From Candidatus Fraserbacteria bacterium (GTDB lineage: Bacteria; Bipolaricaulota; Bipolaricaulia; RBG-16-55-9), in assembly GCA_037443265.1 (NCBI GenBank), contig JBBIOR010000009.1, forward strand, positions 1 through 34,054: a stretch of 34,054 bases of DNA, given 5' to 3'. Shown piece by piece: positions 1-34,054 of this stretch; the first letter of the stretch is position 1; each line of letters opens with the position of its first letter. The notes under the pieces were generated by a model, which was given only the letters and a program-made list of their open reading frames with translations, did no database searches and was not told the origin of the DNA. Made by a program: the position numbers and the translations under genes.

Positions 1-907
1 CGCCAGGATCGAAGGGGCCTTCCGTGCCCCAGGAGTTGTTCACCACTTGGATGTTGAAGTCCACTCGATGGTCGAGGATGAAGTCAAAGCCCGCCAGGGC
101 CCAGAAGATGAAAATGGCATCACCAGCTCCGATACCGATGAGGTTTGCTCCTGGCGCGACGCCGGTGTAGATGCCAGCACTGGAGGCTGTACCGGTACCC
201 GCGGCGATGCCGGCGACGTGGGTGCCATGGCCGCTGGTGGTATCGCTGTTGGCCACATCTTCGATCCAGAGCGTAGCTGCGACCTTAGGAATCCCTTGTC
301 CTGAAAAGGTGAACAGATCTCGACTATTGGCTAAGAACTTGACGTTAGCCACAGTTTTAGTGGGGAAGGCTAAGTCGGGATGGAGTCCGTCGATACCAGT
401 GTCGAGAATCGCCACTCCCACACCTTGGCCGGTGATGCCGAGCGCGTGCACTTCATCGGCGCGAATGGTCGGAATGCTCTCGAATAGTTGGCCGCTCACA
501 GTCCCTTGGCGCGTGTCACCCAAGTACCGCCGGAGCGGCCGATTTAGATAGATGGACTGTACACCAGGGAGGGTCTGGATGGCAGCAATCTGGGCTGGGG
601 TGGCCAGTGCAGCGATCATCGGAAGATGCTTGAACTGGATTACGCCCGCGCCCAGACCAAGGACGGCGTTTGTGAGTGTCCCGTTTGTGGTCAGTGCCTC
701 GTCGAAATTGACTATGACCTCGAGCGTGTCCGTCGGGCTGGCGCCCGCGAGCACTGCTTGGAGCGCCGGATCGAGGGCCCCACCCTGTGCCTTAAGCTCG
801 GCAACCCGTGAGTCCTCGTATACGACAGATTTAGACCAGCTGACGCAGCCTGTCATCAGAGCTGTTAGCATGAGCGGCAGCAATACAAAGACAAACCACC
901 TTGGCAT
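1..907 (-). CDS. S8 subtilisin-like serine protease, predicted lipoprotein (partial, runs off the left edge)
   Basis: Not in the ORF track; manual translation from ATG at 907 gives MPRWFVFVLLPLMLTALMTGC (lipobox) ... GVGVAILDTGIDGLHPDL (catalytic Asp) ... SGHGTHVAGIAAG (catalytic His) ... GVAPGA ... VVNNSWG. AGGAGG RBS upstream; open to the window edge. Confidence 0.95.
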   Translation of the reverse strand, partial: MPRWFVFVLLPLMLTALMTGCVSWSKSVVYEDSRVAELKAQGGALDPALQAVLAGASPTDTLEVIVNFDEALTTNGTLTNAVLGLGAGVIQFKHLPMIAALATPAQIAAIQTLPGVQSIYLNRPLRRYLGDTRQGTVSGQLFESIPTIRADEVHALGITGQGVGVAILDTGIDGLHPDLAFPTKTVANVKFLANSRDLFTFSGQGIPKVAATLWIEDVANSDTTSGHGTHVAGIAAGTGTASSAGIYTGVAPGANLIGIGAGDAIFIFWALAGFDFILDHRVDFNIQVVNNSWGTEGPFDPG

Positions 908-993
908 AGCGAATCCTCCTTTGAGTCTGATTTAGTCCCCGAAGGGGTGTCTTTGGCTTAGCGAATGGCTCACCTCCAATTGTCATTACTTTC

Positions 994-1015
994 ATAGTTA
1001 CAAATTTGTTACTAT
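994..1015. promoter_or_regulatory. 22-bp near-perfect palindrome, candidate repressor operator
   Basis: ATAGTTACAAATTTGTTACTAT has one mismatched pair. It lies in the AT-rich gap just downstream of a minus-strand TTGACA (1039-1044) and TAAT-rich -10 region facing the protease gene. Confidence 0.55.
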
Positions 1016-1127
1016 TATTATCACAAGAGGCATGCTCCTGTCAAGCCCCTGGATAGCGTAGATCAGATCGGCCTCTTGACACCGTATTCCCATTTGTGTT
1101 AACCATGATAAAGCGAGCTGAGATCCC

Positions 1128-1901
1128 TTGAGCCGACAGGAAGCACTGCAATCGCTGCAGGATTTGGGGTTGATGCGCTACGAGGCAGAGCTGCTTGTGG
1201 CGCTTATGCAGCTTGAGCGGGGTACTGCCTCTGACATCAGCCGGATCTCCCATATTCCTAGATCGCGCGTATATGACGTGGCCCAAGGCCTAGAAGAAAA
1301 AGGCCTCGTAGAGATCCAGCGCTCCAGACCGATCATCTATCGAACCATCTCCTTAGAGATGGCCTTGGCAAAGCTTAAGCGCCAACATGAGCAGACCCTT
1401 CAGAGAGCACGACAGACGTTGCAGAATCTCCTACAGGAGCGCAAGCTCAAACGCGAGCATCGCGGCGAGTTCTGGATTGTAAGCGGTCTGCAAAACGTCT
1501 CCGCACGAGTAGAAGCAATGATGCGCGCTGCCCGCCAATCGATCCTGTTCTCCGCGCTCTTGGCCCAATTGGTCTCCCAAGAGATGCTGGATATCTTACA
1601 CACTAAAGCCAAAAGGAGCTTAAAAGTCATCATCGCCAGCTCGCGTCCTCCTGTGTTGGAGCAGCTCACGAAGGCCGTACCTGAGGCCAAAGCGATCCTC
1701 CTGCCTCATTACCCAACTGAGACAGGCGCTCCCGGACGGTTGGTGATCGTGGATCAGAAGGAGTTGCTCCTCTCCACACTGGGGGAAGAGGAGCTACCGG
1801 AAATCCCGCAGGAGACGGCGATCTGGTCTGATGCGCCGGGCTTCGCCTCTACGGTGAGCCTCTTCGTGGAGATGGCCGCCAAAGCGTGGCGAGCGGGCTA
1901 G
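1128..1901 (+). CDS. TrmB-family transcriptional regulator
   Basis: N-terminal LQDLGLMRYEA...TASDISRISHIPRSRVYDV...LEEKGLVEIQRSRPIIYR winged HTH, then a coiled coil and an effector domain (GRLVIVDQKELLLS); TTG start. Confidence 0.9.
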   Translation: MSRQEALQSLQDLGLMRYEAELLVALMQLERGTASDISRISHIPRSRVYDVAQGLEEKGLVEIQRSRPIIYRTISLEMALAKLKRQHEQTLQRARQTLQNLLQERKLKREHRGEFWIVSGLQNVSARVEAMMRAARQSILFSALLAQLVSQEMLDILHTKAKRSLKVIIASSRPPVLEQLTKAVPEAKAILLPHYPTETGAPGRLVIVDQKELLLSTLGEEELPEIPQETAIWSDAPGFASTVSLFVEMAAKAWRAG

Positions 1902-2004
1902 GTCGATCTCGCTCTTCCGTGGCCACCGCGGAAAGATGCTCGACTTCGGATCTCCCGCCAAATATACTCTAAGCCATGAGCAGACGAAAAAGGAGCTCGC
2001 CCGC

Positions 2005-3336
2005 ATGACACGACGGGATTTCCTCCAAAAACTAGGCGTACTCCCTGGGGCTCTGCTGGCCCTCCTGGCGCTCCAGCGAGCGTCGGCCCCAGCCTCGATG
2101 ACAACCCCGGCGATCGATAAGTGGCCCATGTTCCGCCGCGACGCACAGCACACGGGGTTCACCGAGGGGCAGGGGCGGGTCACTGGACCCAGCATCAAAT
2201 GGCAGTTTCCTACCTCTGGGGCTATCGAGCCCTGCGCCGCCGTGGGCGACATCGATGGAGACGGCCAGACGGAAGTCGTGATCAGCTCCTTCGACGGCCG
2301 CCTCTATGCCATCGCTGGCTCCTCCCAGGGAACGATCAGCGCACCCAAATGGAGCTTCCAAACGGAGGCCCTGATCTGGTCCTCTCCGGCTCTTGGAGAC
2401 GTCGATGGCGATGGGAAGACCGAAGTCGTCGTCGGCTCGGATGATCGCCATATTTACATCATCGAGGGGGCCACGGGCCAGAAGAAGTGGAGATTTTCTA
2501 CCAATGCGCGCGTGCGGGCCTCGCCCACCCTTGTAGACATAGACGGCGATGGGCAACTGGAAATAATAATAGGCTCAGATCAGATCTATGCTTTAGATGG
2601 GCGCGCCCGGCGCGCCCGCTGGGCCTTCCGCCTCATGTTCGCCACTTTCTCCTCCGCCGCGGCCGCCGACATCGACGACGACGGCCAACTAGAAGTCGTC
2701 GTCGGCTCCTATGACAACATCCTCTATGCCCTCGACGGTCATAGCGGCGCCCTCAAGTGGCAATTCCTCGCCGGCAACCCCATTGAGTCCTCGCCGGCCC
2801 TGGCCGACATCGACGGCGATGGAAAGATCGAAGTCGTCTTCGGCCAAGGGGCCATCGACGGCCCGCGCCCCAAAGGCGTCTACGCCCTCAGGGGCCAAAG
2901 CGGCCAACCCAAATGGTCCTTCAATCTGAATGCCGATCAACGCGTCATCTCCTCCCCGGCCATCGGGGATATCGACGGCGATGGGTTGCCAGAGATCGTG
3001 ATCGGGACGAACACCAACCACGTCTATGCCCTGGGCGGCCAAGGGCAGATCAAATATCTTCATGAGGCCCAAAATTTCGTCGAATCTTCCCCTGTGCTGG
3101 GCGACATTGACGGCGATGGGAAGATCGAAGTTGTAGTGGGCTCCCATGATTTCAAGCTTTATGGCTTAGAGGCGATCCCCAATCAGCAGCGCTTCCGCGT
3201 GGAGTGGACTTTCACACCGCTTCATGCCAACATATTCTTCTCTTCTGCGACGCTGGCGGACATCGACGGCGATGGGCTGCTGGAGATCGTGATCGGGAAC
3301 AACAACAGCCTCTTGTATGCCCTAGACGGCGTATGA
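2005..3336 (+). CDS. Tat-exported FG-GAP/PQQ-like beta-propeller repeat protein
   Basis: AAGGAG RBS then MTRRDFLQK twin-arginine signal; WPMFRRDAQHTG PQQ-propeller-type N-terminus; eight D[IV]D[GD]DG..E[IV][VI] repeats. Confidence 0.88.
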   Translation: MTRRDFLQKLGVLPGALLALLALQRASAPASMTTPAIDKWPMFRRDAQHTGFTEGQGRVTGPSIKWQFPTSGAIEPCAAVGDIDGDGQTEVVISSFDGRLYAIAGSSQGTISAPKWSFQTEALIWSSPALGDVDGDGKTEVVVGSDDRHIYIIEGATGQKKWRFSTNARVRASPTLVDIDGDGQLEIIIGSDQIYALDGRARRARWAFRLMFATFSSAAAADIDDDGQLEVVVGSYDNILYALDGHSGALKWQFLAGNPIESSPALADIDGDGKIEVVFGQGAIDGPRPKGVYALRGQSGQPKWSFNLNADQRVISSPAIGDIDGDGLPEIVIGTNTNHVYALGGQGQIKYLHEAQNFVESSPVLGDIDGDGKIEVVVGSHDFKLYGLEAIPNQQRFRVEWTFTPLHANIFFSSATLADIDGDGLLEIVIGNNNSLLYALDGV

Positions 3337-4904
3337 CGCTCGATCCCGTCCGGCTGGAGGTTCTCAGATACGCGCTTATGGGCGTGGCCGAGGAGATGCT
3401 CGCTGCGCTCATCCGCACGGCCTTAAGCCCTAATATTCGCGAGCGGCGTGATTGCTCCACAGCGCTCTTTGACGAAAAGGGTCGCCTGATCGTCCAATCT
3501 GAAAGCATCCCGGTGCATCTGGGCGCGATGCCCTTCTCTGTGGCCGCCGCGCTTGAATCCATCAAGAAATTCGCGCCCGGAGATGTGATCGCGCTCAATG
3601 ACCCCTTTGCCGGAGGAGCGCATATCCCGGACATCACGTTGATCACGCCCATCTTTGAGAGAGACAAGCTGAGGGCGTTTGCAGCCAATCGTGCCCATCA
3701 TGCCGATATGGGAGGCCTAAGGCCGGGAAGCATCGCCGCAGAGGCCACGGAGATCTACCAAGAAGGGGTACGCATCCCGCCTATCAAGCTCTGGCGGAGG
3801 GGCAGACTCAATGAGGAAGCGTTTCGGCTCATCTTGGCCAACGTGCGCACGCCCGCCGAGCGCGAGGGAGATCTGCGCGCTCAGTTCGCCGCCAACGAGA
3901 CAGCCCGAAGGCGCCTGCTGGAGCTGATCGCCCGATACAGCTGGAGGACGCTCTCCCAGGCCATGGACGAGCTTCTTGACTATTCGGAGCGCCGGATGCG
4001 CGCCGAGCTCAGAAGACTGCCTGAGGGGATTTACACCGCTGAAGACTATCTGGATGACGATGGCCGAGGCCATGAGAAGATCCCGATTCGCGTCTCTGTC
4101 ACACTCCACAAGGGCCAGATGCGCGCGGATTTCACAGGAAGCGCTCCTCAAGTGGAAGGGCCACTCAATGCCGTCTATGCCGTGACCGCCTCGGCTGTGT
4201 ATTACACCGTGCGCTGCTTGACAGACCCGAGCATCCCTCCTAACGAGGGCTGCTATCGGCCTATTAAAATCTACGCTCCTTTGGGCACGATCGTAAACGC
4301 CCGCCCTCCGGCCGCCGTCGTGGGAGGGAATTTAGAGACGTCGCAGCGCATCGTCGATGTGCTCATTCTCGCCCTGGCAGGGGCCTGCCCTGGGAAGGCC
4401 CTCGCCGCCTGCCAAGGCACAATGAACAATCTCACCTTCGGCGGCATCGACCCGCGTACCGGAGAGGCCTTCACCTTCTACGAGACGCTCGCCGGCGGCT
4501 TCGGCGCCCGCCCTCAGAAGAAGGGCATCGATGCGATTCACTCCCACATGACGAACACGCTTAACACGCCCATCGAGGCCTTGGAGACGTTCTATCCCGT
4601 CCGGGTAGAACGCTACGAGATCCGCTGGAGGAGCGGCGGCCGGGGAAGATATCGCGGCGGCCACGGACTGCGGCGAGACATTCGCGCGCTGGTGCCCATG
4701 ACGTTCTCGCTCCTGGCCGATCGCCGGAAGACTCGGCCCTATGGGCTTATGGGCGGCGAGCCCGGAACTGCCGGCCGGGATCTCCTCATACGGGATGGCC
4801 GCAAGATCCCCATTGCCTCCAAAGGGACCATGCAGTTGGAGACCGGAGACATCGTGAGCATTCGTACTCCCGGAGGCGGTGGCTTCGGAAGAGCTGAGGC
4901 TTGA
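3333..4904 (+). CDS. Hydantoinase B/oxoprolinase family protein
   Basis: Start reassigned to [10 protein letters not shown] (ATGA overlap with the upstream stop); motifs [52 protein letters not shown]. Confidence 0.93.
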
Positions 4905-4927
4905 GCCTACAAGAAACAGGGCTTTTC

Positions 4928-4936
4928 TGCTACAAT
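4928..4936 (+). promoter_or_regulatory. Extended -10 promoter (TGcTACAAT), likely leaderless nadE transcript
   Basis: TG-n-TACAAT ends 7 nt before ATG 4944, with no SD in between. Confidence 0.55.
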
Positions 4937-4943
4937 CAGGGCA

Positions 4944-6692
4944 ATGGCCGTGCTCAGGATCGGACTGGCTCAGGTCGATGTCACCGTGGGCGATCTTGAG
5001 GGCAACCTCAGGGTGATCGCAGACTGCCTGGAGTCTGCCCGTGCCGAGGAAGTCGACCTGCTCGTCTTCCCGGAGCTGGCCCTTACGGGGTACCCGCCGG
5101 AAGATCTATTGCTCAACCCCAGCTTCATCGACGCCAATCTCAAGGCCCTCCAGAAGCTCATTCCCCAGACGAAGGGGATCACTCTAGTCGTCGGGTTTGT
5201 CGATCGAGATCGCGATCTCTACAACGCCGCGGCGGTCCTCTCCGATGGGAAATGGGTAGGCACGTACCACAAAGCTAAGCTTCCCAACTACGGCGTCTTC
5301 GATGAATATCGCTACTTCCGGCCCGGCCAGAAGGTTCCCATCTTCACCGACGGGAGAGTTCGCTTGGGGATCACGATCTGCGAAGACCTGTGGCATCCCA
5401 CCGGCCCCATCGAAGCGGAGGTCCGGCAGGGAGGGGCCGATGTGGTGATCAATCTGATGGCCTCCCCCTATCATCGCACCAAGGGGGCGGAGCGCGAGGC
5501 GATGTTCGCCACCCGCGCCCTCGACTATGGAGTGATCGTGGCCTTCTGCAATCACGCGGGTGGACAAGATGAGCTGATCTTCGATGGCAGAAGCAGCATC
5601 TTCACCGCCAACGGAGAGCTACTGGCCCGCGCCAAGAGCTTCGAAGAAGATCTTCTCATGGCCGATGTGGATCTTATAGAGGTCCTTCGCCATCGGCTGC
5701 GGCAGCCCAGACTCCGTCTTGCGCCTACCACAACAGAAGAAGAGTACTCTGTCCCTGAAATTCCCTTGCCCCGCCCTCTGGTGAGTGAGCAGAAATCTTC
5801 TGGGCTCAAGCCACGCATCGCCTTCAGCCCCCAAGGACCGGAGGAGATCTATCGCGCGCTGGTGGTGGGCACCCGCGACTACGTGCAGAAGAACGGCTTC
5901 GAGCGCGTGGCCATCGGCCTCTCCGGCGGGATTGATTCCGCGCTGGTAGCCACGATCGCCGTGGATGCCCTGGGCCCCAAAGACGTGATAGGGGTGTTTA
6001 TGCCCTCGCGCTTCAGTTCCGAGGCCAGCCGCAAAGACGCCCACAAACTCGCAAAGAATTTAAAGATCCGCCTCCTCGAGATCCCGATCGACGAGATCTT
6101 CGATGTGTTTCTGAAGGCTCTGGCACCGTTCCTCGATAAGAAAGCTCCGGGCAAGACGGAAGAGAATTTACAGGCCCGCATCCGCGGGACGCTGCTCATG
6201 GCCCTCTCTAATCGATTCAACTGGTTGGTGCTGGCCACGGGCAACAAGAGCGAGTTCGCCGTGGGCTACGCCACGCTCTATGGAGACACGGCCGGGGGCT
6301 TGGCCGTCCTTAAGGACGTCCCCAAGACGCTCGTCTATGAGCTGGCACGCTGGCGAAATTCTAAAAATCCTGTCATCCCCAAGCGAGTCTTCACTCGCCC
6401 CCCCACGGCGGAGCTGCGCCCCTGCCAGCGCGATGAGGACGATCTTCCAGCCCCCTACAGCGCGCTCGATCCCATTCTCCAGGCCTACGTGGAACAAGAT
6501 CGCAGCCTAAGGGAGATCGTCCAGCAGGGCTTTCCAGCCGATGTCGTGCGCCGCGTGATAGATCTCGTCCATCAGAATGAATACAAGCGCCGCCAATCAC
6601 CCGTGGGCCTAAAGATCACGCCGCGGGCCTTCGGCAAGGATCGAAGATTTCCCATCACGTTGCGCTGGCGCTCAAAGAGCGATGAGCCATGA
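4944..6692 (+). CDS. nadE: Glutamine-dependent NAD+ synthetase
   Basis: Nitrilase-fold domain (FPEL, LPNYGVFDEYRYF, ICEDLW) plus synthetase domain (GLSGGIDSAL, ENLQARIRG, TGNKSE, NEYKRRQ). Confidence 0.97.
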   Translation: MAVLRIGLAQVDVTVGDLEGNLRVIADCLESARAEEVDLLVFPELALTGYPPEDLLLNPSFIDANLKALQKLIPQTKGITLVVGFVDRDRDLYNAAAVLSDGKWVGTYHKAKLPNYGVFDEYRYFRPGQKVPIFTDGRVRLGITICEDLWHPTGPIEAEVRQGGADVVINLMASPYHRTKGAEREAMFATRALDYGVIVAFCNHAGGQDELIFDGRSSIFTANGELLARAKSFEEDLLMADVDLIEVLRHRLRQPRLRLAPTTTEEEYSVPEIPLPRPLVSEQKSSGLKPRIAFSPQGPEEIYRALVVGTRDYVQKNGFERVAIGLSGGIDSALVATIAVDALGPKDVIGVFMPSRFSSEASRKDAHKLAKNLKIRLLEIPIDEIFDVFLKALAPFLDKKAPGKTEENLQARIRGTLLMALSNRFNWLVLATGNKSEFAVGYATLYGDTAGGLAVLKDVPKTLVYELARWRNSKNPVIPKRVFTRPPTAELRPCQRDEDDLPAPYSALDPILQAYVEQDRSLREIVQQGFPADVVRRVIDLVHQNEYKRRQSPVGLKITPRAFGKDRRFPITLRWRSKSDEP

Positions 6693-8194
6693 TCCGGGTC
6701 CAGCGGGCCATCGTCAGCGTCTTCGATAGAACAGGGCTTGAGTCCTTCGCCCGAGGACTGGTGGATTTAAGAATCGAACTCGTCGCCTCCTTGGGCACAG
6801 CCGAGTTTCTCAGAAAGAACGGCCTTCCTGTGCGAGAGGTCTCAGAATATACCGGCCAGCCGCCTCTCTTAGGCGGCCGCGTCAAGACCCTTCACCCCAC
6901 CATATTTGCCGGCATCCTGGCCAAACGAAACGACTCCCGCCAGCTGGAAGAGCTTCACGCCCAAGGGATTGAGCTGATCGATCTTGTGGTCATCAATCTC
7001 TATCCCTTCGAGCTCAAGGTCACAGCGGAGATGCCCCCGGAAGAGGCGATGGAGTGGGTGGACATCGGCGGAGAAGCGCTCATCCGAGCCGCCGCCAAGA
7101 ACTTCTCCTCCGTGGGGGTCATCGTCGACCCCAAAGACTATGAGGCCGTCTTGGATGAGCTTTCCCGTACGGGAGGCCTCAGCTCAAAGACATCTAGATC
7201 CCTAGCCGAGAAGGCGTTTCAGCACGTCGCCCGCTATAACGCCCTAATCGCCCGCTGGTTCTCTGACCATCAGCCTCTGCCGGAGATGTTCACGCTGGCA
7301 GAGCCCAAGCGCCTAGCATTGCGCTATGGCGAAAACCCGCATCAGGTGGGAGCCCTCTACGGGAGAGCGGCTCCTTTTCAACTCCAAGGCAAACCGCTCT
7401 CCTATGTGAACCTCCTCGACGCGGATGCCGCCATCAAGTGCGTCTCTGAATTTGAAAGGCCTACAGCTGTGATCATCAAGCATACGAGCCCCTGCGGAGT
7501 GGCCTCTGCGGCTACTCTCGCTGAGGCATTTGCTAGGGCCTATCAAGCCGACCCGAAGTCCGCCTTTGGAGGGATTGTGGGCGTAAACCGCCCCTTAGAT
7601 GGAGCCACGGCTTCTCTTATGACGCGCCATTTTCTGGAGGTCGCGGTCGCGCCCGATTTTTCAAAAGAGGCGCTTGAGGTGTTGAGCCAGCGAGAGAATC
7701 TCCGCCTGCTGCGCGCCCCAGAGGAGCCCTTTGACGCTCTCGCAGAGCTACGCACCACAGCCTTTGGAGTGCTGGTGCAGACCCCCAGCTCGGAGGAGCT
7801 CAGCGAGCACGATCTGCAATGCGTGACAAAGAGGCACCCTACGCCGGAGCAGATGAAAGATTTATTCTTCGCGTGGAAAGTGGTAAAGCACGTCAAGTCG
7901 AACGCGATTGTGCTAGCGAAAGAGGAGCAGACGGTGGGCATCGGCGGAGGCCAAGTGAGCCGCGTGGACGCCACGGAGATGGCCGTCCGCAAAGCTGGAA
8001 AGAAAGCGCGGGGCAGCGTACTTGCCTCCGATGCGTTTCTCCCGTTCAAAGACAACGTGGAGATCGCAGCTGGTGGGGGAGTGGCAGCGATCATCCAACC
8101 CGGCGGCTCTCTTCGCGATGCCGAAGTCATCCAAGCAGCCGAAGAGCATGGGATCGCGATGATATTTACCCGTATCCGCGAGTTCCGACACTGA
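6689..8194 (+). CDS. purH: Bifunctional AICAR transformylase/IMP cyclohydrolase
   Basis: GGRVKTLHP, NLYPF, DIGG, LRYGENPHQ, SAFGG, KSNAIV, ASDAF, IIQPGGS, FRH terminus; 4-bp overlap with nadE. Confidence 0.97.
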   Translation: MIRVQRAIVSVFDRTGLESFARGLVDLRIELVASLGTAEFLRKNGLPVREVSEYTGQPPLLGGRVKTLHPTIFAGILAKRNDSRQLEELHAQGIELIDLVVINLYPFELKVTAEMPPEEAMEWVDIGGEALIRAAAKNFSSVGVIVDPKDYEAVLDELSRTGGLSSKTSRSLAEKAFQHVARYNALIARWFSDHQPLPEMFTLAEPKRLALRYGENPHQVGALYGRAAPFQLQGKPLSYVNLLDADAAIKCVSEFERPTAVIIKHTSPCGVASAATLAEAFARAYQADPKSAFGGIVGVNRPLDGATASLMTRHFLEVAVAPDFSKEALEVLSQRENLRLLRAPEEPFDALAELRTTAFGVLVQTPSSEELSEHDLQCVTKRHPTPEQMKDLFFAWKVVKHVKSNAIVLAKEEQTVGIGGGQVSRVDATEMAVRKAGKKARGSVLASDAFLPFKDNVEIAAGGGVAAIIQPGGSLRDAEVIQAAEEHGIAMIFTRIREFRH

Positions 8195-8625
8195 CTGACA
8201 CGGCCACCGTGGTGTCAGCTTAAGACCCTGAGAGGAGGAAGGCAGGTGGGAAGGCGGGGAGGGCGCCCCGCCTTCCCGGGAATGAGGTTAGCAACCACAG
8301 AAGGGGTGTCGGTTTCCCTCGCCCATGGGGACTCGAACCCCGGCCGGCCCTCGGACTGGGGAAAAATCCGTGCTGAAGGAGGTTGGCGAGAACAGCGCGG
8401 CAAAACCCTGGTCCCACAGAGCCGGCTGACACCTGGTCACGGACTTGCACTCCCTCCTATGAGCGATCATCCCCTCGATCCTACCCCTGCCGCGGCGGAG
8501 GACGAAGGACCCCGGTTCGCCGCGGAGTGCGAATTGGTCAGGATCTGAGGTGCTCGGTGTCCCTCAGGGGGTCTTCGATCACTCTGGGGGGTTCCCCTCC
8601 TGAGCGCACCGAATTCTAAAATACC
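8195..8625 (-). ncRNA. Highly structured ncRNA candidate, OLE-like (compact)
   Basis: Many nested stems (plus coordinates): 8538-43/8598-603, 8545-50/8562-67, 8447-53/8524-30, 8490-97/8518-25, 8305-10/8428-33, 8343-51/8418-26, 8353-56/8411-14, 8368-75/8393-400, T-loop hairpin 8327-41, 12-bp 8248-59/8266-77. Minus-strand motifs resemble my recollection of the OLE consensus; unverified. Confidence 0.5.
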
Positions 8626-8670
8626 TGCGGTGGAAAAACCATGACCGCCAGGTGAAAATTCGGTGAAAGT

Positions 8671-9129
8671 TCAAGGGCCTTCGCCGTTGCTGCTCTGCGC
8701 CGGCAGCTCCGAAATCCGCCAGTAGTCCAGCACCGTCTCGATCACCTTGGCGAACTCTGCCGAGCTGGGGGGTTTGGTGATATACCCTGAAGCGCCCGAG
8801 TTGTAGGCCTTGACCATGTCCTCCTCGCGCTCACTGATGGTGAGCACAATCACGGGAATCCGGCGCAGACTCTCGTCTCTCTTGATCTCTGCCAGCACCT
8901 CATGCCCGTTGACTTTGGGCAGCTTAAGATCCAGCAGGATGAGATCGGGCCGGGGCGCATCTTTAAAATTCTTGCGGCGGCGCAGGAAGTCCAGCGCTTC
9001 CTGACCGTCCCGCACGATGAACAGCTCGCTTTTGTCCTTCATGTTCGCCTTCTGGAGCGAGCGCTCGGCAATTAAAATGTCCTCCGGGTTGTCCTCCACT
9101 AGGAGGATGCGCAGCTTTTTGAGTTTCAT
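8671..9129 (-). CDS. Single-domain response regulator (Rcp1-like receiver)
   Basis: ILLVEDNPED, PDLILLDLKLPKVNG, IPVIVLT, YITKP; GGAGG RBS before MKLKKLR. Confidence 0.93.
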   Translation of the reverse strand: MKLKKLRILLVEDNPEDILIAERSLQKANMKDKSELFIVRDGQEALDFLRRRKNFKDAPRPDLILLDLKLPKVNGHEVLAEIKRDESLRRIPVIVLTISEREEDMVKAYNSGASGYITKPPSSAEFAKVIETVLDYWRISELPAQSSNGEGP

Positions 9130-9151
9130 AGAGAACCTCCCCTCCTCTGGT

Positions 9152-10936
9152 TCACTGCGTGTGATGGACATGCGCCAGCACGCGAGCCCGCTTGGGCACC
9201 GTGAAATAGAACGTACTACCCTGCCCTAGCTGGGATTCCACCCAGATCCGCCCACCTAGCTCGCTCATGATGCGCTTGCAAATCGCCAAACCCGCCCCGG
9301 TGCTCTCGGGATCTTCCCCGCGCGGGTTCAGCCGCTCAAAGAGCTCAAAGATTCGATCTTGATACTGCGCTTCGATGCCTATACCGTTGTCACGCACGTG
9401 GAAGATGAACTCATCCACTTGCTCCTCAAGTCCAATCTGAACCCACTTTTCGGGCTTGTCATTGTATTTGACCGCATTCGAGATGAGATTGGAAAAGAGC
9501 TCGGCCATGCGGGTGCGGTTGGCCACCACCACCGGCAGCTCCTGGGGAAGCTCCAGCTGAACTCCCTCCAGCAGCGCTCCCAGATCCTCACGCACCTCGG
9601 CCAGCACCGCTTTTAGATCCACAGGCTCCAGCGGCTCGCGCTTGGTCCCGATGCTCGCCAGCTTCAAAAGATCATCGATGAGATTCTTCATGCGCACGGA
9701 AGAACGCTGCAGCGACTCGAGATAGCCTAGCCCCTGCTCATCCAGCTTGTCTTTGTAATCTTCAATCAAAAACTGTGTGAAAGCCTGGATCGTGCGCAAG
9801 GGCTGCTTGAGATCATGCGAGACGACGTGCGAGAACTCTTCTAATTTCTTGTTGCTCTCCTCCAGCCTCTTCGTCTTTTCCAGAAGCTCGCGCTCCAGCT
9901 TCTTCAGCTCTGTAAGATCGATATAGTGATCGATCCGTCCGCCCCGATAACGCTCCGTCTCAACGGGGGTGGAGCGGAACTCTAGAATGCGCTCGTCAAA
10001 GCCGTCGCGCAGCGTAAAGACAAAGCTCTCTTCGCCCGCCTCTAAGATTCGCTCCAAGGCGCTTACGTCGGCCAGGCGCGGCTGCACTTTAGAGAGCATC
10101 CTTCGCAGATCGACCCCGATGAGCTCATCCCGGTCGAGATTGAAGAGATACCCCAGGGTCTGATTGGCCCAGATGACCTGCTTATCTCGATCTAATAAGA
10201 CGATGCCCGTATCCAGGGTATCGATGGCGTCTTCGATGAGATAGCGATAGCGGGCCTCAGCCTCCCAGAGCTTGCGCTCCAGCTCTAGACGATCGGAAAG
10301 ATCATGGATCTCTACACAGATCTGATCGGGAGCGATCCTCCTCATGCGAATGTCGGAGGGGAGAGTCTCTTTGTCCCAGGAGACGGCCCGGAGTTTGAGC
10401 CCCTTGGCCTCCCCCAGGGTGGCCGCCCGCTCCAGCTCAGAGCGGGCACGTTCTAGATCGTCAATGTGTATGAACTCACAGAAGTGTTTTACAGACCCCA
10501 AGAGCTCCACGGCCCGGTCGTTGCGCTCCAGCACCTTTCCGCTGGGGTCGACGATGAGCATGGGATTGAGCGCCTTCTGAAAGATCTCGGCCGGGTAGGA
10601 CTTGGGTCGCTTAGGCGCTGGATGTCTTTTCCGTTCGCGCCGGTTGATCCAGCCGATCCCACCTCCGACGAGCACAGCGGCCAAGCCAAAGAGAGCTACG
10701 GCCCCGAGGGAGGAGCTCTCGGCCGGCAGGAACGGCAGCGCCACAAGAAAAGTCAGCCCTCCCAAGAGCACCCCGCCGAGCACCTCCCAGAAGAACGCGT
10801 TGATCAGCAAAGCCATCCCCAACAGGGCAAAGACCATCTTGGGCGAACGGATCTCCAAGCCCCAAAGGAACAGGCTGATCAGAGCATAGACCGCAAGCGT
10901 GGCGAGGAGTTTCCAGATCCGTGCTAGCCCATTCAT
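9152..10936 (-). CDS. Membrane PAS-PAS sensor histidine kinase
   Basis: N-terminal TM helices, two PAS-like segments, H-box SHDLKQPL, N-box NLISNAVKY, G-boxes DNGIGI and GAGLAIC. Confidence 0.93.
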   Translation of the reverse strand: MNGLARIWKLLATLAVYALISLFLWGLEIRSPKMVFALLGMALLINAFFWEVLGGVLLGGLTFLVALPFLPAESSSLGAVALFGLAAVLVGGGIGWINRRERKRHPAPKRPKSYPAEIFQKALNPMLIVDPSGKVLERNDRAVELLGSVKHFCEFIHIDDLERARSELERAATLGEAKGLKLRAVSWDKETLPSDIRMRRIAPDQICVEIHDLSDRLELERKLWEAEARYRYLIEDAIDTLDTGIVLLDRDKQVIWANQTLGYLFNLDRDELIGVDLRRMLSKVQPRLADVSALERILEAGEESFVFTLRDGFDERILEFRSTPVETERYRGGRIDHYIDLTELKKLERELLEKTKRLEESNKKLEEFSHVVSHDLKQPLRTIQAFTQFLIEDYKDKLDEQGLGYLESLQRSSVRMKNLIDDLLKLASIGTKREPLEPVDLKAVLAEVREDLGALLEGVQLELPQELPVVVANRTRMAELFSNLISNAVKYNDKPEKWVQIGLEEQVDEFIFHVRDNGIGIEAQYQDRIFELFERLNPRGEDPESTGAGLAICKRIMSELGGRIWVESQLGQGSTFYFTVPKRARVLAHVHHTQ

Positions 10937-11086
10937 GCAGTCGGTCCACCGAGGCGCGCCTCAGTTCCCTTCGGCTCTCGGAGACGACTCCACTCCGACT
11001 GGCAACGCCCCATTGAGTGTAGGAGCCGGCGGGCCATCGAGAAAGGACACCTGTCCCTGGAGGGCGGCTCGTTTGTCTGGCGCGCT

Positions 11087-11836
11087 TTAGATGATCAAGT
11101 TCTCATTGAGCGTAAACGGGAAAGGCTCGGCCATCTTCTGGAGACTCTCGGGATCGAGCACGGAGATCGCCCGGTCGTTGACGGTGATCACCCCGCGATC
11201 TTCAAGCTCGCCCAACGTTCGAATGGCCGTCTTGGAGGAGACGCCTGCCATCTCGGCCAGCTCCGTGCGCGACAGCTCAATGCCCGTCTCTCCCAGTTTG
11301 AGGATGATCCGAGCCAAGCGCTCCTTGCTCCCGTTGTAGGAGCGTTCGGCCAGCTTGCATTGAAACGCTTTTAGTTCTTCGGAGAGCTTTTCGAACATGC
11401 GGAAGATCACCGGCGGGTGACGCTCCAAGAAATTGAAGAAGTCTCCACGTTCCAAGAAACCCACTTCAGATTTCGTCAGGGTCTTGGCATAGGCAATGTG
11501 GACGCCCTTGTCGAAGAGGGTCGTCTCGCCGATGGTCTCGGCTGGGCCGACCAGCTTTAAAATCTGCTTTTTGCCCCCTAGAGTGCGCTTGACGAGCTTC
11601 ACCCGTCCATCAAATACGAGATAGAACCCGAAGGCCGGAGCACCTTCTTGGAAGATGATCTCACCTTGACCGTACTTGATGCGGCGGACCATGCCTTCTA
11701 ACTGAGCCAGATCTTTGGGACCCAGATCGGAGAAGATTTTGAAATCCCGAAGTTCGGTCATCCCTCTCACCACCCGCTTAAGATGGATGTCTTCTGTGCT
11801 GGGCGTATTATGCCCTAAGTCCCCGGCCTCTGTCAA
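11087..11836 (-). CDS. Crp/Fnr-family transcriptional regulator
   Basis: cNMP-binding fold (GEIIFQEG...GRVKL...IGE) and C-terminal HTH (SRTELAEMAGVS); start may instead be ATG at 11761. Confidence 0.9.
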   Translation of the reverse strand: MTEAGDLGHNTPSTEDIHLKRVVRGMTELRDFKIFSDLGPKDLAQLEGMVRRIKYGQGEIIFQEGAPAFGFYLVFDGRVKLVKRTLGGKKQILKLVGPAETIGETTLFDKGVHIAYAKTLTKSEVGFLERGDFFNFLERHPPVIFRMFEKLSEELKAFQCKLAERSYNGSKERLARIILKLGETGIELSRTELAEMAGVSSKTAIRTLGELEDRGVITVNDRAISVLDPESLQKMAEPFPFTLNENLII

Positions 11837-11843
11837 TAGCCTC

Positions 11844-12290
11844 TCACCGGAGGCGAAGGTCCGCCTCTTCTTTGGCGATGGAGAGCACCACAGAGGTGTT
11901 CGTCTCCTCGATGGCTGGATGACTCAATAATCTTTTGATCTCGCGATTCATGCTCTCTTGATCTTTGAATTTCCCGATCACTAGAATGTCGAACTCGCCC
12001 GTAATTTCATACACGTGGGTGAGGCACTCGTCTTGTTTGAGGGTCTCAACGATCTGGGGGATGAGATTTCCCTTGGCTTTGATTTGCGTGATGATGGTGA
12101 TGGGGTAGCCCAGTCTGTTGTAATCTAAAATGGGCTTGAAGCCGCGGATGATGCCCTCCTCTTGCAAGCGTCTTAAATGCTTACTGGCGGTGGTGGTGGA
12201 GATCCCTAAAGCTTGGGCGAGCTCTCTTAGGCTGACTCGACCGTTGCGTCTTAGCTGCTCGATGATCTTAAGATGGAGGTCCTTGTACAT
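11844..12290 (-). CDS. Lrp/AsnC-family transcriptional regulator
   Basis: NGRVSLRELAQALGIS HTH, LQEEGIIRGF...LDYNRLG, YEITGEFD RAM domain. Confidence 0.93.
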   Translation of the reverse strand: MYKDLHLKIIEQLRRNGRVSLRELAQALGISTTTASKHLRRLQEEGIIRGFKPILDYNRLGYPITIITQIKAKGNLIPQIVETLKQDECLTHVYEITGEFDILVIGKFKDQESMNREIKRLLSHPAIEETNTSVVLSIAKEEADLRLR

Positions 12291-12291
12291 G

Positions 12292-12600
12292 TTATCTTCC
12301 TAAAGCTTCCAGCACGATGCGGATGAGAATCAGAATCCAGCCCACGATCACCATGATCCACGTTAGTCGCCTGGCTACTTCTGCCAGCACCAGAAAGGCC
12401 GTAAGCAGGATCAAAACCCCCAGTGGGTCAATGATCTCCGCAGGCAGGGCATATCCCGACACCCACTCCACCAGATTGGCGGTCAACTGTCCCGCCCAGC
12501 GGGCCAGCGAGTAGAGGAATATGAGAAGTTGATCGAAAAGCTCCCTCGCACGGCTGGTATCCAGCGGCACTTCCTGAGCTCTAAGCCCCAATAGATTCAT
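12292..12600 (-). CDS. Small membrane protein of unknown function (~102 aa)
   Basis: GGGAG RBS before MNLLGLRA; hydrophobic C-terminal helices; stop lies 1 nt before the Lrp start. Confidence 0.75.
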   Translation of the reverse strand: MNLLGLRAQEVPLDTSRARELFDQLLIFLYSLARWAGQLTANLVEWVSGYALPAEIIDPLGVLILLTAFLVLAEVARRLTWIMVIVGWILILIRIVLEALGR

Positions 12601-12817
12601 GACTCCCACCACCCCGGCTAAGGGGGGACTCCAGTCCCGCCCCCTCCTGAAATGATTCCCCTTAAGAAGGGGCAGATCGGTCACCCGCCGGGGCCCGGCT
12701 TCCTCCTCCTGTTGACAGCCTCCCCCTAAGCTGGAAGGGCTTGCTAGACATTTAGCGCGAGATGAGAGCGGGGGCACCCCAAGCGAGGGGCCCCCGCTCG
12801 CTCTTCTCGCTTCCCTC

Positions 12818-14176
12818 TCAAGAGCTTCCAAAGCGCTCGAGGGTGGCCGCGATCCACTTCGTGCCCCCAATTAACACATCGATGCGCTGGTTCTCGTTGG
12901 GCGCGTGCGTGTTGCTGTGCGGATGATTGCACCCAATCGCCACTGTGGGCAGCTTCAATTCATGGGTGAATAGATGCATCGGGCCGGAACCCGCAGAGCT
13001 GACATGCACAATGGGTTCTTTATGGAAGACGGCTTTGGCCGTCTCACAGGCGATCTGAGCGATCGGGGCCGAGAGGGGCGTACGCGCCGCCGGGTTTTCT
13101 GCCTGAATCTTAAGCTCGATATCACTGAAGCCGTGCTTCTTTAAATGATCCCTCAAGAGCCGGCTGAGTTTTTGAGGGTCTTGATCGGGCACCAAGCGGA
13201 AATCCATCTTGGCCTGGGCGTAGGCAGGCAGGACGGTCTTATGGCCTTCGCCTATGTAGCCGGAATAGAGGCCTGCGATGTTGGCCGTAGGAGCAGCCGC
13301 GAGGGCTTTTTTGAGCTCTAGGCCCGAGAGCCCCGCGAGAAATTGCGAGATCCCCAGTTCGCGCTTTAACTCCTCTTCCGGAAGCGGCTCGCGCCGGAGC
13401 GCTTCCAGCTCCTCGGGCGAAAGATCCCGCACGTCGTCGTACCAGCCTTCGATGAGAATCCGGCCCTGCCCGTCGCGGATCGTGCCCAGCGCATAAAGTA
13501 GGCGCCAAGCTGGGTTTTCCACCACCGCCGCCCGCGCCGAATGGGAGTCCTTCGCCAAGGTTCTCACGAAAAATTCGACGTAGAGCATCCCCTTGAGGCC
13601 AAGGGTCACCGCCGGAATATCGCCATAGTCGAGCCCGCCGAACTCCCAGATGGCCCCATCCCCCCGGAGTCTCCCTCGATGCTCACGGATGAACTGGGCC
13701 AGATGGGGGCTGCCGATCTCCTCCTCGCCCTCGATGATAAATTTGATATGGCAGGGGACGTCCCCGCGGGTCTCGAGAAAGGCCTCAATGGCCGCCAGCC
13801 GCGAGACGATATTGGCCTTGTTATCCGAGGCCCCACGGGCGTAGATCTTCCCAGCACGGATCTCCGCAGCCCAGGGGTCGCTCTGCCAAAGCTCCAGAGG
13901 CTCTGGCGGCTGCACATCATAATGATTATAGAAGACGAGCGTCTTCTTCGAGGCTCGACTGGAAAGTTCCCCAAAGACGACGGGCGGGCCGCCCCTAAGA
14001 GGCACCAGCTCCGCCTTTAGGCCCGCCTCCTTTAAAAGATCCCGTGTCAGCTGGGCGCACTCTAGAAGCCCTAGCCCCTGAGCCGAGACGCTCGGCTGCT
14101 GACAGAGTCTCCGCAGGAGCTCCACAGTCCGCTCCGCCTGAGCGTCGATCTGCTGAAAGACGCTTTCAAGTCCCAA
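12818..14176 (-). CDS. M20/M25/M40 metallopeptidase (ArgE/DapE/dipeptidase-like)
   Basis: YNHYDVQP, ARGASDNK, EGEEEIGSP, HAPNE; likely TTG start at 14176 after GGAGG. Confidence 0.92.
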   Translation of the reverse strand: MGLESVFQQIDAQAERTVELLRRLCQQPSVSAQGLGLLECAQLTRDLLKEAGLKAELVPLRGGPPVVFGELSSRASKKTLVFYNHYDVQPPEPLELWQSDPWAAEIRAGKIYARGASDNKANIVSRLAAIEAFLETRGDVPCHIKFIIEGEEEIGSPHLAQFIREHRGRLRGDGAIWEFGGLDYGDIPAVTLGLKGMLYVEFFVRTLAKDSHSARAAVVENPAWRLLYALGTIRDGQGRILIEGWYDDVRDLSPEELEALRREPLPEEELKRELGISQFLAGLSGLELKKALAAAPTANIAGLYSGYIGEGHKTVLPAYAQAKMDFRLVPDQDPQKLSRLLRDHLKKHGFSDIELKIQAENPAARTPLSAPIAQIACETAKAVFHKEPIVHVSSAGSGPMHLFTHELKLPTVAIGCNHPHSNTHAPNENQRIDVLIGGTKWIAATLERFGSS

Positions 14177-14250
14177 GCGCTCCTCCCCTCCCCCCTGCAC
14201 AAGAGTATAGGCACAAGGGGGACTGGGAGGCAAACGCCCCGCGGATTCGA

Positions 14251-15042
14251 CTACTCGACGATGTTGAGCTTCGATTTCAGCGTGAGCGTCTCAGACTGGC
14301 TGTTCCCGCCCACGTTGCAGCTTAAGGTTCCGCTCATCCAGACCTCAGGCAGGGTGGGGGCCTGCCAGAGCTGGACCTCGTAGAGGAGGACCTTCGTCTC
14401 GCCGGCCTTCAAGCCGATCCAGAGGGTCGCAGGCTCCTGGAAGAGCCGGAACTCTGGGAACCAGACGTCGTCCTCCCACATGACGACTTGGGCATCCTGC
14501 TTGATTTTGATCGTCACTTGGACTTTGAAGCGCTCGCCTACGCGGATCGCCTCGGGCAAGATCCGCTCGAAGGAGCAGAACTCGCCCTCTTGGAAGTCGC
14601 GCTGGAAAGAGAGCTGGGGCTGCAAGGGTTCCTGAACGACGAGCTGGAGAAGAGCGCGGGCCTCGGCCCCAGTGGAGGTGATCACCCGCACTCCGACTTG
14701 ATATGTCCCTGGCTTCTGGAAGGTATGGGTCACCCGCTCCCCCTCGTCCTTGGTGCCGTCCCCAAAGTCCCAGCTGTAGACCAATACTCTCTCCTGCTGC
14801 GGGTCCGGCAGGGTCACTTTGGCTTGGAAGGTGAACGTCAGAGGAGCTGCCCCCCCGGCCGGCTGGACGCACTGCGGGCACTCATAGACGATCTCAACTT
14901 GTAACTGAGGGGATGGGGGAGTCTGGCCAGGGTTCGGGCCCTCATCGGGGATTAAGGGCTCCCAGCCGCAGCCTCCTAGAAGCAGCAGCAGAGGCATGAT
15001 CCCCAAGATCCCCCATCTAGACCTAGAGAAGATGCGTCTCAT
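14251..15042 (-). CDS. PKD-domain lipoprotein
   Basis: MRRIFSR...LLLLLGGC lipobox; YSWDFGDG...HTFQKPGTYQV PKD signature; second beta-rich domain. Confidence 0.85.
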   Translation of the reverse strand: MRRIFSRSRWGILGIMPLLLLLGGCGWEPLIPDEGPNPGQTPPSPQLQVEIVYECPQCVQPAGGAAPLTFTFQAKVTLPDPQQERVLVYSWDFGDGTKDEGERVTHTFQKPGTYQVGVRVITSTGAEARALLQLVVQEPLQPQLSFQRDFQEGEFCSFERILPEAIRVGERFKVQVTIKIKQDAQVVMWEDDVWFPEFRLFQEPATLWIGLKAGETKVLLYEVQLWQAPTLPEVWMSGTLSCNVGGNSQSETLTLKSKLNIVE

Positions 15043-15216
15043 GTGGTATCCCTCCTTGCCTTGCGATCGAGCATGGCACAACCTTCTCCTGTGGATATTG
15101 GGATGATACGCGAGGAGAGCGCGAAGGGCAGTGGGCTATGCCTACTTGCGATGTGAATTTGAAGAGGGCAGGGGAAGACAGCGGACACCCTTTGGGAACT
15201 CACTTGTCCTAAGATT

Positions 15217-15246
15217 TTGACTTCTCCGCTCGGCGCGGATTAAATT
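15217..15246 (+). promoter_or_regulatory. Sigma70-like promoter
   Basis: TTGACT-N18-TAAATT, 9 nt before ATG 15256. Confidence 0.5.
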
Positions 15247-15255
15247 AAGAGCAGT

Positions 15256-16413
15256 ATGAGCCGACGGCGTGCTTTTACGTTCTTTGGGAGGATCCGCGGG
15301 CGGATGAGAGAGGCCCGCTCAAGGCTGCGTCGCAGAGGGGACCAGCTTCTGGCCTGGTTTGCCCGAAAGTGGCGCCGGTTTTTGGAACGGCGGGGGTATC
15401 GCTTCGAGGCCGAGCCCCAAGAGCCCCCGGATGTCGTGTTCCACTTCCTCGAGCCCGGCCAGAAGCTGAGAGCCTTCCGACGCCAAAGCAAAGCCACCTT
15501 CGTCGTGGGCATCCTCGTAGAGGAGGATCTGCCGGGACAACACAAAGAAGTCCAGAGGATCCTCTATCCGCTGTTGGTCCGCAGCCTCTCTAATGTCCTG
15601 GTGGGCATCCAGCCTCCCATCACCCCAGAGATCCCGCTCTGGCGGGCCTGGTTCGTGACCCCGGAGCTGGGCACCTATGACACCGCTCACTCGAAAGTGT
15701 ACCCCTTCATGAGCGCCGTCTATAAGAGGCTTAGGCCCATCATCAGTTCCACGCTGGTCATCGACAACCTCTTCCAACCGGATCTTCCCAGGGCTCTTTG
15801 GGAAGGGAATGAGCGGACTCAGGCGCTCAGGGAAGCCGGTCGTCGGCTCGATGCTCTGGGGCTCTTGCCGGCTCCCTTCCCGCTCGAAGAGCTTCTTACG
15901 CCTGCGGAGATGCGCCACCTTCAGAGACTCTACGGCATTGGGGGCCTAAGCTACGGCAACTTGAGCGTGCGCGAGCCACATCTGGGCTTCTGGATGAGCG
16001 CCAGCGGCGTGGACAAGAGTCGGCTCAGCACCGTGGGCCGAGATATTCTGCTCATCCGCGGCTATGATGAAGCCCGTCAGGCAATGACCATCAGCACGCG
16101 GCCGGACATTCCTCCACGACGAGCTTCAGTAGATGCCATCGAGCACTGGATGATCTATCGAGAGCACCCTGAAGTAAATGCCATCGTGCACGTGCACGGC
16201 TGGATGGAGGGCGTGCCCATCACGCGCTTCAATTATCCTTGTGGCACTCTGGAGTTGGCTCAAGCCGTGGCGGAGCTGGTGCGTGCCTCCCCCAATCGGG
16301 CCCAAGCCATAGTGGGTCTGAAGAACCACGGCCTGACGATCACCGGGCGCAGCTTAGAAGAGATCTTCGAGCGCATTGAGGGGAAGATCTCCAAATACGT
16401 CCCGATGAGTTAA
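15256..16413 (+). CDS. Class II aldolase/adducin family protein with long N-terminal extension
   Basis: SYGNLS, FWMSASG, SVDAIEHWMIY, IVHVH, LKNHG metal-site pattern. Confidence 0.85.
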   Translation: MSRRRAFTFFGRIRGRMREARSRLRRRGDQLLAWFARKWRRFLERRGYRFEAEPQEPPDVVFHFLEPGQKLRAFRRQSKATFVVGILVEEDLPGQHKEVQRILYPLLVRSLSNVLVGIQPPITPEIPLWRAWFVTPELGTYDTAHSKVYPFMSAVYKRLRPIISSTLVIDNLFQPDLPRALWEGNERTQALREAGRRLDALGLLPAPFPLEELLTPAEMRHLQRLYGIGGLSYGNLSVREPHLGFWMSASGVDKSRLSTVGRDILLIRGYDEARQAMTISTRPDIPPRRASVDAIEHWMIYREHPEVNAIVHVHGWMEGVPITRFNYPCGTLELAQAVAELVRASPNRAQAIVGLKNHGLTITGRSLEEIFERIEGKISKYVPMS

Positions 16414-16417
16414 GGGG

Positions 16418-16490
16418 TGGGTCGGGAGGGACTCGAACCCCCAACCTGACGGTTAAGAGCCGCCTGCTCTGCCAGTTGAGCTACCGACCC
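16418..16490 (-). tRNA. tRNA-Lys(CTT)
   Basis: GGGTCGGTAGCTCAACTGGCAGAGCAGGCGGCT-CTT-AACCGTCAGGTTGGGGGTTCGAGTCCCTCCCGACCCA folds as a cloverleaf; followed by CCC, so CCA is not fully encoded. Confidence 0.97.
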
Positions 16491-16504
16491 CCTTTTGCAG
16501 GCTT

Positions 16505-16533
16505 ATCATAGTGAACGTGGCTCTTTACGTCAA
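16505..16533 (-). promoter_or_regulatory. Sigma70 promoter of tRNA-Lys
   Basis: TTGACG-N17-TATGAT, 14 nt upstream of the tRNA 5' end. Confidence 0.75.
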
Positions 16534-16604
16534 GTCTGCCAAAGGATAAGCAAAGCAGATTATACTCCCGCAGTGACTGGCACAATACGCCCGAAAATCA
16601 TAAA

Positions 16605-17948
16605 ATGCTCTTTGAGAGCATGGGTCAACTCTTCGCTTCAGAGCAGAAGGCCCCGCTGGCCGAACGGCTGAGACCCAGAAGCTTAGAAGAATTCGTCGGC
16701 CAAGAACACCTCGTCGGCCCCGGCAAGCCCCTGCGCAAGATGATCGAGAGCGATCGAGTCCGCTCGCTCGTGTTGTGGGGACCTGCGGGTACGGGCAAGA
16801 CGACTCTCGGCCGGATCATCGCCCGCGCCTGCCACGCGGATTTTCATCACTTCAGCGCCACCCGCTCCTCCATCAAAGAGATTCAAAAAATCATGGAGCA
16901 CTCTCGCAAGAAATTTACAGCTCATATCTTGCGAGATCTCATCTTCGTCGATGAGCTCCATCGCTTCAACAAAGCCCAGCAGGCCACCTTTCTGCCCTAT
17001 GTCGAAGAAGGATCTGTGATCTTGATCGGAGCCACCACAGAAAATCCCTCGTTTGAAATAATAAGCCCGCTGCTGTCGCGCTCACAGGTCTTCGTACTTA
17101 AGCCCCTCACACCCGAAGAGATCAAGAGGATCTTGAAGCGGGCTCTTGCAGACAAAGAGCGGGGCCTGGGCGGACGTGGCGTAACACTTACAGCTGAGGC
17201 CGAAGAGTTCATCGTCGAAGTCTGCGATGGGGATGCACGCCGAGCGCTCAATCTCTTAGAGATGGCTTCTGATCTTTCGCCAAACGGGACAATCACACTC
17301 GAGATCGTTCAGGAAGCCCTCCAGCGCAAGATGCCTCAATATGACAAGGCCGGCGAGGAGCACTTCAATCTCATCTCCGCTTTGCATAAAGCCGTGAGGA
17401 ATTCCGAGCCTGATGCCGCCCTCTACTGGCTGGCCCGCATGCTGGTCGCCGGCGAAGACCCACTCTACCTCGCGCGACGCTTGATTCGCATGGCTGTGGA
17501 AGACATCGGGCTGGCCGATCCTCAGGCGCTGACTCTCGCCGTGGCAGCTAAAGAAGCTTATGAATTTCTAGGCTCTCCCGAAGGCGAGCTGGCGCTGGCG
17601 CAAGTGGCTGTCTATCTCGCCACGGCTCCCAAGAGCAACTCCATCTACCAGGCGTTTGGAGAGGCCCAAGAGGACGTGGAGAAGACGCGCAACGAACCCG
17701 TACCCTTGCACATTCGCAATGCCGTCACCCGCCTTATGAAAGAGTTAGGCTACGGCCGAGAGTATAAATATGCCCACGACTACGAAGGGGCTATCACAGA
17801 GATGAGCTGCATGCCTGAGCATCTTAAAGATCGAGTTTATTATCGACCCACAGACCGCGGTTTCGAGGCCGAGATCAAAAAGCGCTTGGAGCGCTGGCAG
17901 GCCCTCCAACAGCAAAGAGCTTCCCAGCAAGCACCCACCAAACGCTGA
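16605..17948 (+). CDS. rarA: Replication-associated recombination protein A (AAA+)
   Basis: PLAERLRP, WGPAGTGKTT, DELHRFNKAQQ, ATTENPSF, ISALHKAVR, EDIGLADP, YKYAHD. Confidence 0.96.
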   Translation: MLFESMGQLFASEQKAPLAERLRPRSLEEFVGQEHLVGPGKPLRKMIESDRVRSLVLWGPAGTGKTTLGRIIARACHADFHHFSATRSSIKEIQKIMEHSRKKFTAHILRDLIFVDELHRFNKAQQATFLPYVEEGSVILIGATTENPSFEIISPLLSRSQVFVLKPLTPEEIKRILKRALADKERGLGGRGVTLTAEAEEFIVEVCDGDARRALNLLEMASDLSPNGTITLEIVQEALQRKMPQYDKAGEEHFNLISALHKAVRNSEPDAALYWLARMLVAGEDPLYLARRLIRMAVEDIGLADPQALTLAVAAKEAYEFLGSPEGELALAQVAVYLATAPKSNSIYQAFGEAQEDVEKTRNEPVPLHIRNAVTRLMKELGYGREYKYAHDYEGAITEMSCMPEHLKDRVYYRPTDRGFEAEIKKRLERWQALQQQRASQQAPTKR

Positions 17949-18017
17949 GCCTTCCCTCTTGACTATGAGTCGTCCATGGAGGTATGTTTCTATCTATCTA
18001 TAAGGAGGTCGTAGCGC

Positions 18018-20807
18018 ATGGCGTCTTGGCGAGGCATCCTGGCGGGTCTCTTCTTGGCTTCTCTGCTAACAGCGGTGGGCACAGCCCAGATCACCCCACC
18101 CTATGAGTGGAAGATGATGGAGACCGAACACTTTCGGATCATCTTCCATCCCGAAGTCGAGGGTCTGGCGTATGAAGCGGCGGAAGCCGCCGAGGAGGCC
18201 TATCAACTCTGGGCTAGAGAACTCAACACCACCCCACCCCCCAAGACCGACATCGTGGTGATCGACTTTGATGACTCTCCCAACGGCTTCGCAGATATCT
18301 TTAATCTGCACAGCTGGGAGTTCGCCTCACAGACGCAATTCAGCGTCTTCTTCGGTGGACGCGTCCCCTCAAACATGGCCGACACCGTCTATCACGAGTA
18401 TTGGCATATTGTGGATATTGACCAGACCAGCGGCCCCTCTCAGCTTCTGCGAAAGCTCTTCGGGCGCATCATCCTGCCTAATGATATTAAGCCGCAGTTC
18501 GACGTCGAGGGCTCGGCCACGTATGCAGAGTATTTAAAATACGGCTACTCGCGGGCCAACTTTGCCCTTTCGGCCATGTACCTGCGCCAGATGGCTCTAG
18601 ATAATAAATTCCCGGCCCTCGATCGGGCCGCGACCTCCTTTACGAACATGGGCTGGCCCACGTTGGGCACCCTGTGGTACTTGCTGGGTTCGTGGTTCAT
18701 GCGCTATCTCGAAGAGGAGTACGGGCGGGGCCTCATGGCCAAGCTCAATGAGCTGAATGCCCAAAACTGGCTCGCCACGCTCTCGAATCTTCTGGCAGAC
18801 TTAATGGCCGATCGCTATGGGATTGCTCTTTACATCGGCCCTGATTTCGGGCAGATCATGAGCCAAGCCACCGGCGTGCCCCTCGCAGAGCTTTATGAGG
18901 GCTTTCAGCAATGGCTCAAAACCCAAGCCCTAGAGCATCTTAAGCGAGTGGAAAGTGAAGGAATCACTACAAGCGTTAAGCTCACCTCGCTGGGGTATTT
19001 CACAAGCCAGCCCAAGTGGTCTCCCGACGGGAGCTGGATCGCTTATGAACACAGCTCGCCGCTGCGCTTGGGAGGAATCCGGCTCATTCGGCCTGATGGC
19101 ACCGACGAGCACTCTCTCGTAGACGCAACTCTCATCTTCGACGGCGCCTTCAGCTGGTCTGCCGATGCAAAGAAGCTCATCTACTCCAGTTATGATCAAT
19201 TCGGGCCCTATTTCAACTTCAACGATCTCTATCTCTATGACCTGGACACGCGGCAGACCCGGCGCTTGACCTGGGGAGCACGGGCCTACAACCCCGTATT
19301 TACCCCCGACGGGAAGGGCATCCTGTTTGGCCAGCAAGGGCCGGGAGACCGCACACAGCTGGCCCAGCTCGATCTAGCCAAAGGGACAATCCAGACGGTC
19401 AAGGAATTTCCGGCGGACACGTTCTTGGATTTCTTCGCGCTCTCGCCGGATGGCCAGCAGCTGGCCCTCTCGCTCTGGAAGCGTCCGGGCTTCTCAGATC
19501 TTTACATTATGCCTGCAGCCGGAGGCGAGCTGAGGGCCCTCACCCAAGATCGCCCTGAAGATTTCCGGCCCAGCTGGTCGCCCGACGGACAATATATTCT
19601 CTTCGACTCTATTCGTGATGAGACCTTCAACGTCTATGCGGTGCGCCTCTCCGACAGGAAATTCTTTCGGGTGACCAACGTCGTCTCTGGAGCCTTTTCG
19701 CCCTCGGTCTCACCCGATGGAAAGAAGATCGCCTTCTCCGGCTACGGCAGCGAAGGCTATGATATTTATCTTATGGACTATGACCCCACCCGCTGGAAGC
19801 CGGTCGTATTTACCCCAGAGACGATCCCGGCCCCTCCGGGGTTCCCCAAGCTCAATTACCCCATCAAGCCGTACAACCCGTTGGTGACGATGCTCCCTAA
19901 ATACTGGCAGCCCCTGCTCAGAGAGACCCAAGCCGGAGCTAGGACATCTGCCTGGGATGCACTCTATCGCCACTACTATGAGATCGAAGCTGGCTACGAC
20001 TGGCAGGCGGGCAGGCCCTTCGGCTCCCTCTCGTACATCAACGAGGAGCATCTGGCCCCGGTGAGGCTCACGCTGAGCGCGGGCCTGGTGCCTGGCGGGA
20101 ACTGGCAGGGCCTCTCGCTGGAATATTCTCCGATCGAGCAGCTCTTCCTCTCTCATACGCTCTCGCTCAGTCTGGAGCGCTCGATGTTTGCAGGCCCGCA
20201 GTATGCTCTTTCCGGCGGCTGGGAGTATGTTCAGCGCTTCGGACGCGATCTCTACTGGAACGATCTCCGCGCATCTTTGAGCGGCTCACTCAGCTATGAT
20301 GTGGCTTCGCACACGTGGAACCGCGAGGCCGTCTTAGACGTAAGAGACTACGCGCACCTACCCGTGATAGATCTTAAGGGGCCGCATCAAGTGGCCACGC
20401 GTCTGGCTCTGGGCTTAAGCGATGTGGCCGAGAATTTCTCGCTGGGCGGAACCCGCGGAGCTTTTATGATTCGCGGGCAGCCTCGGGGCATTCTTCGGGG
20501 CAGCCAGATCCTCACCGGTGGCTTGGAGTATCGCTTTCCCCTTCTCGCGATCGAGAGGGGACTCGGACTTAGACCGTTGTTCCTCGATGATCTGCGGGGA
20601 GCTATCTTCATCGAAGCGGGAGTTGCCGGCGAGCGGATCTTGGAGCTTGCTGCCCTGCCGAGCGGGCTTAAGATCGGCTATGGAGCGGAGCTACAAGTGC
20701 TTTTTACTACGGGCTTTACGGGGCGAAGGGCCATCCGCTTGGGCGTGGCCTATGGGATAGGGCAAAAGGAGCCCGTGTTCTACTTCGGCTTCGGATCATC
20801 CTTCTAG
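18018..20807 (+). CDS. Secreted protein: gluzincin-like domain, PD40/TolB propeller and Omp85-type barrel
   Basis: AAGGAGG RBS, signal peptide, HEYWH...EG, repeated (W/F/L)SPDG, MIRG...LEYRFPL, C-terminal FYFGFGSSF. Confidence 0.85.
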   Translation: MASWRGILAGLFLASLLTAVGTAQITPPYEWKMMETEHFRIIFHPEVEGLAYEAAEAAEEAYQLWARELNTTPPPKTDIVVIDFDDSPNGFADIFNLHSWEFASQTQFSVFFGGRVPSNMADTVYHEYWHIVDIDQTSGPSQLLRKLFGRIILPNDIKPQFDVEGSATYAEYLKYGYSRANFALSAMYLRQMALDNKFPALDRAATSFTNMGWPTLGTLWYLLGSWFMRYLEEEYGRGLMAKLNELNAQNWLATLSNLLADLMADRYGIALYIGPDFGQIMSQATGVPLAELYEGFQQWLKTQALEHLKRVESEGITTSVKLTSLGYFTSQPKWSPDGSWIAYEHSSPLRLGGIRLIRPDGTDEHSLVDATLIFDGAFSWSADAKKLIYSSYDQFGPYFNFNDLYLYDLDTRQTRRLTWGARAYNPVFTPDGKGILFGQQGPGDRTQLAQLDLAKGTIQTVKEFPADTFLDFFALSPDGQQLALSLWKRPGFSDLYIMPAAGGELRALTQDRPEDFRPSWSPDGQYILFDSIRDETFNVYAVRLSDRKFFRVTNVVSGAFSPSVSPDGKKIAFSGYGSEGYDIYLMDYDPTRWKPVVFTPETIPAPPGFPKLNYPIKPYNPLVTMLPKYWQPLLRETQAGARTSAWDALYRHYYEIEAGYDWQAGRPFGSLSYINEEHLAPVRLTLSAGLVPGGNWQGLSLEYSPIEQLFLSHTLSLSLERSMFAGPQYALSGGWEYVQRFGRDLYWNDLRASLSGSLSYDVASHTWNREAVLDVRDYAHLPVIDLKGPHQVATRLALGLSDVAENFSLGGTRGAFMIRGQPRGILRGSQILTGGLEYRFPLLAIERGLGLRPLFLDDLRGAIFIEAGVAGERILELAALPSGLKIGYGAELQVLFTTGFTGRRAIRLGVAYGIGQKEPVFYFGFGSSF

Positions 20808-20834
20808 AATCGCACTCTAGCATAGCGGGGCTAG

Positions 20835-21463
20835 CAGATCGAACAGCAGCTTGGCAAGCCCTTGGGAGTCTCCGGGGTCGTCGCTATCCGAGACTTTGTG
20901 GAATCGAGAGAATCGCGCTTCTGCGGCTGGGATGCGACGCTGGCGCTCGGCTATACGGTGATCAGTCCCGCGGGTGAAACCAACGCGCTCGCGCGGGTGG
21001 CCGCGAACTTCGCCACGCCTCCCGACGCGGTGAGCCAAGTGCTGGCACAAGCGCGGCTCTATGTCCCCCTGCCCTTCAAAAGAGCAACGGGGCCAGCCAG
21101 CGCGAGCTTGGGGGAATCTCGACGAGAAAGTCCGAAGAAGTCACACTCGGCTTAGGTAGATCTGTCACCCTTGCGGAATTGGGGCCCTCTACCACAGCAA
21201 TCTTTGATTGGGAGTTAGGGACCAAGATTCCCATCGCCTCTTTGACTGACTTAGCGAAGGGAGGGAACGGTCTTCCTTTCGATGGGTTTGCAAGGTTCAG
21301 CCTTCGCACCATGCAGAGCACCGATATAGCAATTCTCCCCGGCATTCACTTCAACGGAATCGGCCTGGGACTCATGACGCTCGTCACCCTAGGCGATAAG
21401 GGTGTTGACATAAGCTTCCCCCTGCCCGCTCTTTACCTCGCATTCACCATCGAAATGAAATGA
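20835..21463 (+). pseudogene. 5'-truncated, frameshifted remnant of a beta-strand-rich protein
   Basis: ORFs 20862-21155 and 21179-21463 join if one G is added to the G-run at 21110-21114 (ASLG|GISTRKSEEVTLGLG); in-frame TAG at 20832 and no SD or ATG. Confidence 0.5.
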
Positions 21464-21513
21464 GGAGTTAAACTCGAAAGACAATTCACCCAAGGAGGCA
21501 CAGAAGCGATGCC

Positions 21514-22095
21514 CTATCTAATAAGATCGATAACTGTAGTCACTATCAATTGCTCTTTCGCTCGGTTGATGCGCGTCCCCACCGTGGTCTCGGTGATGGG
21601 ATCGCCTTCCAGCTCACTGAGAATCTGCGCGATCTGTGCGTAATCTAAGTCGGCATAGAAGCGCAAGACCAGCGGACGCCGATACTTCTCGTCCAGGTGC
21701 GCCAGAGCCTTCTGAACAGCTTCACAGCGCAAGTCCTGCTGCACTCTGGACTCCACGAGATTTGTGCGCCAGCGCGAAAGCTCTGAGATCTTCCAGCGAG
21801 AGAGCCATGCCAATCTGCTGCGCTCGCGGCGCAGCTTGTCCTTGCAGATGTTCGCAGCCATCGTCAGGAGCCAACTGCGCGCGTTGCCAGCGGGGTTCAG
21901 CTCAGCGCAGCGAGAAAAGACTCTTAGAAAGGTCTCTTCAGCAGCGTCGAGAGCATCGTGCTCATCGTGCAATATAGCCACGCACACGCCGATCACCTCA
22001 TGCTTAAAAGCTTCGTAAAACTCTGCCCACGCCATGCGATCGCCCTCGCGAACCCGCCGGAGCAGCTCGGTCATATCGCTGGTCACTCTATTCAT
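21514..22095 (-). CDS. ECF sigma-70 factor
   Basis: Region 2 DALDAAEETFLRVF...SWLLTMAANICKD and region 4 LRFYADLDYAQIA...TVGTRINRAK. Confidence 0.9.
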   Translation of the reverse strand: MNRVTSDMTELLRRVREGDRMAWAEFYEAFKHEVIGVCVAILHDEHDALDAAEETFLRVFSRCAELNPAGNARSWLLTMAANICKDKLRRERSRLAWLSRWKISELSRWRTNLVESRVQQDLRCEAVQKALAHLDEKYRRPLVLRFYADLDYAQIAQILSELEGDPITETTVGTRINRAKEQLIVTTVIDLIR

Positions 22096-22324
22096 ACGCA
22101 CGACACCCGAAAAACTTCCCAACTCTTAAAGAACGCTGATAGCTCGATGATAATAAAGAGACACCCTTTCAAGGGATCACGCTTCCAGGGAGAATCGGCA
22201 GACATTGGTCCCGTTTCTGGCCCTTGGCACGCTGGACAGTGTGGTGGTAAGAGAGAGACAGAGGAGGGATTTCCATGCACCGCGGGTTGATCTTAGCCGT
22301 AGCAGCCTTGCAGTGTGCTCGCCT

Positions 22325-23071
22325 CTAGAATCTGCGGCGCCGGAGCCGCCACCAGTAGAAAGCCAGCTCATCCCGCACCCTCTCAAAGACTGTCGGCGGT
22401 CTCATAGGACGACGCGCAAAATACTCATAACGCACCAGCCTGCGCTTGGTGTACCCATACGCCACCCCCACCCCCGAGAGCGCAAAGAACGCCAGCCAGC
22501 CATTGCCATGCCCCATGGCAAACAGAAAATACGTGAGCGCCACGGTCACCCACATCAAGTGACGGCCCTTGATGGGCAGCACAAAGCCCAAAAGCACAAT
22601 CTGCTCCGGATTCAAAAGGCACCAGGCTACAGTCAGCCCTGCCAGCGGCATCCACAGCCCACTCAAATAGACAAGACTCCCCAGTCCCACAAGCGGCAGC
22701 AGCGCACTGCCGACCCAAAGCCCCAGCGACGTCGCCAGCCCCACCCCAAAGAAGAAGTGAAAGAACGTCCGGCTGCCCCAGGAGCGCTCCAGAGTCCCGC
22801 CTACGATCCACAGCCAGTAGCCGGAAAATATGAGGCTCAGCGGATCGTACGTCACCAGAGCATAGCTTAGGAACGTCCAGGGCCTCTGCCAGGGCACAAC
22901 ATTCGAGAACACAAGCCATCCCCAAGGATTACCCGCTCCGACGAAATATACAGCCATAAAAAAGACAAGAAACGTGAGCAGGTTGATGGCGATGAGCGTG
23001 CGCGTGACCGGTTCTTCGCTTCTCCACAAAAATGCGCGCAGCCGCCGCCACTGATATGATATCTCTTCCAT
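22325..23071 (-). CDS. Rhomboid-superfamily membrane protein (probably catalytically inactive)
   Basis: VTRTLIAIN, QRPWTFLSY, GGTLERSWGSRTF, LPIKGRHL; TGATG overlap with the yggS stop. Confidence 0.8.
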   Translation of the reverse strand: MEEISYQWRRLRAFLWRSEEPVTRTLIAINLLTFLVFFMAVYFVGAGNPWGWLVFSNVVPWQRPWTFLSYALVTYDPLSLIFSGYWLWIVGGTLERSWGSRTFFHFFFGVGLATSLGLWVGSALLPLVGLGSLVYLSGLWMPLAGLTVAWCLLNPEQIVLLGFVLPIKGRHLMWVTVALTYFLFAMGHGNGWLAFFALSGVGVAYGYTKRRLVRYEYFARRPMRPPTVFERVRDELAFYWWRLRRRRF

Positions 23072-23763
23072 CACTCGCTGCTCCTTAGCCCGAAGATCAC
23101 TGTGCCCAATCTTAAGAGATTCGCTCCCTCTTCCACAGCAATGAGAAAATCTTGTGACATGCCCATCGAGAGCCATTGCAATGCCCCATTTGTGCGCTTA
23201 AGCTCATCGAAAAGCTGCTTCATCAAGCGAAAATGCGGGCGCAACTCTTCTGGATGCTCGGAGTAGGGCATCATGGCCATCAGTCCCTCCACGCGCACGA
23301 ACTCCAACGAACCCATTTGATCGAGCAGCGCGGGGATCTCCTCAGGAGATAGACCCCGCTTGCTGGCCTCGCCCGCTGGATTTACTTCCAGCAAGACGGG
23401 CAAAATCTTACGGAGCTTGCCGGCTGCTTTATCGATCTCTTGTGCCAGCTTAAGCGAATCGACGGATTGAATCATATCAAAGAGCTTCACGGCCGCTTTC
23501 ACTTTGTTGAGCTGCAGCGTGCCGATCATGTGCTTCTCCAAAGATTTGGGGAGAAACTCGAACTTGCTTAAGGCCTCTTGTACGGTGTTCTCTCCGATGA
23601 GCTCTATTCCAGCAGCCACAGCCGCTAGAATCTCAGCGACGCTTCTTCCCTTGGTGGCTGCCAGGATGCGAATCTCATAAGGAGAGCGGCCGGCACGCTC
23701 CGCCGCTTGGGCGATCTTTTGGCGCAGGGCAAGAACGCGCTCAGAGATGGCTTGAGGCATCAC
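23071..23763 (-). CDS. yggS: YggS-family PLP homeostasis protein
   Basis: ILAATK, GENTVQE, HMIGTLQLNK, LSMGMSQD, LRLGTVIFG. Confidence 0.95.
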   Translation of the reverse strand: MMPQAISERVLALRQKIAQAAERAGRSPYEIRILAATKGRSVAEILAAVAAGIELIGENTVQEALSKFEFLPKSLEKHMIGTLQLNKVKAAVKLFDMIQSVDSLKLAQEIDKAAGKLRKILPVLLEVNPAGEASKRGLSPEEIPALLDQMGSLEFVRVEGLMAMMPYSEHPEELRPHFRLMKQLFDELKRTNGALQWLSMGMSQDFLIAVEEGANLLRLGTVIFGLRSSE

Positions 23764-24905
23764 TGCTTGCCCAAAAGCTGTCGCGCGATGATGAGTTTTT
23801 GGATCTCGCTTGTGCCCTCATAAAGACGAGTGATGCGGGCATCGCGATAGAGTCGCTCCACTTTATAGTCACGAATGTAGCCGTAGCCGCCGTGGATCTG
23901 CACGGCAGAATCGGCCACCTGACTGGCGATCTCCGAAGCATAGAGCTTCGCCAGCGATGATTCCAAAATATAATCTTGACCCTGGTCTTTCCTCCAAGCG
24001 GCGTAATACGTAAGAAGCCGTGCCGCCTCTACGAGCGCCTTCATCTCGGCCAACTTGAATTGAATCGCTTGAAACTCCGCCAGCAACTGCCCAAAGACTT
24101 TGCGCTCCCCGGCATATTTGAGCGACTCATCTAAAGCCGCCTGGGCGATGCCTACGGCTTGAGCCGCAATGCCGATCCTGGCCGCATCCAGGGTGAGCAT
24201 AGCAATCTTGAAGCCTCTTCCCGGCTCACCCAAGAGATTCTCTGTGGGCACCCGGCAATCTTCAAAGAACAGCTCACAAGTAGAAGTCCCGCGAATGCCC
24301 ATTTTATCTTCTTCTTTGCCCACGATGAAGCCGGGCGTATCACGCTCGAGCAGGAAGCAACTTACGCCCCCTTTGCCCGCTTGAGGGTCTGTCGAGGCAA
24401 AGACGATGAACAGTTGCGCAAAGGCCGCATTGGTGATAAAACGCTTGGTGCCATTCAAAACATATTGCTGGTTCTTCTTGATGGCTGTAGTCTTCATGGC
24501 CCCTGGATCGGAGCCGGCCTCAGGCTCCGTGAGCGCAAACGCCCCCAGCCATTCTCCGCGGGCCAATGGGGGTAAGTATCTTCTCTTCTGTGATTCGCTC
24601 CCAAACTCCACAATGGGAAATTCTACAAGAGAATTCTGAACACTTACGGCCGTGGAAGTCGAGGCACAGGCTTTAGAAAGCTCTTCCATGACGAGGACAT
24701 AGCTGAGAGTGTCTGCGCCGATGCCGCCGTATTCTTCCGGGACGACCATGCCCAGATATCCCAGCTCGCCCAATCTTTTAAGAGTCTCTAGGGGGAATTG
24801 ATGCTTCTCGTCCAGCTGGCGGGCTTGGGGTTCGAGTTCCTTCTGGGCAAAATCGCGTGCCGTGCGCCGGAAAAGCTCCTGCTCCTCCGTAAGTGAGAAG
24901 TCCAT
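23760..24905 (-). CDS. Acyl-CoA dehydrogenase (short-chain/butyryl-CoA type)
   Basis: MDFSLTEEQ, FALTEPEAGSD, NGTKRFITN, QIHGGYGY, YRDARITRLYEGTSEIQ. Confidence 0.96.
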   Translation of the reverse strand: MDFSLTEEQELFRRTARDFAQKELEPQARQLDEKHQFPLETLKRLGELGYLGMVVPEEYGGIGADTLSYVLVMEELSKACASTSTAVSVQNSLVEFPIVEFGSESQKRRYLPPLARGEWLGAFALTEPEAGSDPGAMKTTAIKKNQQYVLNGTKRFITNAAFAQLFIVFASTDPQAGKGGVSCFLLERDTPGFIVGKEEDKMGIRGTSTCELFFEDCRVPTENLLGEPGRGFKIAMLTLDAARIGIAAQAVGIAQAALDESLKYAGERKVFGQLLAEFQAIQFKLAEMKALVEAARLLTYYAAWRKDQGQDYILESSLAKLYASEIASQVADSAVQIHGGYGYIRDYKVERLYRDARITRLYEGTSEIQKLIIARQLLGKQ

Positions 24906-25061
24906 AGTAGGTGTATTTTAGTGGATGGCGGAGGAGGGGTGCAACGCCTGCTCGCTTAAGATCGCAGTCTGATGGGCACCGGCGAGAGATCACCACTTTG
25001 TCACAAGTTCGTCATACAATAATCACGGGCTTCTCATATAATAAACCAAGTGGAGGCAGAG

Positions 25062-25481
25062 ATGAATGGGATACCGGCTTGGCTGCTCATAGCACTGGGC
25101 GTGATCGTGGGGCTGGTGGTCTTGATGCCCCTTCTGTCATCTCGGCTGGCTGTAGAACCCGGAAGCAGCCCACCCGAGATTGTGGTGATTCAATTCCCTA
25201 AGGAGATCACAGCGGACGGCACTAGCGTCAGGGGACAGGTGCGCTTTCGCGATCCTGATGGGGACATAGTGCGCGTGGAGTTCGCAGTAGTGGAGGCCTT
25301 GGTGTTTGCCCCCTTTGCCTACGATCCGGGCGTGGCAGGGCTCGTCGAAGGAGAGTTTGAATTTGGGATTTACACCGTCATTCCTCAGGAGATTGTGCTT
25401 CGAGCGACCCTGATCGATGCCCAAGGCCAACGTAGCCAGCCTGCGGAGTTTCGGTTCATTGCGCGCGAGCCCGAGGAGTAG
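25062..25481 (+). CDS. Membrane-anchored beta-sandwich hypothetical protein
   Basis: GGAGG RBS, N-terminal TM helix, beta-rich domain (FRDPDGDIV...LRATLIDAQGQRSQP). Confidence 0.75.
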   Translation: MNGIPAWLLIALGVIVGLVVLMPLLSSRLAVEPGSSPPEIVVIQFPKEITADGTSVRGQVRFRDPDGDIVRVEFAVVEALVFAPFAYDPGVAGLVEGEFEFGIYTVIPQEIVLRATLIDAQGQRSQPAEFRFIAREPEE

Positions 25482-25497
25482 CGCACCCCGCAAGGAA

Positions 25498-26865
25498 TTA
25501 AGAGAGCGGCAGAGTAAAATGGAAGCACGCGCCGCCATCGGGCGAATTCTCGGCCCAAATGCTCCCTCCATGGGCCTCAACTAAAGCTTTGGCGATGGCC
25601 AGCCCCAAGCCGGAGCCGCCGCTCGCTCGAGCCCGAGATTTGTCCGCCCGATAGAAGCGATCAAATATATGCCTCAGATCCTCCTCGGAGAGCCCCGGCC
25701 CGCTGTCGCAGACGCTGATCTGAACGTGCCGGCGATCAGCGCTTAACGACGCTGTGACGCGCATCGTCCCGCCGGAGGGGGTGTAGCGCATCGCGTTGCT
25801 CAATAGATTTAGAAGGACTTGCTCAATGCGCTGCACGTCTGCTGGAAAGGCCGGCAGATCCGGGGAGAGTTCGATGCTCAAGTGGATCTTTTGGTCTTCC
25901 AGGTGAGCCCCGATGGTAGTCTCAATGTGGTACAGCAGCTTGGAAAGATCGCAGGATGTCTTCTGAATGGAGAGTTGTCCTGCGTCGGCCAGCGCCAATT
26001 GATGCAGATCGTCCACGAGTCGGCTGATCAAGAGGGTCTTAGTATGGAGCCCTGCAAAGCTTTCGCCCGTAGGGGGCAAGACGCCGTCCATGAGGCCCTC
26101 CAGCCCGGCGCGCACGATGCTGATCGGGGTGCGCAGCTCATGAGCGATATCGGCAATCAGGCTGCGCTTCACTTGCTCTGTTTTTTCTAAACTGGAGGCC
26201 ATCTCATTGAAAGATCTTGCCACGTGGCCAAACTCGTCATCGCTTAGGATCGTCACCCGATGGCTGAGATCGCCTTGACGGATCTTCTGGGCGGCTTCCT
26301 CGAGGGCTCGCAGTGGCGCGGTGGTCTGGCGCAACAAGAAGAAGGCGAGTAAGAGAGCGAGGCCCCCGGCGGCGATGCCCGTCAGCCAGAGAGCCCCGCG
26401 GACCGATCCAATGAACTCCTCTTCCAAGGGGTTGCGCGCGTGCAGGGGGTGCAGAGCGATGAGGGTGCCGACCGGCTGACCGCCGACTTCGATGGGAGCC
26501 GTTAAACTCAGTTCCGAGGGGGGAATTCCAAGGGCAAGGACATCTTGTCCCACCCAGCTCTCATGGGGCGCAAGGATGATCTTGCCGTCCGGGTCCGTCA
26601 AGATGAAGGACAGGGGCAGCCGACCGGGCCCAGCCCGCCGACGAAACTCCAAGCCGTCCCAGCTCCCATTACGCCTGTAATAGTCCGCAAGCACTTGCGA
26701 GAACTCATTGACTTGCCGGTAGACGCTGCGCACCGCGAAGTCTTCAAAGGCCTGATTGATGGCCCGATTGATCAGAAAATATCCCAGGCCCGTCGTCAGC
26801 AGGATGATGATGCCGAACGAGATGAGCAGCTTGGCCGGAAAGGATAGCCGACGGATGAGGGTCAT
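25498..26865 (-). CDS. HAMP sensor histidine kinase (BaeS-like)
   Basis: Two TMs, HAMP (DEFGHVARSFNEM), AHELRTP, NLLSNAMRY, FYRADKSR, GSGLGLAI. Confidence 0.95.
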   Translation of the reverse strand: MTLIRRLSFPAKLLISFGIIILLTTGLGYFLINRAINQAFEDFAVRSVYRQVNEFSQVLADYYRRNGSWDGLEFRRRAGPGRLPLSFILTDPDGKIILAPHESWVGQDVLALGIPPSELSLTAPIEVGGQPVGTLIALHPLHARNPLEEEFIGSVRGALWLTGIAAGGLALLLAFFLLRQTTAPLRALEEAAQKIRQGDLSHRVTILSDDEFGHVARSFNEMASSLEKTEQVKRSLIADIAHELRTPISIVRAGLEGLMDGVLPPTGESFAGLHTKTLLISRLVDDLHQLALADAGQLSIQKTSCDLSKLLYHIETTIGAHLEDQKIHLSIELSPDLPAFPADVQRIEQVLLNLLSNAMRYTPSGGTMRVTASLSADRRHVQISVCDSGPGLSEEDLRHIFDRFYRADKSRARASGGSGLGLAIAKALVEAHGGSIWAENSPDGGACFHFTLPLS

Positions 26866-27557
26866 TCTGGGTCGCCCTGGGCTTCGAACTTATAGCCGAC
26901 CCCGTAGACAGTGATAATATAACGGGGCTGCTTGGGATCCGACTCGATCTTCTGGCGGAGCCTCTTGATGTGGGCGTCAATGGATCGCTCGAAGCTCTCA
27001 TAGGCGACGCCCCGCACGGCTTCCAGCAGCTGGAGACGGGTGAAGACCCGGCCCGGATGCTGCATCATGAACGCCAAAAGATCGAACTCCATCGGGGTAA
27101 GCTCCACAGGGTGTTCTTCCATCCAGGCCCTCCGTCCGGCCAGATCCAGTCGAATCCCCCCGGCTTCGAGGATCTCGGGTCGAGGCAGGCCCTGCTCCGC
27201 CCGCCGCAGGACCGCCCGCACCCGCGAGACCAACTCCCGTGCGCTGAAGGGTTTTACGACATAGTCATCGGCTCCCAGCTCCAAGCCCGCTACTCGATCC
27301 GCTTCCTCGGTGCGGGCCGTCAGCATAATGATGGGCACATCCGACTTCTTGCGAATGCGTCGGGCCACCTCGAGCCCATCGACGGCGGGCAGCATCAAGT
27401 CCAGAATCACCAGTGCCGGCCGATAGACTTCAAATTGCACCAGGGCCTCGCTCCCATCCGAAGCCGTCGCGACGCGAAAGCCCGCCTGCTCCAGATAGCT
27501 CTGCACCAAGCGGACTACCCATTCCTCATCGTCGATGACCAAGATGCGCTTGCTCAT
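26862..27557 (-). CDS. OmpR-family response regulator (BaeR-like)
   Basis: ILVIDDE, LDLMLP, GADDYVVKPF, RSIDAHIKRLRQK, TVYGVGY. Confidence 0.96.
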   Translation of the reverse strand: MSKRILVIDDEEWVVRLVQSYLEQAGFRVATASDGSEALVQFEVYRPALVILDLMLPAVDGLEVARRIRKKSDVPIIMLTARTEEADRVAGLELGADDYVVKPFSARELVSRVRAVLRRAEQGLPRPEILEAGGIRLDLAGRRAWMEEHPVELTPMEFDLLAFMMQHPGRVFTRLQLLEAVRGVAYESFERSIDAHIKRLRQKIESDPKQPRYIITVYGVGYKFEAQGDPE

Positions 27558-29965
27558 GCTCTTAGCAAGCGGTCAGCCAGCGCCACGGCCAGCGCATGGC
27601 CCAGCTCCAAGCGCACCTCCGAGTCGGGATAAAACAAGCGACTCTCTCGGGCACTGAGCTTAAAGAGATCGCTCTCTGTAAGCTCAGAGGCGATCAGCCG
27701 ACGGCCGAGCGCCTGAGCCGCACCCGCACGTAGTTCCTTGCCCTGCGGCGATAGAGCCAGCTCAATTAAGCTCTCGATGGATGGCCCCTCCGGCCCGGCG
27801 AAGCGTTCTGCCAAGACCTCTGCAGCAGCCCCTCTCAGCTCCTCTGTCGCGCCCCCGGTCGCCCAGCGCAAAAGCGCCTCATCAGACTCATCGTGGGCGA
27901 TGAACGCTCTCTTGAGCACCTGCGCAAAGGCCCCTCGCAGCTCGCTCATAGATCCATCAACTATTAGACTGCCAATCGCGATGCTTTGTCCATCGGCCAA
28001 GGCCTGCAGCATACCCAACGGAAGATTGCCCATGGTAGGCCATTGCATGAGGGCTTGAGCGGCCGCCAGGCGCACCTCTTCCGTCGCGCCATCCAGAGCC
28101 AGGCCATAAAGCTCCTCCAAGCCCACGCCCGACCCGATCAATTGCGCACTCAAGGCCGGCACAGCGGCCCGGCGCAGCTCCACCGTAGCCCCTTCGACGG
28201 CCATACGCATCAATCTACTCAGCTCAGGAAGATCCCGCCACAGCCGTTCCGCCAAGGCCTGACTGGCCGCTTGGCGTAGCTCTCGAGTTTCGCCGCGAGC
28301 AGCAATCTCCTCCAGAGCTTCTGTGCTCACATCCGGTGCCCTCAAGATGCCACGCTCTAGGATGTCGAACGCCCTACGGATGTCACGGATGATGGCATTG
28401 AGCTGGAAGATGCTGCCGGTCCTCAAGAGGCGTTCCAGCTCCGCGACGGCGCGATTGACTTCGCCATTGAGGAGCTGTCGGGCCGTGAACTCCCCACCCA
28501 CTTCGGCCGTCCCAATGAGCAGAGCCCGCTCGGCATCGAGCAGCCCCTTAAAGCGTGCGAGCGCCTCTAGAGCTTGGGCCATCTGACCCTGCCGGGCCTC
28601 TTGCAGCATTTGATCGAGCAAGGCTTTCAGTTCAACCAGATCTTGAGTGGCGCGGCCCCGCCTTGCCGAGTAGACCAAAACGAGGGCTTGTGCGGCGGCC
28701 GCGCGCAATTCTTCCGTAAGCGTCTCGTCTTCGGCCATGGATGTCAGCTCACCCAACGGATCGCTGAGGCGATCCAAGAAGCCAAAGAACGTGTAGAGTC
28801 CCGCAAGAAAGTGGCCGGCCGCCACGCGGAAGGCCTTAAGAGAGCCGTCAATGACAAGATCGGCCACATGGACGGCCTCTCCGTTGGCGATGGCTTCCAC
28901 TTGGGATTGGGCCTGCGGAGCGATCAAAGCACTTCGCAATAATACAAAAACAGCCTCAGCTGCTGCTTCCGCCACCTCCTCGCTGGGAGCGCTCGCTACC
29001 GCTTCAATCAGCGCGCTTTGGCTCAGCGCGCGCCGTCCGACCGCCGCTACAAACGCTTGAATGAGCGCGGGAACAGCCGCGCGGCGCAACTCAGGAGTCT
29101 CTCCGGTGGCAATCTGCTCCAGCTCTTCTAGCGAGAGATTGGCATTGAGAAGCTGCTCAGAAAGAACAGTGCTCACCGCGGCGCGCAGCTCGGCAGTCGC
29201 CTCTCTGCTTGCCGCCAGCTGCTCCAGCTGCCCGAGGCTCCAAGCGGCTCGGCGTAGCTGCTCCTCGAAGACGGCAGCCGCTGCCGTGCGGATCTGTGCA
29301 TTCGCCCCTTGAACGCTCTTAGAGAGCTCCACGGTGCTACCACTGACGATCGCGAAGAGTGCCGACTGCTCTAAAGAGAACAAGCGAGCGCTTTGCAGGC
29401 GCAGGACGAGCGCCTGGGCCGCAGCCCAGCGATACTCAGCCGTGGCCCCGGATTGGGCCATGACCAACAGATCTTCATTCGAGTACGTTGAGTTTGCCAG
29501 GGCGGTCGTCAAGGCCGCCACAGCGGCCATGCGCAGCTCTGAAGAGCTGCCCGCTATCACTATCTGTGATAGGGCTTCAAGCGAGAGAGCGCTCTGCTGC
29601 AAGAGTTGACTGAGCAGTTCGCCAGCCGCCGCACGTACCTCAGGGAACTCTCCTGAGGCTGCAAGCTCCCTCAGCGCTTCGAGCCCCGTGGCTCTCTGTA
29701 CCAGCCGGGTACCCAGGGCGCGCGCGGCCGAGCTTCTTAGCTCAGCTGAGGTCCCATCACGGGCCAGTTGGTGCAGCTCCTCGTTGCTCATGTTCGACGC
29801 GATCAGGGCCGGCGTGAGGGCGAGCGCAGCGGCCTCCCGCACTTCCGGAAGTAGATCTTTTCCGGCCAACTGGAGGAGATAGTCCAAGGGCTTGGCCCCG
29901 GTCGAGGGGCCCGCGGCCACCATGAACAGCAGCACTATGGACGCAATGAATTTAATTCTTGTCAT
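27554..29965 (-). CDS. Secreted HEAT-like alpha-solenoid repeat protein
   Basis: GAGGTGA RBS, signal peptide MTRIKFIASIVLLFMVAAG, about 18 repeats of LxxLAxxGxTxELRxAAAxAL; 4-bp overlap with the response regulator. Confidence 0.82.
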   Translation of the reverse strand: MTRIKFIASIVLLFMVAAGPSTGAKPLDYLLQLAGKDLLPEVREAAALALTPALIASNMSNEELHQLARDGTSAELRSSAARALGTRLVQRATGLEALRELAASGEFPEVRAAAGELLSQLLQQSALSLEALSQIVIAGSSSELRMAAVAALTTALANSTYSNEDLLVMAQSGATAEYRWAAAQALVLRLQSARLFSLEQSALFAIVSGSTVELSKSVQGANAQIRTAAAAVFEEQLRRAAWSLGQLEQLAASREATAELRAAVSTVLSEQLLNANLSLEELEQIATGETPELRRAAVPALIQAFVAAVGRRALSQSALIEAVASAPSEEVAEAAAEAVFVLLRSALIAPQAQSQVEAIANGEAVHVADLVIDGSLKAFRVAAGHFLAGLYTFFGFLDRLSDPLGELTSMAEDETLTEELRAAAAQALVLVYSARRGRATQDLVELKALLDQMLQEARQGQMAQALEALARFKGLLDAERALLIGTAEVGGEFTARQLLNGEVNRAVAELERLLRTGSIFQLNAIIRDIRRAFDILERGILRAPDVSTEALEEIAARGETRELRQAASQALAERLWRDLPELSRLMRMAVEGATVELRRAAVPALSAQLIGSGVGLEELYGLALDGATEEVRLAAAQALMQWPTMGNLPLGMLQALADGQSIAIGSLIVDGSMSELRGAFAQVLKRAFIAHDESDEALLRWATGGATEELRGAAAEVLAERFAGPEGPSIESLIELALSPQGKELRAGAAQALGRRLIASELTESDLFKLSARESRLFYPDSEVRLELGHALAVALADRLLRA

Positions 29966-29975
29966 GATTGAGCTA

Positions 29976-31145
29976 TCACCTCGTTTGGTTTCTTGCACCT
30001 TGAGTGATGGTGAACGGATCAACGGCATCGCGAAGCGCATCCCCCAGATAGTTGATGGCAAGCACGCTCACAAATATGAAGAATCCCGGGATGACCAGCC
30101 AAGGATGAAATTGTATCTGATATTGAAAATTCTGTTGCAGATCTCCCATGAGCAGCCCCCAGCTTACCAAGGGCTCCTGGATGCCGAAGCCGAAAAAGCT
30201 TAGCACGCTCTCTAAGAGAATCACGCCGGGCACGGCCAACGTAGCCGACACGATCAAGTAGCTCAGCGTATTGGGCACGATGTGCTTAAAGATGATGCGC
30301 ATATCGCTCAGGCCCAGAGCCCGAGCCGCTTGAACGAATCCTTCCTCGCGCAAGGCGAGAAATTGTCCGCGCACCACGCGGGCCAGCGGCGCCCAAGCCA
30401 CCACGGCCAAAATCAAGGCGATGCCCCAGAAGCGACTGCTGGCCGGAAGCTGCGGCGGAAGAGCGGCCGAAAGGGCTAATAATAGCGCCAGCCTCGGCAG
30501 TGACATGGCCACCTCCACCGTGCGTTGAATGAGCGTGTCGACCCAACTCCCATAATAGCCGGAGAGCCCGCCCAAGAAGACTCCCAGGGCCAGACTGATC
30601 AGAACTACCAGCAACCCGATGCCTAACGAGATCCGGCCGCCGATCAGCGTGCGTGCCCAAAGATCTCTCCCAAAACGATCCGTCCCAAACAAGAAGAGCT
30701 GGCCCGGAGGCTCCACCCCAAACAAGTGAAGATCTGTTGGGAGAAGCCCCAGGAACTGAAAGGGCTCGCCGCGGACGAAGAACCGCACATAATACTTCTG
30801 GCTTGGGTCTTCGTCATACCCTTTGACGCCGGTCAAGGGGTTGTAGGTGCGCCTGAGCCCGTAGACGAAGGGCCTAAGTCCATCAAAATGGACCCAGCCG
30901 ATCATCGGCGGGACGTAGTCATAGGCCAGGCCTTGTGCGTCCGAGTGAAAGCCGGTCGCTGAATGAGGGCTGAGGAATTCCCCCAAGAGGAGCAACAGGG
31001 TCAGCCCAGCCAGAACGACGCTGAAGACAAAGCCGGCTCGATGACCCTGAAAGCGCCTCCAGAACAGCCCTCTCCCTGGGGATTGAGATTCCGCCCCTGA
31101 GACGGAGTCCGGCCGTCGCTCTATAGTCGCGTTCAGGGCTTTCAT
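29976..31145 (-). CDS. Peptide/nickel-type ABC permease (OppC-like)
   Basis: FGTDRFGRDLWARTLIGGRISL, EEGFVQAARALG, KHIVPN, GDALRDAVDP; ATGA overlap with the upstream permease. Confidence 0.94.
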   Translation of the reverse strand: MKALNATIERRPDSVSGAESQSPGRGLFWRRFQGHRAGFVFSVVLAGLTLLLLLGEFLSPHSATGFHSDAQGLAYDYVPPMIGWVHFDGLRPFVYGLRRTYNPLTGVKGYDEDPSQKYYVRFFVRGEPFQFLGLLPTDLHLFGVEPPGQLFLFGTDRFGRDLWARTLIGGRISLGIGLLVVLISLALGVFLGGLSGYYGSWVDTLIQRTVEVAMSLPRLALLLALSAALPPQLPASSRFWGIALILAVVAWAPLARVVRGQFLALREEGFVQAARALGLSDMRIIFKHIVPNTLSYLIVSATLAVPGVILLESVLSFFGFGIQEPLVSWGLLMGDLQQNFQYQIQFHPWLVIPGFFIFVSVLAINYLGDALRDAVDPFTITQGARNQTR

Positions 31146-32176
31146 TGAGAGCGAATCTTGGGATTGACCCAAGCTAAGAGCAGATCTGACAGTAAATTCC
31201 CTAAGATGAGCACGACGCTAAAGAAGAGCAGGCCCCCCAGGATCACGTACTGATCTCCCTGCCTGATGGCCGTCCAGTAGACCCTCTCTACAGTAGGAAG
31301 TTGTAAGATCATAGATGCCACTAGTGTGCCTTCGAACATCAGGGGAAGCCAGTAGCCGAGCATGCTGATCATGGGGTTGAGGGCGTTCTTGAGCGCGTGC
31401 TTGTAGATGACAACCCTCTCGGAGAGCCCCTTGGCCCGCGCGGTTTGAATATAGGGCTCGCCGAGCACATTGAGCAGCTCAGCGCGCATATAGCGCATGA
31501 CGGCCGCAAAGTTGGCTGCCCCGATGACGAGCATGGCCGGCCAGAGGTGCCAGAGCAGATTGAAAAATTTCTCCCAGCTCCAGGGCGCAGAGACTAAAGC
31601 GCCGTCGAAGAGTCCCGAGACCCCCAGGCAGAGGGTTTCACCCAACTCTGGGGACTGCCAGCAGTACCGTCCCACTTGAAAGACCACGACCAAGAGCCAG
31701 AGCAGCGCGATGGCCAGGAAGAAGCTTGGGATGGAGAGCCCCACAAAGCCCATGAAGTTCACCAGATATTCGCGCCAACTGCCCCGATGAATCGCTGCGT
31801 AAATCCCCAGAGGGACGGCCAAAAGCCAAGTGAGGATCATGGTGCCCAAGCTGATCACCAGCGTCCAGAGGAGGGGCGTGCCGCTCTTCCCATCGCCGGC
31901 CGTGAAGAGTTGCACCAGCACCGGCTGTTGGTTCTGGAAGGAATATCCAAAATCGAGACGGCTGAGGATACCCCAGAGCCATCGGGCGTATTGGAGGGGG
32001 AGCGGCCGGTCGAGGCCCGTGCTCTCCACGCAGCGCTGGTATAGCGCTTCATCTTGAAGACGCAGCGGAGTGCAGAAGTTCCCCGGCTGAATGGCCATCA
32101 CCCCAAAGGCGATGGCCGAGATGATCAGCAATAGCGGCACGGTGTAGAGCAGGCGCCGTAGGATATAGCCGAGCAT
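31142..32176 (-). CDS. Peptide/nickel-type ABC permease (OppB-like)
   Basis: MLGYILRRLL, GLDRPLPLQYARW, DFGYS, YIQTARAKGL, KHALKNA, NPKIR. Confidence 0.95.
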   Translation of the reverse strand: MLGYILRRLLYTVPLLLIISAIAFGVMAIQPGNFCTPLRLQDEALYQRCVESTGLDRPLPLQYARWLWGILSRLDFGYSFQNQQPVLVQLFTAGDGKSGTPLLWTLVISLGTMILTWLLAVPLGIYAAIHRGSWREYLVNFMGFVGLSIPSFFLAIALLWLLVVVFQVGRYCWQSPELGETLCLGVSGLFDGALVSAPWSWEKFFNLLWHLWPAMLVIGAANFAAVMRYMRAELLNVLGEPYIQTARAKGLSERVVIYKHALKNALNPMISMLGYWLPLMFEGTLVASMILQLPTVERVYWTAIRQGDQYVILGGLLFFSVVLILGNLLSDLLLAWVNPKIRSQ

Positions 32177-32209
32177 CGTCCGACCGCTCCTTTTAGCAGG
32201 GAAGGGGGT

Positions 32210-33955
32210 TTACTTACGGAAGACGATCTCGGGGTTGAGGAGCGTAGTGTTCTCTGTCGTTCCGGTGAAGTTGCCCACCCGATCCGCACGGTACGCCTCC
32301 AGCCCCTGCGCGTTATAGAGGAAGATCATGGGCTGATTCTGGGCCACGAGCCTCTGGAACTCAGCTAGCAGGCTGAAGCGTTCCGCAAGATCGAGGCTTT
32401 GGGCCTGCTGCTCCAGCAGTTGATCGACTTGGCGCTGCCAGTCCGGGACGTCCTCTCCTGCTCCATCGGAGAACTTCCAGAAGTGGAGAGCCCCTGTGGA
32501 CTGATAGACGGCGCGCAAGAGATTGGGATCGCCGCTGCCTCCGGTGATCGTGATACGCACGGCCTCAAACGGCGGGGGCCGGCTGCCCACCAGCTGATCG
32601 ATGACGGCATTGAGATCCAGCGGCCGCACGTTGGCCTTGATCCCGATCTTGGCCAAATCATTGGCAAAGAGCAGCGCGTCGTTGGTGAGCACGGTGGAGC
32701 CCTGCACGGTGAGCAGGGTAAATTCCACGCGTCGCCCGTTGGGAAAGGAGCGCCAGCCGTCTGAGCCCACCTTCAGCCCGAGTTCGTCTAGAAGCTGGCT
32801 GGCCTCTTTTAAATTGAACTCAAAGCTGGGGAAGCCGGGCTGATCGCCAATCCAAAACGTGGCGGCAATTCCGGGGCCGTAGCGCGGTTCGCCCAAGCCG
32901 TTCAGATTGGCCGAGATCATCCCCGCACGATTGGCCGCATAGGCCATGGCTTGGCGAAAGCGCACCTCGCGAAAGAGCACCCTAAGATCGGGGTCTTCTG
33001 AGTCTTGATTGAAGGCGATGACGTTGCTGTCTACTGTGCCCGCCGGCTGCACGATCACAGAGACTCCTTGATTGGACCGTTGGCGCAAGACGGGCACGTC
33101 CTCCGGCCGCGGCGGGTAAATATCCGTCTGTCCGTTGCTGAAGCGCAACAGGCGCACGTTGTCATCGGTGACTACGGGCATGATAATGCGATCCAGATAG
33201 GGCAGCTGGACCCCGTTCTCGTCGATCTTAAAGTAATAGGGGTTGCGCTCCAGGATGACTTGCTGGCCCGGCGTAAAGCTCTGCAGGCGGAACGGTCCTA
33301 GGCCGGCGATCTTTTCAGGCGGCGTGCCCACACCCCAGGCCGAGTTGAACCTTCCCACTTGGACAGAGCTAGCCAATAGATGCTTGGGCAGAATGGGTGT
33401 GCTGGCAAGCGCGCTCAACAGACCCGAAAAAGGCATAGGCGCAGTGATCCTGACCGTCTGGGTATCGAGCTCTTCCACGGCAGGGAAGAGACCCGCGACC
33501 TGCCAGGCATCCGTAAGAGTGCTGTCCACTTGGGGATTGAAGATGACATCTTCGAGGGTGAAGACGACATCCTCGGCCGTAACGGGCGTCCCGTCGGAGA
33601 ATCGCATGCCGGAGCGCAGCAGAAGCGTGACGCTGGTCTGATCGGCCGAGACCTCAAAAGACTCAGCCACCAGCGGAGTGCCGGTGTTGTCAATCAGGGT
33701 GGAGTTCATCAGACTGGTCACCGCGCTGGAGCTCGCCTCGTTCTGCGTGATCGGATTGAACGTCTTCGGGTTGTCGATGATATCCATGGTCAGAGTACCG
33801 CCGCGCTGGCCTGGCCCGTCGGGCATCTGCACAGTCGAGACCACTAGGGGCGTATTGGGAAGATTCGTCGACTGGGCCATGGAGATGCTCGTGCCGGCGA
33901 TCAGAGCCGGCAGCATCGCTGTGAGGACCAACAGGGCGCAGAGCTTGCGCTTCAT
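32210..33955 (-). CDS. Family 5 ABC substrate-binding protein (OppA/DppA-like)
   Basis: Signal peptide, PKTFNP, FSDGTPVTAEDVVFT, GLGPF, ERNPYYF, LPYLD, FRQAMAYA; GAGGAGG RBS. Confidence 0.95.
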   Translation of the reverse strand: MKRKLCALLVLTAMLPALIAGTSISMAQSTNLPNTPLVVSTVQMPDGPGQRGGTLTMDIIDNPKTFNPITQNEASSSAVTSLMNSTLIDNTGTPLVAESFEVSADQTSVTLLLRSGMRFSDGTPVTAEDVVFTLEDVIFNPQVDSTLTDAWQVAGLFPAVEELDTQTVRITAPMPFSGLLSALASTPILPKHLLASSVQVGRFNSAWGVGTPPEKIAGLGPFRLQSFTPGQQVILERNPYYFKIDENGVQLPYLDRIIMPVVTDDNVRLLRFSNGQTDIYPPRPEDVPVLRQRSNQGVSVIVQPAGTVDSNVIAFNQDSEDPDLRVLFREVRFRQAMAYAANRAGMISANLNGLGEPRYGPGIAATFWIGDQPGFPSFEFNLKEASQLLDELGLKVGSDGWRSFPNGRRVEFTLLTVQGSTVLTNDALLFANDLAKIGIKANVRPLDLNAVIDQLVGSRPPPFEAVRITITGGSGDPNLLRAVYQSTGALHFWKFSDGAGEDVPDWQRQVDQLLEQQAQSLDLAERFSLLAEFQRLVAQNQPMIFLYNAQGLEAYRADRVGNFTGTTENTTLLNPEIVFRK

Positions 33956-33970
33956 CGAGCTTCCTCCTCT

Positions 33971-34010
33971 CTTTTCTTTTCTTTTCTTTTCTTTTCTTGT
34001 CTTTTCTTTG
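33971..34010. repeat. Pentanucleotide tandem repeat (CTTTT)x8, two units degenerate
   Basis: CTTTT x5, CTTGT, CTTTT, CTTTG; reads (AAAAG)n immediately 5' of the SBP Shine-Dalgarno. Confidence 0.9.
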
Positions 34011-34054
34011 GGCCTCTAATGGCCGGGTCCTCCGCCGAAGCCTGGACCCTGGCC

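Follow-up and report, generated by a model that had tools for sequence, protein, structure and literature searches.

Evidence for a new class of large structured RNA in the phylum Bipolaricaulota

The gap between a purH-type gene and a receiver-only response-regulator gene in the window, the whole 34,054-nucleotide stretch of DNA analysed here, very probably contains, on its minus strand, a gene for an independently transcribed RNA of about 375 nt, with predicted ends. Our comparative data support the assignment of this RNA to a new, previously undescribed class that has no Rfam family. An earlier note on this DNA had offered a new class as one of two possibilities, and the conservation, covariation and structure of the RNA agree with it. 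Most of the genomes sampled from this wholly uncultivated phylum contain the RNA, and the covariation support for it is very strong. It joins a tRNA-type T-loop/D-loop pair to an anti-Shine-Dalgarno sequence, an arrangement without earlier description. The explanation of the whole that we favour, with moderate confidence, is a new class of Bipolaricaulota RNA with the core as we have drawn it, which would act in trans through its anti-Shine-Dalgarno loop.

New classes of large, highly structured bacterial RNA are rare, and to our knowledge the biochemistry of OLE, ROOL, GOLLD and raiA is still not known. The RNA described here provides a concrete and testable hypothesis, namely RNA mimicry of the 16S rRNA 3' end, and a marker RNA for the annotation of Bipolaricaulota genomes. 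A literature search, whose reach excluded most papers in subscription journals, found no published description of such an RNA.

An RNA gene beside a two-component system

The titles of homologue records place the host in the phylum Bipolaricaulota (Acetothermia/OP1), not in Bacillota; its genome assembly comprises 1.69 Mb and is 88% complete. The coordinates of the RNA, its parts and its neighbours are given in Table 1. The earlier note had estimated a length of ~430 nt. Conservation among relatives instead predicts an RNA of ~374 nt, running roughly from 8607 to 8234, and the 27 unique homologues range from 333 to 424 nt.

Table 1. Features of the RNA locus, with positions in the window
Feature	Position	Strand	Remarks
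purH-type gene (AICARFT/IMPCHase)	6689-8194	plus	one border of the gap
Receiver-only response regulator, 166 aa	8671-9171	minus	other border of the gap
PAS histidine kinase	9152-10936	minus	upstream of the response regulator
Crp-family regulator	11087-11836	minus	upstream of the response regulator
Upstream conserved block, three direct TTTCAC(C)-type repeats	8629-8668	minus	position kept in order-level homologues
-10-like hexamer TAGAAT	8613-8618	minus	upstream of the RNA
Predicted full RNA, ~374 nt	8234-8607	minus	conservation from just past the -10 box to the CCUGCCUUCC tail; ends predicted
Variable 5' domain, several hairpins	8461-8607	minus	motifs kept at order level only
5'-domain hairpin CUGAGG-GACACCGAGCA-CCUCAG	8545-8567	minus	stem varies compensatorily among relatives (reading of alignments)
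Conserved GUCCUU of 5' domain	within 8503-8513	minus	order level
GAUGAUCGCUCA of 5' domain	8460-8471	minus	order level
P1 5' strand AUAGGAGGG, purine-rich	8452-8460	minus	pairs with 8306-8297
Junction element AGUCCG	8440-8445	minus	nearly invariant phylum-wide
D-arm-like hairpin UGAC-CAGGU-GUCA	8427-8439	minus	4-bp stem, 5-nt loop with GG
Long arm	8343-8426	minus	GCCGGC/GCCGGC, GGAC/GUCC, GGG/CCC, U-rich internal loop, apical stem GCGCUG/CAGCAC, apical loop
Base helix of long arm, GCCGGC with GCCGGC	8426-8421 with 8348-8343	minus	covaries in relatives
U-rich internal loop GGGUUUUGCC / GGAUUUUUCCCC	8408-8399 / 8369-8358	minus	within GGG/CCC helix
Apical loop of long arm, 17-18 nt	8375-8392	minus	
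AACCUCCUU in apical loop	8376-8384	minus	anti-Shine-Dalgarno copy; unpaired in MFE fold
T-arm GGGG-UUCGAGU-CCCC	8327-8341	minus	stem covaries (GC versus CG, UA, AU)
Junction strand AUGGGCGAGGGAAACC, 16 nt	8311-8326	minus	nearly invariant phylum-wide; anchor for exact-pattern scan
P1 3' strand CCCCUUCUGU, pyrimidine-rich	8297-8306	minus	pairs with 8460-8452
3' extension GGUUGCUAACCUCAUU	8281-8296	minus	conserved in the order
Terminal GC-rich hairpin GGGAAGGCGGGG-CGCCCU-CCCCGCCUUCCC, no U tract	8248-8277	minus	stem covaries
Pyrimidine 3' tail ACCUGCCUUCCUCC	8234-8247	minus	kept to CCUGCCU(U/C)C, relatives diverge beyond

In our reading of the alignment, the column of the -10-like hexamer holds TANNNT in 26 of the 27 unique order-level homologues, and transcription is predicted to start ~6-9 nt past TAGAAT, near 8604-8609. 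No canonical -35 element was found upstream of this hexamer; a conserved TTTCCAC block stands ~12 nt rather than 17 nt from the -10 box, which is too near for a standard -35. The three upstream repeats (8668-8662, 8658-8651 and 8638-8629) could constitute a region for regulator binding or promoter recognition. Scans of the window for sigma-70 promoters and intrinsic terminators returned none of either, and the GC-rich hairpin at the 3' end does not fit the terminator consensus. Distant homologues in families f11 and f8 carry sigma-70-type promoters on the RNA strand (TTGACA-16-TATAAT, 12/12, and TTGACA-17-TATACT, 11/12), positioned ~180 nt upstream of the core. The T-loop is legible as a T-loop on the minus strand only. 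A comparison of G.U with A.C cells (41 versus 51) was not decisive with respect to strand, as 25 of the 51 A.C cells come from one doubtful pair and the others from column shifts. Our assignment of the RNA to the minus strand is thus based on the promoters and on the orientation of the T-loop.

The predicted RNA begins only ~60 nt past the stop codon of the response regulator. Of 10 loci examined in the order and in family f7, eight have a receiver-only response regulator immediately upstream in the same orientation, and five of these also have a histidine kinase further upstream. This arrangement could be taken to mean that the element belongs to the histidine-kinase/response-regulator operon, as a 3' UTR or regulatory segment acting in cis, and does not constitute a separate gene. 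We consider this improbable: a conserved -10 box separates the stop codon from the RNA, families f11 and f8 have full sigma-70 promoters and neighbours unrelated to those in the order, and the RNA is far more conserved across the phylum than the adjoining coding sequence. The downstream neighbour also differs by lineage, being purH, an FG-GAP protein gene, or an RNase-H-like gene with TsaE, and among the loci compared the RNA has a conserved protein-coding neighbour in one order only. We read the locus as a gene for an RNA that probably acts in trans and that, in this order, has become linked to a two-component system.

Conservation and covariation of the core

A blastn search with the minus-strand gap matched 34 of 41 related genomes, with the core at ~8228-8414 conserved furthest, and 56 of 184 genomes over the phylum. 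A covariance model of the core (R1; 149 positions, 33 pairs) detected the RNA in 99 of 151 phylum genomes and in all 11 sampled families: 8/8 in f1, 1/1 in f2, 4/4 in f3, 3/3 in f4, 16/16 in f5, 1/1 in f6, 1/1 in f7, 22/55 in f8, 25/43 in f9, 13/14 in f10 and 4/4 in f11. Many genomes have one high-scoring copy together with weaker extra matches to the core or to the arm alone. Across 185,579 species, an exact core pattern occurred in 25 stretches, all of them from Bipolaricaulota, Acetothermia, Fraserbacteria or loosely titled MAGs. A more generic pattern, which combined the T-loop with the invariant junction strand on its 3' side, occurred in 85 stretches from the same species set and did not match viral contigs; the 80 of these 85 that were listed all come from Bipolaricaulota, Acetothermia, Fraserbacteria or loosely labelled MAGs. 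Judged by these pattern matches, and among the matches listed, the RNA is confined to the phylum Bipolaricaulota. Two of the listed matches are titled Neomarinimicrobiota and many are titled 'uncultured Thermotogae'; these are taken to belong to genomes of the phylum set.

Folded as a single sequence, the gap does only mildly better than shuffled versions of itself, and about equally so on either strand (z = -3.06 for the minus and -3.55 for the plus strand). So modest a margin, shared by the two strands, proves little by itself; the argument against a chance fold is the conservation and covariation. We drew the core structure manually, using 29 distinct sequences aligned with MAFFT. In this alignment, 21 of the 34 drawn pairs change on both sides, and 87.3% of cells are paired, compared to 33.7-49.1% when the partners are slid; none of 500 shuffles reached the observed values in four of five measures. 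The earlier note had suggested covariation in relatives as a check. Among 46 cores aligned with R1, an alignment that favours the structure in being fitted to the model, 29 of 33 pairs show compensatory changes, 89.4% of cells are paired (28.7-49.1% when slid), and 0/500 shuffles reached any of the five measures. In these aligned cores, compensatory changes occur in 5/6, 7/7 and 8/8 pairs of helices 2, 4 and 5, respectively, all in the long arm.

These results bear on another alternative, that the fold is accidental or that the gap encodes a small protein. GC-rich DNA folds well by chance, the z-scores are only about -3, and either strand of the gap is overlapped by open frames 60-100 codons long. 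Conservation throughout the phylum with compensatory changes is difficult to reconcile with either version of this idea, which we regard as almost certainly wrong. Insertions and deletions relative to close relatives are mostly of 1-2 nt, no reading frame is open throughout the homologues, and the 100-aa frame in the gap has no Pfam match, so the small protein that the earlier note had allowed for is not borne out.

A closing helix, P1, surrounds a four-way core made up of AGUCCG, the D-like hairpin, the long arm, the T-arm and an invariant strand, GGGCGAGGGAAACC, that comes after the T-arm. The stem of the D-like hairpin covaries, with GAC/GUC, GGC/GCC and CGAC/GUCG as its variants. The 5' domain is different in families f8 and f11. 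Past P1, the 3' end in the order consists of GGUUGCUAACCUCAUU, the GC-rich hairpin (covarying alignment pairs 430/456, 434/452 and 438/448) and a CCUGCCUUCCUCC tail; families f8 and f11 have UCUUCCCUCCUU in place of GGUUGCUAACCUCAUU, and family f9 has a CUCCUCCUUUC-like tail.

An equivalent of P1 is present in every family with differing sequences, the purine-rich strand lying just upstream of the core and the pyrimidine-rich strand right after GGGAAACC. Cognate P1 strands pair with a mean energy of -20.1 kcal/mol, versus -16.8 kcal/mol for non-cognate strands, in a test that left out 3 of the 46 sequences, whose core matches were incomplete. Non-cognate strands also bind, as all of them are purine-rich or pyrimidine-rich, and 404 of 1772 non-cognate pairs were as good as the cognate. 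Two further purine stretches in the window could compete for the 3' strand of P1. Pairing of P1 with the 5'-terminal CAGGAGGGG was considered as a possible alternative within the genus and set aside, since the partner in relatives is the strand just upstream of the core.

Of the drawn helices, RNAalifold recovered from the MAFFT alignment those of the D-like hairpin and T-arm alone, and it proposed an alternative pairing of UUUCCC with GGGAAA; both segments are invariant and hence give no covariation signal. An 'acceptor-like' CGCUC/GGGCG pairing, suggested by RNAalifold on the full alignment, was rejected: both sides are invariant, it would cross P1, and its 5' partner is missing in f8 and f11. 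The idea that the U-rich internal loop is universal, or acts as a triple-helix clamp, was rejected too, given that families f8 and f9 have other sequence there while GGGAAACC stays.

Every sequence string quoted in the earlier note is present on the minus strand. The multibranch fold that it described stands in part: the inner helices, among them the GGG/CCC helix that carries the U-rich loop, and the T-arm covary in relatives, but conservation does not extend to the outer GGUGUC/GACACC helix, and the conserved closing helix is P1. GUGUC forms the 3' strand of the hairpin at 8439-8427, and relatives lack a GACACC partner. A proposed 'UUUAGAAU' motif covers the -10-like TAGAAT (8618-8613) and so lies upstream of the RNA. 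The 'UAAGC' noted as a 3' motif near 8225 falls past the point where conservation stops at the 3' end; neither this motif nor a hairpin at 8195-8218 is conserved.

Comparison with OLE and other known RNAs

At gathering thresholds, Rfam 15 identifies only a tRNA-Lys in the window (16418-16490). A permissive scan of 8100-8760 (E<=10) gave eleven chance-level matches, none of them to OLE, 6S, tRNA, tmRNA, RNase P or a riboswitch, and the RNA matched none of 4,227 Rfam families. A model search with Infernal against Rfam, including OLE and 6S, had been put forward in the earlier note, and neither family matches the gap; 6S RNA (RF00013) was not found anywhere in the genome. RNase P RNA, tmRNA and SRP RNA are present elsewhere in the genome, with the tmRNA model matching other contigs only, so that the RNA in the gap is not a divergent form of these. 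A relationship to RNase P was also dismissed on direct comparison, the 7-nt AAGUCCG being all that the RNA has in common with the RNase P RNA of this genome.

The earlier note had preferred the interpretation that this is a minimal member of the OLE class, shortened and remote, in a new lineage. This idea has some appeal. Both are large, ornate, lineage-restricted bacterial noncoding RNAs of extremophile or anaerobe lineages, and the biochemistry is not known for either. Both also contain CCUCCU, a copy of the 16S anti-Shine-Dalgarno; in a study of OLE, the CCUCCU of stem P6 mimics the anti-Shine-Dalgarno, is paired to an SD-like strand and binds bS21 (PMC12054373). According to a survey of OLE RNAs, these are ~600 nt long, 2,822 of 2,846 matches are in Bacillota, and shortened variants exist (PMC11332333).

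Against OLE membership, the OLE model (RF01071; gathering score 50 bits) gave no match in the gap on either strand (E<=10), in 16 homologous loci (E<=5) or in the whole genome (E<=10), the control genomes also being without OLE. The RNA belongs to another phylum. It is shorter (~375 versus ~600 nt), its CCUCCU lies in an apical loop rather than in the base-paired SD-like duplex of OLE P6 (PMC12054373), and it has a T-loop/D-loop core, of which we found no description for OLE (the term 'T-loop' does not occur in PMC12286853). Two of the motifs that the earlier note listed as OLE-like are outside the conserved RNA, in the -10 box and in the non-conserved 3' flank. A purH-based search for OLE-bearing loci gave 28 loci, none of them from Bacillota.

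The protein partners of OLE were considered as well. The gene for OapA usually adjoins that of OLE. The survey of OLE RNAs calls OapA indispensable and describes an anticorrelation between MpfA and OLE (PMC11332333). A Pfam scan of 21 of the 32 window ORFs found no membrane CNNM-like protein. OapA bears a weak resemblance to the CNNM model (PF01595), and this model matched only two frames in the genome, both long (440 and 507 aa, with 153 and 97 bits). Both are on contigs other than that of the window, and both are long and high-scoring like MpfA-type proteins; the CNNM search showed neither a small OapA-like match nor any other gene of the OapA type. A search for bS21 in the 88%-complete genome was also negative. 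Given the failure of the OLE model, the different phylum and size, the looped CCUCCU and the negative search for bS21, any resemblance to OLE is at most functional. We regard the RNA with high confidence as not a member of OLE, and the remote, shortened OLE variant as a very improbable explanation.

A tRNA-like elbow and an anti-Shine-Dalgarno loop

The positions conserved in at least 95% of the 46 cores are AGUCC, one G of the D-like loop, CCUCCU, parts of the T-loop, and A.GGGC.AGGG.AACC. The D-like loop contains GG in 42 of the 46 sequences, and the 7-nt T-loop fits UUCRANY in 41. Deviant T-loops occur in three of the four sequences that lack GG and in two of the 42 that have it (Fisher p = 0.0025, with related genomes not being independent). 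The co-loss of GG and of the T-loop consensus is consistent with a contact between the D-like loop and the T-loop, and we infer that the two could form a tRNA-type elbow.

A T-arm with a UUCRANY loop and a GG-containing loop at the position of the D-arm are likewise common to tRNA-like modules such as the tRNA-like domain of tmRNA, YrlA and mascRNA, and the order of closing stem, D-like hairpin, long arm and T-arm resembles the tRNA cloverleaf. Unlike these modules, the RNA has a 16-nt invariant strand between the T-arm and the closing helix and does not have a CCA end. ARAGORN found only the tRNA-Lys in the window (16416-16490), and the models for tRNA (RF00005), tmRNA (RF00023) and YrlA (RF02553) had no match in 8100-8760 at E<=10. 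The sole tRNA-like match is to the mascRNA model, which scores a chance-level 14 bits on the T-arm. A Y-RNA was also considered and not adopted; a Ro60/TROVE gene, which would support it, is absent from the genome.

The apical loop of the long arm contains CCUCCU in 46/46 aligned cores. The 3' end of the genome's own 16S rRNA (contig C19) is GGAUCACCUCCUUUCU, and it has in common with the loop sequence AACCUCCUU an identical stretch of 8 nt, ACCUCCUU. Regulatory RNAs of the RoxS/RsaE type have C-rich loops that pair with Shine-Dalgarno regions. The RNA is similar to these sRNAs in exposing a C-rich loop complementary to ribosome-binding sites of the GGAGG type, but is three to four times larger and has a covarying multi-helix core with invariant junctions. 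The loop is moreover an exact anti-Shine-Dalgarno, and this implies little target selectivity. None of the Rfam sRNA families matches the gap.

These features suggest how the RNA might work. The elbow formed by the D-like loop and the T-loop would fix the long arm in place, and the RNA, alone or as an RNP, would act in trans. The exposed anti-Shine-Dalgarno loop, perhaps together with a CCUCC-rich tail, could pair with the Shine-Dalgarno regions of mRNAs; alternatively, it could engage factors for which the 3' terminus of 16S rRNA is the binding site. Either interaction would modulate translation initiation and, in this order, may be under the control of the adjacent histidine-kinase and receiver-only response-regulator pair. 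We propose an anti-Shine-Dalgarno-based mechanism tentatively, on the strength of the loop sequence, and think it possible but somewhat doubtful. The CCUCCU loop is complementary to nearly every Shine-Dalgarno sequence and has no obvious target specificity, which counts against the mechanism; that bS21, the protein that binds the OLE mimic, was not found in the 88%-complete genome was counted against it as well.

A more far-reaching version would be a tRNA-shaped, phylum-wide RNA with an anti-Shine-Dalgarno in place of the anticodon and, in several families, a 16S-like CCUCCUU 3' tail. Such an RNA could imitate the 3' end of 16S rRNA as a separate molecule that competes with the 30S subunit for mRNA Shine-Dalgarno sequences or for initiation or maturation factors, and so provides a global throttle on translation initiation, controlled by a two-component system in one order. 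We consider this version quite unlikely.

The main rival to anti-Shine-Dalgarno action in trans is a ribozyme or a protein-scaffolding RNA, in which the junction strands AGUCCG and GGGCGAGGGAAACC would form an active site or protein platform and CCUCCU would make an intramolecular or protein contact instead of pairing with Shine-Dalgarno sequences. We think this unlikely, though less so than the other alternatives to our preferred explanation. The most invariant positions are in the multi-helix junction and not in the loop alone, a regulator that works by base pairing would not need such a large and ornate RNA, and the possible UUUCCC/GGGAAA pairing would join invariant segments. The additional, weaker matches to the core or to a lone arm in some genomes may point the same way. 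Breaker and colleagues argue that RNAs this large and conserved tend to be ribozymes (PMC11332333). However, the sequence suggests no chemistry or substrate, and the lack of a conserved protein gene beside the RNA outside one order does not favour a scaffold. Nor did we find a partner for the CCUCCU loop within the RNA: in our reading of the alignments, the purine stretches that might pair with it are variable and the loop is constant.

Copies of the core and of its long arm

At least two full-length copies of the core are found per genome in some members of the phylum (G036, G013, G010 and G035), which shows that the core as a whole has paralogues. Scored against the core covariance model R1, the matches in G013 reach 162.8 bits, with two more at 75, while G035 holds five matches. 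In the window's own genome (G000; contigs C1 to C29 in the table), five or six further sites carry the long-arm module (CCAGGGUUUUGCC, stem, loop, GGAUUUUUCCCCAG). Three of these extra copies have a CCUCC-type loop, and one is preceded by a TATAAT box. The C1 and C29 copies are embedded in a longer common element that is closed by a long-range helix and lies between, and antisense to, flanking genes that share a strand (hemL/serC-like; E1-alpha-like). None of the extra module copies matches any Rfam family.

Several MAGs that bear the RNA (L170, L230 and many pattern-matched loci) are titled 'uncultured Thermotogae' or 'Neomarinimicrobiota'. Such public taxon labels look unreliable, and the genomes appear to belong in the window's phylum instead. 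The structured RNA could be used as a marker for Bipolaricaulota.

Coordinates of features in the window and at related loci
Feature	Location	Strand	Remark
Three direct TTTCAC(C) repeats	window 8629-8668	-	upstream of -10 box
UUUCCC/GGGAAA pairing	columns 98-103 with 144-149 of A2 (MAFFT alignment of distinct core sequences); window about 8362-8357 with 8318-8313		RNAalifold
Core copy, G036	L103:1501-1649		141.5 bits
Core copy, G036	L169:451-590		117.2 bits
Long-arm module	L114:1501-1627 = G000 C1:107726-107852	-
Long-arm module	L116:1501-1558 = C29:3972-4029	-
Long-arm module	L115:1501-1556 = C1:38677-38732	+
Long-arm module	L117:1501-1664 = C10:47974-48137	-
Long-arm module	L118:1501-1552 = C16:17786-17837	-
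Family f5 homologue with the extra hairpin (example)	L014:1302-1725	+
Hairpin CUGACAC-N-GUGUCAG	window 8195-8218
tRNA-Lys (CTT)	window 16416-16490	-

A possible alternative pairing within the core

RNAalifold predicts a helix between two invariant segments, UUUCCC from the internal loop and GGGAAA from the 3' junction strand. It could reflect a tertiary contact or else an alternative way of folding, and it lies beyond the reach of covariation. In families that lack the U-rich loop, the pairing is impossible.

Flanks of the RNA and the remainder of the window

The TTTCAC(C) repeats, of which the first and second are spaced by 11 nt, are kept across the window's order and are missing where families have a canonical TTGACA -35 element. 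They may constitute an activator site.

On the 3' side, homologues in family f5 (L013-L020) carry an additional hairpin of ~42 nt between the 3' strand of P1, the closing helix, and GGUGGUUGCUAACC; its apical part is CCCUCCUCC once more. The earlier note had placed the feature at 8195..8625, a span that takes in a perfect hairpin directly 3' of the purH stop codon. This hairpin is not kept in relatives, and neither of its strands has a U tract. The tRNA-Lys gene is the sole Rfam or ARAGORN match within the window.
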